Shown: positions 1 to 51,344 of the stretch, piece after piece
Numbering within the stretch: the stretch's first letter is position 1
Layout: the number at the start of each line of letters is the position of its first letter
Assembly (NCBI GenBank): GCA_021790275.1
Contig: JAJYIB010000001.1
Coordinates: 1 to 51,344 of the forward strand
Length of the DNA: 51,344 bases
Source of the DNA: a bacterium
GTDB lineage: Bacteria > Patescibacteriota > Minisyncoccia > UBA10092
Direction: 5' to 3'
Position numbers and translations under genes: made by a program
The notes under the pieces: model-generated
The model's database searches: none
What the model was told of the DNA's origin: nothing
What the model saw: the letters and a program-made list of their open reading frames with translations, nothing else

Positions 1-14
1 AAGAATAAAAATAA

Positions 15-185
15 ACCACCTCCATGCGAAGGGGCCAGGCACTATTTTAGACTTCCAAGGCGTCAGTGCCGTTCGCCCTGGAAGCTCCCTGTCATACTTC
101 CCCAGACCGGGAAACGTCTTTGGGGAAGCCCAACTGTTCGTAAAACTCACCCCGTCCGTTGGCGACTAAGAGGTTTTCTTTTTAC
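15..185 (-). ncRNA. candidate structured RNA, either a standalone sRNA or a riboswitch-type leader for a gene left of the window
   Basis: No credible ORF. A near-consensus promoter sits just upstream on the minus strand. Stems CUUCCCC/GGGGAAG and CUUCCAGGG/CCUUGGAAG; the second has a G.U pair only on the minus strand. Loop GGCACU can pair with downstream AGUGCC (pseudoknot). The A-rich 5' end pairs with the U-rich 3' tail. Confidence 0.45.
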
Positions 186-191
186 AGCTGT

Positions 192-220
192 ATATTATCA
201 TATAGCCAAAATTTTGTCAA
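192..220 (-). promoter_or_regulatory. sigma70-like promoter TTGACA-17nt-TAATAT
   Basis: The minus strand reads TTGACA (220-215), a 17-nt spacer, then TAATAT (197-192). Confidence 0.5.
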
Positions 221-287
221 TATGTCGGCAAAAAGTGATTTATGATAAAGTAAATCGTATTATTAGCCGTTTTTCACAAAAACAAAA

Positions 288-1145
288 ATGAAAACCATCA
301 CAGAAGGCAATTTAACGTGGTTTGATTTCGAAAACCCGACCCAAAAAGACCGCGATTGGCTAAAAAACAATTTCAATATCCAAAAGGAAAAAATCGAGCA
401 TATAAACGAATACTTATTTCTTGAAATGCGCGCGCCCATATTCCGCCAGGAGAAAAAAACGACGCAGTCGGTCGGTCTCGACATTTTCATCAATGAAAAT
501 CGTCTGATAACCGTCCATAACGAAGCGATTGAACCGCTTAAAAATTTTTTTAAAAAATGCGAAAAAAATCCCGAGCTGAAATCCAAATACTTCGGCCAAA
601 CGACCGGCCATCTTTTTTATTGGATAAGCGAAGAAATCCTCGATTTCGCCGAAAGACAGCTGGTTCATATCGGAAAAAATATCAATCGCGTGGAAGACAA
701 TATGTTCAAAGAAACGGAACGCAAACTCATTAAAGAAATATCTTTTATCAAAAGAGACATATTGGATTTCCGAATCGCCGTAAGGCCGCTCAGCAGGATT
801 TTCAACACTCTCATAAACAGAGGGATGAAATTCTGGCCGGAAAAAAGCGAAGATTTGAAAATTTATTTCAACGATCTTGTCGGCGACTATGAAAGAATTT
901 GGAGCGAAATAGACAATTACGCCGACACGATCAACGCGCTGGAAGATACCCATGCCAATTTGTTGAGCAATAAAACGAACAATATAATCAAAACTTTTAC
1001 GATTTTGTCGTTTATAACTTTTCCCGCGATACTGGTTTCGGATATTCTGGCGGCGAACGCGGCCGCCGTGTATACCATCGTCGGCGTTGTTTTGATAACG
1101 GCCGCATTCACCTGGATTTATTTCAAAACCAATAAATGGCTCTGA
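288..1145 (+). CDS. CorA-like divalent cation transporter, divergent, with no visible GMN motif
   Basis: 285-aa ORF with two C-terminal TM helices and a CorA-like tail (YFKTNKWL). The position where YGMNF is expected reads SDILAAN. Confidence 0.6.
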   Translation: MKTITEGNLTWFDFENPTQKDRDWLKNNFNIQKEKIEHINEYLFLEMRAPIFRQEKKTTQSVGLDIFINENRLITVHNEAIEPLKNFFKKCEKNPELKSKYFGQTTGHLFYWISEEILDFAERQLVHIGKNINRVEDNMFKETERKLIKEISFIKRDILDFRIAVRPLSRIFNTLINRGMKFWPEKSEDLKIYFNDLVGDYERIWSEIDNYADTINALEDTHANLLSNKTNNIIKTFTILSFITFPAILVSDILAANAAAVYTIVGVVLITAAFTWIYFKTNKWL

Positions 1146-2506
1146 AACTTTTTAATTTTTTAACGCGCAAAAAAGAAATCTTCAAACCGCTGGTTTCCGG
1201 ACGGGCGGGATTTTACGCCTGCGGACCGACGGTTTACGATTACGTTCATATCGGCAACCTGCGGACGTATATTTTCGAGGATGTTTTAAGACACGCGCTC
1301 GAATACGACGGTTATCGGGTAAAACATATAGTCAATATCACGGATGTCGAAGATAAAATTATCCGCGGCGCGCAAAAAGCCGGAAAACCGATTTCCGAAT
1401 TCGTCCGGCCGTACGAAAAAGCGTTTTTCGACGATTTGAAAGAATTGAATATCGAGCGCGCGTTCGAATATCCGAAAGCGACGGAAAACATTAAGGAAAT
1501 GATTGGCCTAATCGCCGCGCTTTTAAAAAAGGGTTTGGCTTACAAATCGGATGGTTCGGTGTATTTTGATATTTCCGAATTCAAAAAATACGGCCGGTTG
1601 TCGGAGTTGAAATCGCGGGAATTAAAGTCCGGCGCGCGCGTAAACGCCGACGAATACGATAAAACGAACGCGGAAGATTTTGTTTTATGGAAGGCGGCAA
1701 AAGCCGGCGAGCCGTTTTGGAATTCGCCGTTCGGCAAAGGCCGGCCCGGCTGGCACATCGAGTGCTCGGCGATGTCGATGAAATATCTCAACGCGACTTT
1801 CGACATCCACGGCGGCGCCGTCGATTTGATATTCCCCCATCACGAAAACGAAATCGCCCAGTCCGAAGGCGCCACCGGCAAGCCGTTCGCAAAATACTTC
1901 GTCGAAGGCGAACATTTGCTGATAAACGGCGAAAAAATGTCGAAATCTCTCGGTAATGTTTATAATCTCCGCGATCTCGAAGCGAAAAATTTCAATCCGC
2001 TCGCTTTTCGCTATCTCGTTTTAACCGCCCATTATCGATCAAAATTGAATTTTACTTGGGAAAGTCTGCGGGCGGCGCAAAACGCGCTGGAAAATCTGAC
2101 GGAAATCGTAAAAGAAATAAAAAATTCGGCGAAGGGCGCGCGGCCGGCCGGCGCGGCCGGCCGCGCCGAAGCGAAAAAATTTAAAAAAGAATTTTTGGCG
2201 GCCATAAACGACGATTTGGAAACGCCGGCCGCGCTGGCGATTTTATGGAAAGCGGCGAAATCGGAAAAATTAAGCGGGCGCGAAAAACTCGAACTGATTT
2301 TCAATTTCGACAAGGTGCTCGGACTGGAACTTGATAAAATAAAACCGGAAAAAATTCCGGCGGCTGTTTTAAAAATGGCAAACGAACGCGAAAAATATCG
2401 ACAAGAAAAAAACTTTGCCAAAGCCGACGAATTGCGCGAAAAAATCGAATCCCTCGGCTGGCTGACAGAAGATTCCCCATCCGGCCCGAAATTGAAAAAG
2501 AAATAA
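1136..2506 (+). CDS. cysS: cysteine--tRNA ligase
   Basis: HIGN (YVHIGNLR) and KMSKS motifs, and CysRS-like length. Overlaps the corA-like stop by 10 nt. Confidence 0.9.
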   Translation: MALKLFNFLTRKKEIFKPLVSGRAGFYACGPTVYDYVHIGNLRTYIFEDVLRHALEYDGYRVKHIVNITDVEDKIIRGAQKAGKPISEFVRPYEKAFFDDLKELNIERAFEYPKATENIKEMIGLIAALLKKGLAYKSDGSVYFDISEFKKYGRLSELKSRELKSGARVNADEYDKTNAEDFVLWKAAKAGEPFWNSPFGKGRPGWHIECSAMSMKYLNATFDIHGGAVDLIFPHHENEIAQSEGATGKPFAKYFVEGEHLLINGEKMSKSLGNVYNLRDLEAKNFNPLAFRYLVLTAHYRSKLNFTWESLRAAQNALENLTEIVKEIKNSAKGARPAGAAGRAEAKKFKKEFLAAINDDLETPAALAILWKAAKSEKLSGREKLELIFNFDKVLGLELDKIKPEKIPAAVLKMANEREKYRQEKNFAKADELREKIESLGWLTEDSPSGPKLKKK

Positions 2507-2510
2507 AAAA

Positions 2511-2538
2511 TTCCCCCGCTTCGCGGGGGAAATTTTTC
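2511..2538 (+). terminator. rho-independent terminator after cysS
   Basis: Perfect 9-bp stem TTCCCCCGC/GCGGGGGAA with a 3-nt loop, followed by ATTTTTC. Confidence 0.7.
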
Positions 2539-2669
2539 ATCCACATGTTTTCAACCGTTTCGATTTGCGGCAATCCTTTTTAGGAATTATATTGATTTCA
2601 CAGCCATTATTTTAGTCCCGGGGACAAATCAATTATTTTACTTACGTCCGACAGTTGCTAAATTGTTTT

Positions 2670-2697
2670 AAAATTTAGAATTTAGAATTTAAAATTC
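2670..2697 (+). promoter_or_regulatory. AT-rich tandem TAGAAT promoter-like motif upstream of dnaB
   Basis: AAAATTTAGAATTTAGAATTTAAAATTC lies 9 nt before the dnaB ATG. The same 21-mer recurs upstream of fba at 36026-36056. Confidence 0.4.
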
Positions 2698-2705
2698 ACC
2701 GAGAT

Positions 2706-4079
2706 ATGCCGTCGAAACCGTATTTAAAAAAATCATCGCAAATAGACCCGACCCGACTGCCGCCGCAGGATATCGAAGCCGAACAATCGGTTTTGGGCGC
2801 GCTTCTGATAGACAAAGACGCCATTGTGAAAATCGCCGATGTCATCGCCGCCGGCGATTTTTACCGCAAAGCCCACGAAATCATCTTCGAAGCGGTTGTC
2901 AGTTTGTATTCCAAAAACGAACCCATCGACCTTTTGACCGTTTCCAGCAAACTCAAAGAAAACAAAAAACTCAAAGACATCGGCGGAATGTCTTATCTGA
3001 CGACGCTTATGAATTTCGTGCCGACGGCATCGAACGTTGTCCACTACGCGAAAATCGTCAACCAAAAAAGAGTTTTGCGCGATTTGATAAGCGCATCGGG
3101 AGAAATCGCTTCGCTCGCTTGGGAAGAAAAAAAAGACATCGGTCAGATTCTCGACGAAGCGGAAAAAAAGATTTTCGGCGTTTCCCAGACATCTCTCGTG
3201 CAGGAATTCCAGCACATCAAGCCGCATCTTTCGGAAGCGTTCGAGAGATTCGACCGCCTGCACAAAGGCGACGACACCTGGCGCGGCATTCCGACCGGAT
3301 TTTTGGATTTGGACAAACATCTGGCCGGCTTGCAGAAATCGGATCTGATAATTCTCGCAGCGCGGCCGTCTTTCGGCAAAACGTCGCTCGCGCTGGACAT
3401 CGCAAGACACGCGGCGACGAATGAAAAAATCGCCGTCGGACTTTTCAGTTTGGAAATGTCAAAGCAACAGCTGATAGAGCGGCTAATCGCCGCGGAGGGT
3501 AATATCGATTTGTGGCGACTGCGCACCGGTCAGCTTTCGGATGAAGGAAAGGACAACGATTTTGAAAAAATCGGCCGCGCGCTCGACCGTTTGTCGTCGG
3601 CTCCGATTTATATCGACGACGCCGCCTCGCCGAATGTCTTGCAGATACGCACGATGGCGCGACGCTTGCAAGCCGAAAAAGGCCTCGATCTTTTGATAAT
3701 CGATTATTTGCAGTTGATGCAGGGCAGCGGCCGGATCGAAAACCGCACGCAGGAAGTCAGCGAAATTTCGAGATCGCTTAAAAATCTCGCGCGCGAATTG
3801 AACATTCCGGTCGTCGCCGTTTCCCAGCTGTCGCGCGCGCCCGAAGCCCGCACCGACCAAACGCCGAAATTGTCGGATTTGAGAGAATCCGGCGCCATCG
3901 AGCAGGATGCCGACGTCGTGATGTTCATCTACCGCGAAGACAAAGTCAAAAAAGAAACGGAAAGAAAAAATATCGCGGAAATTCACATCGCCAAGCACCG
4001 CAACGGTCCGACCGGCAAAATCGAATTGTATTTCAACGAGGATTATGTCAGTTTCAGAAATCTCGATAAACTGCATTAA
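2706..4079 (+). CDS. dnaB: replicative DNA helicase DnaB
   Basis: N-terminal PPQDIEAEQSVLG motif, Walker A (ARPSFGKTS) and LFSLEMS. 457 aa. Confidence 0.92.
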   Translation: MPSKPYLKKSSQIDPTRLPPQDIEAEQSVLGALLIDKDAIVKIADVIAAGDFYRKAHEIIFEAVVSLYSKNEPIDLLTVSSKLKENKKLKDIGGMSYLTTLMNFVPTASNVVHYAKIVNQKRVLRDLISASGEIASLAWEEKKDIGQILDEAEKKIFGVSQTSLVQEFQHIKPHLSEAFERFDRLHKGDDTWRGIPTGFLDLDKHLAGLQKSDLIILAARPSFGKTSLALDIARHAATNEKIAVGLFSLEMSKQQLIERLIAAEGNIDLWRLRTGQLSDEGKDNDFEKIGRALDRLSSAPIYIDDAASPNVLQIRTMARRLQAEKGLDLLIIDYLQLMQGSGRIENRTQEVSEISRSLKNLARELNIPVVAVSQLSRAPEARTDQTPKLSDLRESGAIEQDADVVMFIYREDKVKKETERKNIAEIHIAKHRNGPTGKIELYFNEDYVSFRNLDKLH

Positions 4080-4227
4080 GCAATCGAGCAAAATGGAAAT
4101 AAAAATAATCAAAGACGCAATATCGAAAAAGGAATTGAAAAAAATCGCCGAAAATCAATAAATATCGAAAGTTTGCAAATTCAAAGAAAAATCAGAGACA
4201 TAATCAGCAAAATGATTTTATAATTTT

Positions 4228-4560
4228 ATGGAAGCGCAACATAAAAATCTGGCGGCCGGCGGCTGGCAAAAAATGTCTTTTCGCGAACAGATGGGCAATA
4301 TCGGCGGCGAGATAAATCGCGCGCTGTACTGGCGTGGCAAAGACGGAAAATTGCGCGACGATTCGCTTATTCGCGCCTTCGAACTTTTGGATTTGACGAT
4401 CGCCGATTCGAGATGGCGATTGCATTTGAAAGAGTTGACTAGAGTTCGTGAAGTTTTGTCTGACGCAACGCTTGGCGGCGGAGAATATGGTTCGACTTTA
4501 GAAGATTTGGACCGATATTTTTTTCATTTTGCGTTCGCCGCCCGAATTAATCGCCAATAA
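4228..4560 (+). CDS. hypothetical protein
   Basis: 110-aa ORF with host-like composition. I do not recognise a family. Confidence 0.45.
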   Translation: MEAQHKNLAAGGWQKMSFREQMGNIGGEINRALYWRGKDGKLRDDSLIRAFELLDLTIADSRWRLHLKELTRVREVLSDATLGGGEYGSTLEDLDRYFFHFAFAARINRQ

Positions 4561-4571
4561 AATAAACCATT

Positions 4572-5207
4572 ATGTATCCGAAACCGATACAAGATTTCAT
4601 AGACAATTTTGCGAAACTTCCGGGAATCGGGCCGCGCCAGGCGGCGCGGCTGGCTTTTTGGCTTTTGAACGACAAGAAAAATACCCGAGAAAATTTAAAG
4701 CGCGCGCTCGAAGGATTGGACAAAGAAGTCAAAACCTGCAAATTTTGCCATTTTGCCATCGAAAACCTGCCTGCCGGCAGGCAGGCGCCGGAAAGCAAAT
4801 GCCCGTTTTGCGATAATCCCGCGCGCGACCGCAAAACGATTTGCGTCGTCGAAAAAGAAACCGATCTCGCCACAATCGAAAAATCCGGAGTGTACAAAGG
4901 ACTGTATCATGTTTTGGGCGGCCTTTTTTCCGCGCTCGATATCGCTATTCCCAAAAATCTCAAAATTCCCGAACTCGTCGAAAGAATTTCCGGCCGGACC
5001 GGCAAAGAAAAAATAGAAGAAGTGATTTTGGCGATTTCGCCGACGCACGAAGGCGACCTGACAGCGCGTTATCTGGAAAGATTGTTAAAGCCGCTCAAAA
5101 TAAAAACGACGCGCATCGGACGCGGTTTGCCGTACGGATCCGAAGTCGAATTCGCCGACGCCAAAACGCTATCGGGCGCGCTCGAATCGAGAAAAGAAAT
5201 AAAATAA
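4572..5207 (+). CDS. recR: recombination protein RecR
   Basis: HhH (LPGIGPRQAARLAF), a CxxC...CxxC zinc finger and a Toprim-like VVEKETD motif. Confidence 0.88.
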   Translation: MYPKPIQDFIDNFAKLPGIGPRQAARLAFWLLNDKKNTRENLKRALEGLDKEVKTCKFCHFAIENLPAGRQAPESKCPFCDNPARDRKTICVVEKETDLATIEKSGVYKGLYHVLGGLFSALDIAIPKNLKIPELVERISGRTGKEKIEEVILAISPTHEGDLTARYLERLLKPLKIKTTRIGRGLPYGSEVEFADAKTLSGALESRKEIK

Positions 5208-5224
5208 CCCTCGCGATACGGAGG

Positions 5225-5533
5225 TTATTTTATCGACGATATTTCGATTTCCGTAAAATGCTGGCGATGGCCGGCTTTTTTTCTGTATCGGGTTTTCGAG
5301 TGATAATGGAAAACGACGATTTTTTTCGATCGCCCCTGTTTTAAAACCTTGCCCAAAACTTTCGCGCCTTCAACCGAAGGCATACCGATTTTTACATCCT
5401 TGCCGGCTATGAGCAAAACTTCGCCGAATTCGACATTGTCGCCTTCGGCCGTATCGATTTTGCCGATCTTAAGCTTGTCGCCTTCTTTGACGATATATTG
5501 TTTGCCGCCCGTTTTTATAACCGCGAATTTCAT
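5225..5533 (-). CDS. rplU: 50S ribosomal protein L21
   Basis: MKFAVIKTGGKQYIVKEGDKL is the typical L21 N-terminus. The start was moved from the ORF-track 5608 to the internal ATG at 5533. Confidence 0.88.
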   Translation of the reverse strand: MKFAVIKTGGKQYIVKEGDKLKIGKIDTAEGDNVEFGEVLLIAGKDVKIGMPSVEGAKVLGKVLKQGRSKKIVVFHYHSKTRYRKKAGHRQHFTEIEISSIK

Positions 5534-5617
5534 AATAGTCGGAATATACAATAATTTCCGGCGTTTCGTCAAATAAAATCCCGCATGAATTTTAATGCGG
5601 GGGGACATTTTTAAGGT

Positions 5618-5899
5618 TCAACCTCCAAACGAAGTTCGAAAGCATCTACATTTTTCACAATAATACCCAATGCAACCGCAGGGTATCATTTTTTTTGTTC
5701 TACTGCTGCGATCAAATAATAATAGCAGTGGGAAAATGTCCTTTGCTCTATAAGCAATTACGCGGCGCATAAACTGGCCACAGTGCCAATGAAAAAAACT
5801 TCTTGAACCCAGCTTTTGTTTATAGTCGGGTTCTACTTGAAACACAAAATTATCAATTGTTACCATTAAAATCTCCTTTTTTAGCTTTATTTTTACCAT
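5618..5899 (-). CDS. small Cys/His-rich hypothetical protein
   Basis: AT-rich islet. Two in-frame ATGs (5899 and 5866) are each preceded by AAGGAG. HWHCG and CGCIGYYCEKCRC motifs suggest metal binding. Confidence 0.4.
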   Translation of the reverse strand: MVKIKLKKEILMVTIDNFVFQVEPDYKQKLGSRSFFHWHCGQFMRRVIAYRAKDIFPLLLLFDRSSRTKKMIPCGCIGYYCEKCRCFRTSFGG

Positions 5900-6042
5900 T
5901 TTTCTCCTTAAAAAGGAGATAAAATTTCTAAATTTAAAAGACCAAGTAACCCAAATTGGGTTTATCTTAACACATATAATTTTTTTTGCAAGCACTAAAT
6001 ACTGCTAATCTTACACAAGATATAGAGAGTAAAGTATATTTT

Positions 6043-6408
6043 TTACTTATTTATCAGATACAAAGCGATGCCGGCGATAAAAAGAAAAAACTGCGCCAAT
6101 ACGGAAGTAGAAGACAAAAAATAAGACAAAGCGCGGTCTTTTTTCCAAAATTCGGCGGCCAGTAAAAAATTCACCAGGAAAATAATCAAACCGACGGCCG
6201 GCAGAATAAAAACGCTGCGGACTTCGCCGAAATAATCCGCTCCCCCGCCGACATTGTAATGCAAAACGACCGGAATGCCGCTTTGCCTGACAAAAAATCT
6301 AAGAAACAAAAAAAGAGCGGCGACAAGAATCAAAGCCGAGGCCGATAATATCCTGTTCGTTTTGTTATTAAAAAATTCTTTCATAATTATAAAAGCGGCC
6401 GCGTTCAA
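6043..6408 (-). CDS. membrane protein, hypothetical
   Basis: 121 aa with 3-4 hydrophobic helices. Overlaps the upstream gene's stop by 4 nt. Confidence 0.5.
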   Translation of the reverse strand: MNAAAFIIMKEFFNNKTNRILSASALILVAALFLFLRFFVRQSGIPVVLHYNVGGGADYFGEVRSVFILPAVGLIIFLVNFLLAAEFWKKDRALSYFLSSTSVLAQFFLFIAGIALYLINK

Positions 6409-7250
6409 ATTTTAAAAATAACCGCCAGGGCGAATCCCAAAATCGAAAAAACGGCAAGCGGCGGCAAAGCCGGCATCGGTTTCCGCACTTTTTGGGAAAT
6501 AAAAATCAAATGCATAAACAAAAGCCCGACCAGCGAAAAACCGAAAACAAGCCATGCGGCGCCGACACTTACGGCGTATGCCGAAGCGGCCATAATAATC
6601 GGAAAAACAAAATCGCCGGTGCCGAGCATCATAAATCCTTCGCCCGGACGCGCTTCATTGAGCCGCGCGCCGAATCCGCGCCAATGTTCGGGAAAAATCA
6701 TCGCAAAAATCGCCCTGTCGGCGATCATTGCTTTCGCCATTTTTACCATATGTTTGGTTTTATAAACCGCGATGTAATCGTAAACCGCCATAAAAATCAA
6801 AATAACGACGGCCGCCCAGGGATTTATCGAAACGCCCAAAAACGCGGCGATGCCAGGCAAAGTCAGAATCAATATCAGATCGTGAAGCCAGACGTACGGC
6901 CAGATTATGTAAAAAATGATTAAAATCAAAGAAAAAATAAGCGGCAAATTGCCCGGCAAAAAAACGCCGAGTGTTATCAATACGCCCGAAAAAATCGCGA
7001 AAAGAAAAAACAGCCGCAAAAAAAATCCGCCGTGCGAAATACGGGTAAGCCCCAAAATAATCGCCGTGCCGATGCCGAAAGCAAACACAAACTGCCACCA
7101 AGGAAGCGCGGCCGGCGCGGTCGCGGAAGCGCCGGCGGCCCATCCCGATTGGCGAATCGCGCCGGCCGAAAAAACTCCGATAACGCCGACCAAACCGAAA
7201 GCCGCCAACTCCTGCAAAAACATTTTAAAATTCAAGCCGCGCGGAATCAT
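6405..7250 (-). CDS. presenilin/signal-peptide-peptidase-like intramembrane aspartyl protease (A22-type)
   Basis: Polytopic membrane protein with the ordered motifs YD (MAVYDYIAVY), GxGD (MLGTGDFVFP) and PAL (PMPALPPL). The start was set to an internal ATG to avoid overlap with 7252-7563. Confidence 0.65.
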   Translation of the reverse strand: MIPRGLNFKMFLQELAAFGLVGVIGVFSAGAIRQSGWAAGASATAPAALPWWQFVFAFGIGTAIILGLTRISHGGFFLRLFFLFAIFSGVLITLGVFLPGNLPLIFSLILIIFYIIWPYVWLHDLILILTLPGIAAFLGVSINPWAAVVILIFMAVYDYIAVYKTKHMVKMAKAMIADRAIFAMIFPEHWRGFGARLNEARPGEGFMMLGTGDFVFPIIMAASAYAVSVGAAWLVFGFSLVGLLFMHLIFISQKVRKPMPALPPLAVFSILGFALAVIFKI

Positions 7251-7251
7251 A

Positions 7252-7563
7252 TTATAGTTTTCGAACGGAGCGATAAAAAAACACGGCAATCGGAACGCCG
7301 ACGATAATCATCGCCAAATCGAGCGCCGCGTCTCTTTGCCGCTGGCTCGTTTGATTGGCGTCGCAAACTATTTTTTGATCAATGTCTATACCTTTCGCCG
7401 CCGGAGCGGGCGCGGCCATCGGCTGAACATAGCAATTTTGATCCGCTTTGGTGAACACATAGGTTCTTAGTCCCAAATTCAAAATGCCCACCAAACCGAT
7501 AATGCTTACAACAAAAGCGACAAGAGCGAACAGCCACTTAAAAATTATTCCGATTTTACTCAT
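7252..7563 (-). CDS. small membrane protein, hypothetical
   Basis: 103 aa with an N-terminal TM helix and a C-terminal TM helix. Confidence 0.45.
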   Translation of the reverse strand: MSKIGIIFKWLFALVAFVVSIIGLVGILNLGLRTYVFTKADQNCYVQPMAAPAPAAKGIDIDQKIVCDANQTSQRQRDAALDLAMIIVGVPIAVFFYRSVRKL

Positions 7564-7762
7564 TTTGGATTTTTAATAATTATATGCGCATCGATTAAAG
7601 AAAAGCAAAACTTTCTGATCGGCTTTCGCACTCAATCGCGCGGGGTGGGGCTTGACTTCGGCTCGTGGGCAAAATCTAAATTGAAATTCTGTTATATGAT
7701 TTTGAAGGTCAGTTATGTTTTAAACAATTTTCTATTACTTTTGATTGTTTTGTAAGATTCTT

Positions 7763-8479
7763 TTAAAAATTCATCGAAGTTTTTTCCTTTCCGACAATTT
7801 TTTTGTATAAATCGGACAAATGTTTTGGAGCGGTTTTATCGCCTATTTTTATTTTCTCGTGTGCGGGATAAAAAACCGCTCTTTGTTTTAATAATTTTTG
7901 GATTCGAAAATCGTTTAAAATAATCGGAGCGATAATTTCGCTGAGGTGCCATTCAATGTGCGGAGATTCAAATTTTTTACTATCCATTTTGGGGTATAAT
8001 TTTTTCCACTTTTCAAAATATAAGAAATGGCAAGATTCATGCATAATAACCTCCATCGCATGAGATATTTTTTTATAATTATAAAAAATAGAAAAACTCC
8101 AACCGTTTAAAAACCTGTGGCAGATTGGATTTATAGAAATCATAGCCCTAATCGTTTTTCTGTTTTTAGGCCAATCGATTTGTAAAATTTCCGCAAGTGC
8201 GACAAAAAAGTCTCTTTCAATTTTTTGCCATTCTTTTTGGTATATCGTTTTCTTTGTTTCTATCAGTTTCTGATTCTTAATTTTAAATTTAACGATATAT
8301 CTTCTCAAGAATTCAATCCGTTCGGCTTCGGTTTTAAAATAAAAAACCTTTTTAATTTCAGGATGTTTTTTAATGATATATTTACCCCAACCCCATTTAT
8401 CTTGAAACAAAAAACCATATATCCAGTCAATTTCTTTGGATAAGGGGAAGTCGGTAAATTTTACCTTAGGCGTATTCAT
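7763..8479 (-). CDS. hypothetical protein with an HExxH motif
   Basis: 238-aa ORF much more AT-rich than its neighbours. It contains MHESCH, a possible zincin motif. Confidence 0.45.
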   Translation of the reverse strand: MNTPKVKFTDFPLSKEIDWIYGFLFQDKWGWGKYIIKKHPEIKKVFYFKTEAERIEFLRRYIVKFKIKNQKLIETKKTIYQKEWQKIERDFFVALAEILQIDWPKNRKTIRAMISINPICHRFLNGWSFSIFYNYKKISHAMEVIMHESCHFLYFEKWKKLYPKMDSKKFESPHIEWHLSEIIAPIILNDFRIQKLLKQRAVFYPAHEKIKIGDKTAPKHLSDLYKKIVGKEKTSMNF

Positions 8480-8502
8480 AAATAAATTTTATCATTTTAG
8501 AG

Positions 8503-8542
8503 CCAAAAAATAAAGCCCAATCAAAGCTGAAATGATTGGGCT
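8503..8542 (-). terminator. rho-independent terminator after the SPASM fragment
   Basis: 10-bp stem AGCCCAATCA/TGATTGGGCT followed by a U-tract on the minus strand. Confidence 0.6.
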
Positions 8543-8547
8543 GAAAT

Positions 8548-8937
8548 TTATTTCGCATTATACAACAAACACATTGCGAAGTCGGGCGAATTGAGGTTGT
8601 TACTTGCCAAATACGCTCGGCTTCTACATCCTCCCTTGCGGAGTTCGCGAAAATGACATTGCCTCACTTCTCTGCACTGGAACCCTCTGATTTTTTTGAA
8701 AACCAGAGAATTTTCCCAGATGTCTTTCAAAGAAGAATGAGTTGCGTTTCCGGCCAAGAATTCCGGATTTTCTCGCTGTGTCAAAGTCGGACAAAGCGAT
8801 ACGTTGCCGTATGCGTCAACGTACAACATTGATGAACCAACGCCGCAGGCAGGTGTTGTCCAATCCGCTATTGCATCATGACTGTCAAGAAATTCAAATA
8901 CCTTCTCAAAGAAGGCAGCACGTCGGGTAAAAGAGAG
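8548..8937 (-). pseudogene. 5'-truncated radical SAM/SPASM-domain gene remnant
   Basis: The frame is open from 8937 but encodes only a C-terminal Cys-rich SPASM/twitch-like part (PACGVGSS..VDAYGNVSLCP..GGCRSRAY). There is no CxxxCxxC core, and a stop codon lies immediately upstream. Confidence 0.55.
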
Positions 8938-9055
8938 CTACTAGCGAATTTAAGAAGCCGACCGAACTATAAAGACAAGAAGATAATGCTAATAGAAGAT
9001 TGATAAAAACGCAAAATCGCGCTATAATTGAGGTATTAAGCGTCATCACTCCATT

Positions 9056-11215
9056 ATGGAACGGGAATCATTTAAACCAACCATTGAAACCGAGCCAAAA
9101 GAGCAGCTGGAAGCTGCTATGCGTTCGAATCCTGAAGGAAAGAAAACAGAAACAAAAGAACGATCCCGGCAGGAGGTAATGGAACTCAAAGATCGCCTCC
9201 ATTTTGTCGCTAAGCTCCTTTCTAAAAATTTTGACTTAAGGGTTATCGCCGGCAGCGGCTGGGCCGCCGGTCTTTCGGAAAAATTTCAAAGAGAACGCCA
9301 GAAACACCCCGATAAGAGCTTGGAAGAACTTGACCCGAAACTTCTTACGCCAGAAGTCATGATGTACCCGGAAAAAGATTTGCTGGAACGAAGCGAGGAT
9401 TTTATCTGGGGCGTATTTCGCCATGAGATGGGTCACATCAAGCATTCGGATTATCAATCACTCATGGAAGCGCAAGAGGGCGCAAAGCAGGAGGGATATA
9501 ATCCGATGGACCTTTTTGTAATCTACGACGCATGGGAAGACGGCCGCTCTAACAATATGGAGGGTCAGACTTCTAAAACAGCGCGACATCGTCTCGGCAC
9601 TTATCTCAAAGAAGATATTTCGGAGGCATTGCTTCTCGATTTTGAAAAAAAGCCGCTCCCCATCCAGTATGGCGCTTTATGCTGGGCAAAAGGAGCGGAA
9701 TCTTTTATTGAAGGGTTTGACTTCGAAGAACTCAAGACAAGAATAAAAGACGAAAAAGTTCTTAAGGCGTTTGAAAAAACCGAAGAGGCTTTAGATGAAT
9801 ACCTTGGCGAGCGAAAAGGACGCAAAGCGTTCACTGACGTTCTCTGGCAAAAAGGATGGCCGATATTCAAAGAGCTCATAGACAAACACATTCAGGATGA
9901 AGCAAAGAAAAACCACGAACGAAAACAAAAAGGAGAAGGCGCACCACAACAGCAGCAGGGACAGCAGGGAGAAAAGGGCGAAGGAAAATCAGAGGAAGGA
10001 CAAGAAGGACAACAATCGCAGGAAGGCAAAGGCCAAAAAGGCGAGCAGAAAAAAGAGGGAAAGCAAAAACAGCCCGGTCAGCAGCCCGGCGAAAGCAAAG
10101 CGTGGGACGAACTTTCACAAGAAGAAAAAGAGCAGTATATCAAAGAAGCTCGCGAAAAGCTGACTGAAGAGGAGCGGGAATTTGTTAAGCGCATCCAGCC
10201 AAAATCAATGCAAATGAAAGAGCGCGAGGATGGCACGATTGAAGTTACTATGAAGGGTGTTTCTCCCGAAGATATCAAGCAAGCCGAACAGGCAGAAAAA
10301 GAATTTGACGAACAAAAAAAGAAAACCGAGCAAGAAGCCGGGAAATACAAAGAGGCAGCGGTCAAAGAGGTTAAAGAATCATTGGAGAAGCTAAAGGAAC
10401 GGGAAACAGGACTTACTAAAGAAGAACGCGAAAAATACGAAGAGTACTTTTCAGAAGTGAGAAAATATGTCGGCGCGTTAGTAGAAAAATTGGATGAAGT
10501 TTTTCCACCTCAGGAAGAGTCGGAATGGGAGGGCGGCCAGCGCCGAGGCAAGAGGGTTGATACAAGAAAACTCGCACGCGAAGTTCCCACTGGGCACGGC
10601 CGCGTATTTGAAAAAAAGGAAGTGCCGGAAATAAAAGAAGCAGCCTTTACTTTGCTTGTTGATGTTTCTGGCAGCATGCAGGGCAATAAAATCGAAGAAG
10701 CCCTCAAAGCCGCCATGCTTATGGCTGAAGCGTTTTCCCGCAAAGGAGTTCCTTTTGAAATCCTCGCTTTCCATGAAAAACTTCTTGAACTCAAACAATT
10801 TGAAGATGAATACTTTGGAAAAAAGAAGCTGGAATTAATGAGGGTGCTTCAGGAAGTGCAGACATCGCACGCGCGATATAATGATGATGGATATGCAGTT
10901 GACGGCGCGGCAAGACGATTGCAAAAACGGCTTTTGGCCAATGATGCACAAGGCGCACTTATTATCTTTTCAGACGGCCGGCCGGAGCCGAGTTCGACAC
11001 ACAGCGGTTCGGAGTGGGAACTGCATGGAATCGTAAACAAATGGTCGAGACAAGTTCCATTAATCGGCGTCGGTATTGGCCCGGGTATGGAATCAACGAT
11101 AAAAGAGTATTATGGTAAAAACGGGCTGCCGGTGCCGGACATTACCAAGCTCCCCCACGCGCTGCTTGATATTTTGCGAAAGCAGATCGCGCGTTTTGAA
11201 AAAAGAAATCAATAA
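9056..11215 (+). CDS. vWA-domain protein with an N-terminal HExxH metallopeptidase-like domain (partner of the MoxR-type ATPase)
   Basis: FRHEMGHIKH motif, a Q/E/K/G-rich low-complexity linker, and a C-terminal vWA domain with MIDAS DVSGSM...NDDG...SDG. No signal peptide or TM segment. Confidence 0.75.
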   Translation: MERESFKPTIETEPKEQLEAAMRSNPEGKKTETKERSRQEVMELKDRLHFVAKLLSKNFDLRVIAGSGWAAGLSEKFQRERQKHPDKSLEELDPKLLTPEVMMYPEKDLLERSEDFIWGVFRHEMGHIKHSDYQSLMEAQEGAKQEGYNPMDLFVIYDAWEDGRSNNMEGQTSKTARHRLGTYLKEDISEALLLDFEKKPLPIQYGALCWAKGAESFIEGFDFEELKTRIKDEKVLKAFEKTEEALDEYLGERKGRKAFTDVLWQKGWPIFKELIDKHIQDEAKKNHERKQKGEGAPQQQQGQQGEKGEGKSEEGQEGQQSQEGKGQKGEQKKEGKQKQPGQQPGESKAWDELSQEEKEQYIKEAREKLTEEEREFVKRIQPKSMQMKEREDGTIEVTMKGVSPEDIKQAEQAEKEFDEQKKKTEQEAGKYKEAAVKEVKESLEKLKERETGLTKEEREKYEEYFSEVRKYVGALVEKLDEVFPPQEESEWEGGQRRGKRVDTRKLAREVPTGHGRVFEKKEVPEIKEAAFTLLVDVSGSMQGNKIEEALKAAMLMAEAFSRKGVPFEILAFHEKLLELKQFEDEYFGKKKLELMRVLQEVQTSHARYNDDGYAVDGAARRLQKRLLANDAQGALIIFSDGRPEPSSTHSGSEWELHGIVNKWSRQVPLIGVGIGPGMESTIKEYYGKNGLPVPDITKLPHALLDILRKQIARFEKRNQ

Positions 11216-11218
11216 CAT

Positions 11219-12115
11219 ATGAACCCAGAAAAACTACAACCTACTCCTGAATCAGCCGAAACTTCCCGCGAAGAAGCCACTGCTTTCGAAGCTTTTGGAA
11301 AGCGCGGACAAAGACCCGGGGACCAGGAGAAGAAAGAACCGCAAATTGAATCCGAGCAAGCTATCTCTCTTGCCCGCGAAGTGGAAGAGGCGTTTGCTCG
11401 GAACGATTTTAACGCGGCTTTAGATAAACTTCGCGAACTTCAACGCACGACATCTCCCGAAGGAGTCGTTGAGAGCGAGCACCACGAACAGCTACTTAAA
11501 GAATTCGAACGCCAAGTCGCCACACTTTCAAAACGAGAATACGCAAAGGCGGCCAAAATGAAGCCGGATGAATTTGCAAGGCTTTTCGGACCGCTTAAAG
11601 AACATATCCGCGAAATCGCCCAGCGCGCAAAAGAAACTAAAGAAAAAGAAGGGCATATTCCATTTATTATTGTTATCAAAAACGATGTCATCGGCGGCGA
11701 AAAAGCCATGCCACTCATAGAGCTTGAGGGCAAAAAGGGATATACAGACATGAGCGCGGACGCTATCAAAGGATGTAAACCATATGAAGTAAAGCTTCCC
11801 GAAGGCAAGGCATATCTTGCGATTGATATTGAAACAGGCAAAACCACTCTTGGCAAAACTCCAGATGAAGCAATCAAACAAATCAAAAAAGACAACCGCT
11901 CGGCACTCACTGTGGAAGAAGCGGTTGCTCTCATCACTCATCACCCTGAAATTCTTAAAGATCACTATGTTTGGGCTAGTGGCTCTCGCCACGGCGCCGA
12001 CAAGGTCGCGTATTTGTGGCTCTACGAGGGTGAGCCGAGGCTCCACTGGCTCAGCTCGGACTACTCGGATGCGGAGTGGGGCTCGGCCTCCTGCGGTAGT
12101 AGAGTTGGGCCTTGA
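11219..12115 (+). CDS. DGR variable (target) protein 1
   Basis: 298 aa. The last ~41 codons are VR1. It is a paralog of 13885-14781 and starts 3 nt after the vWA stop. Confidence 0.85.
   Translation: MNPEKLQPTPESAETSREEATAFEAFGKRGQRPGDQEKKEPQIESEQAISLAREVEEAFARNDFNAALDKLRELQRTTSPEGVVESEHHEQLLKEFERQVATLSKREYAKAAKMKPDEFARLFGPLKEHIREIAQRAKETKEKEGHIPFIIVIKNDVIGGEKAMPLIELEGKKGYTDMSADAIKGCKPYEVKLPEGKAYLAIDIETGKTTLGKTPDEAIKQIKKDNRSALTVEEAVALITHHPEILKDHYVWASGSRHGADKVAYLWLYEGEPRLHWLSSDYSDAEWGSASCGSRVGP
11979..12100 (+). repeat. DGR variable region VR1
   Basis: A 122-nt match to the reverse complement of the TR (16517-16638). There are 11 mismatches, all at TR adenines. Confidence 0.9.
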
Positions 12116-12177
12116 TGCTTGGATGCTTGTCCCTCTTGTTTCTTGATATTTGATTTCCGCGAAAATTTTTTTAGAGG
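12101..12177 (+). repeat. 77-nt VR-flanking block, copy 1 (candidate target-recognition/IMH-distal element)
   Basis: 100% identical to 14767-14843. Contains the target stop codon and a tandem GATGCTTG GATGCTTG. Confidence 0.8.
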
Positions 12178-12229
12178 ATCCGCAAATCAAGTTGATAAAA
12201 TAACAAAATTAAACTATAATTTAATCAAT

Positions 12230-13876
12230 ATGCGCGAAGGCTTTCCAACAATTGAACGATTTGAGGCATTCAAGCCAGAGGATGCCGAAAAACTCTCGGA
12301 GATTACCCGTATCCGAGAAGATCTTTTGAAATCCGAAGCTTTGCCAAAAGAGGCAAAGGATATTTTATCTGGCATCAAAGTCCAAGAAAAATCCAAAGAA
12401 GTTTTTGAAGCTCTGGAAACGCACGAGCAGGAAAAAGAAACTATCGGGGTAAGCGAGCAAGAAAAAGAAGTGCGTATCGGCCGGGAAACAACCCCAATTT
12501 TCGAAGGGCCGACAGAAAAGCTGACTTGGCAGCTTCAAGCCGAGCAATTCCGAGAACAAGGCCAGACAATGGTTGAGCTGGCTTTTAAGCGCAATGACGG
12601 CGTAGAGGTAAAGCCGGGCGGCGTTGCCAGAGGCAAGACAAGATTCGGCGAATATGAACGCTATCTCCCGCTGGAAGAATATAAAGCTCTCAAAAAAGAA
12701 AATTCAAAATATCTGGATGCGGTTGATAAAATAACAAGCGGCGATGAAAAAGAACGACAAGCCGCCGAAGAATATCTAACCAAATTCAAACAGGATCACC
12801 CCAAATCCGAGTGGGTGCTTCGCGCCATGCGCCATCTCAATTCCCTTGCGGTTCACGAATCCTGCGAAACGCTTGAGCGAGATCCATATTTCGTGGAAAC
12901 CCCGTATGTGGTTGAGACAATGGAAAAACTTACACGCCTTATCAATCGCCAGCGCGAGCGGCAACAGGGAATCGTAATCATTGAAGGTGATGCCGGTACT
13001 GGAAAAAATAAAATCGTTGACCACCTCGCCTATCTCACCAAACGGCCGGTATTTCGTTTTACTTGTTCAGCCGGCAAAGACGAACAGGATTTGAAGTATC
13101 TTTTGGAATATGATGCCAAAAAAGGCACTTACCGCATTAAGTCCACCGTCATTGAAGCTCTGGAAACCCCGGGCGCAGTTCTTGAATTTGACGAAATCAA
13201 CACCTTAAAACCCGAGGTTGCTAAAATACTGAACTCTCTTTTTGACCACGACCGCGCACTTTTCTTGGGCGAAGATCGGACATCGGTAAAAGCGGCCGAA
13301 GAAGTGGTTATGGTCGGACTTCAAAATCCCCAACACTATATGGGAGTCAAACCGCTTACCGAAACTATCAAATCCCGAGCCCGCATTATGGAAGTTGGCT
13401 ATCCGCCGTTTGAAAAAGAAAAAGCGAGTCCTAACGAGCAAACACAATATCGTTCCGACGAAGCACTTATCGTTCGCCAATATATCCCCGAACTCAAAGA
13501 TTTGGATCAAAGAGAGTTTCAAATTCTTTGGGATTCGGTTGTAAACAAGAAAGAAGATCCCCGGGCGCACGAACTCCTAACAAGCGCAAGAAAAGAGCGG
13601 ATCGAGGATGTGAAAGAAGTTGTGGAGATGGCAAATAAGATTCGTGAGGCTTATCGGGCTTACCACGAAGGCAAATCAGATGAGCCAATCAAATTCGTCT
13701 TTAGTTTGCGCGAATCTGTTGAGTGTGCTTTTGAGCTTCCTCATGTTGAATTGACCGCCGAGGAAAAAAGAAAGGGTATTACCCGCGCTAAAAAAGCGGT
13801 GCAGGAAGTTGTTTTGCCAAAGATTCCGCTTGGCGAAGAGCGCACCTATCTTCAAAGCCTTGTTGCCGAACTCTAA
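12230..13876 (+). CDS. AAA+ ATPase, MoxR/AAA_5-like
   Basis: Walker A (IIEGDAGTGKNK), Walker B (VLEFDEIN), sensor-like GLQNP and SRARI. The start was moved to the ATG at 12230 because 12119-12229 is the conserved VR flank. Confidence 0.8.
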   Translation: MREGFPTIERFEAFKPEDAEKLSEITRIREDLLKSEALPKEAKDILSGIKVQEKSKEVFEALETHEQEKETIGVSEQEKEVRIGRETTPIFEGPTEKLTWQLQAEQFREQGQTMVELAFKRNDGVEVKPGGVARGKTRFGEYERYLPLEEYKALKKENSKYLDAVDKITSGDEKERQAAEEYLTKFKQDHPKSEWVLRAMRHLNSLAVHESCETLERDPYFVETPYVVETMEKLTRLINRQRERQQGIVIIEGDAGTGKNKIVDHLAYLTKRPVFRFTCSAGKDEQDLKYLLEYDAKKGTYRIKSTVIEALETPGAVLEFDEINTLKPEVAKILNSLFDHDRALFLGEDRTSVKAAEEVVMVGLQNPQHYMGVKPLTETIKSRARIMEVGYPPFEKEKASPNEQTQYRSDEALIVRQYIPELKDLDQREFQILWDSVVNKKEDPRAHELLTSARKERIEDVKEVVEMANKIREAYRAYHEGKSDEPIKFVFSLRESVECAFELPHVELTAEEKRKGITRAKKAVQEVVLPKIPLGEERTYLQSLVAEL

Positions 13877-13884
13877 TTATTATT

Positions 13885-14781
13885 ATGAGCGTTGAAAAAC
13901 CACAATTTACTCCTCAAGAATCCGCAGAAGGAGAAGTCAAAACAGAATTTGAAGCGTTTTTTAAAGATAAAAGCAAAAAAGGACAAAAAGAAGAGCCGGA
14001 AGAAGTGAAAGAACGAAAAGCCGAGCTTGAACAAAAAGCCGTGACGCTCGCTCAAGAAGCCGAGCGGGCGTTTTCTTCAAACGACTTAACGCAAGCCCTC
14101 GAAAAACTCCGCGAATTGCAGCGCACCGTCGGAATGGAGATGGTTGAAAACCGCGAACAATATGAAAAATTCGAGCAGGAGTTTAATCGCCAAATAGATA
14201 ATCTCTCCAAGAAAGGATTTCCCAAGCTTGCCGGCATGGATGAGAAAAAATTCGCCGCGATATTCGAACCATTAAAGGAGAAACTTAAGGAACTTTCCTC
14301 GCGGGAGTTTCAAGAAGGCCGAATTCCATTCGTAGTCGTTCCGCGAGACAAACTTCTTGCTTTAGAAAAGCAAATGCCTCTTGTTGAACTTGAAGGTAAA
14401 AAGGGATCTACGGGCTTTGACGATGTATCCGGATACTTCACCACCGCCAAGGGCGTTGAAATCCCGGAAGCGATGGCATATCTCGTAGTAGACATCGAAA
14501 ACGGCAAAGTCATGCTCGGGAAAAGCGCAGATGAGGCGGTAAAACAATTCAAAAAAGAAGGACGTTCTCCGCTTACCGCCGATGAAGGCGTCGCACTAAT
14601 ACTCCAGCACCCGGAAATTCTTAAAGATCATTCGCTGGACTTGCCCGGCTCTCGCCGCGGCGCCGACAGGGTCGCGGGTTTGTGGCTCTACGGGGGTGAG
14701 CCGGGGCTCAGCTGGAGCAGCTCGGACTACTCGGATGCGAGGTGGGGCTCGGCCTCCTGCGGTAGTAGAGTTGGGCCTTGA
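13885..14781 (+). CDS. DGR variable (target) protein 2
   Basis: 298-aa paralog of 11219-12115 with VR2 at its C-terminus. Starts 8 nt after the ATPase stop. Confidence 0.85.
   Translation: MSVEKPQFTPQESAEGEVKTEFEAFFKDKSKKGQKEEPEEVKERKAELEQKAVTLAQEAERAFSSNDLTQALEKLRELQRTVGMEMVENREQYEKFEQEFNRQIDNLSKKGFPKLAGMDEKKFAAIFEPLKEKLKELSSREFQEGRIPFVVVPRDKLLALEKQMPLVELEGKKGSTGFDDVSGYFTTAKGVEIPEAMAYLVVDIENGKVMLGKSADEAVKQFKKEGRSPLTADEGVALILQHPEILKDHSLDLPGSRRGADRVAGLWLYGGEPGLSWSSSDYSDARWGSASCGSRVGP
14647..14766 (+). repeat. DGR variable region VR2
   Basis: A 120-nt match to the reverse complement of the TR. There are 15 mismatches, all at TR adenines (13 A->G, 2 A->T). Confidence 0.9.
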
Positions 14782-14843
14782 TGCTTGGATGCTTGTCCCT
14801 CTTGTTTCTTGATATTTGATTTCCGCGAAAATTTTTTTAGAGG
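14767..14843 (+). repeat. 77-nt VR-flanking block, copy 2
   Basis: Identical to 12101-12177. Confidence 0.8.
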
Positions 14844-14850
14844 TATTTCT

Positions 14851-14883
14851 AAAGAGCAGATAAAAATCTGCTCTTTTCGTTTG
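14851..14883 (+). terminator. rho-independent terminator after variable protein 2
   Basis: 10-bp stem AAAGAGCAGA/TCTGCTCTTT with loop TAAAAA and a T-rich tail. Confidence 0.65.
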
Positions 14884-14907
14884 GCATAAAAGGTGGTATA
14901 TTTAAAT

Positions 14908-15035
14908 TGCTGCCTACAATATCGAATACGCGCACGCGAGGTTATCTGCCTTCTTAAGGGCCCGATTGCGGCCTGAAAGGGGCAGCCGACCTCCACAATC
15001 GGTGCGCCTCGGTGCATTCGATATTGTGGGCAGCA
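14908..15035. other. 128-nt multi-stem element closed by a 20-bp inverted repeat (structured RNA or MITE-like)
   Basis: TGCTGCCTACAATATCGAAT (14908-14927) pairs with ATTCGATATTGTGGGCAGCA (15016-15035) with one transition. Nested stems CGATT/AATCG, CTGCC/GGCAG and GCAC(G)CGAGG/CCTCGGTGC. Abuts the RT stop codon. Confidence 0.45.
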
Positions 15036-15037
15036 GG

Positions 15038-16114
15038 CTACGGCTGTCCCTTTTTTGTTTGGTCTGAAGGTTCTTTCACCCACTGCCAAAACTGCTGATG
15101 AAGCTTCTCTCTTAATTTATGGCTGTCGGCATGGACAAGAAACCCCATGTAAGAATCAAACGATCTCAAAAGGGATTCCTCGCTGATCAACCCAGCCTTA
15201 AATTGTTTGACCTTATAGCGCAGTTTTCTGAAAATTCTTCTGCGAACTTTTGCGCGAGGAACGCGAGCGTACGGCAAAGAAACATAACCCAAATAATCGA
15301 TTCCTTGCCGCAACTTGCGAATTTCCACTTTATTGGGATGAAGGGACAGATCAAGATGTGTTCTCAAAAAATCTGAAATTTTGTCTTTCAGCGAAGCGAG
15401 ATATTGATCGTCATGATGGAGAATCACAAAATCATCCGTATATCGAAGGTAATATTTCACTTTGAGGTCATGCTTCACGAACTGATCCAATTCATTCATG
15501 TAAATATTGGCGAACATCTGCGAGGTAAGATTGCCGATGGGCGCTCCTTTAATGCCGAGTCTCTGGTCGGCATCGGACGCGAAACTTCCAATGATTACTC
15601 CGACCAAATCCAAAACATCCTGATCTTTAATTTTGCGACCGATGATCTCCAGAAGGATTTGATGGTCAATGGTCGGAAAAAATTGCCGAATGTCGCACTT
15701 GAGCGCAAAGCATCCGCCTTTCGTTTGAAAAACTTTTCGTGCGTAAACGCCGAGCTGCTTCACCCCCTTATGGGTTCCCTTTTCTTTCCTGCAAGAATAA
15801 GAATCGGGAATAAAGGTCGACTCAAAAATGGGGTTAATAACGCGGAAAACCGCGTGATGGACGATTCTGTCGCGGACGGTGGCTTTGTGAATATGCCTCA
15901 ACTTCGGATCGCGGACATAAAAATCGACATACTCGCCATGCCGATATCTTTTATGGATCAGGCCGCGGTGAAGTTTAAAGAGGTTATCTCCCAAATGCCG
16001 CTCAAAAAGCTGGACATCGGCTTTTTTCCGCTTTTCTCTTTTGAAATCGTCCCACGCTTCGAGGAGATTCTCTGTTGAGACGATTTGCTCGAATAGTTTT
16101 CTGTAAACTTTCAT
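15038..16114 (-). CDS. DGR reverse transcriptase
   Basis: YTDD catalytic box (YLRYTDDFVIL) and the DGR-type IGNLTSQ motif in place of the group II/retron SP motif. 358 aa. Confidence 0.9.
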   Translation of the reverse strand: MKVYRKLFEQIVSTENLLEAWDDFKREKRKKADVQLFERHLGDNLFKLHRGLIHKRYRHGEYVDFYVRDPKLRHIHKATVRDRIVHHAVFRVINPIFESTFIPDSYSCRKEKGTHKGVKQLGVYARKVFQTKGGCFALKCDIRQFFPTIDHQILLEIIGRKIKDQDVLDLVGVIIGSFASDADQRLGIKGAPIGNLTSQMFANIYMNELDQFVKHDLKVKYYLRYTDDFVILHHDDQYLASLKDKISDFLRTHLDLSLHPNKVEIRKLRQGIDYLGYVSLPYARVPRAKVRRRIFRKLRYKVKQFKAGLISEESLLRSFDSYMGFLVHADSHKLREKLHQQFWQWVKEPSDQTKKGQP

Positions 16115-16474
16115 ATGAGAAATTTAGATCAATTAAACAACGATGCTCCGATTCTTAAACATACCATCGATCTCTACAAGGAACTCTACGGATATCTGAA
16201 AACATTTCCGAAAAAAGATCAGTATCTGCTCGGAAAGCAAATCGAAGAGCATGTGCTGGTTTTCTTGGAGCTGATCCTGATGGCCGCCGGAATGCAAAGG
16301 TTGCAAAAGTTGGAAGTCCTTGAGCAAGCCAACGGAAAATACGAGGTCTTCAAGGTGCTGCTGTATGTGGCTCGCGAGATGAAGATGATCAACAACGAAA
16401 AGTATCTTTCGGCGGAAGCAAAGGCACAAGAAATCGGAATGCAGCTTGGCGGATGGATACGCTCTTTGAGATAG
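16115..16474 (+). CDS. avd: Avd-like accessory variability determinant (four-helix-bundle, 23S rRNA IVS-protein family)
   Basis: 119 aa with an Avd-like pattern (..YGYLKTFPKKDQYLLGKQIEEH...EIGMQLGGWIRSL). Sits directly beside the RT. Confidence 0.75.
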   Translation: MRNLDQLNNDAPILKHTIDLYKELYGYLKTFPKKDQYLLGKQIEEHVLVFLELILMAAGMQRLQKLEVLEQANGKYEVFKVLLYVAREMKMINNEKYLSAEAKAQEIGMQLGGWIRSLR

Positions 16475-16475
16475 C

Positions 16476-16503
16476 GAAAGGCGTCCTTTCGAGGACGCCT
16501 TTC
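16476..16503. terminator. perfect hairpin between the avd stop and the TR (candidate bidirectional terminator or DGR RNA element)
   Basis: GAAAGGCGTCC(T)-TTCG-(A)GGACGCCTTTC, a 12-bp stem with a UUCG loop on plus (CGAA on minus). T-rich sequence follows on plus, and TTTCGC follows on minus. Confidence 0.6.
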
Positions 16504-16516
16504 TATGATTTAAACG

Positions 16517-16638
16517 ACTACCGCAGGAGGCCGAGCCCCACTTCGCATTCGAGTTGTCCGAGTTGTTCCAGTTGAGCTTCGGCTTACCCTCGTTGAGCCA
16601 CAAATTCGCGACCTTGTCGGCGCCGTGGCGAGAGCCAC
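16517..16638 (-). repeat. DGR template region (TR)
   Basis: The minus strand matches VR1 and VR2. It contains 27 adenines, mostly in AAC/AAT/AAG codons (..NLWLNEGKPKLNWNNSDNSNAKWGSASCGSR). It is not part of a long ORF: a TAA lies 3 codons upstream. Confidence 0.9.
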
Positions 16639-17073
16639 ACCGGCATTACTGCTTCCCAACCGAGCCACCGAAGATCGAGCTTTACTTCCCGCTGGAAGCG
16701 GACCTATAAGCTTTCACTCCTGAATTTAATACGGCGGCAGGCCGAGCTTTTGGCTCTTGCCACCCGCGCTAGGAAACAGTAAGTAGTAGCTAAAATCTCA
16801 CTGCACGCTCATGACGACCGTAATCGCCATGATTCTGGCAAGTTTGCTGAGAGTTCAGGATTTCGGCGACCGCGGACCGTAATCCGCGATGCAGTAGCCT
16901 ACTTTCATACGTAAAATAGCACTCCAAGATTATTTTTACAATTATAAAATAAATAAACAAAATGGCAGTAAAGTTCAACTGCTGGTTTTTATTCAACTCA
17001 TTATCAGCGCAAGCCACTCGGATCACAGCTCACTCGCTATCACTCGGGTCATATCGATAATAAATTTTCTTGA
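16639..17073 (-). promoter_or_regulatory. 435-nt non-coding leader between tRNA-Glu and the TR, with twin hairpins
   Basis: No credible ORF. On the minus strand, CGCGGA-UUACGG-UCCGCG (about 16868-16885) and AUGGCGA-UUACGG-UCGUCAU (about 16811-16830) share the same loop. An AT-rich promoter-like stretch with TATAAT lies around 16940-16990. Confidence 0.4.
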
Positions 17074-17146
17074 CAGCCCCGACGGGATTCGAACCCGTGT
17101 CGCTTGGATGAGAACCAAGTATCCTGAACCGCTAGACGACAGGGCC
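17074..17146 (-). tRNA. tRNA-Glu (anticodon CUC)
   Basis: Manual cloverleaf: GGCCCUG acceptor, anticodon loop UUCUCAU, T-loop UUCGAAU. No CCA is encoded. Confidence 0.88.
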
Positions 17147-17268
17147 GGATTAAATTTGCGGAATCTTCGCCCGCTCTCCCGTTCGCGCGGATTTGAATTT
17201 CGAATCCGCGATTTATTATAAACCAAACCGGTTGCTTCCGGCAACTTTTTGTGCCATAATTTCGCATA

Positions 17269-17964
17269 ATGGATCCCAAAAAAAATCTCATTTTTCTCCA
17301 CGGCTGGGGCGTTTCGTCGAAAATCTTCAAGCCGCTTTTTTATTTTCTTAGAAACGATTTCGAAATTTACGCCGTTGATCTGCCGGGTTTCGGCGCCGCG
17401 CCGATCGAAAATCAGATGAGCTTGAAAGATTACGCCGAATTCGTCCTCGATTTCATTCAAAAAAATAAAATCAAAGATCCGATCGTCGCCGGCCATTCTT
17501 TCGGCGGCGCGGCGGCGGCCAAGTCGGCTCTGCTGTATCCCGAGTCGATTTCCAAGCTCGTTTTAATCGGCTCGGCGGCAATTCGCGAACCGGATTTAAA
17601 AATCCGCGCGCTCGCCAAAGCCGCCAAAATTTTTAAAAAATTTTTTCCGGAAAAATCCCGCGCCGCCGTTTTGAAAATTTTAAACCTCGGCGAAACCGAT
17701 TACGCCAAAATCGAAAATCCCGTTTTGAAAGAAACTTTTAAAAAAATCATCAAAGAAAATCTGGCGGCGGAACTGGCGGCGATAAAAATTCCGACGCTTG
17801 TCGTCTGGGGTGAAAAAGACGAAGCGACTCCGCTCAAAGAAGGAATAAAAACCGCGGAATTGATCCGCGGCGCCGAACTGGTTGTCGTAAAAAACGCCGG
17901 CCATTTTATGTTTTTGGAAAAACCCAACGAATTCGCGAAAATAATAAAAAAATTCGCTTTATAA
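17269..17964 (+). CDS. alpha/beta hydrolase
   Basis: LHGWG and the nucleophile elbow GHSFGG. 231 aa. Confidence 0.75.
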   Translation: MDPKKNLIFLHGWGVSSKIFKPLFYFLRNDFEIYAVDLPGFGAAPIENQMSLKDYAEFVLDFIQKNKIKDPIVAGHSFGGAAAAKSALLYPESISKLVLIGSAAIREPDLKIRALAKAAKIFKKFFPEKSRAAVLKILNLGETDYAKIENPVLKETFKKIIKENLAAELAAIKIPTLVVWGEKDEATPLKEGIKTAELIRGAELVVVKNAGHFMFLEKPNEFAKIIKKFAL

Positions 17965-17968
17965 ATTC

Positions 17969-19186
17969 ATGATGCCGCCGAAAAATCTTTTATATCTTTT
18001 ACAGCTCGAAGAATACGACTCCCGCCGGTTTAAAAACTGGCTGAAAAACAATCCCGACCGCATCGTTTCGGAAAAAAAAGGCGCGTTGAAATGGACGCCG
18101 AAAGCCCGCGCGCTTTTTTGGCTCGCGGGATTTTTTAACGCGGTTTCTCTGCGGGCGTTTCCGGATCGCGCGCTTTTGACGGCGCTTTTCGTATTGTCTC
18201 CGTTCGACCGATTGATAAAAAACCTGTCGGTTCGGCGGGCGCGGTTAAAAATCAAAAAATTTAAAAATCTTATCGTCATTGGCATTACCGGTTCTTACGG
18301 AAAAACGACGGTAAAAGACGCGATCGCCCATATTCTGGCTTCGAAATATCGCGTTTTAAAAACCGAAGGCAATTACAACACCTTGCTCGGAGTCGCGAAA
18401 ACCATCGATGAAAATCTGCGGCCGGAACATGAAATTTTCGTCTGCGAAATGGCCGCTTACGGGCGCGGCGATATTGCGGCGATAGCGGAGCTTGCCAAAC
18501 CGCGAATCGGAGTAATCACCGCCGTCGGCCCGATGCATTTCGAAAGATTCGGCTCGATGGAAAATATTTTAAAAACGAAAATGGAGCTTATCGAATCTCT
18601 GCCCGCGGATGGCGCCGCTTTGCTGCCGCGCGAACTGGAAAACGAAATTAAAAATTTCGTTTTGCGCGTTAAGCCGGATTTTTTCGAATCAAAAGAAGAT
18701 TTGCTGGAAAAAATCGGCAAAAAATTCGGGCTTGATGAAGCCGAAATCGCGGAAAACATAAAAACGATGCCGCCGACGCCGCACCGGCGGGAAATAATCA
18801 AAGCTTCGGGCGGCATCACGATTATCGACGACACTTATAATTCCAATCCGGCCGGTTTCGCGGCGGCTTTGGAAACACTGAAAAATATCGGGGCCGAAAG
18901 AAAAATCATCGTTACTCCGGGGATGGTCGAACTGGGCGAAAAGCAATTCGAGCTGAATAAAGAGGCGGCGCTCCGCGCCGCCTCCGCCGCCGATTACGCG
19001 ATAGTAGTCGGCGAAACCAACAAGGCCGCGCTTGAAGAGGGTTTTAAAGCCGGATTAAAAAACGATTTCGACAAAAAAATTTTTTGGGCGAAAGATTTGG
19101 ATTCCGCCAAATCGAAACTTTCGGAAATCGCGGTTGCCAATTCGGCCGTCCTTCTCGAAAACGATTTGCCGGACAATTATTTTTAA
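17969..19186 (+). CDS. murF: Mur ligase, MurF-like (UDP-MurNAc-tripeptide--D-Ala-D-Ala ligase)
   Basis: GITGSYGKTT P-loop and DDTYNSNP. Adjacent to ddl. Confidence 0.75.
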   Translation: MMPPKNLLYLLQLEEYDSRRFKNWLKNNPDRIVSEKKGALKWTPKARALFWLAGFFNAVSLRAFPDRALLTALFVLSPFDRLIKNLSVRRARLKIKKFKNLIVIGITGSYGKTTVKDAIAHILASKYRVLKTEGNYNTLLGVAKTIDENLRPEHEIFVCEMAAYGRGDIAAIAELAKPRIGVITAVGPMHFERFGSMENILKTKMELIESLPADGAALLPRELENEIKNFVLRVKPDFFESKEDLLEKIGKKFGLDEAEIAENIKTMPPTPHRREIIKASGGITIIDDTYNSNPAGFAAALETLKNIGAERKIIVTPGMVELGEKQFELNKEAALRAASAADYAIVVGETNKAALEEGFKAGLKNDFDKKIFWAKDLDSAKSKLSEIAVANSAVLLENDLPDNYF

Positions 19187-20352
19187 CTTTTCGCGTTTTC
19201 GGCGGCGGTTTTCGAAATCAATTCCGAATCGTAGCTGAACATCAACGCTTTGCGGTTTTTATGTCGCTCGAATCCAAGCTCTATCAATTTATCCAATAAT
19301 TCCGGAAAATCCAATCCGCTTTTTTCCCAAAGATAAAAGGCCAGCGAACCGGGCAGAGTGTTGATTTCGGTTATCCAAAATTCGCCGCTTTCCGGCCGCG
19401 CCATAAAATCGACGCGCGCCAATCCCGAAGCGCCGATGGATTTAAACGCCGCGAGCGACGCCGACTGAATTTGTGCTGTCAGCGCTTCGTTTATCGGCGC
19501 CGGCACAAGCCGCGAAAGCCCCGCCATCCCTTTGGTTTTGCCGCCCTTGAGATATTTGTCTTCGTAAGTCAAAACGTCGCGATGTTTTATCGGCTGTTCG
19601 CAAACCGAAACTTTCAAATCTTCGTTTCCCAAAACCGAGCAATTTATTTCGACGATATTTTCTTTACCTTCTTCGATCACAATCCGTCCGTCGAAATTCA
19701 CGGCAACATCTATCGCCTTTCCCAGCTCCGAAACATTATCCGCTTTTCCGATGCCGACACTGCTTCCCGAATTTGCCGGCTTGACGTAAACGGGAAATCC
19801 TAACCGGCTTTCTATATTTTTTAAAATCTCTCCCCTGCCATTTTCCCATTCGCTTTTCAAAAATCCAAGATAATTAACGACCGGCACGCCGGCATTTTTA
19901 AAAATCGCTTTTTGAATTATTTTGTCCATTCCGATCGCCGAAGCCGCAACGCCGCAGCCGGTGTAAGGAACGCCGGCCATTTCAAAAAGTCCCTGTAAAG
20001 TGCCGTCTTCGCCGAAAGTGCCGTGAATCGCCGGAAAATAAATATCGGGGCGAATTTTGCCGGAAAAATATCCGGCGGCGCCGGCCGGCGCGAGCGATCC
20101 GCCGGTTTTCGTCGATGCCTGAAAAACATATTCCGGCGCTTTGGTGCCAAGCTTCAAATTTTTGAAATTTTCTACTTTTTCAAGCCGCTCGCCGGCAAAC
20201 CAGCGGCCCGATTTATTTATGTAAACGGGAATGACGTCGTATTTTTCGCGATCGATGCTCGCAAAAATCTGCATCGCGGTAACGATGGAAACTTCATGTT
20301 CGACCGACCGGCCGCCAAAAATCACGGCAACTTTTATTTTGGAATTTTTCAT
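19183..20352 (-). CDS. ddl: D-alanine--D-alanine ligase
   Basis: VAVIFGGRSVEHEVS N-terminus and ATP-grasp motifs. 389 aa. Confidence 0.88.
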   Translation of the reverse strand: MKNSKIKVAVIFGGRSVEHEVSIVTAMQIFASIDREKYDVIPVYINKSGRWFAGERLEKVENFKNLKLGTKAPEYVFQASTKTGGSLAPAGAAGYFSGKIRPDIYFPAIHGTFGEDGTLQGLFEMAGVPYTGCGVAASAIGMDKIIQKAIFKNAGVPVVNYLGFLKSEWENGRGEILKNIESRLGFPVYVKPANSGSSVGIGKADNVSELGKAIDVAVNFDGRIVIEEGKENIVEINCSVLGNEDLKVSVCEQPIKHRDVLTYEDKYLKGGKTKGMAGLSRLVPAPINEALTAQIQSASLAAFKSIGASGLARVDFMARPESGEFWITEINTLPGSLAFYLWEKSGLDFPELLDKLIELGFERHKNRKALMFSYDSELISKTAAENAKS

Positions 20353-20391
20353 ACGCGGTTATTATAATTCGCAATCGCGAATTTCAGCAAA

Positions 20392-22044
20392 TCATTGCGC
20401 CGCCGGCGCGACCGGCCGATCCGGCGGAATACTCCAGTAATTGAAAATAAATTGAGCCAGATCGTGGAAAACCGGAACGGCCGTGCTTTCGGCGAAACGA
20501 ATGCCTTTGGGTTTGTCGATTTTTACCAGCGCGATGAATTTCGGATCGTAAGCTGGCGCAAAACCGATAAAAGTATGGATATTTTCGTCGGGATTGTATT
20601 TATGCGTTTTCAAATCCGGAATCTGCGCCGTGCCGGTTTTGCCGGCGATGGAATAGCCGGAAACGGCGGCGCGCCGGCCGCTGCCCTTTTCAACCACATC
20701 GACCATCATCGAGACGACTTTCGCCGCGGTTTCCGGAGAAATCACCCGCGATCCTTCGTCGCCGCGCATTTGGCGTTCTTCGCCGCCGCGCGAAATTATT
20801 TTGGCGACAAGATGCGGCCGGACCAGTTTGCCGCCGTTCGCAATCGCCGCCAGCGCGCGAATAAGTTCTACCGGCGTAAGCGCCACGCCCTGTCCGAAAG
20901 AAGCGGTGGCGAAATTCACGTTTCTCATCGACGACAAAACCGACAAATCGCCCGAAATTTCCCTGACATCGATTCCCGTTTTATCATCGGCGCCGAAATT
21001 TTTAAGATATTTCAAAAAAATGTCTTTCGGCACTTTTTGCTCGACAAAAACGGCTCCGGTGTTAAGCGATTGCTCCAATACAACGGGCATCGTCTGCCAG
21101 CCGAGCATTTCGGTCGGCAAGGCGTTGGAAATCGTCCGGTCGTCGACTTTCACAGTGCCGGTATTTAAAAATTTCGTTTCGGGAGTAACCGCGCCGGTTT
21201 CAAGACCTATCGCCATCGTTAGCGGTTTGAAAACAGAACCGGGTTCAAAACGCTTTAGTGTGTCCGGATTGACGAAAATGTTCTGATCGGGAACGGCGGC
21301 ATAATCGTTGGCGTCGAAATTCGGATAAGAAGCCATCGCCACGATATCGCCGTTTTTCGGGTTCATAACGATAATCGAGCCGCCGGTTGCCCGCCATTTC
21401 TGCACCGCCGCCGCAATCAAAGCGCCGGCTTGCGCCTGAATCGCCGAATCAACGGTTAAAACCAGGTCCGAACTCGAGACCGGACCGGAAAGCTCGGCAT
21501 TATAATTTTCTTCAAGACCGTATTGCCCCGCCTGCCCATTTTTACCGAAGCCCAAAAAACCGATAGCTTGCGACAAATAAAGATCGGACGGATAATAGCG
21601 CGCCGTTTCGCTGTCGACGCCGATCGCGGAATCGCCGAGCGATTTTATCGCATTGACGACACCATCGGAAACTTTTTTGGCCAGAATTTCATAAGCGTCT
21701 TTCGGCTTTGATAATTTTTGAAGAAGCGCCTGTTCGTCGATTCCCAAAATCGGCGACAATGTTTTCGCCGTCGCGGCCGGATCTTTGATTTTCTCGGGAA
21801 CCGCGTATATCAAAGAAAATTCCTTGTTCAAAGCCGCCGCATAGGGAATGCCGTCTTTATCGGTCAAAAAAATACTGCCTCGGGCGGCAACGGCGGTATC
21901 ACCGCTTAAATGCGTCGCTTTGGCGATATAATAATCGCGGCGGATTATCATCAGATAAAAAAACCGCCCCCAAATCAAAAGACCGATGGAAACAAAAATG
22001 AAAACCAAAAGCCAGATTCTTTTTTCCGGATTGCTTTTTGACAT
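20392..22044 (-). CDS. ftsI: penicillin-binding protein 2 / FtsI-type transpeptidase
   Basis: SxxK (GSVFKP) and KTGT motifs with an N-terminal TM helix. The start was set to the internal ATG to remove overlap with ftsL. Confidence 0.85.
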   Translation of the reverse strand: MSKSNPEKRIWLLVFIFVSIGLLIWGRFFYLMIIRRDYYIAKATHLSGDTAVAARGSIFLTDKDGIPYAAALNKEFSLIYAVPEKIKDPAATAKTLSPILGIDEQALLQKLSKPKDAYEILAKKVSDGVVNAIKSLGDSAIGVDSETARYYPSDLYLSQAIGFLGFGKNGQAGQYGLEENYNAELSGPVSSSDLVLTVDSAIQAQAGALIAAAVQKWRATGGSIIVMNPKNGDIVAMASYPNFDANDYAAVPDQNIFVNPDTLKRFEPGSVFKPLTMAIGLETGAVTPETKFLNTGTVKVDDRTISNALPTEMLGWQTMPVVLEQSLNTGAVFVEQKVPKDIFLKYLKNFGADDKTGIDVREISGDLSVLSSMRNVNFATASFGQGVALTPVELIRALAAIANGGKLVRPHLVAKIISRGGEERQMRGDEGSRVISPETAAKVVSMMVDVVEKGSGRRAAVSGYSIAGKTGTAQIPDLKTHKYNPDENIHTFIGFAPAYDPKFIALVKIDKPKGIRFAESTAVPVFHDLAQFIFNYWSIPPDRPVAPAAQ

Positions 22045-22054
22045 AAGCGGGAGC

Positions 22055-22387
22055 TTACTTCCCCGCCATTGAAACTTCACTGGCGGCTTTAACGTACTGA
22101 ACTTGATCGTTCGCCACCAAATTCAAATCTTTGGCGGCCTGCTGTAAAAAACCGATACTTCTTTTTTCCGATAAATTAACGTTCAAACTCCTGACGTCGG
22201 CTCTCAAAGCGTCGATATTTTTTTGAATCGCCGTTTTCTGATAATTCGCCACGACAACACTGTTGATGGCGACCAGATAAAGCGCCGCCAGAACGGCCAC
22301 GGCGACCATCGCCGCCGCATTGAGCGATTCTATTCGCCAATTCGCGAACATCCGGACATTTTGAATTTTTACAGCGATCGCTTTCAT
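22055..22387 (-). CDS. ftsL: FtsL-like cell division protein
   Basis: Small bitopic protein with a coiled coil, located between rsmH and ftsI. Confidence 0.55.
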   Translation of the reverse strand: MKAIAVKIQNVRMFANWRIESLNAAAMVAVAVLAALYLVAINSVVVANYQKTAIQKNIDALRADVRSLNVNLSEKRSIGFLQQAAKDLNLVANDQVQYVKAASEVSMAGK

Positions 22388-23256
22388 ATTTTTTCTATTA
22401 CCCTTAATTTCGCGCTCCGGCTTTTCGGATTGTCTTTTATTTCCTCCGCCGAAGCCGTAATAGGTTTTTTATTTAAAATTTTAATGTTTTTTTCTTCGGC
22501 CGATTTTTTCGACCAATTTTTTATCAATCTGTCTTCCAAAGAATGAAATGAAATAAACGCCGCCCTGCCGCCCGCCGCCAAAACTTCCGGAACATCGGCC
22601 AGGGCTTTTTCTATTTCCGCCAGCTCGCCGTTCGTTTCTATGCGAAGGGCCTGGAAAATTTTCGTTGCCGGATCAATTCTTCCCCGCCGCCTTATGATTT
22701 TTCCGATAATCGCCGCCAGTTCGCCCGTTGTTTTTATTCTCGAGCGTTTTCTCGCTTCGACGATCGCTCCGGCAACGGCGCGAGATTTTCTTTCCTCCCC
22801 GAATTCCTTAAAAATTTTTTCCAAATCCGCTTCGCCGTATTCGTTGACGATGTCTTCGGCCGTAAGAGAATTTTTTTCGTCGTATCTCATATCGAGAATT
22901 TCATCTTTGCGGAAAGAAAATCCCCTGCCCGAATCTTCCAGTTGGCTTGTCGACATCCCGAAATCGAACAAAATGCCGTTCACCGGCTCGATGCCGCTTC
23001 CGCGCGCGATTGCCAAAATATTGCCGAAAGAATCGTTGGCAAAAACCGCGCGCCCGGAGAATTTTTCAAGATTCACTCTCGCGCGCATCAGTGATTCTTC
23101 ATCTCTGTCTATCGCCAGCAGTTTTCCGTCCGGCGCCGTTTTTTTAAGAATCGCCGCCGAATGTCCGCCGTCGCCAACCGTCGCGTCGATAAAATTTTCA
23201 CCTGCCCGCGGATTCAGATATTTCAAAACTTCGTTTAAAAGAACGGGAATATGCAT
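22384..23256 (-). CDS. rsmH: 16S rRNA (cytosine1402-N4)-methyltransferase RsmH
   Basis: MHIPVLLNEVL N-terminus, a SAM-binding motif and its dcw cluster position. Confidence 0.9.
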   Translation of the reverse strand: MHIPVLLNEVLKYLNPRAGENFIDATVGDGGHSAAILKKTAPDGKLLAIDRDEESLMRARVNLEKFSGRAVFANDSFGNILAIARGSGIEPVNGILFDFGMSTSQLEDSGRGFSFRKDEILDMRYDEKNSLTAEDIVNEYGEADLEKIFKEFGEERKSRAVAGAIVEARKRSRIKTTGELAAIIGKIIRRRGRIDPATKIFQALRIETNGELAEIEKALADVPEVLAAGGRAAFISFHSLEDRLIKNWSKKSAEEKNIKILNKKPITASAEEIKDNPKSRSAKLRVIEKI

Positions 23257-23257
23257 T

Positions 23258-23689
23258 TTAAATTCCGAACTGTTCCAATCCCTCGGCGATATCGCCCGAC
23301 GCTTTTCCCGATTCGACGATATATTCGTTCCAAATACCTTCGCTCCAAATTTCTATCCTGTCGGAAACGCCGATTATCACGGCAGATTTTTCCAGCGCGG
23401 CATATTTTTTCAGCGGTTCGGGAATCAAAATCCGCCCCATTTCGTCGATTTCCGTTTCCGAAGCGCCGGAAAGCATAAATCTTTTGAAATCACGCGCTTT
23501 TTTCTGGCCGAGCGGCAGATTCGCCATTTTTTCCATAAAGAGCTGCCAGTCGCGGGCTGGATAAATAAACAAACAGCCGTCCAACCCTCTCGTTAAAACC
23601 GGTGTTTCTCCCAGCTCCACTCTTAATTTAGCCGGAACGGTGAGACGGTTTTTCGAATCCAGATTGTGTTTAAATTCGCCTATAAGCAT
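23258..23689 (-). CDS. mraZ: transcriptional regulator MraZ
   Basis: MLIGEFKHNLDSKNRLTVPAKLR, with a duplicated SpoVT-AbrB-like motif. The start was moved to the internal ATG. Confidence 0.85.
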   Translation of the reverse strand: MLIGEFKHNLDSKNRLTVPAKLRVELGETPVLTRGLDGCLFIYPARDWQLFMEKMANLPLGQKKARDFKRFMLSGASETEIDEMGRILIPEPLKKYAALEKSAVIIGVSDRIEIWSEGIWNEYIVESGKASGDIAEGLEQFGI

Positions 23690-23761
23690 CTTGTTTATCC
23701 CCAGTTTAATATACTTATCCACAAACTTACCCACAATCTCCCACCAGATAAAACAATCTTA

Positions 23762-23797
23762 ACGCAAAAAAAACAGACCTGCAACAGGCCTGTCTGT
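23762..23797 (-). terminator. terminator-like hairpin after tRNA-Val
   Basis: Imperfect stem (ACAGAC..GTCTGT plus CTG/CAG) followed by T8 on the minus strand. Confidence 0.45.
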
Positions 23798-23818
23798 GGA
23801 TAAGTTTATATGTAAAAG

Positions 23819-23892
23819 TGGGCGCATCTGGATTCGAACCAGAGACCTTTGCAATGTGAATGCAACGCTCTAACCGGCTGAGCTATGCGCCC
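23819..23892 (-). tRNA. tRNA-Val (anticodon CAC)
   Basis: GGGCGCA acceptor, anticodon loop UUCACAU, T-loop UUCGAAU. Confidence 0.9.
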
Positions 23893-23898
23893 GAGAAC

Positions 23899-24486
23899 TC
23901 AAATCTTCAATTTATCGATCAATTTTTCGTGCTTGAAGTCCAGAAGGTCGCGGATGAACCGGTCATACATTCCATGGCGGTAATAAAATTCTTTGGTCGT
24001 CATCAAGCTGTAATTTATTTCCTTTCCGATTTCGGCTTCCAGATTTTTTATGAAATTCTTGAATTTCGCCGCCTTGACACCGTCGCCGACCACCAGGAGA
24101 TCGGCGCCGGAAGTGTCGCAATTCACGAATATGCCGCTAAGCACCGCCAACTTTATTTTTCCGGCGCCTTTCAGTTTTGCCAGCATTTTTTCTTTCGAAG
24201 CCGGACTGGTTTTCATAAGTAAATCCCGAAGTTCGTTATAAAAAGCGAAGCCGCGATTGACGAAAAAAGTTTGTCCGTCTTTGGAATTTTTTCTGATTAA
24301 AAATCCGATTTCGGCCAGCTGTTCGACGTTTTTTTTCGCCCGCGCTGATGTTGAATCGAGTTTCGCCGCCGCGGTTTTCAAATCAAAATTTTCTTCCGGA
24401 TTGCGCAAAAACAATTTCAAAAGCCGCACTTTTACCGGTGAATCGAACAAAGCGTCAAATGTTGGTTCGGATAATTTTTTCCGCAT
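23899..24486 (-). CDS. hypothetical winged-helix-like protein
   Basis: The N-terminal part resembles an ArsR/MarR-type wHTH (VKVRLLKLFLRNPE...). The C-terminal domain is unknown. Confidence 0.4.
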   Translation of the reverse strand: MRKKLSEPTFDALFDSPVKVRLLKLFLRNPEENFDLKTAAAKLDSTSARAKKNVEQLAEIGFLIRKNSKDGQTFFVNRGFAFYNELRDLLMKTSPASKEKMLAKLKGAGKIKLAVLSGIFVNCDTSGADLLVVGDGVKAAKFKNFIKNLEAEIGKEINYSLMTTKEFYYRHGMYDRFIRDLLDFKHEKLIDKLKI

Positions 24487-24553
24487 ATTGCAAATAATAA
24501 ACCAAAACGCCCGATTTTTCAATCGAGCGTTCGGATTTTAAGTTTTCGAAAAT

Positions 24554-24931
24554 TTATTTCAATTCGACCGCGGCTCCGGCTTCTTCCAGTTTCTTTTTCA
24601 ACTCTTCCGCTTCGGCTTTGCTAGCGCCGTTTTTCACAACCTGCGGCGCGGTGTCAACCAACTGCTTCGCTTCCTGCAATCCCTTGCCGGTAGCTTCGCG
24701 GACTACTTTGATAACAGCGATTTTCTGATCGCCCGCCTTGGTTAAAACCACATCGAACGAACTTTTTTCTTCCGCCGCCATAGCTTCACCCGTTCCGGCC
24801 GCCGGCATCGCCATCATCGGCGCTGACGCCGATACGCCGAATTTTTCTTCGAGCGCTTTAACCAATTCGGAAAGTTCGAGCGCGGTCAGCTTTTCTATTT
24901 CTTCTATTATTTTATTGTATTTGTCCGACAT
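24554..24931 (-). CDS. rplL: 50S ribosomal protein L7/L12
   Basis: Typical L12 sequence: an A/G/M-rich hinge and a C-terminal KEAKDLV-like domain. Confidence 0.92.
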
Positions 24932-24998
24932 ATTTTTATATTAATTTATATTTATTAAATAATTTTTAAAATTTAAAAATTATAAATTTAAAATTTTT

Positions 24999-25523
24999 CT
25001 ACGACCTTTTATTTTTAATATTGTTCAGCACGTTGATGAGATTGCGGGTATTGCCTTGCAAAACATTCATAAAACCGGAAATCGGAGCGGCAATAGCGCC
25101 GGCCAACTGTCCCAAAAGAACTTCGCGCGGTGGCAGTTTCGCCAAAGCGACGATTCTTTCTTTACCCTGCCAGTTCAATCCCAAAAATCCGCCAATGATT
25201 TTAAGCGCTTCATTGGCTTTGGAAAATTTGAACGCCGAACTGGCCGCCGCGGCCGGATCGGCATAGCCGAAAATCACTCCGACCTGACTTTTGAATTGAT
25301 CCAAATCGGCATTTTCGAAATGTTCCGCCTTCAAAGCGCGGTCAATCAAAGTTTTTTTGGCGACTTTGTATTCGGCATCGACCGTTTTCAACCCTCGCCT
25401 CAATTCCATGCTTTTACCGACCGACAGTTTGTTAAAATCAACCAAAATAGCCGTTTTTGCCCGATGAAATTTCTCGACCAAATCTTTCAAAATATTTTGT
25501 TTTTGTTCTTTATTGAGAGGCAT
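24999..25523 (-). CDS. rplJ: 50S ribosomal protein L10
   Basis: Immediately upstream of rplL with L10-like sequence. Confidence 0.88.
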   Translation of the reverse strand: MPLNKEQKQNILKDLVEKFHRAKTAILVDFNKLSVGKSMELRRGLKTVDAEYKVAKKTLIDRALKAEHFENADLDQFKSQVGVIFGYADPAAAASSAFKFSKANEALKIIGGFLGLNWQGKERIVALAKLPPREVLLGQLAGAIAAPISGFMNVLQGNTRNLINVLNNIKNKRS

Positions 25524-25551
25524 ATTTTTAAAATATTATTCAAAGTATTAT

Positions 25552-25658
25552 CAAGAGGGCAAAATGAAATTTTAAAATTCTAGGCGGGGGCGAGCCATTC
25601 CGAGCCGGGGGGCGAGGAATGGGGCTAAGGAATTTTGAAATTTTATTTTGCCCTCTTG
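25552..25658. repeat. 107-nt long hairpin / inverted repeat upstream of rplJ
   Basis: 29-nt arms (25552-25580 and 25630-25658) with 2 transitions enclose a GC-rich nested stem GCCATTCC/GGAATGG. Confidence 0.6.
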
Positions 25659-25662
25659 TTGT

Positions 25663-25687
25663 AATAAAAAAACGGACTTTCGTCCGC
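25663..25687 (-). terminator. rho-independent terminator downstream of trmD
   Basis: Minus strand GCGGAC-GAAA-GUCCGU followed by U7. Confidence 0.6.
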
Positions 25688-25786
25688 AACAATAAAAGAA
25701 AATCTTTTATCCTCGGAGAGTCTTATATCTTGCGAAAGCTCTCTGTCTGCGGACTATACCCAATATATGCCATAAAAAAAATCCTG

Positions 25787-26491
25787 TCAACTTTTCGGAC
25801 GCAAACGATATTTCTCGCGCCATTCGGCGATTTTTTTGTGATTGCCGGAAAGCAGAACTTCGGGAACGGCGTATTTTTTGTTTTTATATTTGATAATTTC
25901 CGGACGGGTATAATGGGGATATTCCAATCCTTTGCCTTCCGGAATTCGTTTTTCTTTTTTCAGCAAAAGATTCCAATGCGATTCTTCTTCCAAAGATTCC
26001 AACCTTATAACTCCGGGAATCAGCCGGCTCACCGCCGAAATCACGACCATCGACGCCACGTCGCCGTCGGTAAGCACATACGGTCCGATGGAAATTTCAT
26101 CGGCTTTCAGTATATTTTTCACCCGCTCGTCGATACCTTCGTATCGGCCGGCGATTAAAATAATCCTGTCATATTTTTTTGCCCAATCGTAAGCGATTTT
26201 TTGATTGAACGGTTTGCCTTTGGCAGAAAAAACCGCGATTTTCGTTTTTTTGTTTTTTTCGGATTTTTTCAAACTGTCCGCCGCCTTAACAAGAGGTTCC
26301 GCCATCAACACCATTCCCGCTCCCCCGCCATAGGGTTTGCCGTCGACGGTGCGATGTTTGTCGGGCGTAAAATCGCGCAAATTGGTTATTTTTATTTTTA
26401 TTTTTTTGCTTTTTATCGCGCGTTTAAGAATGCTGTCGGAGAAATAAGAATCGAAAATTTTCGGAAAAATCGTTATTATGTCGAATCGCAT
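25787..26491 (-). CDS. trmD: tRNA (guanine37-N1)-methyltransferase
   Basis: MRFDIITIFPKIFDSYF N-terminus. The start was moved to the internal ATG. Confidence 0.9.
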   Translation of the reverse strand: MRFDIITIFPKIFDSYFSDSILKRAIKSKKIKIKITNLRDFTPDKHRTVDGKPYGGGAGMVLMAEPLVKAADSLKKSEKNKKTKIAVFSAKGKPFNQKIAYDWAKKYDRIILIAGRYEGIDERVKNILKADEISIGPYVLTDGDVASMVVISAVSRLIPGVIRLESLEEESHWNLLLKKEKRIPEGKGLEYPHYTRPEIIKYKNKKYAVPEVLLSGNHKKIAEWREKYRLRPKS

Positions 26492-26511
26492 ATTTTGAAT
26501 ATGATAACACG

Positions 26512-26546
26512 AATCGCCCCGTTCCGCAACGCGGAACGGGGCGATT
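26512..26546. other. perfect 16-bp hairpin in the KH-trmD intergenic region
   Basis: AATCGCCCCGTTCCGC-AAC-GCGGAACGGGGCGATT. The T-run follows only on the plus strand, antisense to the operon. Confidence 0.6.
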
Positions 26547-26559
26547 GTTTTTATAACGA

Positions 26560-26883
26560 TCAAAGCTGTTTTAAATCCTCAACAACTTGATCCATATCCC
26601 GCGGTTTTTCTCGCATCGGACGAGTCGAACCTTCCGGTTCTTCTATCTTCAAATTGACGCGCGCGTTGTGGCGGGCGCCGATTATCCGAAGCAGAGTGCG
26701 AATCGCTTTCGCTGTCGAACCCTGCCGGCCGATAAGCATTCCCATATCCTCTTTATTGACTTTAAGATCCAAGAGAACACCCATCTCGTCCACCTTGCGG
26801 TCGATTTTGACATCGTCTGGATGATCGACAATCGATTTTACAAGGTATTCAAGAAATTCCTGATCAACTGGTGTGTTGGCCAT
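26560..26883 (-). CDS. KH-domain RNA-binding protein (YlqC-like)
   Basis: LVKSIVDHPDDVKI and GRQGSTAKAIRTLL KH motifs, located upstream of trmD. Confidence 0.8.
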   Translation of the reverse strand: MANTPVDQEFLEYLVKSIVDHPDDVKIDRKVDEMGVLLDLKVNKEDMGMLIGRQGSTAKAIRTLLRIIGARHNARVNLKIEEPEGSTRPMREKPRDMDQVVEDLKQL

Positions 26884-27053
26884 TTCTTTGAATTGTTTTT
26901 AAATGACGGCAGCTCGACCGATTCCCCTTGCGGAGCAAACTGCCGAATTTGAACGCATTGTATCAAAAACCGCCGCGCCGGTCAACATCCATACCGGACG
27001 GAGAATGGAAACTTTTTTGCTTAAAACCTTGTTTTAAGATAAAATTCGACGTA

Positions 27054-27749
27054 ATGACAAAAACAGAAAACGAGCCGCAAGTCCGGCATCTGGGAATTAT
27101 AATGGACGGCAATAGGCGCTGGGCGCGCTCGCAAGGACTTTCACCTTCTCAAGGCCATCGAGCGGGATACGGAAAAGTGAAGGAAGTTTTGAAATGGTGC
27201 GATGAGAATGGCATAAAAATCGTCACACTTTACGCTTTCTCGACGGAAAATTGGAATCGGCCAAAAAATGAAGTCGATTTTTTAATGGCGCTTTTCAACC
27301 GGCTTTTGACAAAAGACATAAAAGAAATCCACAAAAACGGCGTCCGATTAAGAATCATCGGCCGCAAAGAGAGTTTACCGAAAAAAATTCAGGAAGCCGC
27401 AAAAAAAGCGGAAAAATTAACCGCCGAAAACACCGAAGGCGTTTTGAATTTGGCGATAAATTACGGCGGCCGTCAGGAAATTGTCGACGCTTTCAATAAA
27501 ATAATGAAAAACCCGCCGGAAAAAATCACCGAAGAAACGATTTCCGGCAACACATACACCGCCGATCTTCCCGATCCGGATTTGATAATCCGCACATCCG
27601 GCGAAATGCGGCTTTCGGGATTTTTAACCTGGCAGAGCGTTTATTCCGAATTATATTTCGTCAAACATCATTGGCCGGAATTTTCCAAAAACGATTTCGC
27701 CGCCATCCTCGCGGGATTTTCCGCCCGCCAAAGACGGTTCGGTAAATAA
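27054..27749 (+). CDS. uppS: undecaprenyl diphosphate synthase (isoprenyl transferase)
   Basis: HLGIIMDGNRRWA and RTSGEMRLSGFLTWQ motifs. The start was moved to the ATG at 27054. Confidence 0.9.
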   Translation: MTKTENEPQVRHLGIIMDGNRRWARSQGLSPSQGHRAGYGKVKEVLKWCDENGIKIVTLYAFSTENWNRPKNEVDFLMALFNRLLTKDIKEIHKNGVRLRIIGRKESLPKKIQEAAKKAEKLTAENTEGVLNLAINYGGRQEIVDAFNKIMKNPPEKITEETISGNTYTADLPDPDLIIRTSGEMRLSGFLTWQSVYSELYFVKHHWPEFSKNDFAAILAGFSARQRRFGK

Positions 27750-27752
27750 TTG

Positions 27753-27823
27753 CACGGGTGGAGGGAATCGGACCCCCGCCGACGGTTTTGGAGACCGTAG
27801 TACTACCACTATACTACACCCGC
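27753..27823 (-). tRNA. tRNA-Trp (anticodon CCA)
   Basis: Cloverleaf with anticodon loop CUCCAAA and an unusual T-loop, UCCGAUU. Confidence 0.85.
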
Positions 27824-27830
27824 CCGAAAA

Positions 27831-27992
27831 TTATTTTTTCGTTTCTTTGTGAACTTTGTATGCGCGGCACCATTTGCAGAATTTTTTGAATTCCAGTTTT
27901 CTTTCGACGGCTTTCTTGTTTTTCTGTTTATGGTAATTTATCCGCTTGCAAGCCGAACATTGTAATTTTATCGCTTTTTCTTGAGCTTTCAT
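27831..27992 (-). CDS. rpmG: 50S ribosomal protein L33
   Basis: MKAQEKAIKLQCSACKRINYHKQKNKK..KFCKWCRAYKVHKETK. The ORF-track N-terminal extension runs through a tRNA and was trimmed. Confidence 0.88.
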   Translation of the reverse strand: MKAQEKAIKLQCSACKRINYHKQKNKKAVERKLEFKKFCKWCRAYKVHKETKK

Positions 27993-28033
27993 ATTTTTTA
28001 AATTTAAATTATTTTTCGCCGCGCCGATGCCAG

Positions 28034-28105
28034 AGCCAGCAGAGGGATTTGAACCCCCGACCTTCGCTTTACAAAAGCGTTGCTCTGCCGCTGAGCTATG
28101 CTGGC
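28034..28105 (-). tRNA. tRNA-Thr (anticodon UGU)
   Basis: GCCAGCA acceptor, anticodon loop UUUGUAA, T-loop UUCAAAU. Confidence 0.88.
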
Positions 28106-28178
28106 GAGCCAACTTGCTAATAAAAGCATAAAAACCGTTAAAAAACAAGGCCAGCTTTAAAAGCTGGCCAAAAAATTA

Positions 28179-28358
28179 TTAATCATTGTTAATGAACTCT
28201 GAAACAAATGTTTCCGCCTCCTTTTTGTGAAGAGAACAGTGGGGAAGACGGATTTCAAATTTTCCGTCTTTTTCAATAGCGACGAATTCGGAATGTTGCA
28301 AGCAAAAATAACAATTCCTTGCGGCAACGTGATCTTTTTCAAATCTGATTTTGCTCAT
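28179..28358 (-). CDS. small CxxC...HC protein (59 aa), hypothetical
   Basis: Strong SD (AAAGGAGA) before the ATG at 28358. NCYFCLQH..LPHCSLH suggests a zinc ribbon. The C-terminal tail is acidic (EFINND). Confidence 0.5.
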   Translation of the reverse strand: MSKIRFEKDHVAARNCYFCLQHSEFVAIEKDGKFEIRLPHCSLHKKEAETFVSEFINND

Positions 28359-28372
28359 ATGCTTCTCCTTTC

Positions 28373-28624
28373 TTAAAGAAAATAAGAGCCGGAATTCGTT
28401 AATACAAAATCGGCGATTTCCTGCTGCAACGCGGCCGACGCCGTAAAAATGGTTATTTCCCAAACGGGCCTTTTCAGCCGCATTACGTCGTCGGCCGTTC
28501 CATAGGGGCCGATTTTACTTATTCGCATCGTCTCGATATTTTTTTTCTCCATCGACGTCAATTTGTTTTTCAAAAAACTATCGGCGATGACTTTAAGCGA
28601 ATACTGCATTTTGCTTTTTGCCAT
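28373..28624 (-). CDS. hypothetical protein (83 aa)
   Basis: Strong SD (AAAGGAGGA) 6 nt before the ATG at 28624. Middle gene of the 3-gene operon. Confidence 0.5.
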   Translation of the reverse strand: MAKSKMQYSLKVIADSFLKNKLTSMEKKNIETMRISKIGPYGTADDVMRLKRPVWEITIFTASAALQQEIADFVLTNSGSYFL

Positions 28625-28645
28625 TGCACTTCCTCCTTTCAAAAA

Positions 28646-29110
28646 TCAAAATCCGATTACGCAGATTTTTTGATAAGGCGAGAAAAACGATTTTTTACTT
28701 TCAACCTTGTCTTTGGCTGTAACGACATACAAAACGTCAAAACCATGATAAGCGACAAGAATAAGCTGATCGCCGTTTATATGGCAAGGAACAGTGCCGA
28801 TTTCCATCACAGGTATCACAACCTTAACCCGAATGTCCAAAGCGGCAAAATGATGCTGAATTTCCACTTGATTCTTTTCCAGAATATCCCTTGCCAGCTG
28901 TCTTTCCGCCAAAGTTTCGGTTTCGCGACCCAAAAGACCAAACTTTTTAACGGGGAAACCGGCCGCTTCAAACGCTTGATTGATTTGAGTTCCGCCCCCG
29001 ACACATACCACCGTGAAATATTGCCGGCTCAATTCTTTAATCCAGCGCAACATATCATAGTTGTTGAGTATGTCGCCGGATATTTTAATAAAGCAATTTT
29101 TTCCGGACAT
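28646..29110 (-). CDS. minimal amino-acid-kinase (AAK) fold protein (~154 aa)
   Basis: FIKISGD, VVCVGGGTQINQ and INGDQLILVAYHGFDVLYVVT resemble AAK-family motifs, but the protein is roughly 100 aa shorter than typical members. Strong SD (AAAGGAGGA). Confidence 0.5.
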   Translation of the reverse strand: MSGKNCFIKISGDILNNYDMLRWIKELSRQYFTVVCVGGGTQINQAFEAAGFPVKKFGLLGRETETLAERQLARDILEKNQVEIQHHFAALDIRVKVVIPVMEIGTVPCHINGDQLILVAYHGFDVLYVVTAKDKVESKKSFFSPYQKICVIGF

Positions 29111-29430
29111 GAATTTCCTCCTTTCTCTTGAGGTCAACAACAATTGTTAATGAACAAATAACTTTCGGTTTACGGGATAAATTACAATAAAAAAAGAAAA
29201 AAGGCAATATTGTAAAAATTGTGCAATAGTCTTGAATGAGTCCGAACGCATTTCACCGCCTGCGGCGGTGAGAACTCGCCCCCACGAAAAATCCGAAAGG
29301 CGGCGGAGCCGCACCGCTGACAATTGCAAGTTTTTAAATAATTTAATCCATTGGCGGCAAATTCTTTGATGAAAATTCTAAAACCCCAATCTATAAAAAG
29401 AGAAGGGGGAATTTGTAATTTCTCACTGTG

Positions 29431-29514
29431 TGCGCAGGGAGGGATTCGAACCCCCGTAGCCACAAGGGCGCCTGATTTACAGTCAGGTGCAATTGACCGC
29501 TCTGCCACCTGCGC
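29431..29514 (-). tRNA. tRNA-Tyr (anticodon GUA), long variable arm
   Basis: Anticodon loop CUGUAAA with a 15-nt variable arm. 84 nt. Confidence 0.9.
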
Positions 29515-29533
29515 AAATTATGCGAGAACCGAG

Positions 29534-29606
29534 AGCCAACGCGCGGAATCGAACCGCGGACCTACTCCTTACCATGGAGTTGCTCTACCGACTGAGCTAC
29601 GTTGGC
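29534..29606 (-). tRNA. tRNA-Thr (anticodon GGU)
   Basis: GCCAACG acceptor, anticodon loop AUGGUAA, T-loop UUCGAUU. Confidence 0.9.
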
Positions 29607-29607
29607 G

Positions 29608-30171
29608 TTATTTCGTTATTTTTAATTTTACGGATTTTTTAACGGCGGATTTTTTAACTAGCCGGCCGGCCGGTTTTTTTGCTTCCGGATTCGGCGAAGC
29701 AACCGGCGCGGAAGCAAGATTGATTTTTATTTCCGCCGGCTGTTCGTTCGGCAACGCCATCGGCGGATTTCCCGGCAACCGACCGTTATTTTCCAAAAGC
29801 GGCCGCTCTTCGGAATCATTCCCGCTTTTATCGGCCAAATCTTTCCAAAAATCGTCGCCGCTTTTTTCTTGTCCCGCGCCATTCGCCGCCTTTTCTTTTT
29901 CGGATATTTTACCGATAAGACGCATCAGATGATTGTCGGTTTTCAAAAGGAAAATTCTTGTCCGGTGAAGCATTTTTTGGCTCACAAAAAGCGACTGCGC
30001 CTTGACGGAGTCGAGCGGCAGGCGTTTGATAAGACCGGCCAATTTTTTTTTGACGCCTAAGCCGCCGGCGTTATCGTCGTCATTTTCAAATTCGGAAATA
30101 TGATTCGACGTCGTGTAAAGCGCGCCGGCGATACCTATAATCAAAAGTGAAATTGGAAATATGTCGAACAT
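29608..30171 (-). CDS. membrane-anchored hypothetical protein
   Basis: N-terminal TM helix followed by a low-complexity charged/Pro-rich region. Confidence 0.4.
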   Translation of the reverse strand: MFDIFPISLLIIGIAGALYTTSNHISEFENDDDNAGGLGVKKKLAGLIKRLPLDSVKAQSLFVSQKMLHRTRIFLLKTDNHLMRLIGKISEKEKAANGAGQEKSGDDFWKDLADKSGNDSEERPLLENNGRLPGNPPMALPNEQPAEIKINLASAPVASPNPEAKKPAGRLVKKSAVKKSVKLKITK

Positions 30172-30176
30172 AATTT

Positions 30177-30626
30177 TCAGATTTCAAAACGGCAAAAATC
30201 GCCGATTTTGATATTTTCGCCGAGTTTCGAAATATAATCTTTGACTAGCGCGTCGACGGTCGTATCCTGATCGCGGACGTACGGCTGGGCCAAAAGATCT
30301 TCTATATCGATCGGCGACATCGCGGCGACGTGCATCGCAAGTTCGTGACCAAGTTTTTGAAATTGTTCGTTACGCGCCACGAAATCCGTTTCGCACAAAA
30401 GCTTCACCAGCACGCCGAGCTTGCCGTTGGCGTGGATGTAGCTGGCAATTATGCCTTCGGCGGTTTCGCGGCCGGCTTTTTTGGCCGCGACTTTCGCTCC
30501 CCTTTCCTGGAGCAGTTTCAGCGCTTTATCGATTTCGCCGCCGGCTTCTTCGAGCGCTTTGCGGACGGCATCGACGGAAACTCCGGTCATCGCGCGAATT
30601 TTTTTAAGATCTTCGATTTTTACCAT
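30177..30626 (-). CDS. tsf: elongation factor Ts (short form)
   Basis: UBA-like N-terminus (IRAMTGVSVDAVRKALEEAGGEIDKA) and LLCETDFVARN. Only 149 aa. Confidence 0.88.
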   Translation of the reverse strand: MVKIEDLKKIRAMTGVSVDAVRKALEEAGGEIDKALKLLQERGAKVAAKKAGRETAEGIIASYIHANGKLGVLVKLLCETDFVARNEQFQKLGHELAMHVAAMSPIDIEDLLAQPYVRDQDTTVDALVKDYISKLGENIKIGDFCRFEI

Positions 30627-30644
30627 TTGCGATTTTTAATGATA

Positions 30645-31400
30645 TTAATTGTTTTGCCGCGTTTTTTCGCTTGTTTCCGGTTGTAAAGCCGAAGCCGGCG
30701 TTTCGGCTTTGACGTTTATCAGGGCATTTTTAACGAGATTTAAAATATATTCCACGGCATCGATAGAATTATCGGCGGCCGGAACCGGATACTCGAAATG
30801 CGACGGGTCGGAATTGGTGTTGACGATGCCGGCGATCGGCACCTTCTTTTTCGCCGCTTCTTCAACGGCAATTTTATCATAATTCGCCGAACCGATCCAA
30901 ACGGCATCCGGCAAACGATTCAAATCGGCCAGTCCGCCCAGCTCTTTTTCCAATTTTTCCATTTTTTCTTCGAGCTTAAGCGATTCGTACTTGGTGTATT
31001 TTTCAAATTCTCCCGATGCTTTCTGCGATTTGAGATTTTTTAGATACTCGATGCGGCGATGTATGGTGGAAAAATTCGTGAAAGTGCCTCCGAGCCAGCG
31101 TTCGACCACATAAGGCATTCCAAGCGCATCGGCCGTTTTCCGCGTGATATCTTTGGCGGCAAAACCGGTGCCGACGAATAAAATAACGCCGCCCTTCTTT
31201 TTTATTCCGATCAGAAAATCAAGCGCACGTTCGAGATATTCTTTCGATTTTTCCAAATCTATAATCTGAAAAATGTTTTTGTTCGACCAGATAAACGGCT
31301 TCATTTTCGGATTGCCGTGCGCTTTAAGAGCGCCGAAATGCACTCCGTGGGACGCGAGCGATTCCAAATCCGGCGCCGAAATTTTGCTTTTCGTTTCCAT
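30645..31400 (-). CDS. rpsB: 30S ribosomal protein S2
   Basis: LASHGVHFGALKAHGNPKM.. S2 signature. The start was moved to the ATG at 31400 because the 125-aa R/F-rich extension in the track overlaps rpmE. Confidence 0.9.
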   Translation of the reverse strand: METKSKISAPDLESLASHGVHFGALKAHGNPKMKPFIWSNKNIFQIIDLEKSKEYLERALDFLIGIKKKGGVILFVGTGFAAKDITRKTADALGMPYVVERWLGGTFTNFSTIHRRIEYLKNLKSQKASGEFEKYTKYESLKLEEKMEKLEKELGGLADLNRLPDAVWIGSANYDKIAVEEAAKKKVPIAGIVNTNSDPSHFEYPVPAADNSIDAVEYILNLVKNALINVKAETPASALQPETSEKTRQNN

Positions 31401-31469
31401 AATTTTACGATGATAGCAGAATAAATCGTAATTGACAAGAACTCGCCGGCGATGATAGAATTTCATTCT

Positions 31470-31697
31470 ATGAAAAAAGAAATCCATCCCAAATATTATC
31501 CCGACGCCAAAGTTAAATGTTCCTGCGGCAATTCTTTCACCGTCGGTTCGACCGAACCGGAAATCAACGTTGAAATCTGCTCGAAGTGCCACCCGTTTTA
31601 CACCGGCAAAGAAAAAGTTATCGATACGGCCGGCCGCGTCGAGCGCTTTAAGAAACGCGCCGAAAAAAGCGTCGCCAAAAAGAAAATCAAAAAATAA
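31470..31697 (+). CDS. rpmE: 50S ribosomal protein L31
   Basis: [10 protein letters not shown]...[11 protein letters not shown]. Confidence 0.9.
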
Positions 31698-31702
31698 TCG
31701 CA

Positions 31703-32437
31703 GTGGAAAAAACGCAAAAAATAATAATCGAAATGAGAGCCGGCGTCGGCGGTGACGAAGCCGGCCTTTTCGCATCGGAGCTTTGGCGGATGTACAAACG
31801 TTTCGCCGAAAGACACGGCTTTAAAACGGAGATCGATGATTTATCGCAATCAAGCGCCGGCGGAATCAAAACCCTCGTGGCACAAGTCGAAGGAGACGGC
31901 GTTTACGATTTTTTCAAATATGAATCCGGGGTGCACCGCGTCCAAAGAATTCCGAAAACAGAAAAAAGCGGCCGCGTCCACACCTCGACGGTTTCGGTGG
32001 CGATTTTAAAAGAAGTCCCCGAAAAAGAAATCGCGATAAATGTCGGCGATTTGAAAATAGACACGTTTCGCTCTTCCGGCGCCGGCGGCCAAAACGTCAA
32101 CAAAGTCGAAACGGCGGTAAGAATAACCCATTTGCCCACCGGCATCGTCGTATCCTGCCAGACGCAAAGATCACAGCAAAAGAATCGCGAAAGAGCGATG
32201 ACGATTTTAAGAGCCAAACTTGCCGAAATCGAAAAAGAAAAAACGATGGGACGGATAAGCGAGGAAAGAAAATCGCAAATCGGCTCGGCGGAAAGAGTCG
32301 AAAAAATAAGAACTTATAATTTTCCGCAAGATCGGATTACCGACCATCGCATCGGCAAATCCTGGCATCATCTCGAAAAAATTCTGGACGGCGATCTGGA
32401 TCCGATTATCGGCGCTCTGCAAAAAGCAAAACTTTAA
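31703..32437 (+). CDS. prfA: peptide chain release factor, RF1-like, lacking N-terminal domain 1
   Basis: PKT tripeptide at the PxT position ([14 protein letters not shown]) and GGQ ([10 protein letters not shown]). Only 244 aa, with a GTG start. Confidence 0.75.
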
Positions 32438-32439
32438 AA

Positions 32440-33708
32440 CTACTTCCCCGCCAAAGTATTGATGTCTTTTTGGATGCCGGCGGCGGCGGCCATCACATTG
32501 TTGGCATAAATTCTCGCGGCCAAAGATCTGTTCCATCTCGCGCCGGCGATATACATTTCGGCGGCTTTATACTCGGCCGAATAGGTTTGCCGAGTCGCGC
32601 CGGATTGCGCAAGCATTAGGCCGCAGGCCGTAAACGCGTCGCGGACATTCCACGGCGACGCCGGCCGCCGGCCCGTAAGATTGGCCACCGCGTCGGCGTA
32701 TAAAAGCCAGGTTGTCGGCAAAAATTGCGCCGGTCCCATCGCGCCGCCCCAGCCGTAATAAGGTTTTCTCGAAACCGGCGTCGAATCGGGATTAAGACCG
32801 AGCGCGCTTGTGATTTGCTGGAATGCATCAAAGTCGCGCGGCGCCATATCCGTCCGCCAGTTGCCGGTACCGACATTGCCTCCCCAATCGGATTCTATTT
32901 TTAAAATCGCCATAAGAAATGCCGCGCGAACACCGGTAAATTGCGCCGCCGGCAAAGCGTTTTTCAACGCTTCCTCGAAAGTCATTTTAAATCCCATCGC
33001 CAGATCGTAGGGCTGGTTTCTTATCTTATTCAAATCTTCTTTCGCCTTGCCCAATAACGCCTGGTATGCTTGTTCCTGCCCTCTCGTTTCTTCAAGAAGC
33101 TTTTGTTTTTGCCTTTTTGAACTTTGAAGATCGTATTTCTGGCGGCTTTGAATATTTTTAAGCTGAAGCTGTTCGGCGCGGCTGTCTTCCAAATCGTTTT
33201 TTTCCTGAACCAGTTTCGCTTTCAAATCTTTTATTTCCGACAAGACATCCTGAATTTGTTTTTGAACATCGCTGGCCGCATTCAAATCGTTGAAAAAATC
33301 GGAAAATTTGTCGTTTTTCAAAAGAAATTCCAAAAGAGAACCAGAATCGTTTTCGGCCAATTTTCTTAAATTCTGCGACAAAATCCCGTCCTGATCTTCG
33401 ATCTTTTTTTCCTGCGCGGCGATATCGCTTTCTTTCGCATTGATTTCCGAAGTCAGCTGATTGATGGAAAGATTCGTTGCATCGATTTCCGCCTGGATTT
33501 GTTTTATCTGCAAATCAAAAATGGCGATCTGATTGTTCAGGCTCTGCGCCTCGCTTTCTTTGCCCTGTATTTCCTGCGAATATTGATCGATGGCGGCTTC
33601 GAGCTGATGGATTTTGTCGGCGCGCGCATCGGCCAAAGCCGGTTTCAAAGCGACGGCCGAAAAAATCGCGAAGCAAATCAAAAAAAGCAGCCGGCTCGAT
33701 TTTTTCAT
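32440..33708 (-). CDS. secreted coiled-coil protein with a C-terminal lytic transglycosylase-like domain
   Basis: Signal peptide, a long Q/E/K coiled coil, and an MltB/SLT-like GAMGPAQFLPTTW motif. Confidence 0.6.
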   Translation of the reverse strand: MKKSSRLLFLICFAIFSAVALKPALADARADKIHQLEAAIDQYSQEIQGKESEAQSLNNQIAIFDLQIKQIQAEIDATNLSINQLTSEINAKESDIAAQEKKIEDQDGILSQNLRKLAENDSGSLLEFLLKNDKFSDFFNDLNAASDVQKQIQDVLSEIKDLKAKLVQEKNDLEDSRAEQLQLKNIQSRQKYDLQSSKRQKQKLLEETRGQEQAYQALLGKAKEDLNKIRNQPYDLAMGFKMTFEEALKNALPAAQFTGVRAAFLMAILKIESDWGGNVGTGNWRTDMAPRDFDAFQQITSALGLNPDSTPVSRKPYYGWGGAMGPAQFLPTTWLLYADAVANLTGRRPASPWNVRDAFTACGLMLAQSGATRQTYSAEYKAAEMYIAGARWNRSLAARIYANNVMAAAAGIQKDINTLAGK

Positions 33709-33725
33709 TAAAAACGAATTTAATT

Positions 33726-34397
33726 TTATTCTTCCGATTTTTCTTTTTTGGCTTCCCGTTCTTTGACTTTTTCTTCGGTTTCGACTTTCACTTCTTCGAC
33801 TTTTTCTTCGACTTCGCCTTTAAGCGCTTCCAGTTCCGCTTCGGATCGCGGCTGGGCTACCGCCGCGACGGATGTGTCGGGATTTTCCAAAACCTCCACG
33901 CCTTCAGGCAATTTAATGTCTTTTACCAATATATTATCATCAAATGTCGCCAGAGGCGAAATATCGACTTCGATCCGATGAGGCAAATCGGCCGGCAAAG
34001 CCCGCACTTTTATTTCCTGCATCGCTTTGACGAGGATGCCGCCGAGATCACTTACGGCCGGCGAATCGCCAAAAAAAATCAGCGGCGTTTCGGCGGTAAT
34101 TTTTTCGTCCATTTTGACTTCGTAAAAATCGACATGATTGATATCGTCGGTTAAAGGGTTGCGGCCGATATCGTGAATCAAAACATTTTTCAAATTTTCG
34201 CCGTCGATGGACAATTTTATCAAAGTCGTTTCGCCGGCGGTTTTGAAAATCCTGCCGAATTCCTTCGCATCCAGCTCGATAGGCAAAGCGGCTTCCTTGC
34301 CGCCGTAAACGACCGCGGGAACAACGCCCCGCTTGCGCAGAGATTTAACTTTCTTTCCCAATAATTCTCTTTTTTTACTTTTCAGTTCCAAAGTCAT
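33726..34397 (-). CDS. rplY: 50S ribosomal protein L25/Ctc
   Basis: KKRELLGKKVKSLRKRGVVPAVVYG N-terminus and an acidic C-terminal tail. The start was moved to the internal ATG. Confidence 0.85.
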   Translation of the reverse strand: MTLELKSKKRELLGKKVKSLRKRGVVPAVVYGGKEAALPIELDAKEFGRIFKTAGETTLIKLSIDGENLKNVLIHDIGRNPLTDDINHVDFYEVKMDEKITAETPLIFFGDSPAVSDLGGILVKAMQEIKVRALPADLPHRIEVDISPLATFDDNILVKDIKLPEGVEVLENPDTSVAAVAQPRSEAELEALKGEVEEKVEEVKVETEEKVKEREAKKEKSEE

Positions 34398-34498
34398 TTT
34401 ATAAAAATTAAATTTTGTTGGAATTGCCGATAAAATCAAACAAATGCAATCGTATCAGATCCCGCCGATAAAATCAATAAATCACAAAATCACATCGC

Positions 34499-34657
34499 AA
34501 AAATAAAAGGCGCTGTCTCACGACAGTGCCTGTTCGTCCGTTTTTTCCGGCCAGGGTTGGAGCGGACAAACCCCCGATATGTGTTAGCGCGTCCCGCGCT
34601 ACAGTCAATGATTTTTCATTTCATTAACCTCCTTCTCTTTATTTAATGTATGAATCT
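34499..34657 (-). ncRNA. promoter- and terminator-delimited leader/sRNA upstream of rplY, with an SD-led mini-ORF
   Basis: Transcribed from the TTGACA-17-TAGAAT promoter. AAGGAGG precedes ATG AAA AAT CAT TGA (34619-34605). Hairpins UAGCGCG-GGA-CGCGCUA and GUUUGUCCG/CGGACGAAC, the latter with alternative pairing GGGGUU/AACCCU. Terminator GGCACUGUC-GUGA-GACAGCGCC plus a U-tract. Confidence 0.5.
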
Positions 34658-34663
34658 TCTTGC

Positions 34664-34692
34664 ATTCTAACAAAATACTTACTTTTTGTCAA
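34664..34692 (-). promoter_or_regulatory. sigma70-like promoter TTGACA-17nt-TAGAAT
   Basis: Minus strand TTGACA (34692-34687) and TAGAAT (34669-34664). Confidence 0.55.
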
Positions 34693-34738
34693 TAGCAAAA
34701 AAACAGCTTAAATAAGCCAAATTGATTTCGAAAGATTT

Positions 34739-34849
34739 TTAGAAAATTAGTCCGTGTTGATACAAAGAAATAATTTTTCCGATTAAAACTATAAGCGTCT
34801 CCCTTTCTTCCCGATTAAATCTAGAAAGAAGCTTTTCAAGATCTGGCAT
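34739..34849 (-). CDS. 36-aa ORF overlapping the antitoxin stop (possible degraded toxin remnant)
   Basis: The ATG overlaps the last codons of 34836-35084. Sequence is MPDLEKLLSRFNREERETLIVLIGKIISLYQHGLIF. Too short for a typical toxin. Confidence 0.2.
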   Translation of the reverse strand: MPDLEKLLSRFNREERETLIVLIGKIISLYQHGLIF

Positions 34850-35084
34850 TCAATTTGTGAAGTTGTTTTAAAATTTCTTTGGCGGATATGCCGTTCTTTT
34901 GAATTTTCGTAAAATCGACAACGGTCTCCCATTGATTTTCCAGATCAAGCGGAACGATTTTAAAAAGCAGTTTTGACTTTCGCGCAACAATAAAAGAATT
35001 TCCTTTTTTAACCTTGGAAATATACGCATCGATATTCTCGCGCAATTCTTTCAATCCCACGATTATGTTTCCCATACGATGCAA
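34836..35084 (-). CDS. Phd/YefM-like type II antitoxin
   Basis: 82 aa. IVGLKELRENIDAYISKVKKGNSFIVARKSKLLFKIVP resembles the Phd/YefM N-terminal fold. Confidence 0.5.
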   Translation of the reverse strand: MHRMGNIIVGLKELRENIDAYISKVKKGNSFIVARKSKLLFKIVPLDLENQWETVVDFTKIQKNGISAKEILKQLHKLNARS

Positions 35085-35116
35085 GTTTATCTTAAGTTAA
35101 ACTTTACGTCAACCCT

Positions 35117-35980
35117 CTATATTTTATTTATGCTTCCGAAAATTTTTAGTTTTTTTCCGATCACTTCTTCCATCGCGACAACGGTCGGATCGAGGATTTT
35201 ATAAGGCGTCGTTTCATCGGGCGATTCCGCCAGCGATTTTTTCAGCGCTTCGGTGAAAGCAATGCGGATCTCCGTGTTGATATGAACCATTGATATGCCG
35301 GCTTCGATGGCGCTCTTGAAATCCGCCTCCGAAAGCCCCGAGCCGCCGTGCAAAACAAGATAAATATTTTCCCCGACGGCTTTTTTGATATCGGCGATTC
35401 TCGCGGCGTCTATTTTTTCCTTGCTTTCGGTAACGATGCCGTGGATATTTCCCACCGCCGGCGCCAGCATATCGACGCCGGTTTCGGCGACAAACCGCGC
35501 CGCTTCTTCCGGCTTCGTCAAATCTTCCGATTTTATTTCAATAACTTTTTGTAATTTGGAATCGCCGCGCACATAACCCAATTCCCCCTCTACGATTATT
35601 TCGGAATTTTTCGATTTGGCGTATTCAACGCTTTGTTTCGTGAGCCGCAAATTTTCTTCAAACGGCAAAGCCGAAAAATCGGCCAATATCGCGTCATAAC
35701 CGGCATCGACGGCTTCTTTCACGCCTTCGAAAGTTTTGGTGTGATCGGCATTAAGCCAAAGCGGAATGCCGAATTCTTCGCGAAACGCTTTGACAAGAGC
35801 CGCGGCTTCTTTAACCCCGACGTGTTTCCTCTCGCCCTCCGACGTGCCGACAAAAATCGGCGTTTTCAAATCGGCGGCCGTTTCGACAATCGCTCTTATC
35901 GCTTCGATTTCCGAAAAATTAAAATGCCCCAACGCCCATTTTTCGTTCGAAGCGTTTTTTAAATAATTTTTTATTGTCAT
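35117..35980 (-). CDS. fba: class II fructose-bisphosphate aldolase
   Basis: LNADHTKTF and LVLHGGSGL motifs. The start was moved to the ATG at 35980. Confidence 0.85.
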   Translation of the reverse strand: MTIKNYLKNASNEKWALGHFNFSEIEAIRAIVETAADLKTPIFVGTSEGERKHVGVKEAAALVKAFREEFGIPLWLNADHTKTFEGVKEAVDAGYDAILADFSALPFEENLRLTKQSVEYAKSKNSEIIVEGELGYVRGDSKLQKVIEIKSEDLTKPEEAARFVAETGVDMLAPAVGNIHGIVTESKEKIDAARIADIKKAVGENIYLVLHGGSGLSEADFKSAIEAGISMVHINTEIRIAFTEALKKSLAESPDETTPYKILDPTVVAMEEVIGKKLKIFGSINKI

Positions 35981-36025
35981 AAAAATAATTCTCAATTATC
36001 AATTTACAATTTTTGTTGTTGCATT

Positions 36026-36056
36026 CAAATTCTAAATTCTAAATTTTAAATTCTAA
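36026..36056 (-). promoter_or_regulatory. AT-rich tandem TAGAAT promoter-like motif upstream of fba
   Basis: The minus strand contains AAAATTTAGAATTTAGAATTT, identical to the 21-mer upstream of dnaB. Confidence 0.4.
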
Positions 36057-36084
36057 TTGAATGATTCGATTTTAAATTTAAAAT

Positions 36085-37083
36085 TTATCCGATCACTGCC
36101 GGCTTGTAATCGGCCGGCGCTTTCGCCAGATAATCTTCCAATTCTTTCCGCGTCAACAAGCCGGCTTGCGCGCCGATTTTTTGGACGACGGACATCGGAT
36201 TTATCGGCGCCCACATCATCGCTTCGCGCACGGATTTGCCCAAAGCGATCGCCGAAGTGAAAGTGGACGAAAAAGCGTCGCCGGCGCCGGTGCGCTGAAG
36301 CGGCGGTTTCGGATCGGGATACGGTTTGATAAAAAGAATTTCTTTTCCGTCAAAAGAATAAGCGCCGTTTATGCCGTCGGTAATCACAACGATTTTCGGA
36401 CCCAAAGCCGCTATGGATTTCAAAAGCTTCGCGATATCGTGTTCGTCGTTTTCCAAAATTCTCTGCGCTTCGTCTTTGTTGCAAAAAAACAAATCGCTTC
36501 TTTTATAAATTCCCGCGAGCGCTTTGCGACCGAACGCCATTTGAAAAGTCCCCGGCTGGAAAGCCAGTTTTATTTCATCGTGTTCGGAAAAATATTTTTC
36601 GAGTTCGTTATGGAAAGCGAGCGAATTCGGACCGAGCGATGAAAGATAAACCCACTTCGGACTGTCGAAATCGTAAAGTTTGTAATCATAACTTTCATGT
36701 TTGACCAGAATCGTCCGATCGTCTTTGTACCACAAAACGTAATGATGGTTTGTTTTTTTGAATTTGCTTATCGACACAAATTGCGTCTGAACATTTTCCG
36801 CCTGCAATGATTTGATGCTATCCAACCCCATCGCATCGTCGCCCAAATTCGTCATCAGCGCGCTTTTTAATCCGAGCCGCGAAGCCGCGACGGCCGCGTT
36901 GGCGCTGTTGCCGACGGCCGGAATATCGACCGCTTCTTCATAAGGAACTTTGTCGGGAAAATTAAGGCAAAGATGACAATGTTCGCCGTCTTCGCAATGC
37001 GTGGTCGCTTTTTCCATTCCCAAACGGATAAAAGTGTCGACCGTTATGTCCCCTATTCCCAAAAAATCATAATTATATTTCAT
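36085..37083 (-). CDS. PfkB-family carbohydrate kinase
   Basis: Ribokinase-like fold motifs: N-terminal GIGDITVD and C-terminal GAGDAF. Confidence 0.8.
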   Translation of the reverse strand: MKYNYDFLGIGDITVDTFIRLGMEKATTHCEDGEHCHLCLNFPDKVPYEEAVDIPAVGNSANAAVAASRLGLKSALMTNLGDDAMGLDSIKSLQAENVQTQFVSISKFKKTNHHYVLWYKDDRTILVKHESYDYKLYDFDSPKWVYLSSLGPNSLAFHNELEKYFSEHDEIKLAFQPGTFQMAFGRKALAGIYKRSDLFFCNKDEAQRILENDEHDIAKLLKSIAALGPKIVVITDGINGAYSFDGKEILFIKPYPDPKPPLQRTGAGDAFSSTFTSAIALGKSVREAMMWAPINPMSVVQKIGAQAGLLTRKELEDYLAKAPADYKPAVIG

Positions 37084-38069
37084 TATTTTCTCCCGATAAC
37101 TTTTTTAACCGCTTTTTTTATATCTTCGACGCCCATTCCGAAAGCGTTGATAAGCTCGTCGGGATCGCCGGATTCGCCGAAGCGATCGTGAACGCCGATA
37201 AATTCCTGCGGAACGGGAAAATTTTGCGACAGCATTTCGGCGATGGCCGAACCCAGTCCTCCGGCGATTTGATGCTCTTCGACGGAAACTATCGCTTTCG
37301 TTTTTTTGACGGAATTGATAATCGTTTCGTTATCAAGCGGTTTTATCGTGTGGCTGTTTATCACTTCCGCTTCGATTCCTTCTTCCGACAATTCTTCGGC
37401 GGCGACAAGCGCATTGTGCAAAACCGCGCCGCAACCGGCTATCGTCGCGTCTTTTCCTTCCCTAAAAACTTCCGCTTTGCCGATTTCGAAAGGCGTTTTT
37501 TCGGTGGTGAAAATCGGCGTCTTGGAACGGCCAAAACGCAGATAAGTCGGCCCGACACAGCAAAATGCCGCGGCGGTAGTCGCTTTGCGCGCCTCGACGG
37601 CGTCGCAAGGAACAATAACGGTCATATTCGGCTGAACGCGCATCAGAGCGATATCTTCGAGCGCCTGGTGAGTGGCGCCGTCCGGACCGACCGAAACGCC
37701 GGCGTGCGCGCCGCAGATTTTTACCGGCAAAATGTTCAAACTTATCGTTGTCCGTATCTGCTCGTTATTGCGGCCCGGACTGAAAACCGCATAAGAAGAC
37801 ATAAAAGGAATTTTGCCGTAATTCGCCAGTCCCGCCGCCACCGTCGCCATATTCTGTTCCGCGACGCCCAGTTCGATAAAGCGGTCGGGAAATTTTTCTT
37901 TAAACCAATGCGAGCGGGTCGATTCGGCCAGATCGGCGCAAAGAACGACAATGCGCCCGTCTTTTTCTCCGGCATCGACCAATCCTTTGCCATAGCCGTC
38001 GCGCGTCGGCGCTTTTTCTATTTTCGGATCTTTTAAATTTTTTATTAAATACGCTTTTTCGTTTGTCAT
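37083..38069 (-). CDS. transketolase, C-terminal (pyrimidine-binding) subunit
   Basis: TRDGYGKGL and ELGVAEQNM motifs. The start was moved to the ATG at 38069. Confidence 0.85.
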   Translation of the reverse strand: MTNEKAYLIKNLKDPKIEKAPTRDGYGKGLVDAGEKDGRIVVLCADLAESTRSHWFKEKFPDRFIELGVAEQNMATVAAGLANYGKIPFMSSYAVFSPGRNNEQIRTTISLNILPVKICGAHAGVSVGPDGATHQALEDIALMRVQPNMTVIVPCDAVEARKATTAAAFCCVGPTYLRFGRSKTPIFTTEKTPFEIGKAEVFREGKDATIAGCGAVLHNALVAAEELSEEGIEAEVINSHTIKPLDNETIINSVKKTKAIVSVEEHQIAGGLGSAIAEMLSQNFPVPQEFIGVHDRFGESGDPDELINAFGMGVEDIKKAVKKVIGRK

Positions 38070-38136
38070 TTTATTTTTTGCTTGCCGCTGTGCGCGCCGC
38101 CGCATTGCGGCGGCGCGCAAAGGCGCAAACATCAAA

Positions 38137-38430
38137 TCAATGCATATCGCCGTGATCGCCGCCGTGATTATGCACCATATCATCATGACAGCGATGCGCT
38201 TCGTGATTCATTTCGTGGCATCGGCAAAATCTGCCGGTAAAAGCCAAAAAACCGAACACGACGAGCGCTTCGAAATAATAGCCCGGCCCGAAACCCCAAA
38301 CCGGCGCCATTTTCCAGCTCGTCCAGAAAAACAAAACGGCCGAAATCCACATCAAAACCGCCAAAATTTTTTCGACGATGTGATGCGAACATCCGCACCA
38401 TCCCGTTTTATTGTCGCATTTTTCGCACAT
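38137..38430 (-). CDS. Cys/His-rich two-TM membrane protein, hypothetical
   Basis: MCEKCDNKTGWCGCSHH...two TM helices...CRCHEMNHEAHRCHDDMVHNHGGDHGDMH. Located between the two transketolase subunit genes. Confidence 0.45.
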   Translation of the reverse strand: MCEKCDNKTGWCGCSHHIVEKILAVLMWISAVLFFWTSWKMAPVWGFGPGYYFEALVVFGFLAFTGRFCRCHEMNHEAHRCHDDMVHNHGGDHGDMH

Positions 38431-38457
38431 TTGTTTTTATTTTAATTATAATTTTCA

Positions 38458-39321
38458 TCATTCATGTTCGCTTTCGATTTTGCCGCCCAAGGTCCGCAAT
38501 TCTTTCAAAAATCGCGCGCCTTCTTCCGGAGTCGGCGGCTTGCCGTGCCAATCGTAATCGAATTCTATCTCCGGAATCCCCTTGCCCGGTATCGTATGGG
38601 CGATGATCAGCGTCGGCTTTTCGAAAATCGCTTTGGCTTCTTCGACCGCATCGACGAATTCTTCGATATTATGACCGTCGACATCGATAACGTGCCAGTT
38701 GAACGCTTCGTATTTGGCGCGCAGCGGTTCGAGCGGCATCACATTTTCGGTAAAGCCGTCGATCTGGATATTGTTGCGATCGATGACGGCTGTCAGATTG
38801 TGAAGCTTGTTTTTCCCGACGAACATCGCCGATTCCCAAGTATTCCCCGCTTCATGTTCGCCGTCGGACATCGCGCAGTAGACACGGAATTTCTTGCCGT
38901 CCATCTTTGCCCCGTAAGCGATGCCGGCCGCCTGTCCCAAACCCGAGCCCAGCGGGCCGGAAGTCGTTTCGACTCCAGGCAGGGCCGTTCTTTCGGGATG
39001 CCCCTGTAAACGCGAACCGAATTTTCTCAAAGTTTTTAATTCCTCGACAGGGAAATAGCCGGCGTATGCCATCGCCGCGTAACGAACGGGGCAAATATGG
39101 CCGTTCGACAATATCAGCCGATCGCGATCCGGCCAATTCGGATTTTTCGGATCGTGATTCAATATATGAAAATAAAAAGCGGTAAAAATATCGGCCATTC
39201 CCAAAGGTCCCGCGGTGTGCCCCGATCCCGCCGCCACCAATTCTTCGATAACCGATTGGCGGATTTTATTAGCCAGAATTTCCAGCTCTTTTACTTTTTC
39301 GCTTCGTATATATTCGGACAT
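38458..39321 (-). CDS. transketolase, N-terminal (TPP-binding) subunit
   Basis: GSGHTAGPLGMADI and SDGEHEAGNTWE motifs. Confidence 0.88.
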   Translation of the reverse strand: MSEYIRSEKVKELEILANKIRQSVIEELVAAGSGHTAGPLGMADIFTAFYFHILNHDPKNPNWPDRDRLILSNGHICPVRYAAMAYAGYFPVEELKTLRKFGSRLQGHPERTALPGVETTSGPLGSGLGQAAGIAYGAKMDGKKFRVYCAMSDGEHEAGNTWESAMFVGKNKLHNLTAVIDRNNIQIDGFTENVMPLEPLRAKYEAFNWHVIDVDGHNIEEFVDAVEEAKAIFEKPTLIIAHTIPGKGIPEIEFDYDWHGKPPTPEEGARFLKELRTLGGKIESEHE

Positions 39322-39330
39322 TTCAACGAA

Positions 39331-39996
39331 TCAAACAATTTTATTTTTTAATTCCGCGATGGCCGCGCCGATGTCGGAAGATTTTAAAATTCCCGAACCG
39401 ACGACAAAATAATCGGCGCCGGCGTTTTTCAATTCGATGATATTTGAAACATTCACGCCGCCGTCTATTTCGATTTTAACATCGGGTATGTCGCGGCGCA
39501 ATGACCGGATTTTCCCCAGAACTTCCGGAATTAATTTTTGGCCGCCGCGTCCCGGATGAACGCCCAAATAAACGATCGTATCGACGGCGCCGATCCACGG
39601 TTCGACCATCGCATTCGGCGTTTCCGGATTGAGCGCCAGACCGATTTGAACTTCATTTTCGCGGCAGACGTCCAAAATTTCCTCCATATTTTCAACCGCT
39701 TCTATGTGAACGATTATCCTTTGCGGTTTTAGCCGCGCCCATTCGCCGACAGTTTCTTCCGGCCGGCTTATCATTAAATGAAATTCGACATTGCCGCGCT
39801 CGGTGAAATATTTCAAATCTTCCGGATTGACAACGGTTTTTTCCGGCACGAATACGCCGTCGGTGATATCGATTTGCATCCAGCCGCCGAATTCGCCCAA
39901 AAACGGCCGAAGTTTTTCAAACTCGGATTTTAATTCTTCGAAATCGTTGCTATGATTATCGTCGGAAATTATTAAAGCGGGAATTATTGCGGACAT
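39331..39996 (-). CDS. rpe: ribulose-phosphate 3-epimerase (divergent)
   Basis: IDITDGVFVP, HLM, NPETP, VHPGRGGQ and IEIDGGV motifs in Rpe order. Confidence 0.7.
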   Translation of the reverse strand: MSAIIPALIISDDNHSNDFEELKSEFEKLRPFLGEFGGWMQIDITDGVFVPEKTVVNPEDLKYFTERGNVEFHLMISRPEETVGEWARLKPQRIIVHIEAVENMEEILDVCRENEVQIGLALNPETPNAMVEPWIGAVDTIVYLGVHPGRGGQKLIPEVLGKIRSLRRDIPDVKIEIDGGVNVSNIIELKNAGADYFVVGSGILKSSDIGAAIAELKNKIV

Positions 39997-40002
39997 AATA
40001 GC

Positions 40003-40788
40003 TTATTTATTATTAAATCTTTGAAAATAGTTATCAATTTCGCCTCTCAATTCAATACCGACTCTTTCGAAGCAATCAAGCAAATCTTTGTAGGTATTTT
40101 TACCGCCAAGGAAATCCCAGAATTCGTCTGCCACCTTGAGTTCATTATCCAAATCTAACATTCCTCGCATTGTCCATCGTGTGTACGGTTCCGGTTCGTA
40201 TGGATTATATGGAATTGCTATAAAAGTGTTTATTTGAGCATCTGGCTTATTGGCTAAAATAACAGCCGCCCATTCAAGCAGTGTTCTTTTAAATTCTTTG
40301 AAACCGCCGGCGTTTGGCTTGGCGGTTTTAATATCAAACAAGAAATATGCGCCATCTTGCGATTCAAACATTAAATCCACTTTTGTCGGCTTAACTTTTA
40401 TCATTTTACCGGTTTGGCATACTTTTCTTATTCTCTCGATCTCTTCTTTTTTATCCGGTGAAATTGTCGCCGTAGTAAGACCATCTATAATTTTTTGAAT
40501 TTCCACCTGCGCTCCGGCACTAATATGATGATCTCCGGCAGTTGCCTGTGAAGTAGCCATTTTAAAGCTTTTTTGTGCTAAGGCGAGTCCAACCGGCTCA
40601 AAAATACTTGTACCGAAATTTGTATTTAATGAATGTATGAAGGAATACAAAGCAAGTCTGTCTTTACCCAATAAACGAGTGTGGAACGGCATGGATGCCG
40701 GCTCTGGTTTGTAGTTCTGAAATTTATTACGCAAACTTGCTTTTAATACATCCTCAACATTTTTTATTTGTTCTTTTGATAGTGCCAT
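40003..40788 (-). CDS. type II restriction endonuclease, TdeIII-like
   Basis: As I recall, MPFHTRLLGKDRLALYSFIHSLNTNFGTSIFEP matches the TdeIII-family signature. AT-rich and adjacent to a methyltransferase. Confidence 0.55.
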   Translation of the reverse strand: MALSKEQIKNVEDVLKASLRNKFQNYKPEPASMPFHTRLLGKDRLALYSFIHSLNTNFGTSIFEPVGLALAQKSFKMATSQATAGDHHISAGAQVEIQKIIDGLTTATISPDKKEEIERIRKVCQTGKMIKVKPTKVDLMFESQDGAYFLFDIKTAKPNAGGFKEFKRTLLEWAAVILANKPDAQINTFIAIPYNPYEPEPYTRWTMRGMLDLDNELKVADEFWDFLGGKNTYKDLLDCFERVGIELRGEIDNYFQRFNNK

Positions 40789-40793
40789 AAAAA

Positions 40794-42368
40794 TTATTTT
40801 AATTTAAAATGAAAAATTATTTCTGAATAGGGATTTCTATCCCGTTCTGTGCGATTCAAAACAGGTCTTTTAAATCGATTTACAATCTTCATTCCGGATT
40901 TTTCGGCGATTTCAGGATAAAGATTGTATTTATCGTTTGCCACAAGGAAAACGTCGAAATCATCCTTGAGATATTGTTTGCAATTATTTAATACATCCGC
41001 GATACCTTGCGCATATGATTTACGCGCGCCTAATCCTTGGCCCTTATAAAGAGGACCTATTTCCAAATCATCCTTACGTTTGAATCCAAACAAATCATAA
41101 GCATAGGCATGTTGTTCGTGATAATCAATTTGTCCAACATACGGCGGCGAACAGAAAATACCGGATATTTTTTGCTTCTGTAGAATTTTGGCTAATTCCG
41201 GATTTTGTTTTTCTACCTTTTCAAAAATGTTTACCGTTCTTGAATCGCCGGTGATGACGGAGTAGTGAACGGGTTTACGCAGTTTATCGAATTCCCTAAC
41301 GCGATTTAACGTATCAAACGCGTAACGATTTAGCATCGTTTTAATAGAAAAAAGCGGTTTGCAAATTTTCTTGTGTTTATAGCAATAGTAGGTAGTAAGT
41401 TGCGGTTCCTTAAGGGTAGCCAAATCGCTATGTGTCGTGGCGCGGCAAGATCTTATAGTACGACTCAAAATAAGAGCAAGAATCTTGCGGGTTTTTACAT
41501 CTTTCTCTTGCTTAATCGTTTGAAAGACGCGATTTATCTCTCGGCGCGCATTATCAACAAACCAAATATCGAGGAATGAGTTTAATTTATCCTGTTTTAT
41601 CTTGATTGAGTATTTTTTTAGTAATTTCTGATAGATCGGCAAGAACTCGCGTTCTTTTTCGGTAGAAAATTTCTTTTCGTCAAAATTTCCTTGATTTATT
41701 TTGTACTTAAAATCATGGCATGAGAAATGTATATTATTATATTTGGTCAGCTCCGCCAAAAGCTCATTTTCAAATTCCTGAATTTTCTTATTATGCCCAA
41801 ATGTTTCGAGTGAAGCTAACATTTTTTTAATCGCTTTTTGCAGATACTCGTTGTCATAGCGCGTTGCCTTGCAACTTGCCATCATACAATTAAACTCGGA
41901 TACGTCTATACCCACAGAATGAATGCCCGATTCCAATGCTTGAATAAGCGTTGTCCCTGAACCTAAAAATGGATCAAGAATAATATCTCCGTCTTTGAAA
42001 TAAACGTCTTTTTTAAAATCATCCGTATGCGCATCTATAAAATACTCAACTAGTTGAGGAATATATTTCCCTTTGTAAGGATGCAGTCGATGCACATGTT
42101 TGGTAGTATCTTTCTCGCGCAGGTTATCGAAGGAAAGCGCCCAATTTAAGTCGTTGCCAAGATTTTTTTTCCAATCGATTTCGCGTTTTCCGTTGTAAGA
42201 TTCATAGTATTTTTTTAAATCGCCCAAATCGATCAACGTTGAGCCGTTTGCGCCATGCTTTTTAACTTTACCGTATTGAATTAAATAAGAAATATTTGTC
42301 GGCGACACATCTTTTTCGAGATAATCGGTTGCCCACTTTGATGCTTCCGGTATGGATACTAAAAACAT
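40794..42368 (-). CDS. DNA methyltransferase (N6-A/N4-C type)
   Basis: SAM motif LDPFLGSGTT and catalytic SPPY (FCSPPYVGQIDY). 524 aa and AT-rich. Confidence 0.8.
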   Translation of the reverse strand: MFLVSIPEASKWATDYLEKDVSPTNISYLIQYGKVKKHGANGSTLIDLGDLKKYYESYNGKREIDWKKNLGNDLNWALSFDNLREKDTTKHVHRLHPYKGKYIPQLVEYFIDAHTDDFKKDVYFKDGDIILDPFLGSGTTLIQALESGIHSVGIDVSEFNCMMASCKATRYDNEYLQKAIKKMLASLETFGHNKKIQEFENELLAELTKYNNIHFSCHDFKYKINQGNFDEKKFSTEKEREFLPIYQKLLKKYSIKIKQDKLNSFLDIWFVDNARREINRVFQTIKQEKDVKTRKILALILSRTIRSCRATTHSDLATLKEPQLTTYYCYKHKKICKPLFSIKTMLNRYAFDTLNRVREFDKLRKPVHYSVITGDSRTVNIFEKVEKQNPELAKILQKQKISGIFCSPPYVGQIDYHEQHAYAYDLFGFKRKDDLEIGPLYKGQGLGARKSYAQGIADVLNNCKQYLKDDFDVFLVANDKYNLYPEIAEKSGMKIVNRFKRPVLNRTERDRNPYSEIIFHFKLK

Positions 42369-42440
42369 AAAATTATTTTGTCGTTTATGAAAATTTTTTC
42401 TTAAAAACGAGACATTGAATTCTTTAATAAAAATGGAGCG

Positions 42441-43751
42441 CTAATTTTTCAACTTTTCCAGTTCTTCGCGGACGACGATTCTGTCGTCCCAACGGATATG
42501 TTTTTCGCCGACGATCATCGACTGCTGGGCGCCCATCCCCGTTACCAATATTATATCATTTCGGCCGGCAAACGAAATCGCTTCGGCTATCGCTTTTCGC
42601 CTGTCTTCTATTATATATAGATTTTCGCCGCGCACTTTTCCGAATCGCTCCGCCGCCGCCGCGATTTCTTCGCAGATCTTTTTAGGATCTTCTTCATAAG
42701 GATCCGTCGCCGTTATAACGACGATATCGGCTTTTTTTGCCGCGATTTCGCCCAAATCGCTTCTTTTGATTTTGTCGCGGCCTCCGCCTTCCGATCCGAT
42801 AACGGCAATCACTCTCGCTCCCGTTTCCGCGATTTCCCGCGCCGCGTCCAAAGCCGCCGACATACTCGCTCTTTCGTGCGCATAATCGACAAAAACGTAA
42901 AAATTCTGGCCGGCGTCTATTTTTTCCATCCTGCCCGGAATGGTTTTTAATTTTTCAAGACCCGATTTGATTTTATCGTAAGGCAATCCCGCGAGCGATC
43001 CGACAATTATCGCCGGCAAAGCGTTGTAAACATTAAAGCGCCCCAAAACATTTAAATCGTATTTTTCCGGACCGATAAAAAATTCCAGATCGCCGGCGGT
43101 ATTTTTGACATCGCGCGCCGCAAAATCCCCTCCGATTAATCCGTAAGTGATTTTTTTATCCGCCGGAAAATCGAGAAAATAATTTTTGTGCGGGCTGTCG
43201 AAATTCGCGATAATCGTTTTTTCGATTTTTTTGCCACCGATTGTTTTTTGCCCGCCGCGCGCAAGGGATGAAAATAATTTTCCTTTCGATTTTTTATAAT
43301 TTTCAAATCCGCCATGGGATTCGAGATGCTCCGGCGTCAAATTCGTAAAAATCGCGATGTCGTAAAAAATCCCGAAATGCCGCCACTGCGCCAGCCCCTG
43401 CGACGTCGTTTCGATAACGCAGTATTCACAGCCGGCGTCGGCCATTTTTTTCAGATACTTTTGCAAAACGAATCGCCCCGGCATCGTCATATGGTATTTA
43501 TTCGGAATTTCGACATCGCCGATTCTGATTTGGGCCGTGCCGATAATACCGGCTTTTATGCCGTTGGAATTTAAAACCGACCAAATGAAATTCGCCGCCG
43601 AAGTTTTGCCTTTGGTGCCGGTAATGCCTACGGTTATCATTTTTTTGGTCGGCCAGCGATAAAAAACGCCCGCCAAAAACGCCAGAAAAAGATGATAAAA
43701 AGAAATCAGCCGCGCGGGAATTATTTTTTTTATTTTCGATTTCAGCCCCAT
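42441..43751 (-). CDS. murE: Mur ligase, MurE-like
   Basis: VGITGTKGKTS P-loop, VDYAHE, and Mur ligase middle and C-terminal domains. Confidence 0.78.
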   Translation of the reverse strand: MGLKSKIKKIIPARLISFYHLFLAFLAGVFYRWPTKKMITVGITGTKGKTSAANFIWSVLNSNGIKAGIIGTAQIRIGDVEIPNKYHMTMPGRFVLQKYLKKMADAGCEYCVIETTSQGLAQWRHFGIFYDIAIFTNLTPEHLESHGGFENYKKSKGKLFSSLARGGQKTIGGKKIEKTIIANFDSPHKNYFLDFPADKKITYGLIGGDFAARDVKNTAGDLEFFIGPEKYDLNVLGRFNVYNALPAIIVGSLAGLPYDKIKSGLEKLKTIPGRMEKIDAGQNFYVFVDYAHERASMSAALDAAREIAETGARVIAVIGSEGGGRDKIKRSDLGEIAAKKADIVVITATDPYEEDPKKICEEIAAAAERFGKVRGENLYIIEDRRKAIAEAISFAGRNDIILVTGMGAQQSMIVGEKHIRWDDRIVVREELEKLKN

Positions 43752-44776
43752 CTTTTTCTTAAATTATAAAGCCCGTGCCAAAACGGCCGCAAAATCAAAT
43801 CATAGGAATCGGCGTATTCCGACAGCCGGCCGCCGAATCCTTTTTTAAATCTCGTAACGCCTTCGAGCGATCGCCTTTCGCCGCCGGCGTCAATGCCGCC
43901 GAAATTGTAAATTGTACAGCCGCGGCGGACGGCCTCGGTTATCCCCCGCCACTGCGCCAGATGCGGCGCCATCAGATTTTTCATCATATCGGACGACCCG
44001 CCAAACAAAAAATATGCCGTTTCGCCGAACATAAGAATCAGATTCATCGCGAGAACTTGCCCGCCGCTTTGCGCCGAAACCAAAAAGGCGTTTTTGTTTT
44101 TTTCGCAGTTTTTTAAAACAATGCGGTAATAATTTTTCGGATGAAGCGAAAAATTATTTCTAAACGACGTTCTTGCTAGCAAATCGTAAAAAATATCCAA
44201 ATGCTGTTCGAAATTCGAATCGAAAATTTTTATTTCGACGCCTTTTTTTTCGGCCAGCCGGATATTGTAGCGCGTTTTGGCGTCCATATCGGCCAGCAAT
44301 TCGCTTTCGGGCTTTGCGATATCGAGAACCCATTCGTATTTCGGCTGGAAATAGGCCGCGCGCCGAGCGCGCGGCGGAATGATTTCAAAATATGCCGGCA
44401 AATCGCCGCTCGGCGAATCCGGAGAAAAAATATCGAACCTCGCAAAAGCCGCATTTTCCCGCTTTCCCGTTTCCGCCAGTTTTTGTCGAAACGCTTTTAA
44501 AAAATAATCCCGCACGTCGTTATTGATTTTTCCGACGACCGGCCCGTGCGGAATGTATAAAAAATTTTGAAAAAACGCCAGCGGATATTCTATAACCTGG
44601 AAAAATCCAATCGTTTCGGAATTTTTTTTAACCGCAAACCTGAATACCGCGCGATGCATCGCTTCCTGCCACTCGCCGTAAAACCAGGCCTGCGTAAAAG
44701 GCGCGCGAGCCGAAACATCGAGCGGCCGGTATTCTTCCGCATTTTTAATTGCCTTTATCTCGAACATTGCGCCCAT
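43742..44776 (-). CDS. FemAB-family peptidoglycan interpeptide-bridge aminoacyltransferase
   Basis: Length and sequence resemble FemX/FemAB (GNAT-like duplicated fold), and it sits next to murE. The start is uncertain (44776 or 44767). Confidence 0.6.
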   Translation of the reverse strand: MGAMFEIKAIKNAEEYRPLDVSARAPFTQAWFYGEWQEAMHRAVFRFAVKKNSETIGFFQVIEYPLAFFQNFLYIPHGPVVGKINNDVRDYFLKAFRQKLAETGKRENAAFARFDIFSPDSPSGDLPAYFEIIPPRARRAAYFQPKYEWVLDIAKPESELLADMDAKTRYNIRLAEKKGVEIKIFDSNFEQHLDIFYDLLARTSFRNNFSLHPKNYYRIVLKNCEKNKNAFLVSAQSGGQVLAMNLILMFGETAYFLFGGSSDMMKNLMAPHLAQWRGITEAVRRGCTIYNFGGIDAGGERRSLEGVTRFKKGFGGRLSEYADSYDLILRPFWHGLYNLRKRWG

Positions 44777-44795
44777 TTTAGCCGTTTTCCGGCTC

Positions 44796-44837
44796 AAAAT
44801 CAAAATCCCTCTGCTTGCGCAAAGGGATTTTGATTTT
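44796..44837 (-). terminator. 15-bp perfect hairpin after the RRM gene
   Basis: AAAATCAAAATCCCT ... AGGGATTTTGATTTT. Confidence 0.55.
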
Positions 44838-44842
44838 CAGAA

Positions 44843-45121
44843 TTAGTAGCGATTTTCCCGTCTCGGCCTTTCTTCGAGCGGCCGCGCTTCGTTTACCGTA
44901 AGCGCGCGTCCACCAAAATCCTTGCCGTTGAACATTTCGATCGCTTTCTGAGCTTCTTCGTCATTAGACATTTCCACAAAACCGAATCCTTTCGACCGGC
45001 CGGTCATCCTGTCTTTGATGACAACCGCCGAGTCAACGTTTCCGGCTGCGGAAAAAGTGTCTTTCAAGGCATCGTCCGTATTGTCATACGGCAGATTGCC
45101 GACATATAACTTTTTTGCCAT
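44843..45121 (-). CDS. RRM-type RNA-binding protein
   Basis: RNP2 (LYVGNL) and RNP1 (KGFGFVEM) motifs. Confidence 0.88.
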   Translation of the reverse strand: MAKKLYVGNLPYDNTDDALKDTFSAAGNVDSAVVIKDRMTGRSKGFGFVEMSNDEEAQKAIEMFNGKDFGGRALTVNEARPLEERPRRENRY

Positions 45122-45377
45122 TGTTGTTTTAAATTTTTATTAGCGTAAGACGACCTCTCTACTAAGCTTTTGCCTCACGCCAATAAAGCGAAGGAATCGA
45201 CTTATTTGAGAAACTTACTTTGCACAGTATATACCCGCCCGCCGAAAAAGTCAAATCGCCATATCCGGTTTGAAAAATTGCAAAAGCCGGCCGGTTTTGA
45301 TAATCTGATTCCTGTTAATACAGGGAATCTTAAATGTTTTTTGAAAAATTCAAAAAGAAAAAAGAAAGGAGGATAGT

Positions 45378-45944
45378 GTGAAAAGATTGAAAAGGTATGT
45401 GCTTACGGGAATCATTTTTTTCGTCTTTGCCGGTTTGGCGGCTTATGCCGCCTCCGTCGTTTATAATGTAGTAAGACCTTTAAGAATCGTGTCGGAATGG
45501 ATCTTCGGCTATTATATGCCCGGATCGGAAATACTGACGGCGATTTTGCTGATCATCGCCGCCGGAGCGGCGATTCCCGCCATTACCCGTTCCAAACTGC
45601 GCGGCATCGCGGGGTTTAGCCACCTGCATTCCATCAAACAGATGGCGGAGCATCTCCAATCGCAGGGAAAAGACGTGGTGGTGTTGGTGCCCGCCGCTTT
45701 CTGTAAGGGCTATATGATCGGTTTTACTGCGAGAAGCTGTCCGGCGAAGTTCAAAAATTCCGCCGGAAACGAAAATGTGATAATGGTATCTATTCCGCAA
45801 TTTCCTCCATTAAGCTGGACAATCGTTTTGGTTTCGGAAGAAGAAATCATCGAAACCGGAATGACGATTCAGGAAGCGATGGCATCCCTGTTTACTATGG
45901 GAATGATGCCGGAGCTTCCGGCGGCAAAGCCGCCGGCAAAATAA
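45378..45944 (+). CDS. membrane protein, hypothetical
   Basis: GTG start preceded by AAGGAGGA. Two N-terminal TM helices. Confidence 0.45.
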   Translation: MKRLKRYVLTGIIFFVFAGLAAYAASVVYNVVRPLRIVSEWIFGYYMPGSEILTAILLIIAAGAAIPAITRSKLRGIAGFSHLHSIKQMAEHLQSQGKDVVVLVPAAFCKGYMIGFTARSCPAKFKNSAGNENVIMVSIPQFPPLSWTIVLVSEEEIIETGMTIQEAMASLFTMGMMPELPAAKPPAK

Positions 45945-46030
45945 AAACGGCATTTAAATGCTAAAAGCCCCCGTTGACGAACGAGGGCTTTATTTTCTAG
46001 AAAACGGAAAACAAAATTTTTCTTGATCAA

Positions 46031-46357
46031 TCATTTTAAAAGCGGCAAACTGTTTCCCGCCCAAGCAATGGTTCCGCCGGACAAATCGAAAACATCCGGA
46101 AATCCTATGGCGGTCATAAATTCAGCCGCAGCGCGGCTTCTGCTCCCGGTGCGGCAATAAATCGCATAAATTTTATTTTTGCCGAGCCGCCGGATCTCAT
46201 TTTCGAATCCGGCGGAATAAATATCGATATTAACAGCGCCTGCGATATGCCCCACCTCGAATTCTTGCGGCGTTCTGACATCGATAATCGAAAAATCGGG
46301 ATCGCCCCGCCGGCTTTCCATCAATTCTTTTAATTTCACTGAATTTATTTCTAACAT
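46031..46357 (-). CDS. rhodanese-domain sulfurtransferase
   Basis: Active-site loop CRTGSRS. The start was moved to the internal ATG. Confidence 0.8.
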   Translation of the reverse strand: MLEINSVKLKELMESRRGDPDFSIIDVRTPQEFEVGHIAGAVNIDIYSAGFENEIRRLGKNKIYAIYCRTGSRSRAAAEFMTAIGFPDVFDLSGGTIAWAGNSLPLLK

Positions 46358-46410
46358 ATATTTGCGCGACAATAATCCCCGCGTCCTCACATCGCATTAT
46401 AACAAAATAT

Positions 46411-46740
46411 TCAATACGCGAAAAAGAAAACGGCGGTTAAAACAAGGTTGAACAGCATGCAATTATAATTCAGAATATCCGAAAAAAACAAGTATTGATT
46501 CAGTAAAGCCGTCAAAAATACGAGAAAATACATAACGAACAACAGCCGCCGGAAAAATCTCGCTTCGAATTTGGCGGCGGCGAAGATCATAAGAATTGCG
46601 ACAGTCACCCATCCGGCGTGAACAAAAGAATGCCAGTTCACAATAGTCGCGCCGCCAAGAACAATCGATTTCAGCAAATCAAAAGCCGCGACCAGAAAAA
46701 ATAACTTCCCGAAAATTTCCAACCGTTTTTTCATCGCCAT
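46411..46740 (-). CDS. membrane protein, hypothetical
   Basis: 109 aa with 3-4 TM helices. Confidence 0.4.
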   Translation of the reverse strand: MAMKKRLEIFGKLFFLVAAFDLLKSIVLGGATIVNWHSFVHAGWVTVAILMIFAAAKFEARFFRRLLFVMYFLVFLTALLNQYLFFSDILNYNCMLFNLVLTAVFFFAY

Positions 46741-46760
46741 TCCTGAAAATTAATGGTTTC

Positions 46761-47321
46761 TCAATTTTTATCTTTTTTTAAAAGCTCCGGATATTTATCG
46801 ATGATTTTTTCAACCTTCGGTTTTATAATGGATTCGGAGTACGCCTCGTTGGGATGTTTTGCATAAAATTCTTTGTGGTATTCCTCGGCCGGATAAAATG
46901 TTTTAAGCGAAACAAGCTCGGTAATAATCGGTTTTGAATATTTTTTTAAATTGACGATTTTTTTAATATAATTTTCCGCCTCCTCACGCTGTTTGGCAGA
47001 AACGTATAGTATGATTGAACGATATTGAGTGCCAACATCGTTTCCCTGACGATTTATCGCAGTCGGGTCGTGGCTTTCAAAAAACACTTCAAGCAACTTT
47101 TCAAAAGAAACTACTTGCGGGTCATACTCAACTAATATCACCTCGGCATACCCTGTCTTGCCCGATGAAACTTGTTCATATGTCGGATTAATAGTTTCTC
47201 CGCCGGCATAGCCGGGTGTTACGGTAATTACTCCTTTTAATATTAAAAACACCGCCTCGGTGCACCAAAAACAACCTCCGCCAAAAGCAACCGACTCTAT
47301 TATTTTCTTTTGGTTATCCAT
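46761..47321 (-). CDS. msrA: peptide methionine (S)-S-oxide reductase
   Basis: GGGCFWC active site motif. Confidence 0.9.
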   Translation of the reverse strand: MDNQKKIIESVAFGGGCFWCTEAVFLILKGVITVTPGYAGGETINPTYEQVSSGKTGYAEVILVEYDPQVVSFEKLLEVFFESHDPTAINRQGNDVGTQYRSIILYVSAKQREEAENYIKKIVNLKKYSKPIITELVSLKTFYPAEEYHKEFYAKHPNEAYSESIIKPKVEKIIDKYPELLKKDKN

Positions 47322-47330
47322 ATCGAATAT

Positions 47331-47729
47331 TTATTTATCCGGTTTGAATTTTAGTGAAACCGAATTAATGCAATACCTTTTACCCGTCGGCGGCGAGCCG
47401 TCATCAAAAACATGACCCAAATGGGACTCGCATCTGGCGCAAATAACTTCGACGCGATGCATTCCAAAAGAATCATCGAATCTTTCCTCAATATTTTTCG
47501 GATCTATCGGTTCATAATAGCTTGGCCAGCCGGTGCCGGATTCAAACTTTGCTTCCGAACGGAATAACGGCAAATCGCAAGCGGCACAATGATATATCCC
47601 GCCAACTTTTAATTTTTCCACAATACAACTAAAAGCCGGCTCGGTTTCTTTTTGTCTCATAACTCGATACTGTTCCGGCGTCAGAATTTTTTTCCACTCT
47701 TCTTCTGTTTTGCGTATTTTTTCCATCAT
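47331..47729 (-). CDS. msrB: peptide methionine (R)-S-oxide reductase
   Basis: Two CxxC pairs and RYCINS. Confidence 0.9.
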   Translation of the reverse strand: MMEKIRKTEEEWKKILTPEQYRVMRQKETEPAFSCIVEKLKVGGIYHCAACDLPLFRSEAKFESGTGWPSYYEPIDPKNIEERFDDSFGMHRVEVICARCESHLGHVFDDGSPPTGKRYCINSVSLKFKPDK

Positions 47730-47801
47730 TGGCGGGACACTCGGGTTAGGTGCCCCAAATATACAAGAATTATAGGGCTTTTAGGCGATTTTACAAAAAC
47801 T

Positions 47802-48443
47802 CTATTTGAGGCACATTGGTCGGCTAACCATTGTTCGCAAATCTTCAAAATACACAGCTATAATTTCAAGGTTAGGGGAAAACTGTTTTTCCTCGGATAT
47901 AAGTTTTTTTAACAATTGTGCGATTTCTTTTTTCCTATCATCCCACCCTATGCCAAAATCTGAATCCCAAATTAGATAGACTATTCCGTGATTTTTTAAT
48001 TGTTCCTTGGCCTTATCAATTCTTTGTTTGAATTTTTTTCTTATTCTAGACTCATATTCAGTATCTTCTGGTGGACTATTACCAAATGAATTAAGCCTTA
48101 ATGTTTTTATTCGCTCGATTTCATTAGGACTAGCATTGATTGTTTTTATCTCAATTTGGATTCTATTATCAATAAGATCAAATGATTTGTCAGTAGTTTC
48201 ATTTTGAAATAGACCCATTGGATGGAATGCACATGCTACCATAAGTTCATGAATATGATCGTTTATTGAAAGATGGTTTAATTTTTTTGAAAATTTTTCT
48301 TTCAAAATTTTTTTCTGTTTGTCATCTTTAAAAGCAACAAATAAATTTAAATTTTCTAGATATTGTTCAAAATGCCACTTTTTATTACAAAAATAATCGT
48401 CAAGATATTTCTTTAATCCTATGTTAATCAGAGATTGGTACAC
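47802..48443 (-). CDS. hypothetical protein, possible PD-(D/E)xK nuclease
   Basis: FDLIDNRIQIEIKT fits a D...ExK pattern. AT-rich. Confidence 0.3.
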   Translation of the reverse strand: MYQSLINIGLKKYLDDYFCNKKWHFEQYLENLNLFVAFKDDKQKKILKEKFSKKLNHLSINDHIHELMVACAFHPMGLFQNETTDKSFDLIDNRIQIEIKTINASPNEIERIKTLRLNSFGNSPPEDTEYESRIRKKFKQRIDKAKEQLKNHGIVYLIWDSDFGIGWDDRKKEIAQLLKKLISEEKQFSPNLEIIAVYFEDLRTMVSRPMCLK

Positions 48444-48480
48444 GTTAATGTTTTCGATTCATATATGGCGCTCAGTCGTG

Positions 48481-48585
48481 CGGTGTCTGTTTGAAAATAT
48501 CCGAACGGAACTGGCTGGGCTCGGCGGGCGGAATTCCCCTCACACCCCCCTTCCGCCCGTCTCGCCTTGAACCGGAGCGGAAAGG
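48481..48585. repeat. 105-bp inverted repeat, left copy
   Basis: Reverse complement of 49897-50001 with a single mismatch (48540 T versus C). GC-rich, with an internal stem GCGGGCGGAA/TTCCGCCCG. Confidence 0.9.
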
Positions 48586-48610
48586 ACGATTTCAAGTTTT
48601 TCTTTGGCGG

Positions 48611-49549
48611 CTATTCAATATGCCTATTGCTTTTACCAAGATTACACTCTTTACACTTTGTTTCCAAGTTTTCCATTGTAGTTTTCCCTTGTTTGGAAAA
48701 AGGCTGTTTGTGATCTATATGTAATTCTACGCCCGGATTTGTTGCGGGGCTTCTTCCACATCTTACACATCTAAAATTATCTCTGCTTAGAACCTTATAC
48801 CTTAAACTCAAATTAATACTTCGGATTTCTCCGCTCTTGATATTATTATTTATTGTTTTTTCTCTTTTCGCTTCGTTTTTTTCTTGAATAATGGGCTTGT
48901 TTTCAATAACTTTCTCATTACTATCTTCTTGATTCATTTTTTCAACAAAAGCCTCTAACGCCTTTCGCCATGAGCCAAAACGATATTCGTATGTGCCCGG
49001 GCTAATTGTTGAAGGAGCTTTTTCCATTTCGCTGTAAAATGGTTGTCGCCCATGATGCGTCCATACATTAAGGATGTTCTCAAATAATTCGTCCTCTGAA
49101 AATTTTATTCTATATTGAGTTGATTTTTTCAGTCCGGCTTTTTCCAAACCCTTAAGCCAAGTGCCAAAACGATACACAACTGCGGAAGCCGCCATAATTT
49201 CTGAATTATTATTTACATCTTCCTGAGTTATATAATCTCGATTCAATTCTTTTGCTATTCTCTTTAGTTCGTTTAAAATCTCGTCATCTGTGAGATTTTT
49301 TGCTTGCTGACTCCTCATTTTATCTGAAATTTTTACGCCAGAATATTTTTCTCCAATTCCAGCTTTATCTAATACCTGCTGCCAGCCACCAAAACGGCGG
49401 CGAATAGTGCTTGAATGAATCTTGCTATGTAGATCAAAATCCGTAGTTGTCAAAAACTTTTTCCCAACAACTGAAGCAACGCGCCTGATTTCGGCGATTA
49501 TCTCTGCGTCGGAAGAATCTCTTGGTAATGTATTAAGCTCAAATTTCAT
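48611..49549 (-). CDS. HNH endonuclease with three N-terminal homing-endonuclease-associated repeats
   Basis: Repeats RRFGGWQQVLDKAGI, YRFGTWLKGLEKAGL and YRFGSWRKALEAFV. C-terminal HNH (CVRCG...HIDHKQP...N..CKECN). Confidence 0.75.
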   Translation of the reverse strand: MKFELNTLPRDSSDAEIIAEIRRVASVVGKKFLTTTDFDLHSKIHSSTIRRRFGGWQQVLDKAGIGEKYSGVKISDKMRSQQAKNLTDDEILNELKRIAKELNRDYITQEDVNNNSEIMAASAVVYRFGTWLKGLEKAGLKKSTQYRIKFSEDELFENILNVWTHHGRQPFYSEMEKAPSTISPGTYEYRFGSWRKALEAFVEKMNQEDSNEKVIENKPIIQEKNEAKREKTINNNIKSGEIRSINLSLRYKVLSRDNFRCVRCGRSPATNPGVELHIDHKQPFSKQGKTTMENLETKCKECNLGKSNRHIE

Positions 49550-49551
49550 AA

Positions 49552-49758
49552 TTATTTCAATAAATCCTCAACAGAAACGCTGAGCACTTTAGCGATTTTT
49601 GCAACCATTTGAACACCCGGCTTTTTTACAAAATCGCCCTCAATCTTGGCGAGAGTGGAGTATTTGAGCTCGGCTTTCCGTGCCAAGTCGTCTTGGCTCA
49701 ATCCTTGCTTTGTTCTTAACCTTTTTATGTTTTCACCAATAGTTGCCATAGTATCCAA
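49552..49758 (-). CDS. XRE-family helix-turn-helix regulator
   Basis: IKRLRTKQGLSQDDLARKAELKYSTLAKIE. Confidence 0.8.
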   Translation of the reverse strand: MDTMATIGENIKRLRTKQGLSQDDLARKAELKYSTLAKIEGDFVKKPGVQMVAKIAKVLSVSVEDLLK

Positions 49759-49767
49759 TTTTTGATA

Positions 49768-49786
49768 GTATAAAAATATGTTATAC
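49768..49786. promoter_or_regulatory. palindrome GTATAA-N7-TTATAC upstream of the XRE gene (candidate operator)
   Basis: Perfect 6-bp half-sites 10 nt upstream of the XRE start codon. Confidence 0.3.
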
Positions 49787-49896
49787 TTTTATTGTAAGAT
49801 TATGATAACAAATTTTTTGATTTCTAACAAGAAAAGCCTGCTTCTAGCCTTCATAAAGTTCGAGCCGACATTTTTGACAGGTTCTTTGGCAGTTTG

Positions 49897-50001
49897 CCTT
49901 TCCGCTCCGGTTCAAGGCGAGACGGGCGGAAGGGGGGTGTGGGGGGAATTCCGCCCGCCGAGCCCAGCCAGTTCCGTTCGGATATTTTCAAACAGACACC
50001 G
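49897..50001. repeat. 105-bp inverted repeat, right copy
   Basis: See 48481-48585. Ends 118 nt before the recombinase ATG. Confidence 0.9.
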
Positions 50002-50119
50002 TCAGTTAGGAAATGAAGTCATTGGCTCGCCCGCTACGCGGGCTCGCCAGCCGTTTTTCGGGGAAATTTCAAGCCGTTTTGAATTCAGTAGGGCCAGAAG
50101 CGGGCTTTTCTAAAATCCT

Positions 50120-51344
50120 ATGAAATACTTTATCTACACAAGGAAATCTACCGAGAGCGAAGAAAGACAAGTAATGTCTCTTGAATCTCAAATTTCTGAA
50201 TTGAAAGAATTTGCCGCCAAAGAAAAACTTGAAATCGTCGCCTCGCTCAGCGAGGCGCAAACTGCCAAAGAACCTGGACGAAAGATTTTCGCCGAAATGC
50301 TTGATCGGATTTGCGCCGGAGAAGCCGGAGGAATTTTGGCTTGGCATCCCGACAGATTGGCTCGCAACTCCATAGACGGCGGAAAGATTATTTATCTCTT
50401 GGACACAGGAAAAATCCAAGACCTTAAATTTCCCACATTTTGGTTTGATTCGACACCACAGGGGAAATTTATGCTGAACATTGCCTTTGGTCAGAGTAAA
50501 TACTATGTGGACAATTTGAGCGAGAATATCAAGCGAGGCCACCGCCAAAAACTGCGGAAAGGAATATGGCCGGGGTTTGCGCCGCTTGGCTATCTCAACA
50601 ACTCTAAAACAAAGAGCATAGACCTTGATAAGGAAAAATCGGTGTTAGTGAAAAAATGTTTTGAACTCTATGCTACCGGCGACAACACGCTCAAAAATAT
50701 TAAGCAGTTTTTGGCGGATACCGGACTCGACAGCTACAAAGGCAATGTTCTTTCCACTTCCTGTGTCCAGCGAATGTTGAAGAATCCCTTTTACTATGGA
50801 ACTTTCCGCTTCAACGGCGAGCTCTACGAAGGAAGCCACGAGCCAATTATTTCCAAGAAACTTTTTGATGACGTTCAACAAGTGATGAACAATCGGGGCA
50901 AGAAAAAGCGGAAGCGAAAACACGAGTTTGCTTTTTCAGGATTTATGAAATGCGGGAAGTGTGGTTGCCTTATCACCGCCGAAACCCAAAAGGGACATAT
51001 CTATTATCGTTGCACCAAGAAAAAGCAAACCTGTAATGAAAAGTATCTGCGAGAGGAAGCACTTGTTGAACAAATGAAATCCGTCATTCAAAAAGTTTCT
51101 ATTCCCGACGACTGGGCGGATAATATGCTCGCCGAGCTAGACCGCGAGAAAGCGAATATCCAAAACGAGGGCGTTTCTTTTGTTCAAAATCTGAAAAACC
51201 GAAAGGTGGAAGTTGAGCAGAAAATAGATCGGCTTCTTGATATTTACATCGAGGGCAAAGGAATATCGCCTGACGAATATCAGGCCAAGAAAGCGAAACT
51301 ATTGGGCGAGAAAGCCGATATTGAGCAAGAAATCAGAGATTTTG
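50120..51344 (+). CDS. large serine recombinase (partial; continues beyond the window)
   Basis: Not in the ORF track because no stop is reached. N-terminal resolvase motif YTRKSTESEERQ, a recombinase domain, a zinc ribbon (CGKCGC...YYRC) and a coiled-coil tail. Confidence 0.85.
   Translation, partial: MKYFIYTRKSTESEERQVMSLESQISELKEFAAKEKLEIVASLSEAQTAKEPGRKIFAEMLDRICAGEAGGILAWHPDRLARNSIDGGKIIYLLDTGKIQDLKFPTFWFDSTPQGKFMLNIAFGQSKYYVDNLSENIKRGHRQKLRKGIWPGFAPLGYLNNSKTKSIDLDKEKSVLVKKCFELYATGDNTLKNIKQFLADTGLDSYKGNVLSTSCVQRMLKNPFYYGTFRFNGELYEGSHEPIISKKLFDDVQQVMNNRGKKKRKRKHEFAFSGFMKCGKCGCLITAETQKGHIYYRCTKKKQTCNEKYLREEALVEQMKSVIQKVSIPDDWADNMLAELDREKANIQNEGVSFVQNLKNRKVEVEQKIDRLLDIYIEGKGISPDEYQAKKAKLLGEKADIEQEIRDF

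What the first reader, a model, noticed from the sequence alone, without database searches (positions are those of the whole stretch)
9056..14781. MoxR-type AAA+ ATPase and vWA/HExxH protein, each followed by its own DGR-hypermutated paralog: a candidate intracellular adaptive sensor/conflict system
**Gene order.** Four co-directional, tightly packed genes:
- 9056-11215: an HEMGH zincin-like N-domain, a long Q/E/K/G linker and a C-terminal vWA domain with MIDAS DVSGSM.
- 11219-12115: variable protein 1, starting 3 nt after the previous stop.
- 12230-13876: an AAA+ ATPase with Walker A GDAGTGKN and Walker B LEFDEIN.
- 13885-14781: variable protein 2, starting 8 nt after the previous stop.

**Established.** MoxR ATPase plus vWA partner is a known two-component remodelling module. 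DGRs are known to be frequent in CPR genomes.

**What stands out.**
- The two halves of that module are interleaved with two separately diversified ligand-binding paralogs served by one TR.
- None of the four proteins shows a signal peptide or TM helix.

**Inference.** This is an ATP-driven cytosolic complex whose recognition subunits are continuously re-randomised. It may sense phage or host factors and signal through the metallopeptidase-like domain.

I cannot tell from memory whether this exact architecture has been described.
Basis: partly seen in the sequence, partly recalled or inferred. Interest (0 to 1): 0.9.

Follow-up and report, generated by a model that had tools for sequence, protein, structure and literature searches.

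The report
DGR-diversified lectin-fold adaptors on MoxR–vWA machine
A candidate-phyla-radiation bacterium carries a conserved four-gene cassette in which a MoxR-like ATPase and its metallopeptidase-like/vWA partner are each followed by a small cytosolic lectin-fold protein whose tip is rewritten by a neighbouring diversity-generating retroelement. This extends a recently proposed kind of "hypervariable sensor plus ATPase" system to these tiny bacteria.

Summary
Four tightly packed + strand genes encode an HExxH-domain/vWA protein, variable protein VP1, an AAA_5 (MoxR/CbbQ/midasin-like) ATPase and variable protein VP2.

One template repeat (16517-16638, - strand) lies next to an intact DGR reverse transcriptase and Avd. 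It matches both variable regions, and all 26 mismatches fall at template adenines.

The interleaved order recurs. Complete cassettes occur in at least four other Patescibacteria loci, and partial ones on about ten short contigs. They carry two unrelated variable-region types that share one N-terminal helical domain. Two otherwise identical contigs differ at 12 variable-region positions, all at template adenines, so relatives are active.

VP is a DUF5701 protein with a C-type-lectin-like fold. The ATPase/vWA pair also exists without VPs or a DGR, so the VPs are add-on modules. The pair structurally resembles phage "CobS/CobT-like" MoxR plus metallopeptidase-vWA pairs.

DGR-diversified lectin domains linked to MoxR-vWA systems are already published for cyanobacteria and proteobacteria, and AAA-lectin fusions for CPR. 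This is therefore a new variant of a known kind.

A sensor or conflict role, and signalling through the peptidase-like domain, remain inference.

The parts
9056..11215 (+). 719-aa protein with three regions: an N-terminal HExxH (metallopeptidase-like) domain at aa ~35-290, a Q/E/K/G-rich linker, and a C-terminal vWA domain with a MIDAS motif
   Evidence: Pfam CobT_C 5e-11 and VWA 9e-6. PDB CobT 4e-6. H123, E124, H127, E161 and D162 are conserved. The AF2 model has pLDDT 83. It matches the N-terminal parts of phage CobT-like/VWFA proteins with probability 1.0.
9422..9436 (+). HEMGH motif (aa 123-127)
10661..10675 (+). MIDAS DxSxS motif, DVSGS (aa 536-540)
11219..12115 (+). Variable protein 1 (298 aa): disordered N-terminus with an FEAF motif, a helical domain (aa 42-137), and a DUF5701 / C-type-lectin-like domain (aa ~146-298)
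   Evidence: Pfam DUF5701 5.8e-30. AF2 pLDDT 77. Foldseek top hit is the Bd2740 C-terminal domain, a C-type-lectin-fold variant, with probability 1.0 (PMC10769870).
11979..12100 (+). VR1
   Evidence: 91% match to the TR; 11/11 mismatches at TR adenines
12101..12177 (+). Conserved segment at and after the 3' end of VR1, repeated after VR2. It holds the end of the homology and the non-coding flank.
   Evidence: Direct repeat 11981-12177 / 14647-14843 at 94%. No significant hairpin.
12230..13876 (+). 548-aa MoxR-like AAA+ ATPase (AAA_5 core at aa 249-383) with family-specific N- and C-terminal regions
   Evidence: Pfam AAA_5 1e-19. PDB midasin 2e-19, CbbQ 4e-10 and NorQ 8e-7. Sources name close homologs 'MoxR-like ATPase'.
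12986..13009 (+). Walker A GDAGTGKN (Asn in place of Ser/Thr)
13178..13195 (+). Walker B VLEFDE
13885..14781 (+). Variable protein 2 (298 aa), a paralog of VP1 (53% aa identity)
   Evidence: Pfam DUF5701 3e-31; blastp
14647..14766 (+). VR2
   Evidence: 88% match to the TR; 15/15 mismatches at TR adenines
14908..15035 (-). Long structured hairpin element between the VP2 stop and the RT stop. Whether it belongs to the system is uncertain.
   Evidence: dG -66 kcal/mol, z -4.8. Conserved with compensatory changes in L048. Absent from L046, L047 and L001.
15038..16114 (-). DGR reverse transcriptase (358 aa), with IGNLTSQ and YTDD motifs
   Evidence: Pfam RVT_1 8e-20. PHROG reverse transcriptase 4e-113. 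Motifs.
16115..16474 (+). Avd accessory protein (119 aa), divergent from the RT
   Evidence: Pfam bAvd 1.5e-14. NCBIfam DivGenRetAVD 1.6e-18 (below the curated cut-off). PHROG Avd.
16476..16503 (.). 12-bp GC-rich hairpin between the avd stop and the 3' end of the TR
   Evidence: z -3.9
16517..16638 (-). Template repeat (TR), on the RT strand and inverted relative to both VRs. It has 27 adenines and seven AAC/AAT plus four AAG codons in frame.

Best explanation
**What it is.** A chromosomal four-gene module of a Patescibacteria (CPR) bacterium, joined to a complete diversity-generating retroelement.

**The core.** The core is a two-component MoxR-type machine.
- One part is an AAA_5 ATPase.
- The other is a partner protein whose C-terminal vWA/MIDAS domain is fused to an N-terminal HExxH (metallopeptidase-like) domain.
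- The pair is of the 'CobS/CobT-like' kind also seen in phages.

**The add-ons.** Onto this core two paralogous small proteins have been added, VP1 after the vWA gene and VP2 after the ATPase gene. Each has:
- a disordered acidic N-terminus;
- a conserved helical domain, the presumed docking part;
- a C-terminal C-type-lectin-like DUF5701 domain.

**The diversification.** The last ~40 codons of each VP are rewritten by mutagenic retrohoming from one TR. About 16 variable codons give roughly 5e15 possible variants per protein.

**Inferred mechanism.** The VPs act as interchangeable, hypervariable ligand-recognition subunits in the cytosol. They bring bound ligands to the ATPase/vWA machine, or report them to it. 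The machine then remodels or, if the HExxH domain is active, cleaves something.

**Shown versus inferred.**
- Shown: gene identities, DGR anatomy, adenine-specific variation, recurrence of the order, recent activity in a close relative, and the lectin-like fold.
- Inferred: physical complex formation, the direction of information flow, peptidase activity, and the biological role. That role could be defence against phage, interaction with the host cell, or something else.
For: **DGR anatomy and adenine bias**

**Recurrence**
- The same order (vWA, VP, AAA, VP, plus RT/Avd/TR serving two VRs) occurs in L046 and L048.
- With a different VR type it occurs in L002 (= L050) and L005.
- Partial cassettes lie on L001, L043-L045, L047, L049, L053, L056 and L058.

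**Positional orthology**
- VP1-like genes always follow the vWA gene and VP2-like genes always follow the ATPase gene.
- X/X and Y/Y pairs are more alike than X/Y pairs in the second type.

**Modularity**
- The two VP types share only the N-terminal ~100-170 aa (E 1e-8 to 1e-10), while their C-terminal variable domains are unrelated.
- A small N-terminal module sits on the ATPase in the VP-less loci L051, L052 and L055, but on the X protein in L002, L057 and L004.

**Coupling**
- Gene spacing is tight, 3 and 8 nt.

**Activity**
- L046 and L047 are 100% identical over the ATPase and over the RT/Avd/TR.
- They differ at 12 VR positions, all at TR adenines.

**Folds and family assignments**
- VP C-domain resembles the C-type-lectin-fold protein Bd2740 (PMC10769870).
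- A protein kinase-DUF5701 fusion exists.
- The ATPase resembles midasin, CbbQ and NorQ. The vWA domain resembles CobT.
- MIDAS and HExxH residues are conserved.

**Location and precedent**
- No TM helix or signal peptide is apparent.
- The analogous idea is published for other phyla (PMC7159879, PMC10907252).
Against: - No direct evidence of protein-protein contact; no multimer prediction could be run.
- None of the four proteins matches any PADLOC defence model.
- In the window the cassette is flanked by housekeeping genes. Only some relatives sit beside restriction-modification, toxin-antitoxin or integrase genes.
- The zincin assignment is weak. PDB Foldseek hits have E about 1.4, Pfam M48 has E 0.03, below the cut-off, and the profile search against PDB sequences found nothing.
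- The Walker A motif has Asn instead of Ser/Thr in all 90 homologs, so ATPase competence is unproven.
- Three other assemblies of this genome carry identical VRs.
- Close ATPase/vWA pairs work without VPs (L051, L052, L055). The VPs could therefore equally be clients rather than sensors.
Confidence: 0.55

Rival explanations
1. The VPs are clients, not sensors. The MoxR-like ATPase and the metallopeptidase-vWA co-chaperone fold, assemble or proteolytically mature the hypervariable proteins. For example, the pair could recognise their disordered FEAF-containing N-termini through the MIDAS site. The matured VPs would then act elsewhere, for instance in attachment of the episymbiont to its host.
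For: - MoxR-vWA pairs are chaperone/co-chaperone systems. A phage MoxR plus metallopeptidase-vWA pair has been proposed to assemble and process virion proteins (PMC7824862).
- The N-domain model matches the N-terminal parts of such phage CobT-like proteins.
- VP N-termini are predicted to be disordered and carry a conserved short motif.
- Each VP gene is translationally adjacent to one machine gene.
Against: - The VPs have no export signal.
- The pair exists without VPs in close relatives, so it must have other substrates.
- The same motif also occurs on the ATPase itself.
Confidence: 0.2
2. The cassette is a remnant of, or a cargo from, a phage. CobS/CobT-like pairs are common in phages, and DGRs classically diversify receptor-binding proteins. 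On this view the VPs are virion or tail-tip proteins, and the pair is a virion assembly chaperone.
For: - PHROG hits: the ATPase to phrog_249 (2.7e-16), and the vWA protein to phrog_1576, 5298 and 17276.
- BFVD structural matches to phage CobT-like proteins.
- A lectin fold like that of Mtd (PMC10769870).
- L002 has an integrase and a methylase nearby.
Against: - No VP relative was found in 2.9 million IMG/VR contigs. The ATPase has only distant hits there, at most 33% identity over the core alone.
- One weak VP hit and no ATPase relative of note in GenBank phages.
- No phage structural genes flank the cassette in the window.
- The pair is widespread in CPR chromosomes.
- No att repeat was found at the adjacent tRNA-Glu.
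Confidence: 0.07
3. The adjacency has no functional meaning. A DGR with two targets merely inserted into, and was inherited with, an unrelated ATPase/vWA operon.
For: The pair occurs alone in L051, L052 and L055 and in many distant CPR loci. DUF5701 proteins occur alone elsewhere.
Against: - The interleaved order is conserved with positional orthology across loci that are only 60-70% identical.
- It is conserved across two unrelated VR-domain types that share the same N-terminal domain.
- Domains are exchanged between the ATPase and the X protein.
- The intergenic gaps are 3 and 8 nt.
Confidence: 0.05
4. The pair is a genuine CobS/CobT-type metal chelatase or metal-insertion chaperone (as for CobNST, NorQD and CbbQO), with the VPs unrelated to that job.
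For: Best named hits are CobT and, for the ATPase, CbbQ/NorQ.
Against: - The NCBIfam CobT equivalog score is 32 against a cut-off of 759.
- No CobN-like partner appears among the neighbouring genes.
- The HExxH N-domain and the interleaved hypervariable genes are unexplained by this model.
Confidence: 0.03

Closest known systems
VMAP-ternary MoxR-vWA conflict systems with DGR-diversified FGS/C-type-lectin domains (Kaur et al. 2020, PMC7159879; Dore et al. 2024, PMC10907252)
   Same: - A MoxR-clade ATPase plus a vWA protein, next to a DGR whose target is a C-terminal lectin-fold domain.
- Mostly cytoplasmic targets.
- Effector-type peptidase domains can be fused to the vWA protein.
- The proposed logic of a hypervariable sensor coupled to an ATPase.
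   Different: - Here the variable lectin domain is not fused to the vWA protein. It sits on two separate small proteins interleaved with the two machine genes.
- No VMAP protein is present.
- The lectin domain is DUF5701, not the TvpA-like FGS type.
- The host is a CPR bacterium, whereas the published systems are tied to multicellular cyanobacteria and proteobacteria.
- The DGR has the CPR-type divergent RT/avd layout with the TR inverted relative to the VRs. Its RT clade was not determined here.
CPR DGR targets with an AAA/midasin-like ATPase fused to the variable domain (Wu et al. 2018 class UVR4, PMC5758913; Paul et al. 2017 as summarised in PMC10907252)
   Same: - CPR host.
- A midasin/AAA_5-like ATPase associated with a DGR variable region.
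[quoted passage not shown]
   Different: - Here the ATPase and the variable domain are separate genes.
- A vWA/HExxH partner is present.
- There are two paralogous targets.
- I could not read Paul et al. 2017, so I cannot exclude that this split form is shown there.
Phage and bacterial 'CobS/CobT-like' MoxR plus metallopeptidase-vWA pairs (Iyer et al. 2021, PMC7824862; phrog_249 with phrog_1576/5298/17276)
   Same: - Two-gene ATPase plus vWA pair.
- The vWA protein is ~600-800 aa, with an N-terminal domain that the AF2 model matches structurally and a C-terminal CobT_C-type vWA domain.
   Different: - Sequence similarity to phage proteins is confined to the vWA domain.
- No DGR or variable proteins are described with the phage pairs.
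- The CPR family has the GKN Walker A motif.
Midasin/Rea1, CbbQ-CbbO, NorQ-NorD and RavA-ViaA (characterised MoxR-clade ATPase plus MIDAS systems)
   Same: The AAA_5 core is most similar to midasin, CbbQ and NorQ. The general principle also applies: a MIDAS domain grips an acidic peptide of a client while the ring supplies force.
   Different: Different clients and domain contexts; none uses hypervariable adaptors.

Membership tests
Diversity-generating retroelement (DGR) | Reverse transcriptase of DGR type ([ILV]GxxxSQ and YxDD motifs) | tested here: met
   RVT_1 8e-20; PHROG RT 4e-113; IGNLTSQ at aa 193 and YTDD at aa 225
Diversity-generating retroelement (DGR) | TR/VR pair whose differences lie at TR adenines | tested here: met
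   11/11 and 15/15 mismatches at adenines, p about 1e-17
Diversity-generating retroelement (DGR) | Accessory protein Avd | tested here: met
   Pfam bAvd 54.8 bits against a cut-off of 40. The NCBIfam DivGenRetAVD score of 66.9 is below its cut-off of 80.
Diversity-generating retroelement (DGR) | VR at the C-terminus of a target with a C-type-lectin-type fold | tested here: met
   The VR covers the last ~40 codons. The AF2 model's best PDB match is the C-type-lectin-fold variant Bd2740 (probability 1.0, E 0.011, target-normalised TM 0.65), followed by classical C-type lectins.
Diversity-generating retroelement (DGR) | Ongoing mutagenic retrohoming (VR variation within a population) | tested here: inconclusive
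   Shown for a relative: L046 and L047 differ at 12 sites, all at TR adenines. For this genome, three other assemblies have identical VRs, and read-level data are not available.
MoxR-clade AAA+ ATPase | AAA_5-type core similar to MoxR/CbbQ/NorQ/midasin | tested here: met
   AAA_5 71 bits against a cut-off of 22; midasin 2e-19, CbbQ 4e-10, NorQ 8e-7
MoxR-clade AAA+ ATPase | Canonical Walker A GxxxxGK[ST] and Walker B hhhhDE | tested here: inconclusive
   Walker B is present. Walker A is GDAGTGKN, with Asn for Ser/Thr, in all 90 homologs. Activity cannot be judged from sequence.
MoxR-clade AAA+ ATPase | Helix-2 insert and pre-sensor-1 hairpin | not tested
   No structure prediction quota was left for the ATPase.
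MoxR-clade AAA+ ATPase | Adjacent vWA-domain partner gene | tested here: met
   A vWA gene lies in the same operon here and in most homologous loci.
vWA / MIDAS domain | vWA fold with a DxSxS MIDAS motif and a downstream acidic ligand | tested here: met
   VWA 26.4 bits against a cut-off of 23.8, and CobT_C 43 against 21. D, S and S are conserved, and the SDG motif is conserved.
Zincin metallopeptidase | HExxH plus a third ligand on a zincin fold | tested here: inconclusive
   - H123, E124, H127, E161 and D162 are invariant or nearly so.
- Foldseek PDB best hits are the minigluzincins selecase and jannalysin, but at E about 1.4.
- Pfam M48 has E 0.03, below the cut-off.
- BFVD gives weak SprT, M48 and IrrE hits, and strong hits only to uncharacterised phage CobT-like N-domains.
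VMAP-ternary conflict system (Kaur et al. 2020) | A third component carrying the VMAP domain | tested here: not met
   No VMAP family is among the Pfam hits of any of the four proteins, even at E up to 10 for the VP N-terminus. The third component here is DUF5701.
VMAP-ternary conflict system (Kaur et al. 2020) | Variable FGS/lectin domain fused to the vWA protein | tested here: not met
   The vWA protein ends with the vWA domain. The variable domains are on separate genes.
Cobaltochelatase CobS/CobT | Equivalog-level similarity to CobT, and the presence of CobN | tested here: not met
   TIGR01651 scores 31.8 against a cut-off of 759. No CobN-like gene appears among the neighbours.
Pfam DUF5701 | Match above the gathering threshold over the full profile | tested here: met
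   105 and 109 bits against a cut-off of 27.4, covering profile positions 2-204 of 206. The family has 1448 representatives.
Known anti-phage defence systems (PADLOC) | Any of the four proteins matches a PADLOC model | tested here: not met
   Zero hits for the vWA protein, VP1, the ATPase and VP2. Only the RT matches generic RT models.

The most novel reading that the evidence does not exclude
The VPs are programmable substrate adaptors. Each randomised lectin tip captures an arbitrary cytosolic protein, for instance from a phage or taken up from the host cell. Its conserved helical domain or FEAF peptide then hands the captured protein to a MoxR-type unfoldase. That unfoldase is coupled through the MIDAS domain to a zinc peptidase. 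The result would be an anticipatory, antibody-like targeted remodelling or proteolysis system in unicellular CPR bacteria. It would be independent of the VMAP systems of multicellular bacteria.
Probability: 0.15. Interest if true: 0.85.

Novelty: new variant of a known kind. Interest (0 to 1): 0.6.

Why it matters
- **An open question.** What CPR DGRs diversify, and where those proteins act, is unresolved. A large survey noted that CPR targets lack membrane or recognisable domains and asked whether they are truly non-membrane proteins (bioRxiv 10.1101/2020.04.01.020958).
- **What this cassette adds.** It gives one large CPR target family (DUF5701) a fold, a cytosolic setting and two conserved partners, which can be tested biochemically.
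- **A published link it qualifies.** It places a DGR next to a MoxR-vWA pair in unicellular CPR bacteria, whereas such couplings have been tied to multicellular bacteria (PMC7159879, PMC10907252).
- **Possible use.** If the VPs are adaptors for an ATP-driven remodeller or peptidase, the system would be a compact natural scaffold for evolving intracellular binders coupled to an output.

Tried and rejected
- **Prophage or island origin.** IMG/VR scans found no VP relatives and only distant ATPase cores. GenBank phages gave almost nothing for VP and the ATPase. No att-like repeat of the neighbouring tRNA-Glu was found.
- **Hairpin after the VRs, as in the Bordetella phage.** Folding of the conserved post-VR flank is no better than shuffled sequence.
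- **Sequence-level proof that the N-domain is a peptidase.** A profile of 12 N-domains against PDB sequences found nothing relevant.
- **VR variation within this genome.** Three further assemblies are 100% identical over 9.8 kb, including both VRs, so this is uninformative.
- **DUF5701 fused to an ATPase or vWA domain.** None was found among the best 150 of 1448 representatives; only a protein kinase fusion turned up.
- **Paul et al. 2017.** The paper could not be read. The supplements of Wu et al. 2018 are not held.
- **Rfam.** Nothing matched in the DGR region apart from the tRNA.
- **Similarity between the long N-terminal extensions of distant ATPases (~1120 aa) and the VPs.** No BLAST or Pfam link was found.

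Full report
**1. The observation**

Pfam assigns:
- CobT_C/VWA to the C-terminus of the 719-aa protein;
- AAA_5 (1e-19) to the 548-aa protein;
- DUF5701 (6e-30 and 3e-31) to both 298-aa proteins;
- RVT_1 to 15038-16114(-);
- bAvd to 16115-16474(+).

The quoted motifs are present: HEMGH, DVSGS, GDAGTGKN and VLEFDE.

A 122-nt template repeat at 16517-16638 lies on the RT strand and is inverted relative to both variable regions, VR1 (11979-12100) and VR2 (14647-14766).
- All 11 and all 15 mismatches fall at template adenines. With 22% A in the TR, the chance probability is about 1e-17.
- In frame, the TR carries seven AAC/AAT and four AAG codons. About 16 variable codons allow roughly 5e15 protein variants per target.
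- The RT has the DGR-type IGNLTSQ motif and YTDD.

None of the four proteins has a hydrophobic stretch compatible with a TM helix or a signal peptide.

**2. Where it comes from**

The window is a public contig. The same 9.8 kb occurs, 100% identical, in GCA_027334625.1 (DAHWUL010000005.1) and in two ENA assemblies.

Flanking genes are housekeeping: recR, L21 and a signal peptide peptidase on one side; tRNA-Glu, a hydrolase, murF and ddl on the other.

The closest homologs are named Patescibacteria, Ca. Portnoybacteria and Ca. Lloydbacteria.

**3. What the parts are**

*ATPase.*
- Its core is most similar to midasin AAA domains (2e-19), CbbQ and NorQ, so it belongs to the MoxR clade in the broad sense.
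- Its Walker A lysine is followed by Asn instead of Ser/Thr in all 90 homologs retrieved.

*vWA protein.*
- The vWA domain is CobT-like and the MIDAS residues are conserved.
- The N-terminal 300 aa fold confidently (pLDDT 83).
- H123, E124, H127, E161 and D162 are invariant or nearly so.
- Against the PDB the best matches are the minimal gluzincins selecase and jannalysin, but only weakly (E about 1.4). Pfam gives a sub-threshold M48 hit.
- Against predicted viral structures the model matches, with probability 1.0, the N-terminal parts of 580-810-aa phage 'CobT / VWFA' proteins.
- The whole protein therefore has the architecture Iyer et al. described for a phage MoxR partner, 'vWA fused to an N-terminal metallopeptidase domain' (PMC7824862).
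- I treat the zincin assignment as likely but unproven.

*Variable proteins.* Each has:
- a disordered N-terminus;
- a helical domain (aa 42-137);
- a mixed alpha/beta C-terminal domain, whose best PDB match is Bd2740 (probability 1.0). Bd2740 was solved as a C-type-lectin-fold variant, and its only trimerisation homologue is the DGR target Mtd (PMC10769870).

*The DUF5701 family.*
- It is large: 1448 representatives at 50% identity.
- Its C-termini fall into two flavours. One is conserved, 'GWCWxGNPHTWLGSASC', and lies outside DGRs (for example). The other is variable, '...WGSASCGSR'.
- One member is fused to a Ser/Thr kinase.

**4. Recurrence**

I anchored on the ATPase and fetched 34 genome loci and 77 metagenome loci. 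I then scored them with the window's proteins and an adenine-bias repeat detector.

| Group | Loci | What they carry |
|---|---|---|
| Complete cassettes, DUF5701 type | window, L046, L048 | vWA, VP, AAA, VP, plus RT(-)/Avd(+)/TR(-) with two adenine-biased VRs |
| Complete cassettes, second VR type ('...GVCPAR') | L002 (= L050), L005 | same order; DGR core upstream instead of downstream |
| Partial copies on short contigs | L001, L043-L045, L047, L049, L053, L056, L058 | consistent fragments of the same order |
| Pair only, ATPase 60-75% identical | L051, L052, L055 | ATPase/vWA pair, no VP, no DGR |
| Decayed copies | L003, L004 | truncated VP remnants |
| Distant CPR (Microgenomates, Magasanikbacteria, Peregrinibacteria) | many | ~750-aa vWA protein plus ~1120-aa ATPase, no DGR |

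- VP1-like genes always follow the vWA gene, and VP2-like genes always follow the ATPase gene.
- The two VP types share only the N-terminal region.
- A ~70-aa N-terminal module sits on the ATPase in VP-less loci, but on the X protein in L002, L057 and L004.

Together these patterns argue that the VPs are modular add-ons that work with the pair, not chance neighbours.

**5. Activity**

- L046 and L047 are 100% identical over 1.87 kb of the ATPase gene and over 2.2 kb of RT/Avd/TR. They differ at 12 positions in the VR, every one at a TR adenine. This is direct evidence of recent retrohoming in a close relative (ATPase 90% identical to the window's).
- For the window's own genome the available assemblies are identical, so current activity is not shown.
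- In the second cassette type the RT is truncated (L005) or absent (L002), and a few non-adenine mismatches have accumulated. This suggests decay, or reliance on an RT elsewhere in the genome.

**6. Mechanism**

*Shown.* A MoxR-type ATPase, a MIDAS-bearing partner with an HExxH domain, and two cytosolic lectin-fold proteins with DGR-randomised tips, all in a conserved operon.

*Inferred.* This follows from what is established for MoxR-vWA systems: the MIDAS site grips an extended acidic peptide, and the AAA ring supplies force (as summarised in PMC7159879).
- The VP helical domain or its disordered N-terminus docks on the pair.
- The randomised tip supplies specificity.
- The machine remodels or cleaves.

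Whether the VPs are sensors or adaptors (my preferred reading, 0.55) or clients of a chaperone-peptidase (0.2) cannot be decided here. Phage origin, chance adjacency and a chelatase role are disfavoured.

A conflict role is suggested only by analogy and by the restriction-modification, toxin-antitoxin and integrase genes beside L003 and L002. PADLOC has no model for any of the four proteins.

**7. Comparison with the literature**

- Kaur et al. (PMC7159879) and Dore et al. (PMC10907252) described DGR-diversified lectin domains in MoxR-vWA-VMAP systems of cyanobacteria and proteobacteria. There the variable domain is usually fused to the vWA protein, and the systems are tied to multicellularity.
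[quoted passage not shown] 2017).
- Wu et al. (PMC5758913) found a CPR target class (UVR4) matching the midasin AAA domain. [quoted passage not shown]
- Roux et al. (bioRxiv 10.1101/2020.04.01.020958) left open whether CPR targets are truly non-membrane proteins.
- Searches of the held library found no paper describing this split, interleaved cassette or DUF5701. I could not read Paul et al. 2017.

**8. Verdict**

The finding is real, recurrent and coherent. It is a new variant of a known kind, not a new category. Interest is moderate to high.

Three points make it worth follow-up:
- It gives a large CPR DGR target family a fold and partners.
- It places DGR-MoxR-vWA coupling in unicellular CPR bacteria.
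- It is directly testable.

Noticed in passing
window 14908-15035 (between the VP2 stop and the RT stop); L048 ~7490-7630: A ~128-nt long hairpin (RNA dG -66 kcal/mol, z -4.8). It is conserved in L048 with an identical outer stem and apical 'CTGAAAGGGGCAGCCG'. The middle stem shows compensatory changes (ATATCGAAT/ATTCGATAT against TTGACTG/CAGTCAA). It is absent from L046, L047 and L001, single-copy in the window, and has no Rfam match.
   Followed up: partly
window 12986-13009 (ATPase aa 253-260): Walker A is GDAGTGKN, with Asn replacing the usual Ser/Thr after the lysine. This holds in all 90 homologs retrieved, including ~930-aa Aquificae proteins. The retrieval was word-based, so it is biased toward this motif.
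   Followed up: partly
window 11282-11293 (VP1 aa 22-25), 13948-13959 (VP2 aa 22-25), 12260-12271 (ATPase aa 11-14): The short motif FEAF recurs in the disordered N-termini of VP1, VP2 and the ATPase. Related ESF/SFEA motifs occur at the N-termini of vWA homologs and of the second-type VPs. It is a candidate docking peptide or MIDAS ligand.
   Followed up: partly
L051 9716-11491, L052 5881-7629, L055 4325-6424; L002 8694-9884, L057 8634-9731, L004 3233-3631: A ~70-aa N-terminal module ('F(E)xVVF...KIMVL...YKVRV..DTKP..GK.IVEIV') sits on the ATPase in VP-less loci, but on the protein between the vWA and ATPase genes in other loci.
   Followed up: partly
L046 2795-2862 vs L047: Besides the 12 VR differences, these two otherwise identical contigs differ at 17 positions within 70 nt near codons 25-48 of the VP2-like gene. 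This is outside any TR homology. The cause is unknown; strain recombination or assembly are possibilities.
   Followed up: no
L002 5818-6127; L005 5383-6490: In the second cassette type the DGR core looks decayed. L002 keeps the TR and a 45-aa Avd remnant but no RT within 10 kb. L005 matches only RT residues 1-182.
   Followed up: partly
L018 7622-12366 (Saccharibacteria MAG): A vWA protein (740 aa) and a short ATPase (376 aa) are followed by two paralogous small proteins (226 and 210 aa, 29% identical). They have no Pfam match and no DGR, and may be a non-diversified counterpart of the adaptor pair.
   Followed up: no
window 17072-17147 (-): tRNA-Glu(CTC) lies ~430 nt beyond the TR. No direct repeat of its 3' end was found at the other side of the cassette.
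   Followed up: yes
window 7763-8479 (-) and 8548-8829 (-): Just upstream of the cassette are two ORFs. One is a 238-aa ORF with an HESCH (HExxH) motif and no family match. The other is a 93-aa ORF matching only the SPASM iron-sulfur domain, which looks like a fragment of a radical-SAM maturase.
   Followed up: no
P0347 (556 aa); DUF5701 family at large: DUF5701 has 1448 representatives at 50% identity. Most are ~200-250-aa stand-alone proteins with a conserved 'GWCWxGNPHTWLGSASC' C-terminus outside DGRs. One is fused to a Ser/Thr protein kinase.
   Followed up: partly
L003 2669-11117; L002 12938-14936: Some relatives of the cassette sit next to a RelE/HTH toxin-antitoxin pair, Fic, a type I restriction R subunit with YgjP, DUF6119, a C5 methylase and a phage-type integrase. 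The window's own cassette does not.
   Followed up: partly

Follow-up and report, generated by a model that had tools for sequence, protein, structure and literature searches.

Does the segment at about 9 to 17 kb of the window (the whole stretch of 51,344 nt that was analysed) carry a complete DGR that is still able to work, and which proteins would such an element diversify? The best explanation, and a very probable one, is a complete and probably functional CPR/Patescibacteria DGR of architecture B3 on a portable 7.9-kb cassette. As a DGR it is ordinary and of a known CPR/Patescibacteria type. Core bacterial genes are present in the window, and the close homologues come from Patescibacteria, Lloydbacteria, and Portnoybacteria. 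The original prediction of a complete DGR is supported: a DGR-clade RT, an Avd protein, one TR, and two C-terminal VRs are all intact.

The TR is located on the minus strand (16517-16638, 122 nt), and the two VRs are on the plus strand at the C-terminal ends of target gene 1 (VR1, 11979-12100) and target gene 2 (VR2, 14647-14766). A MAFFT alignment and a separate count reproduced what had been predicted by eye, namely 27 adenines in the TR, 11 differences in VR1 (five A>G, four A>T, two A>C), and 15 in VR2 (13 A>G, two A>T). All 26 of the 26 pooled mismatches are found at TR adenines (VR1: 11/11, VR2: 15/15). The computed alignment agrees that neither VR differs from the TR at a C, G, or T, and it also contains no indels. 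Under random expectation the probability of such a pattern is about 9e-18 (binomial); the hypergeometric test gave p=9e-9 (VR1) and p=4e-12 (VR2). The homology of VR2 to the TR ends 2 nt short at the 5' end of VR2. Among codon positions 1, 2, and 3 the TR adenines are distributed 12/15/0, spread over 16 codons (AAC x5, AAT x2, AAG x4, GAC x2, CAC, GAG, AGT). Mutation to TAG is possible at the four AAG codons, so stop codons can arise. Both VRs stop 15 nt short of the stop codon of 298-aa ORFs.

The GC-rich final part of the repeat has the same sequence in the TR, VR1, and VR2. The predicted identity stands, but its length was counted here as 25 nt rather than 24 nt. This end is plausibly IMH-like, with IMH and IMH* being indistinguishable inside the homology. 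The TR and the VRs diverge only past the repeat end, where VR1 and VR2 have a common 77-nt flank (12101-12177 and 14767-14843, both on the plus strand). The two flanks are 100% identical although target genes 1 and 2 are just 53% identical. Each consists of the last four codons and the stop codon, followed by non-coding CTTGA repeats and CCGCGAAAATTTTTTT. The same 77 nt are 100% identical to both VR flanks of the related locus L001, and similar motifs are found downstream of the VRs in distant CPR DGRs. From its sequence, the flank is a candidate target-recognition element. A GC-rich hairpin or inverted repeat of the Bordetella type is absent from the first ~80 nt past VR1 and VR2. A GC-rich inverted repeat after the VR is not universal, being present in 34% of DGRs (Wu et al. 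2018, PMC5758913).

The DGR reverse transcriptase (15038-16114, minus strand, 358 aa) matches RVT_1 (8e-20) and phrog_1423 (3.9e-113), and it contains both motifs that had been reported for it, IGNLTSQ at residue 193 and YTDD at residue 225. The gene next to it was rightly recognised as avd (16115-16474, plus strand, 119 aa): its product matches PF22296 (bAvd) with 54.8 bits (cut-off 40) and phrog_3206 ('Avd protein of DGR'), while the match to NF033474 (66.9 bits) is under the cut-off of 80. The avd gene sits with the TR on one side and the RT gene on the other, antisense to both and head-to-head with the RT gene, so that the two ATGs abut. The orientation of avd is the same in all CPR relatives, and so is the TR-(avd)-RT order (RT 42-89% identical); the Firmicutes relatives differ. 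An inverted avd flanked by TR and RT is architecture B3 of CPR DGRs (Wu et al. 2018, PMC5758913). The inversion was not part of the original prediction, and neither were the targets (DUF5701 proteins from a VWA/AAA+ operon), the cassette's portability, or the structured RNA.

This structured RNA is a leader of ~270 nt directly 5' of the TR (16639-16908, minus strand). An RNAalifold consensus of 18 leaders with pair counts showed compensatory changes in 43 of 49 pairs, 94% of cells were paired, and none of 500 shuffles scored as high. Many G-U pairs are kept, and the transcribed strand is therefore the TR strand. On that strand the leader contains, in order, helices P1 (16892-16868) and P2 (16832-16809), a primer-like block (16795-16783), P3 (16780-16771 paired with 16657-16648), P4 (16767-16764 paired with 16737-16734), a conserved single strand (16734-16717), and P5 (16720-16710 paired with 16680-16670). 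P3 ends 9 nt ahead of the TR. In the window, CM R1 matches only at 16770-16666. Across 1.25 Mb each B3 locus had one match, which in every case adjoined the TR on its 5' side, and there was none elsewhere. The leader is contiguous with the TR in 30 of 30 loci. No Rfam family matches it, and no structured leader 5' of the TR was found in the accessible literature, which did not include Paul et al. 2017. Upstream of the leader, a consensus scan suggested promoter-like hexamers (16941-16968, minus strand, 10/12 matches).

A segment of the leader covaries with the 3' boundary of the TR over ten lineages. Duplexes between leader and TR 3' end from the same locus have a mean of -13.3 kcal/mol, against -8.1 kcal/mol for non-cognate pairs (Mann-Whitney p=1.9e-4), and none of 20000 permutations was as low as the cognate pairs. 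The same-locus control gave a Fisher combined p of 8e-11, with the duplex alone not significant in L007 and L048. In the window the duplex is weak (-8.0 kcal/mol, 4.5th percentile of same-locus windows). On the other side of the TR, 13 nt 3' of it, there is a 12-bp hairpin (16476-16503, minus strand). A strong hairpin is found at the same place in 11 of 11 B3 loci, with unrelated stem sequences, and by analogy it is likely the equivalent of the Avd-binding stem-loop. The hairpin is also terminator-like for avd, being flagged as such on the plus strand only.

These elements suggest how the DGR would operate. A minus-strand RNA would comprise the folded leader of ~270 nt, the TR (122 nt), and the 12-bp hairpin. 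As in the Bordetella phage paradigm, a complex of RT and Avd would copy the TR by reverse transcription with misincorporation opposite adenines, and the cDNA would replace VR1 or VR2, guided by the identical GC-rich 3' end. The 77-nt flank common to both VRs is proposed as a further guide. With 16 codons recoded, about 10^15.7 proteins per VR would be possible. The anatomy of the RNA points to priming by leader segment 16795-16783, paired over the TR 3' boundary. Two nucleotides after this segment the strand would enter P3, the 10-bp helix formed with the stretch that borders the TR on its 5' side, and only the Avd-binding-like hairpin would stay 3' of the TR. For the Bordetella phage DGR RNA, the anatomy with template:primer and stop duplexes has been described (bioRxiv 10.1101/2023.10.23.563531). 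The helices proposed here share the topology of those duplexes but have them in a circularly permuted order. It is conceivable, though put here at somewhat under even chances, that CPR-type B3 DGRs use a circularly permuted DGR RNA, in which the leader supplies the cis-priming strand, the P3 stop duplex, and probably the RT-binding elements. Such a permutation would explain the inversion of avd, flanked by TR and RT, in the whole lineage. If true, the RNA would be an uncatalogued family specific to B3 retroelements. No sequence homology of the leader to the spacers of canonical relatives was detected, so that the permutation stands only as an analogy of topology.

Comparison of related loci bears on activity. 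In L001, the TR substitutions T53C, G93T, and C110G are also present in the VRs, and in L004 and L012 the TGGG at TR positions 75-78 recurs in the VRs of the same locus. Such copying of non-adenine TR changes into the VRs of sister loci shows directional TR-to-VR transfer. L038 and L039 are two assemblies of a sister cassette. Their TRs do not differ, their flanks agree at 99-100%, and their 12 VR differences are all at TR adenines; between L059 and L060 this holds for 15 of 15 VR differences. The cassette family is therefore active. Three assemblies of the same strain as the window (L113, L114, L115) are 100% identical to it, including VR1 and VR2. In this strain there is therefore no VR turnover at the consensus level.

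The 7.9-kb cassette extends from about 9000 to 16910 and is found in at least four unrelated contexts at 79-92% identity, one of them prophage-like. For the window segment 9055-16910, identity is 92% with L001 and 79-82% with L004, L033, and L034. Across contexts the cassette has constant ends and unrelated flanks, and in each of them the homology stops at about 16908-16910. At the left edge, ahead of the target operon, is a promoter-like element judged from its sequence (TTGATA-N17-TATAAT, 9000-9028, plus strand), semi-conserved in four contexts (the window, L001, L033, and L034). Decayed copies also exist: in L033 the RT is truncated and the TR is missing, and in L042 neither TR nor leader is present.

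The operon, on the plus strand, interleaves two DUF5701 targets with CobT-like VWA and MoxR/CobS-like AAA+ genes. The VWA protein (9056-11215, 719 aa) matches Pfam CobT_C (5e-11) and VWA (9e-6) and is CobT-like in PHROG; it has a MIDAS motif DVSGS at residue 536 and a conserved N-terminal HEMGH at residue 123, and its match to Peptidase_M48 is weak (E=0.029). It is followed by target gene 1 (11219-12115, 298 aa, PF18959 5.8e-30) and the AAA+ ATPase (AAA_5, 12230-13876; Pfam AAA_5 1.2e-19, PHROG 249), whose Walker A motif is GDAGTGKN and whose Walker B motif is VLEFDEIN. The ATPase ORF is open from a TTG at 12119, but the ATG at 12230 is the likelier start; the gene calls in L001, L033, and L034 are 548 aa. 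Target gene 2 (13885-14781, 298 aa, PF18959 3.2e-31) comes last. The diversified products would be two soluble cytoplasmic paralogues that display the VR on a C-terminal DUF5701 domain. DUF5701 was not found mentioned in the literature searched.

An AF2 model of target 2 (residues 95-298) has a pLDDT of 95.4, and Foldseek with the VR scaffold model gave no match at E<=1e-3. The top-ranking matches, all with E above 1e-3, were the C-terminal domain of Bd2740 (probability 0.97, target-length-normalised TM-score 0.63) and C-type lectin domains from animals (target-normalised TM-scores of 0.4-0.54); Mtd aligns only marginally. No PDB sequence match to the target was found, and neither was a Pfam link of DUF5701 to FGE-sulfatase, Lectin_C, or DUF1566. 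From the gene neighbourhood it is most likely that the targets serve a MoxR-type AAA+/VWA machine as its variable ligand-binding subunits. By analogy, the module would be one of anticipatory recognition (conflict/defence-type) and not a surface adhesin. A precedent for this exists in MoxR/vWA systems with DGR-diversified sensors (PMC7159879, PMC10907252). No PADLOC model matches the target or AAA+/VWA proteins, and the cassette contains no Pfam match to VMAP, a peptidase, or TIR at curated thresholds.

Alternatives were considered for the role of the targets, for the region 5' of the TR, and for the present state of the element. The DUF5701 proteins might be extracellular or surface adhesins of the CPR cell or of its phage that bind a host, with AAA+/VWA as an assembly chaperone. 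Receptor-binding proteins make up most characterised DGR targets, CPR bacteria are host-dependent, the cassette in L001 lies in a prophage-like region beside lysis and structural genes, and the targets have the weak resemblance to C-type-lectin domains and the Bdellovibrio fibre tip Bd2740 noted above. However, a signal peptide or hydrophobic segment is present in neither target, nor in the VWA or AAA+ protein, no relative was found among IMG/VR viral contigs, and the copies in the window, L033, and L034 are chromosomal and have no genes for phage structural proteins nearby. The adhesin role is therefore considered unlikely, at roughly one chance in four, and variable subunits of an AAA+/VWA machine are preferred.

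The region 5' of the TR might likewise be an independent element, such as a regulatory 5' UTR, an sRNA, or a DNA recombination (att-like) site at the cassette end. It does form the right cassette end in every context, it lacks detected homology to canonical DGR spacers, and the lineage of the window has a weak priming duplex. Yet the covariation and retained G-U pairs indicate an RNA on the TR strand, one that adjoins the TR in every locus and occurs nowhere else in the sequence scanned, that covaries with the TR 3' boundary, and whose helix P3 ends so close to the TR; an independent element is improbable. Slightly less improbable, but still doubtful, is that a formerly active DGR no longer diversifies in this strain and that its VRs are now fixed. 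The unchanged VR1 and VR2 in the other assemblies of the strain fit such a frozen relic, as do the plainly decayed copies in L033 and L042. Here, however, the RT, avd, TR, leader, and hairpin are intact, as are both target ORFs, and a sister cassette (RT 87% identical) is polymorphic between two samples only at TR adenines. The identical assemblies may moreover stem from closely related samples, and a consensus hides minor variants. A complete, probably functional DGR remains the preferred reading.

Compared with the BPP-1 DGR (Handa et al. 2018, PMC6182149; bioRxiv 10.1101/2023.10.23.563531), the present element is alike in its adenine-specific TR-to-VR transfer, its RT and Avd, and a stem-loop directly 3' of the TR. 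In both, a primer strand pairs over the TR 3' end (here as proposed above), followed 2 nt later by a strand pairing just 5' of the TR. In BPP-1, however, avd, TR, and RT are co-oriented, whereas here avd is inverted. The primer, stop, and RT-binding RNA of BPP-1 occupy a 140-nt spacer 3' of the TR, whereas the candidates here are 5' of the TR, and what follows the hairpin on its 3' side is the avd coding sequence in antisense. The BPP-1 target is the phage tail-fibre C-type lectin Mtd rather than a DUF5701 protein, and unlike in BPP-1 no GC-rich hairpin follows the VRs.

The VMAP ternary systems of multicellular bacteria (Kaur et al. 2020, PMC7159879; Dore et al. 2024, PMC10907252) also encode DGR targets alongside a vWA protein and a MoxR-like AAA+ ATPase, and there too the targets are cytoplasmic and proposed to be variable sensors. 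Their VR belongs to a C-type lectin (FGS) domain that in most cases is fused to vWA, while here it is in DUF5701 on separate small proteins. They possess a VMAP protein as well as effectors (peptidase, TIR, or others); in the present cassette no VMAP or clear effector was found. Their RTs belong to a different clade, and the present host is a reduced-genome CPR bacterium. The best phage-protein matches of the cassette ATPase and VWA protein are phage CobS/CobT-like AAA+/VWA pairs (PHROG 249, 5298, 17276), but these matches are partial (CobT equivalog: 31.8 bits, cut-off 759), the phage pairs lack DGR targets, and the cassette lacks a cobalamin context.

The closest known systems are the CPR B3 DGRs (Wu et al. 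2018, PMC5758913; clade 2 of Roux et al. 2021, PMC8144416), which have the same TR/avd/RT order, orientation, and host group. They and the present DGR are alike in being cellular and chromosomal, in having multiple targets without recognisable membrane domains, and in a VR class not assignable to the known CLec or Ig classes. Relative to those studies, the VWA, DUF5701, AAA+, DUF5701 cassette and its portability are described here.

The template repeat (TR) of the diversity-generating retroelement (DGR), read as the reverse complement of 16517-16638, contains 27 adenines in the computed alignment with the variable repeats VR1 (11979-12100) and VR2 (14647-14766). VR1 differs from the TR at 11 positions (5 A>G, 4 A>T, 2 A>C) and VR2, whose homology to the TR begins 2 nt later, at 15 positions (13 A>G, 2 A>T). 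These counts, all at adenines, exactly reproduce those of the original prediction, which had been made by hand alignment. Indels and mismatches at C, G, or T, either of which had been named as grounds for rejecting the call, are absent from the alignment. The chance of 26 out of 26 differences falling at adenines is about 1e-17. The reading thus holds for what is a standard DGR of the CPR type, and the case shows that a DGR can be called correctly from raw sequence aligned by hand. All TR adenines occupy codon positions 1 or 2, and the 16 variable codons yield a computed ~10^15.7 protein variants per VR. Four TR codons are AAG, each of which can give TAG. A search for a third VR within the window found none.

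The VRs belong to two DUF5701 target genes in a plus-strand operon preceded by a promoter-like element (9000-9028). The operon encodes a CobT-like VWA protein (9056-11215) with its MIDAS motif intact and an HEMGH motif conserved, target 1 (11219-12115), a MoxR/CobS-like AAA_5 ATPase with intact Walker motifs (likely 12230-13876), and target 2 (13885-14781). The reverse transcriptase (RT) gene (16114-15038, minus strand) is convergent to the operon. Both RT motifs originally claimed, IGNLTSQ and YTDD, are present, and the claimed adjacent Avd-like gene is borne out by avd at 16115-16474 (plus strand; PF22296 at 54.8 bits), flanked by TR and RT. The TR shares a strand with the RT and lies 400 nt upstream of it, and a 12-bp hairpin (16503-16476) separates the TR from the avd stop codon. 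Two RT-strand open reading frames (17023-17496 and 16790-17026) were considered as Avd candidates and rejected. The plus-strand frame is preferred because they have no family match and overlap tRNA-Glu or the leader, the conserved RNA 5' of the TR.

In all B3 loci, i.e. those with the CPR architecture "TR-(avd)-RT" (including L005 and L007-L011), the starts of RT and avd abut, as in the window (CAT|ATG; 16112-16117), or the two frames overlap by a few nucleotides. The promoter and ribosome-binding site of each gene must therefore be inside the coding sequence of the other, or else a long leader-TR transcript, antisense to avd, serves for translation of the RT. Target 2 and RT converge on a 257-nt gap, which contains a 31-nt inverted repeat (14908-14938/15005-15035; 81% complementary) and a separate terminator-like hairpin (14850-14880). 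In the VWA protein, a conserved HE(M/L)GH motif (residues 123-127) is found in the otherwise unassigned N-terminal 290 residues, which are followed by a Q/E/K-rich low-complexity linker. The motif and a weak Peptidase_M48 match (E=0.029) suggest that this region may be a metallopeptidase domain.

The window is a fragment of a bacterial chromosome, with genes for CysRS, DnaB, RecR, Ddl, PBP, MraW/MraZ, ribosomal proteins, and six tRNAs. Nearly all homologs of the targets and the RT are from Patescibacteria/CPR assemblies. The CPR relatives recovered (RT 42-89% identical) all have avd inverted and head-to-head with the RT, and the TR lies beyond the avd 3' end on the RT strand, while Firmicutes relatives (RT 34-39% identical) have the canonical avd-TR-RT order. 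Wu et al. 2018 (PMC5758913) named the "TR-(avd)-RT" order B3, found it in 90% of their CPR set, and also remarked upon ribosomal protein genes inside CPR DGRs. In Roux et al. 2021 (PMC8144416), CPR DGRs are described as forming a cellular clade of their own, with targets in which no domains are recognizable. Because its architecture matches these descriptions, the element is a further member of the known CPR class. The DGR itself is one further, well-documented case of a known class, and its novelty is modest. The points that reach beyond this class are the DUF5701 scaffold, a portable cassette of VWA, AAA+, and two target genes, and a covarying leader with a candidate permuted priming geometry.

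Transfer of information from TR to VR is visible in the sister loci, where non-adenine TR substitutions are present in the VRs of the same locus and adenine positions differ freely. Among such copied substitutions, L001 has T53C, G93T, and C110G, while L004 and L012 have TGGG at positions 75-78. After the separation of these lineages, information therefore passed from TR to VR. One sister cassette was recovered from different samples (L038 and L039) with identical TRs and flanks 99-100% identical, and all 12 of its VR differences are at TR adenines. In a more distant B3 DGR (L059 and L060) the same is true of 15/15 differences, within 16 kb at 99.9% identity. Among close protein homologs, 43-57% of the differences are concentrated in the 44-residue VR. 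Against activity in the window strain counts the absence of VR differences among its assemblies: three others are 100.000% identical over up to 11 kb, both VRs included. Some copies have decayed. L033 (11107-11961) kept both targets but has an RT reduced to a 188-aa fragment and neither TR nor leader, and L042 also lacks the TR and leader. The rearranged copy L104 (422-587) retains the TR and hairpin, with a sequence 5' of the TR that bears no relation to the leader.

From the operon promoter to the leader, the whole unit measures 7.9 kb and recurs, with 79-92% identity, in at least four unrelated genomic contexts. Window positions 9055-16910 are 92% identical to L001 and 79-82% identical to L004, L033, and L034. 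The cassette ends (window 9000-16910; L001 5165-13033; L033 5124-11947; L034 5202-12730; L004 7058-11531) are constant in each context, and outside them there is no similarity. In the window the context is chromosomal, beside tRNA-Glu. L001 is prophage-like, with an integrase, an excisionase-like HTH protein, HNH, a DNA methylase, an endolysin-like protein, and a head-tail adaptor. L033 sits beside an integrase fragment and SecA, and L034 beside rplJ-rplL. An integrase or integrase fragment is thus near the cassette in two contexts; inside it no mobility gene was found, and no terminal repeats were seen. The L034 cassette (rplJ-rplL at 12938-13960) and a distant DUF5701 gene (P0076; L035 10001-11197) are both directly upstream of rplJ-rplL, and the window rplJ-rplL (24554-25523) is 8 kb from the cassette. 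In this cassette two diversified paralogs are coupled with a MoxR/VWA machine, and the unit moves between chromosomes and an element resembling a prophage.

DGR-diversified sensors of MoxR/vWA conflict systems are known from multicellular bacteria (PMC7159879, PMC10907252). The cassette shares the AAA+ and vWA proteins with these VMAP systems, but no VMAP protein or clear effector was found at the locus. Only generic RT models matched in PADLOC, the targets, ATPase, VWA protein, and Avd drawing none, and no hydrophobic segment was found in any of the four operon proteins. The CPR cassette would extend the "hypermutated sensor" idea beyond multicellular bacteria.

The two DUF5701 paralogs are 53% identical; both carry the VR, followed by 77 nt of 100% identity. 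These 3' flanks (12101-12177 and 14767-14843) are identical to each other and to both L001 flanks, in a region where homology to the TR is absent. In the distant CPR DGRs L005, L007, and L008, the VRs are likewise followed by similar CTTGA repeats and by a CCGCG(N)AAATTTTTT motif; a GC-rich hairpin was sought downstream of the VRs and not found. The DUF5701 family profile covers 1,720 clusters at 50% identity. The proteins examined (P0092-P0231) form two groups: one has a nearly invariant C-terminal "GWCWAGNPHTWLGSASC" and presumably is not diversified, and in the other hypervariability falls exactly on the TR-adenine codons. DUF5701 emerges as a major scaffold for DGR hypervariation. No mention of it was found in the accessible literature, and an IMG/VR scan found no relatives. 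The close homolog P0001 carries the JGI label "ribosomal protein S21", probably a spurious one derived from its charged N-terminus.

The AlphaFold model of target residues 95-298 is confident (pLDDT 95.4, pTM 0.92), and the predicted fold is without a close solved relative. Foldseek searches with full-length and C-terminal models against the PDB, and also against BFVD, gave no matches with E<=1e-3, and a PDB sequence search with the family profile gave nothing below E=0.1. DUF5701 may be either a CLec fold that has diverged very far or a new scaffold. The best structural matches, which are weak, are to the tip domain of Bdellovibrio Bd2740 and to C-type-lectin domains of animals, and no sequence link to the FGE-sulfatase, Lectin_C, or DUF1566 families was found.

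Between the cassette end (~16908) and the TR lies the leader, a conserved non-coding region of ~270 nt (16639-16908, minus strand). An alignment of 18 leaders from CPR B3 DGRs gave a common structure of 49 pairs, in which 94% of cells are paired (67% in column shuffles, 39-50% in slid controls). Compensatory changes occur in 43/49 pairs (30 and 22-26, respectively), and the covariation score is 0.78 (0.28 and 0.14-0.18); in 500 shuffles, values this high never occurred. G-U pairs, many of which are retained, assign the RNA to the TR strand. A covariance model of the inner domain only (101 positions; the whole leader has 266) found exactly one match in each B3 locus, immediately 5' of the TR every time, including loci outside the training set, and no match elsewhere in 1.25 Mb, canonical relatives included. 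Rfam 15 (gathering; E<=10) placed no family on the TR, leader, or hairpin, the RT-1 to RT-19 motifs included. The hairpins P1 (16889-16870) and P2 (16832-16809), which form the 5' part of the leader, carry the same loop UUACGG (UCACGG or UCAUGG in relatives), which is kept in distant CPR DGRs and, as a repeated sequence, could be a protein-binding site. A long-range pairing of the leader 5' end with the TR 3' end, given by RNAalifold with four sequences, was dropped, as it was absent with nine.

In the Bordetella phage DGR RNA, an Avd-binding stem-loop directly follows the TR, then comes a primer strand that base-pairs to the 3' end of the TR, a two-nucleotide step, a stop-duplex strand pairing just upstream of the TR, and RT-binding elements (bioRxiv 10.1101/2023.10.23.563531). 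All B3 loci likewise have a hairpin after the TR, though its stem sequences are unrelated among loci. Leader block 16795-16783 is complementary to sequence spanning the end of TR/VR homology, and this complementarity differs in sequence between lineages. Cognate duplexes average -13.3 kcal/mol and non-cognate ones -8.1 (Mann-Whitney p=1.9e-4; 0/20,000 permutations as low), and in 8/10 lineages the TR boundary ranks in the top 5% of partners within +-3 kb (Fisher combined p=8e-11). Helix P3 (16780-16771) starts two nucleotides after this primer-like block, and 9 nt separate the end of its partner strand (16657-16648) from the TR; the helix is 99% paired, with compensatory changes in 9/10 pairs. 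From these sequence patterns we infer that the leader-TR RNA may have a permuted Bordetella-type topology. Two results limit this proposal: the window's own lineage has the weakest duplex (4.5th percentile), and the inner-domain model found no sequence homology between the leader and the spacers of canonical avd-TR-RT relatives. In such a scheme, cDNA synthesis in B3 DGRs would be primed by the leader strand pairing with the TR 3' boundary, and the covarying leader offers a concrete, testable model of cDNA priming in the commonest CPR DGR architecture. The position of the canonical 3' spacer is taken in B3 DGRs by an antisense gene, avd; compared with the Bordetella RNA, the proposed B3 leader-TR RNA would have an equal topology with the chain opened elsewhere.

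Follow-up and report, generated by a model that had tools for sequence, protein, structure and literature searches.

The locus described here is best explained as an ordinary Architecture B3 diversity-generating retroelement (DGR) of a bacterium of the candidate phyla radiation (CPR) in which a structured RNA domain directly 5′ of the template repeat (TR) plays the role of the spacer (Sp), a reading to which we give a probability of about 0.65. Covariation shows that the predicted multi-helix fold of this domain is conserved, and its modules stand in the same order as those of Sp, placed before the TR and not after it. The window, by which we mean the whole stretch of DNA analysed, comprises the 51,344 nt of contig JAJYIB010000001.1 (positions 1–51,344, forward strand; assembly GCA_021790275.1) from a member of the Patescibacteriota, UBA10092. 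Its features are listed in Table 1. The coordinates and orientations of the reverse transcriptase (RT) gene, avd, TR, hairpin and variable repeats (VRs) given in a preliminary description of this DNA, made from the sequence alone, were all correct on re-check.

Table 1. Features of the DGR locus, in coordinates of the window
Feature	Position	Strand	Basis or remark
Target gene 1 (DUF5701)	11219–12115	+	Contains VR1
VR1	11979–12100	+	11 mismatches to TR, 11/11 at TR adenines
VR1 3′ flank, 77 nt	12101–12177	+	Repeated after VR2 (14767–14843), 94% identity
Target gene 2 (DUF5701)	13885–14781	+	Contains VR2
VR2	14647–14766	+	15 mismatches to TR, 15/15 at TR adenines
Long hairpin, 31-nt arms, −71 kcal/mol	14907–15036		Directly 3′ of RT stop, in the gap facing target gene 2
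DGR reverse transcriptase (RT)	15038–16114	−	ORF, 358 aa; Pfam RVT_1 8e-20
avd accessory gene	16115–16474	+	ORF, 119 aa; opposite in strand to TR and RT
GC-rich hairpin, 12-bp stem, 4-nt loop	16476–16503	both	Between TR 3′ end and avd stop
Linker from TR to hairpin, 13 nt	16504–16516	−	With the last 6 nt of TR, complementary to the primer-like strand
Template repeat (TR)	16517–16638	−	Repeat matches to the two VRs
Structured RNA domain, 268 nt	16639–16906	−	Directly 5′ of TR; RNAalifold covariation, covariance model
P1	16899–16865	−	Part of 5′ domain
P2	16841–16801	−	Part of 5′ domain
Primer-like strand	16798–16783	−	Part of 5′ domain
P3	16782–16771 paired with 16657–16646	−	Part of 5′ domain
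P4	16767–16734	−	Part of 5′ domain
A-rich single strand	16733–16721	−	Part of 5′ domain
P5	16720–16670	−	Part of 5′ domain
Predicted extended −10 box TGcTATTTT of template RNA	16913–16921	−	Sequence and conservation in relatives

The locus has the components by which a DGR is recognised, namely a DGR-type RT, adenine differences between TR and VRs, VRs at the 3′ ends of their genes with an IMH-like segment, and Avd. The RT open reading frame carries the DGR-type motif PIGNLTSQ; the RVT_1 match is not DGR-specific, and the best NCBIfam match is to the related group II intron RT, under its cutoff. Among the relatives that we retrieved, all RTs adjoin TR/VR pairs. The avd product matches Pfam bAvd with 54.8 bits (cutoff 40) and NCBIfam DivGenRetAVD with E = 1.6e-18 and 66.9 bits, the latter under the 80-bit cutoff of that model.

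As had been described, every difference of the two plus-strand VRs from the TR falls at a TR adenine, and VR1 and VR2 also differ from each other at adenine positions. We judge this to be an ordinary DGR of a Patescibacteria (CPR) genome, and a probably active one in view of these mismatches. Both VRs end 15 nt short of the stops of the DUF5701 open reading frames. The final 25 nt of the TR (16541–16517), with a lone adenine at 16519, are identical in both VRs, and this segment is by its sequence IMH*-like. Across 49 TR/VR pairs, adenines at least 20 nt from the 3′ end are substituted in 50–65% of cases, and those 5–19 nt from it are rare and substituted in 0–8%. The 77-nt sequence shared by the 3′ flanks of the two VRs has no counterpart 3′ of the TR, and it is a candidate target-recognition flank.

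The start codons of RT and avd abut, with CAT (16112–16114) followed directly by ATG (16115–16117) and 0 nt between them. The preliminary description had noted this abutment and had allowed that one of the genes might start at a downstream codon, but neither has an alternative ATG, GTG or TTG within about 40 codons downstream. There is also no in-frame start upstream of either gene, Met1 of RT is invariant across 9 relatives, and the aligned avd genes have CAT at the same terminal position in 30 of 30 cases. Among 71 related loci the spacing between the two starts is 0 nt in 17 and between −2 and +6 nt in 56; abutting RT and avd starts are the norm in this clade. As had also been pointed out, an intergenic promoter has no room between starts that lie 0 nt apart, and the two diverging genes would therefore have promoters inside each other's coding sequences, or RT would be expressed by read-through from the template RNA.

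A tentative proposal for how this works, compatible with our explanation of the locus as a whole and concerned with protein expression only, is that RT and avd are transcribed leaderless, or nearly so, from interleaved back-to-back promoters whose −10 elements lie in each other's first codons. The two hexamers concerned, TAAACT (16104–16109, plus strand) and TAAATT (16126–16121, minus strand), are found where the preliminary description placed them, 5–6 nt from the respective ATGs, and the narrow start spacing in the relatives likewise leaves no place for an intergenic promoter. Shine-Dalgarno-like motifs precede only 4 of the 48 genes in the window, which makes initiation without a leader signal plausible; because such motifs are so rare genome-wide, their absence at RT and avd themselves is uninformative, and we dropped it as an argument for leaderless transcripts. 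What makes the proposal doubtful is that anchored searches gave no position-specific −10 enrichment upstream of the RT or avd ATG (of 61 loci, 26 have TAnnnT at −16 to −10 for avd and 11 have it there for RT), that the hexamers sit in AT-rich conserved codons (RT Met-Lys-Ile-Tyr-Lys) and may be by-products of coding, and that RT could come from template-RNA read-through instead.

RNAalifold on 30 loci predicts 60 pairs in the 5′ domain, of which 49 show compensatory changes; 95.7% of cells are paired, compared with 36–46% when the partners are slid, and none of 500 shuffles reaches the observed values. Helix P3, whose proximal strand is separated from the TR by a 7-nt gap, covaries; 9 of its 12 pairs show double changes. 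The covariance model has a single match in the window (16641–16906, minus strand, 214 bits) and 35 matches outside it, from 34 loci, none of which came from the training alignment. The structure was replicated on the aligned model matches, all of which are new sequences except the window's own. An nhmmer search recovers the domain from 68 loci, without exception at this site and on the strand of RT and TR; in most of them its end lies 512–551 nt before the RT start. Locus L036 has the B3 gene pair, but an open reading frame sits where the domain would be. In L014, a B3 element of Saccharibacteria that is more distant, the 330 nt upstream of the TR are free of open reading frames but give no match to the model.

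A search of the window against Rfam at the gathering score gave no match except tRNAs. Between 16400 and 17100 a search up to E = 10 that included the RT-1 to RT-19 motifs, reportedly those of Weinberg et al. 2017, gave no relevant match. The domain is described nowhere in the searchable papers or RNA libraries, and a prior account is possible in Paul et al. 2017 (Nat Microbiol 2:17045) or Handa et al. 2025 (Nature).

The strand that runs between P2 and P3 (16798–16783) resembles a primer. RNAduplex on cognate pairs finds it complementary to the linker together with TR positions 16522–16517, and the mean energy of the cognate pairings is −12.9 kcal/mol, compared with −9.65 kcal/mol across clades, a value that none of 2000 permutations reaches. 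The statistical support is not clean, for an anchored test with a fixed register is noisier, with only 65% of positions paired and 45–60% when the register is shifted, and the pairing rests partly on invariant ACU/AGU bases. These results come from short windows; when RNAduplex was given the entire 5′ domain and the end of the TR, it returned pairings with long loops that could not be interpreted.

Signals that could bound a transcript lie on both sides of the domain and TR. The predicted −10 box ends 6 nt ahead of the first conserved position of the domain, and a TAnnnT hexamer occupies the −10 position in 50 of 54 unique related loci (TATAAT in 12, TATACT in 9, TAAAAT in 9), with TG at −15/−14 in 23 of those 50. 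A consensus scan gives a second candidate −10, TATAAT at 16946–16941 (minus strand). At the other end, 40 of 44 unique loci have a hairpin after the TR whose stem is perfect over 8 bp or more, with differing sequences. These stems are terminator-like (8–17 bp, median 13, without bulged bases); the hairpin begins a median 13.5 nt past the TR, and in most loci it ends 0–6 nt ahead of the avd stop. On the TR strand its T-tract is weak or modest and the consensus scan calls a terminator on the avd strand only; because the tract is modest, read-through on the TR strand is possible. The hairpin at 16476–16503 looks like a terminator common to the TR RNA and avd, and it may also be an Avd-binding stem-loop. 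The TR RNA in turn looks like a transcript of its own bounded by that hairpin, so that the fallback idea of the preliminary description, a separate TR transcript stopping at the hairpin, is supported by the conservation of the −10 box and hairpin. A second, long hairpin directly 3′ of the RT stop is conserved in L030, L009 and L031; it probably serves as a terminator of RT or as some other 3′ element.

We thus picture the following course of events. Transcription from a promoter at about 16921–16913 (minus strand) would begin near 16906 and yield a template RNA of roughly 435 nt, and the first 268 nt of this RNA would fold into the multi-helix domain whose conservation covariation shows. This domain would play the part of the 140-nt Sp of the Bordetella phage element, which there lies 3′ of the TR. 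The GC-rich hairpin, 13 nt past the TR and against the avd stop, would end the avd transcript, would stop or attenuate the template RNA, and may bind Avd. RT and Avd would then copy the TR, with errors at adenines, into the two plus-strand VRs, as is established DGR biology. The start and 3′ end of the template RNA and the efficiency of termination at the hairpin we infer from sequence features.

It seems unlikely that the domain, though a real structured RNA, serves not as a scaffold but as a stability element or as a leader that controls transcription of TR and RT in cis, in the manner of a riboswitch or of an attenuator that binds a protein. Many leaders sit, as it does, between a promoter and a downstream hairpin; it has no detectable sequence homology to the canonical Sp modules, and P1 and P2 are without Sp counterparts. 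Yet P3 ties the domain to the strand next to the TR, the strand adjoining P3 could pair with the linker and the 3′ end of the TR, the order of modules copies Sp, and no Rfam riboswitch matches. An RNA that binds RT and Avd and primes synthesis is moreover needed, and antisense avd, the other place for one, is without conserved pairs.

That other place was the one favoured in the preliminary description, which reasoned that a Bordetella-like spacer must here be antisense to avd. The TR, antisense avd and RT would then form one functional RNA, and the spacer, with its priming and RT-binding functions, would be under dual constraint with avd. The minus-strand interval from TR to RT does consist of the hairpin and avd in antisense, most of 47 loci keep about 390–420 nt between the end of the TR and the start of RT, and the modest T-tract of the hairpin allows read-through. 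We nevertheless consider this arrangement very improbable. RNAalifold on the antisense avd sequence of the same 30 loci finds 0 conserved pairs, the 60 covarying pairs lying 5′ of the TR instead; conservation of the antisense strand shows codon periodicity; and the TR–RT distance is constant because avd length is constant. A structured TR–RT spacer of the Bordetella type is therefore not found in this interval, and the 5′ domain is a far better scaffold candidate, one that removes the apparent paradox of a spacer antisense to avd.

The gene layout, which had been taken for an unusual DGR geometry, is not unusual and is already catalogued. Read along the minus strand, TR (16638–16517) is followed by antisense avd (16474–16115) and RT (16114–15038), and this is Architecture B3, TR-(avd)-RT, for which Wu et al. 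(2018, Nucleic Acids Res 46:11) give a share of 90% of CPR DGRs. All CPR relatives that we found have the order TR(+)-avd(−)-RT(+), and 47 independent contigs with a mapped TR show it; Firmicutes relatives have avd(+)-TR-RT. The suggestion that the inversion is an assembly or binning artefact has a negligible probability and was dropped, since the divergent avd/RT pair recurs in identical order and strands in 71 independent contigs, which come from many samples and in some cases reach about 400 kb. Our locus agrees with Architecture B3 in how TR, avd and RT are ordered and stranded, without any difference in gene order, in its CPR host, as in nearly all B3 elements, and in the variable position of the target genes that Wu et al. 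describe; the accessible text of Wu et al. (2018; PMC5758913) makes no mention of abutting starts, a hairpin shared by TR and avd, or a conserved RNA domain 5′ of the TR. An inverted VR lies 3′ of RT in 9 of the 47 relatives.

To our knowledge, what is understood of reverse transcription in DGRs comes from a single phage element, with its scaffold 3′ of the template. The BPP-1 DGR RNA consists of the avd 3′ end, the TR and the 140-nt Sp (Handa et al. 2018, PMC6182149; bioRxiv 10.1101/2023.10.23.563531, later in Nature 2025). On the Bordetella map the primer strand is Sp50–56 and the Stop strand Sp59–70, and published surveys of other DGRs went no further than 40 nt 5′ and 100 nt 3′ of the TR (bioRxiv 10.1101/2023.10.23.563531). 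In canonical Firmicutes relatives we find the primer-like strand at Sp49–58 and a Stop strand at about Sp58–76 that pairs with about 12 nt 5′ of the TR; these positions agree with the Bordetella map, and the same adjacency of strands is present in the 5′ domain here.

Beyond RT, Avd and adenine-specific differences between TR and VR, our locus resembles BPP-1 in its predicted RNA. The strand that leads up to the TR would pair with a distal one ("cPRT Stop" there, P3 here), and directly before the distal strand stands one that pairs with the TR 3′ end in BPP-1 and a candidate for such pairing, the primer-like strand, here. Behind the distal strand come a stem-loop (P4 here), then A-rich single-stranded sequence, then a long stem with interruptions (P5 here), and a stem-loop, here a candidate for the Avd-binding one, stands just 3′ of the TR. 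They differ in that here only this last stem-loop lies 3′ of the TR and all other modules lie on its 5′ side, in the size of the domain (268 nt and 140 nt, with the two extra helices P1 and P2 here), and in the inversion of avd, which here fills the interval from TR to RT. A sub-model, R2, built from the P3 5′ strand, P4, the A-rich strand and P5 matches none of the canonical DGR loci from Firmicutes and only weakly the distant B3 locus L015; because no sequence homology is detectable, the proposed equivalence of the 5′ domain and Sp rests on order and topology. If the domain is a scaffold, the mechanism tolerates a spacer moved across the template, which bears on how the RNA is threaded through RT and Avd, and the domain would offer a concrete RNA for in vitro reconstitution or engineering of CPR DGRs.

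A more general proposal, for which we find the case evenly balanced, is that CPR B3 DGRs use a rearranged template RNA, with all spacer function (primer strand, stop duplex and RT-binding stem) 5′ of the TR, a retron-like topology of priming, and a TR that ends at a hairpin shared with a convergent avd gene. With the whole spacer function 5′ of the TR, cDNA would therefore be primed from the 5′ domain. CPR B3-type DGRs count among nature's most numerous; if the proposal is true, they would represent a second solved layout for DGR reverse transcription, and the minimal RNA for reconstituting a CPR DGR would be the approximately 435 nt from 16906 to about 16470 (minus strand). In retrons, the msr-msd RNA carries its structured RT-binding and priming part 5′ of the template. 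The analogy is one of topology only, since the locus here has no msd-type stem and no sign of branched msDNA, and it differs from retrons in its DGR-clade RT, its Avd partner and its TR/VR repeats. What the two would share is a structured, RT-binding and priming part of the RNA that lies 5′ of the template and, if priming runs as proposed, pairs 3′ of the template and so sets the initiation site.

Directly upstream of the template repeat (TR) lies a conserved, structured RNA of 268 nt (the 5′ domain), which is the new point here and most likely supplies the functions of the spacer in the Bordetella phage DGR RNA. The RT, avd, TR, variable repeat (VR) and hairpin features of the preliminary description are all found in the sequence (see the table), as are the TA-rich hexamers near the RT and avd starts. 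The avd product also matches the NCBIfam DGR Avd model with E=1.6e-18, yet this is under that model's own cutoff. The proposed abutment of start codons is confirmed, with CAT at 16112-16114 directly adjoining ATG at 16115-16117; no other start is available to either gene within ~40 codons after its ATG, nor in frame before it, and both N-termini are kept among relatives.

Features of the DGR and its predicted template RNA
Feature	Position	Strand	Details
−10-type box	16913-16921	-	TGcTATTTT; upstream of 5′ domain
P1, P2	first in 5′ domain order	-	
Primer-like strand	16798-16783	-	complementary to 16522-16506 (last 6 nt of TR + 13-nt linker)
P3 5′ strand	16782-16771	-	directly after primer-like strand
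P4 stem-loop	after P3 5′ strand	-	
A-rich single strand	after P4	-	consensus GAAUAAAAUUCAGG
P5 long interrupted stem	after A-rich strand	-	
P3 3′ strand	16657-16646	-	7 nt upstream of TR
TR	16517-16638	-	homology to VR1 and VR2
TR/avd hairpin	16476-16503		12-bp stem
avd ORF	16115-16474	+	119 aa; Pfam bAvd, 54.8 bits (cutoff 40 bits)
RT ORF	15038-16114	-	358 aa; Pfam RVT_1, 8e-20
VR1	11979-12100	+	11 mismatches to TR, all at TR adenines
VR2	14647-14766	+	15 mismatches to TR, all at TR adenines

Across 49 TR/VR pairs, TR adenines at least 20 nt from the 3′ end of the homology have a substitution rate of 50-65%, whereas at 5-19 nt from it adenines are few and their rate is 0-8%; this is consistent with a segment for initiation and homing at the 3′ end of TR, as known DGRs have. 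Each VR lies at the 3′ end of a DUF5701 ORF. Between 9056 and 14781 these targets are interleaved with genes for a VWA-domain protein (9056-11215) and an AAA_5 (MoxR/dynein-like) ATPase (12119-13876), which suggests that the diversified DUF5701 proteins work together with the VWA/AAA+ pair. The 77-nt flanks 3′ of both VRs (12101-12177 and 14767-14843) are 94% identical to each other and unrelated to the sequence that follows TR, and may be a target-recognition flank; since the listed TTG start of the ATPase ORF (12119) falls within the first copy, that start is probably wrong. We also note a very stable long hairpin directly 3′ of the RT stop (14907-15036; 31-nt arms, a 66-nt internally paired centre, −71 kcal/mol), kept at the same site in three related loci (L030, L009 and L031); it may serve as a terminator for RT or as some other RNA element.

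Scans for related loci with the RT as query of a genome collection (29 loci) and of metagenomes (80 further loci) place this arrangement in context. In the genome collection, avd and RT lie on opposite strands in the Patescibacteria/CPR relatives (RT identity 42-86%), and wherever TR could be mapped it is co-oriented with RT and precedes avd; Firmicutes relatives, at 36-39% RT identity, follow the canonical order avd-TR-RT. The order TR(+)-avd(-)-RT(+) occurs in 47/47 loci with a mapped TR, the VR being upstream and co-oriented in 33 and, as in the window, downstream of RT and inverted in 9. The core order "TR-(avd)-RT" corresponds to the definition of Architecture B3 in Wu et al. 2018 (PMC5758913). 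Because the layout recurs across relatives and is defined as B3, it is neither an artefact nor unusual for such organisms; an assembly inversion is thus not borne out, and the geometry that had been called unusual is the catalogued CPR standard. The start codons of 71 divergent RT-avd pairs are separated by 0 nt in 17 loci, −2 nt in 4, 1-6 nt in 35 and 8-15 nt in 8, so that the CAT/ATG junction is the commonest state within the clade, though no rule.

According to the preliminary description, any Bordetella-like spacer at this locus must lie antisense to avd. This is unsupported: in antisense avd, RNAalifold run on 30 loci yields not a single conserved base pair, and conservation of this stretch tracks codon periodicity. 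A 156-aa minus-strand ORF in the ORF list (16133-16603) covers this stretch and the 3′ part of TR; it is most likely spurious, since it overlaps the Pfam-supported avd and TR, and annotators should be wary of it.

Most relatives have an ORF-free stretch of ~270-500 nt upstream of TR, the last ~270 nt of which show nucleotide-level conservation even at RT identities of ~50%. Folding 30 aligned loci together gives this 5′ domain 60 consensus pairs, of which 49 show compensatory double changes; 95.7% of cells are paired vs 36-46% after a shift of the partners by 1-3 columns, with 492 double-change cells vs 62-84 in the shifted controls, and 0/500 shuffles reach the observed values. A covariance model built on this fold has a single match in the 51-kb window (16641-16906(-), 214 bits) and 35 matches outside it (38-228 bits) in 34 loci, none part of the training alignment. 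The structure is replicated on the aligned matches, every sequence new except the window's own, with 95% pairing and 528 double-change cells. By nhmmer the domain is found in 68/110 loci, always on the RT/TR strand and in most of them ending 512-551 nt upstream of the RT start; almost all B3 loci without it are contigs cut too near RT. Neither nhmmer nor the covariance model detects it in the canonical Firmicutes loci, and it has no match in Rfam 15. One Paceibacterota contig (L010) carries two B3-type cassettes (170-1190 and 4975-7066), each with its own TR, opposite-strand avd and 5′-domain model match (172 and 38 bits). At another locus (L036, 2780-3145) a B3 avd/RT pair has an ORF with a signal-peptide-like start in place of the domain, before a TR-like sequence and terminal hairpin; this element may have degenerated or been rearranged.

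The fallback reading, in which TR has a transcript of its own delimited by the 16476-16503 hairpin, is a better fit than the antisense-avd spacer. In 50/54 unique loci the 5′ domain is preceded by a TAnnnT hexamer (TATAAT in 12, TATACT in 9, TAAAAT in 9) whose end is 3-7 nt from the domain's first conserved position; TG is at −15/−14 in 23, and the hexamer is often placed after the terminator of the preceding gene. In the window a tRNA-Glu(CTC) gene (17072-17147(-)) lies ~150 nt upstream of the predicted promoter, and the AT-rich interval (16922-17071) holds a second TATAAT (16946-16941(-)). At the other end, a perfect hairpin of locus-specific sequence separates TR from the avd stop in 40/44 unique loci (median stem 13 bp, starting a median 13.5 nt past the TR/VR homology and in most loci ending 0-6 nt before the stop codon). 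T-richness past its GC core is alike on both strands (4.4 and 3.75 of 9 nt), and the hairpin resembles a terminator of moderate strength that is shared and acts in both directions. A strict consensus scan of the window calls it a terminator on the avd strand only; read-through toward RT is therefore possible. With 0 nt between the genes, the RT and avd promoters must overlap coding sequence, or RT is read from the template-RNA transcript; no conserved position-specific −10 signal was found upstream of either. GGAG, GAGG or AGGA occurs at −16 to −6 in only 4/48 long ORFs of the window, upstream regions being A/T-rich instead, so translation initiation in this genome seems largely to proceed without Shine-Dalgarno pairing. 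The missing motif at RT and avd is thus uninformative, and their leaderless expression is possible.

The Bordetella RNA comprises, in order, an upstream strand (the last avd codons), TR, an Avd-binding stem-loop (Sp3-33, in spacer numbering), a primer strand (Sp50-56, priming at A56), a Stop strand (Sp59-70) paired with the upstream strand, a short stem-loop, unpaired adenosines with the single-stranded 'Thumb Ring', and a long RT-binding stem with interior loops (bioRxiv 10.1101/2023.10.23.563531). The Firmicutes relatives agree with this map: a primer-like strand (Sp49-58) pairs with the TR end, and a Stop strand (~Sp58-76) pairs with ~12 nt directly 5′ of TR, with compensatory differences between loci. 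The survey of other DGRs by Handa et al. in the same report took in no more than 40 nt before and 100 nt after TR, and so would miss the 5′ domain. When P4, the A-rich strand and P5 are modelled by themselves, the canonical loci give no match. In the 5′ domain, P3 has 12 pairs, 9 with double changes. The primer-like pairing differs by clade, being GAUUUUAG with UAAAAUC in the window's clade, GAGGAGA with UCUCUCC in a second and GAUAGAGA with UCUCUAUC in a third. It is supported but not proven, since cognate strands bind more strongly than permuted pairs (−12.9 vs −9.65 kcal/mol across clades; 0/2000 permutations reach the cognate mean) but only 65% of positions pair in a fixed register. The order of modules in the 5′ domain is that of the Bordetella spacer, shifted from the 3′ to the 5′ side of TR, and from this topology we infer that the equivalent of Sp has probably been relocated to the 5′ side of TR.

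Follow-up and report, generated by a model that had tools for sequence, protein, structure and literature searches.

DNA segments that are flanked by inverted repeats and occur in alternative orientations are known from the yeast 2-micron plasmid, from the G segment of phage Mu (with its invertase, Gin), and from plastid and herpesvirus repeats. In engineered form, MiMIC/phiC31 RMCE places a cassette between inverted attP sites, and the exchange partner needs two inverted attB sites. Candidate-phyla-radiation bacteria (Patescibacteria), the group to which the DNA described here belongs, have tiny genomes and few recognised mobile elements. No description of serine recombinases in Patescibacteria was found in the literature that we searched. 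Serine integrases reportedly do not recombine attP with either attL or attR, and the motif recognised by their zinc-ribbon domain sits 5 bp nearer the centre in attB than in attP (PMC3783163).

The stretch of DNA analysed here (hereafter the window) is 51,344 nt long and carries, close to its end, an inverted repeat beside a serine recombinase gene. A repeat search and direct comparison place the two arms at 48481–48585 and 49897–50001 (105 nt each, with 1311 nt between them); they differ at a single position (48540, T versus C), and complementarity ends abruptly on both sides. These results bear out the description given by a sequence-only reading of the window, and its further descriptive claims were also borne out: (i) the arms are GC-rich in an AT-rich context (63–64% G+C, versus 36% in the interior and 35% in the surroundings), (ii) either arm has its own stem around a C-rich loop (11 bp; GGCGGGCGGAA/TTCCGCCCG(T)C), (iii) the HNH gene, the XRE gene and their promoter region are enclosed (the genes by the domains found, the promoter by consensus match only), and (iv) 118 nt separate the end of the right arm from the recombinase ATG at 50120. 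The whole 105-nt arm folds no better than shuffled sequence (z = -0.17), and the arm was rejected as a structured RNA or DNA on these grounds. No third copy of the repeat was found within the window, and no target-site duplication at the arm ends. Two further features had been overlooked: immediately beyond the right arm the recombinase 3' end is repeated in inverted form over 90 nt, and four short exact inverted copies of parts of the recombinase locus lie directly inside the arms.

We consider it likely that one repeat forms the left end of a ~3.1-kb large serine recombinase (LSR) element in a tRNA-Ser gene and the other a flipped copy of this end inside the element, and that the HNH/XRE genes are swappable cargo. 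According to this explanation, the repeats would be two copies—here called P and P'—of the P arm, the element-side half of the attachment site. The element would span from 48481 to ~224 nt past the window end, would be moved by the adjacent LSR, and would sit in a tRNA-Ser(GGA) gene, at its 3' end. The true left end of the element would be the left copy (chromosome|P, attL-type), and its right end would be d, the final 90 nt of the recombinase gene, set against the tRNA gene (d|tRNA, attR-type). The outer end of P' is joined to d', which copies d in inverted orientation, so that P'.d' would amount to the whole attP (d|P) expected to arise on excision, in inverted form. With this attP copy inside it, the element would fall into two repeat-bracketed segments: the cargo (P to P') and the recombinase (d' to d). 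The predicted empty site reads tRNA-Ser...CCG|CAC GACTGAGCGCC.

The left end of the element, P (48481..48585, plus strand), is placed by the repeat comparison and by two loci from other genomes with unrelated cargo (L006 and L007), in which homology starts at 48479–48481 and stops at d|tRNA. P joins the chromosome by its outer end at 48481 (plus strand), in a putative attL-type junction (...GTCGTG|CGGTGTCTG...), and motif-offset analysis identifies a candidate attP-type half-site motif, TCCGAAC, at a distance of 18 nt from the shared core. Abutting the inner end of P is block a' (48585..48611, plus strand), a 27-nt exact reverse complement of 50213–50239 whose cargo-side end is ragged across relatives. 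The two cargo genes lie on the minus strand: an HNH endonuclease gene (48611..49549; 312 aa; PF18780, 4e-39; PF01844, 6e-11) with three homing-endonuclease-associated repeats (HNH_repeat), and the gene for a small XRE/Cro-type HTH regulator (49552..49758; HTH_3), which is the first gene of the cargo operon. A promoter-like site for this operon, recognised by consensus match only, is found at 49799..49830 on the same strand (TTGTTA, a 17-nt spacer and TATCAT, with an upstream TG), and its -35 hexamer abuts block e'.

Between this promoter-like site and the right arm lie three further blocks, all on the plus strand. Block e' (49830..49849) is an inverted copy, with 1–2 mismatches, of 50092–50111; c' (49852..49877) is a 26-nt inverted copy of nt 1334–1359 of the recombinase gene, the original of which falls beyond the window end (51453–51478, in coordinates extended with locus L002); and b' (49878..49897) is a 20-nt exact inverted copy of 50257–50276 that abuts the inner end of P' (49897..50001, plus strand). 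Outside P' comes d' (49999..50088, plus strand), an inverted copy (90 nt, one mismatch) of the final 90 nt of the element; the original, d, forms the 3' end of the recombinase gene, directly next to tRNA-Ser (51479–51568 in extended coordinates). A hairpin followed by a T run is found inside d', and reverse-complementing P'.d' gives the predicted attP (d|P). The original of e' (e; 50092..50111, plus strand) lies between d' and the recombinase start codon. The LSR gene itself occupies 50120..51344 on the plus strand (the first 408 of 490 codons; the contig ends here) and contains, on the same strand, a (50213..50239), the 17-nt palindrome K (GCCTCGCTcAGCGAGGC; 50240..50256) and b (50257..50276), the originals of a' and b' thus flanking K. 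In the cargo module, P'...P stands in the place that K has in the recombinase gene. A resemblance of the arm's inner end to the K palindrome, seen in the window but not in other clades, was dropped, and a second integrase site at the arm inner ends or at a.K.b was rejected, there being no dyad symmetry and no consistent motif.

The recombinase is a 490-aa protein with Resolvase (PF00239, 8.5e-19), Recombinase (PF07508, 7e-16) and Zn_ribbon_recom (PF13408, 7.6e-10) domains, and has weak but significant sequence matches to chains of the SPbeta and A118 integrase structures; it is not a Hin/Gin-type invertase of ~190 aa with a C-terminal HTH. The window stops short of the element's right end, which was placed from two independent assemblies of the same element, L002 and L001, the latter being a mosaic. 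L002 is 100% identical to the window over 3121 nt. In both assemblies the recombinase frame runs, in antisense, into the tRNA-Ser(GGA) gene and terminates within it, and the two part exactly at ...CCTAACTG|GCGG, continuing into two different tRNA-Ser flanks. Most of 80 relatives have a convergent tRNA gene at most ~100 nt from the recombinase 3' end, often overlapping it. Integration is at the CCA or discriminator end of tRNA genes, and only ~3–6 nt are common to the element junctions.

Measured from the shared core, the motif YCGAAC begins at 13 nt in the tRNA arm and at 18 nt in the P arm, and in 37 of 41 loci the offset between the P arm and the tRNA arm is +5. On this evidence the recombinase recognises the T-loop motif, which lies 5 bp farther from the core on the P-arm side. 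An offset of exactly 5 bp matches the published rule for attB and attP (PMC3783163); judged from sequence, the occurrence of the same T-loop motif in both arms at this offset is the attP/attB signature of a serine integrase. Neither an empty attB site nor an excised-circle junction was found among copies of the flanking genes or among arm-bearing metagenome contigs; for the flanking 213-aa protein and MsrB, identical or homologous copies were found only on the same contig, or on contigs that stop before the junction. The internal P'.d' sequence matches the predicted circle junction, but is not itself one. A conserved second protein that might serve as directionality factor was not found, the cargo varying among loci, and an Rfam search matched no RNA family except tRNA.

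At least 472 relatives are present among species-representative genomes, and 80 of these were fetched for comparison. The architecture is common to ~55 relatives (53–96% aa identity, with many tRNA targets), and is also found on long contigs (L027, 685 kb; L018, 310 kb). A P-type arm is fused to d' in all 47 loci with readable sequence upstream of d', and complete P/P' pairs are present in 29 loci. The positions of the short blocks are constant to the nucleotide, and the blocks abut with spacers of 0–3 nt. The arms are constant while the cargo differs: multicopper oxidase, GDSL lipase, restriction-modification systems, and HD and radical SAM proteins are found across loci, and dozens of loci have the same arms and blocks and no HNH gene. 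A similar small HTH gene occupies the XRE position in about half of the relatives. In a more distant clade, P/P' and d'/d are present, and the short blocks and the K hairpin are absent; the blocks and K therefore fail as a general explanation of the repeats. The block-bearing clade has kept K, with compensatory changes. Among viral contigs there were only seven distant relatives, none of them informative.

The same P arm occurs on >120 metagenome contigs. On 28 of these it lies beside a left flank other than d, and the majority of such flanks have TGG, which is CCA on the tRNA strand, as their last bases. The sequence-only reading had also offered a dispersed structured repeat, and had envisaged further copies of the 105-mer unrelated to recombinases; neither idea is supported by this survey: all copies examined are in the recombinase element or its decayed remnants, with two exceptions that resemble chance hits in unrelated, G+C-rich DNA. 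The layout recurs in hundreds of candidate-phyla-radiation bacterial sequences, and no description of it was found in the literature searched.

Recombination between the ~100-bp repeats, most likely homologous, would flip either segment of the element. Both flips are seen among relatives: the repeat-bracketed cargo segment is reversed in L014, and the recombinase segment in L043. Among the 27 complete loci in which blocks were mapped, 26 nonetheless have the orientation of the window (1/27 flipped), none of the 32 metagenome arms with readable context is flipped, and L001 and L002 each show one orientation only. Another candidate flipped form, L103, was rejected as the normal form on the opposite strand. 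On flipping of the cargo, the gene-derived short blocks would become direct repeats, leading to deletion; the window orientation may predominate because flipped cargo is lost in this way. The predicted deletion products exist, as headless recombinase genes (L025, L009 and L031) and as scars (e.g., L132, which reads P.b.c.d), and flipped forms appear to decay by deletion. Other derivatives include a tandem array (L011) and a locus, L112, with a P'/P fusion between b' and a' and a palindromic P-derived element between cargo units. None of the histories considered for the mosaic—simple insertion, nested insertion or template switching—gives the block order without extra steps.

The circular form of the element would hold two inverted attP copies. 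Serine integrases having been reported not to recombine attP with attL or attR (PMC3783163), the recombinase may not itself flip the segments.

A plus-strand promoter-like site within the cargo segment is directed at the recombinase gene, and a leader frame starts inside the cargo segment and runs in the same direction. In 24 of 40 loci there is an open frame of at least 90 codons that ends 0–19 nt before the recombinase ATG (~1 expected by chance); in the remaining 16/40 the frame is closed. In the common orientation, the cargo-borne promoter and the long leader frame would thus point through P'.d' into the recombinase gene, and cargo orientation probably gates recombinase expression. The leader-frame peptides show no conservation beyond that imposed by the DNA repeats, and the frame was for this reason rejected as a conserved protein, such as a directionality factor. 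Any role of the internal attP copy is putative. A far-reaching proposal, which we regard as conceivable but rather doubtful, is that the internal attP copy, the short blocks a', e', c' and b', and the covarying hairpin K make up a device of a new kind, in which (i) orientation would couple the cargo promoter and leader to the recombinase, (ii) the blocks would program homology-guided cargo exchange, recombinase self-inactivation and clean scar deletion, and (iii) the extra attP would act in cis, replacing a directionality factor.

Long, near-perfect inverted repeats adjoining a serine recombinase could alternatively mark a phase-variable switch, in which the recombinase often inverts 48586–49896 and so toggles HNH/XRE, or the recombinase, in the manner of Hin/Gin. 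Such an inversion would disconnect the plus-strand promoter-like site and the start of the leader frame from the recombinase gene, and an inverted cargo segment does occur in L014. We nevertheless judge a switch unlikely: orientation is near-uniform across the complete mapped loci and the readable metagenome arms, the two other assemblies of this very element agree with each other, deletion appears to erode flipped forms, and the 490-aa enzyme is of an integrase type whose family does not recombine attL with attP. The earlier suggestion of a recombinase-invertible segment thus stands in so far as both segments are found flipped among relatives, and is weakened in that orientation is nearly fixed; as a phase switch of HNH/XRE in particular, the repeats do not qualify, being a constant part of an element whose cargo varies. 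That the HNH protein has homing-endonuclease-associated repeats, and that the arms bracket exactly the HNH+XRE cassette, could instead point to an independent mobile or homing unit (HNH+XRE), nested beside the recombinase gene and with the arms as its terminal inverted repeats; the recombinase-gene fragments beside the cassette could even suggest homing into that gene. This account, also raised by the sequence-only reading, is highly improbable. Dozens of loci have the same arms and blocks around unrelated, non-HNH cargo, the fragments are permuted (a'...b', not b'...a') in a manner that simple insertion cannot yield, and the outer ends of the arms are, on the evidence of their motifs, LSR half-sites. 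Neither a free-standing repeat unit nor target duplications, as expected of a transposon or MITE, were found.

Every block is complementary to a segment of the recombinase mRNA, with spacers of 0–3 nt, and a leader or small RNA (e'c'b'.P'.d') might pair with that mRNA at e, b, c and d, controlling its translation or stability. The upstream plus-strand promoter-like site, the terminator-like hairpin in d', the compensatory changes in the K hairpin of the gene and the often open leader frame are consistent with an RNA role, which we still hold to be very unlikely. The mismatches between blocks are wobble-compatible in six cases on one strand and seven on the other, and in 14 on neither; given this lack of G:U bias, RNA pairing was rejected as the cause of block identity, which is about equal to the identity of P and P'. 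The pairings would, moreover, be pseudoknotted, no plus-strand transcript is predicted at a', and no Rfam family matched. As for an assembly artefact—a chimera formed at the repeats in a mixed population—the contig does stop within the recombinase gene, in a region that varies between strains, L001 has a mosaic sequence, and short Logan contigs break at the repeat. Against this, the architecture is present in ~55 independent assemblies from many studies and assemblers, including the 685-kb and 310-kb contigs, and the blocks are shorter than assembly k-mers, leaving an artefact with a negligible probability.

An LSR element with swappable cargo, the reading that we prefer, would belong to a family that uses tRNA genes as entry sites for restriction-modification systems, nucleases and metabolic genes, and that may be a main route of gene flow in candidate-phyla-radiation bacteria. 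An integrated element with its own full inverted attP, and with both cargo and recombinase bracketed by duplicated ends, would be unlike the textbook life cycle of a serine integrase, and raises the question of what governs direction and expression where no directionality factor is known. The readable target code at tRNA 3' ends (T-loop motif plus acceptor end) is also of interest for genome engineering.

The element has the same domain set as known serine-integrase modules (A118/LI integrase, phiC31, SPbeta SprA, Tn4451 TnpX and SCCmec CcrAB), and resembles them in its site-specific insertion, its hybrid junctions, and a motif placed 5 bp further out in the element arm. It differs from them in that (i) no conserved candidate directionality factor was found, (ii) the target is the extreme 3' end of a tRNA gene, inside which the recombinase frame is completed, (iii) a full inverted attP (~195 bp) is kept just upstream of the recombinase gene, and (iv) cargo and recombinase each lie within ~100-bp inverted repeats. 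Like systems of isomerising DNA, the family has two flippable segments and both flips are seen among relatives; here, however, one orientation dominates, the repeats copy the element ends, and the enzyme is of integrase type rather than an invertase or Flp. MiMIC/phiC31 RMCE likewise has a cassette between inverted serine-integrase attP arms, although no partner with two attB sites was found here. Tycheposons and other small, tRNA-targeting cargo elements are similarly small, with variable cargo, clade-specific tRNA genes, tandem arrays and degenerate remnants beside tRNA genes, but they use tyrosine recombinases and direct partial-tRNA repeats, and no internal inverted attachment site has been described for them. 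Finally, integrons also carry variable cargo of a single gene or a few genes at a fixed place beside the recombinase gene, a likeness that extends to the palindromic P-derived element between cargo units of L112; they differ in having the tyrosine recombinase IntI with attI and attC sites, whereas the family described here has only a serine recombinase, cargo with its own promoter, and a platform that is itself mobile.

A repeat search and direct comparison re-found the inverted repeat exactly as the sequence-only reading had described it: positions 48481-48585 and 49897-50001 are mutual reverse complements with a sole mismatch (48540) and 1311 nt in between. The two arms, P (left) and P' (right, inverted), have a G+C content of 63-64% in a setting of 35-36%; their complementarity breaks off sharply at either end, and each contains an 11-bp stem round a C-rich loop. 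The whole arm folds no better than shuffled sequence. The interval between the arms comprises a promoter-like site and two genes, one for an HNH endonuclease that bears three homing-endonuclease-associated repeats, the other for a small regulator of XRE type. The gene that follows, beginning at 50120, codes for a large serine recombinase whose domains are Resolvase, Recombinase and zinc ribbon. No further copy of the repeat turned up elsewhere in the window. An unrelated repeat family (about 120-197 nt, 88-94% identity) occurs at 11979-12177, 14647-14843 and 16517-16638, as one inverted copy and two direct copies, the latter lying at the 3' ends of two 298-aa ORFs.

Absent from the sequence-only reading are further, short inverted copies of recombinase-locus segments that abut the arms. 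Blocks a' (48585-48611) and b' (49878-49897) match 50213-50239 and 50257-50276, respectively, as exact reverse complements; c' (49852-49877) corresponds to gene nt 1334-1359 and e' (49830-49849) to 50092-50111. Immediately outside the right arm, d' (49999-50088) is an inverted copy of d, the final 90 nt of the recombinase gene. Given these positions, 49830-50088 is a gapless mosaic, e'.c'.b'.P'.d'. Within the gene, a 17-nt palindrome, K (50240-50256), lies between a and b; in the cargo module, P'...P occupies K's place between them.

The window is an entire contig and ends inside the recombinase gene. Its HNH protein is also encoded, unchanged, in two further assemblies, L001 and L002. Of these, L002 matches the window at 100% identity across 3121 nt. 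L001 is identical from 45082 to 51051, then diverges by about 10% until the d region, where identity is regained before a different tRNA-Ser. The window's contig end falls within this polymorphic stretch (51052-51344), which could reflect strain mosaicism or chimeric assembly. In both L001 and L002 the 490-codon recombinase frame terminates within a tRNA-Ser(GGA) gene, which it reads in antisense. They part exactly at ...CCTAACTG/GCGG, past which they differ in tRNA-Ser sequence and neighbour genes. On the left, similarity to loci in two other genomes (L006 and L007) begins at 48479-48481, the outer end of P, and the intervening cargo is unrelated. Together, the start of homology at P and the divergence point at the d/tRNA junction indicate a mobile unit running from P to d (~3.1 kb), with HNH and XRE as its cargo.

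Within d', positions 50024-50063 (+) hold a G+C-rich hairpin followed by GTTTTT, which was not flagged by a terminator scan. This hairpin confronts transcripts arriving from the cargo side; that of the d copy at the tRNA end would be the terminator of the tRNA-Ser transcript. In two related loci (L103 and L133), the chromosomal flank left of P ends ...TTATT(T)CCTAACTGG, similar to the last 13 nt of the element's own d end, as if insertion had occurred beside what was left of an earlier element.

A scan of species-representative genomes revealed at least 472 relatives. Eighty were fetched (53-96% aa identity, mostly Patescibacteria MAGs), and their layouts were read by comparing each locus with itself. 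In most, a convergent tRNA gene lies no more than about 100 nt from the 3' end of the recombinase gene, and in many the two overlap; the target is tRNA-Ser in close relatives and Gln, Leu, Trp, Val, Tyr, Arg or Asn in others. The common layout consists of (i) a P/P' pair of about 90-200 nt (409 nt in one exception, L085) enclosing 0.8-5.6 kb of cargo, and (ii) a d'/d pair of 80-130 nt, with d' joined to P'. Cargo is highly varied (multicopper oxidase, GDSL lipase, Dcm plus NgoPII, other methylases, a type IIG enzyme, HD and radical SAM proteins), and the position of XRE in the window is occupied by a small HTH gene in about half of the loci.

Half-sites were compared across loci between the d/tRNA junction and the reverse complement of P'.d', that is, d/P. 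Both share a short core (TGGCGG, TGGCTG or TGGTGC), beyond which a T-loop motif, YCGAAC, starts 13 nt out in the tRNA arm and 18 nt out in the P arm. In 37 of 41 loci the two starts differ by exactly 5 nt, the exceptions being mostly mis-hits of the search pattern. In serine-integrase sites, the zinc-ribbon-domain motif lies 5 bp nearer the centre in attB than in attP (PMC3783163). Most left flanks end in TGG, or CCA on the tRNA strand, which fits a crossover at the discriminator/CCA end. Taken with the offset, these flanks identify P as an attP-type arm and the tRNA as an attB-type arm; the chromosome/P junction is then attL-type, the d/tRNA junction attR-type, and P'.d' a full, inverted copy of the predicted attP.

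Every member of the family has P/P' and d'/d. Short blocks and K are restricted to the nearer clade, where e', c' and b' lie at constant positions from the inner end of P' (-67 to -49, -48 to -21 and -20 to -1) and correspond to constant gene positions. The synonymous changes of each locus are mirrored in its own block copies. Blocks and long arms are about equally similar (27 mismatches in 2137 nt versus roughly 65 in 3448 nt), and no G:U bias was found among block mismatches; both observations argue for homogenisation at the DNA level, rather than selection on RNA pairing. K, whose codons read Ala-Ser-x-x-Glu-Ala, pairs at 97.7% over 37 distinct sequences, a level reached by none of 500 shuffles, with compensatory changes at three pairs, synonymous wobble positions among them. 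In four relatives (L037, L010, L063 and L067), a' is doubled around the first cargo gene or interrupted by a 40-60 nt insert; in L037, counted from the recombinase start, the two a' blocks lie at -4237 and -3893. Such doubled or split blocks hint that cargo is gained at the a' position.

In 24 of 40 loci, where about one is expected, a plus-strand open frame of at least 90 codons runs through P'.d' towards the recombinase start, ending 0-19 nt ahead of the ATG. That of the window (49778-50113, +, 111 codons) begins at a promoter-like site within the cargo segment, crosses e'c'b'.P'.d'.e and ends 6 nt ahead of the recombinase ATG. The encoded peptides are not conserved among relatives. Possibly, the frame is a translated leader tying recombinase expression to cargo orientation.

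Two relatives carry flipped forms. In L014 the cargo segment is reversed (P.b.c.e.cargo.a.P'.d'), while in L043 the recombinase segment is, with the tRNA upstream and d/P.b.c downstream. L043 is also a hybrid of a Trp-clade recombinase and a Ser-type d.P: at 2564-4360, the recombinase lies downstream of tRNA-Trp and is followed by the Ser-type d.P module, then by b.c blocks matching its own gene. This arrangement looks like an exchange of the attachment module at block boundaries. A cargo flip would turn the inverted blocks into direct repeats and so permit deletion. Products expected from such deletion do occur among relatives: recombinase genes lacking their first 28 codons with cargo in front (L025 in full, also L009 and L031), a scar with the order P.b.c.d in L132, and smaller remnants in L119 and L136. 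The compact L136 remnant, on the minus strand at roughly 150-350 of the reverse complement, adjoins an intact tRNA-Ser. It comprises 14 nt of d' together with most of P, the internal loop of which is inverted; next comes a' fused to the outer end of P'. Such an order suggests flip-flop of the stem-loop within the arm. Another relative, L011, is a tandem array. In L112, an 87-nt palindrome within positions 1-200, made from the inner halves of P' and P joined at the internal stem-loop and flanked by b' and a', joins two cargo units as a cassette separator would.

Since flipped forms and predicted deletion products both occur in relatives, the repeats are recombinogenic, and the proposal of an invertible segment holds to that extent. 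As a frequent switch it fares less well: flipped forms are rare, the window's orientation being shared by 26 of 27 complete loci with mapped blocks, and none of 32 metagenome arms with readable context being flipped. In the predominant orientation, deletion between the blocks is not possible. Serine integrases reportedly do not pair attP with attL or attR (PMC3783163), so flipping more likely proceeds through homologous recombination of the ~100-bp repeats.

The other two proposals found no support. Terminal repeats of a nested unit are at odds with arms that read as integrase half-sites and, in L006 and L007, enclose unrelated cargo. As for a dispersed repeat, a 20-mer taken from the arm's inner end in the window does occur in more than 120 metagenome contigs; among the matches listed, all but two run on into a' or b, or near variants, and 28 arms adjoin a left flank other than the element's d end. 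The two exceptions seem to be chance matches in unrelated G+C-rich DNA. The repeats are best read as part of a serine-recombinase cargo element, widespread among candidate-phyla-radiation bacteria, which contains, in inverted form, a copy of its own attachment site. No description of such an element was found in the searchable literature. The 5-nt offset between the P and tRNA arms of this family is the published attP/attB signature of serine integrases (PMC3783163).
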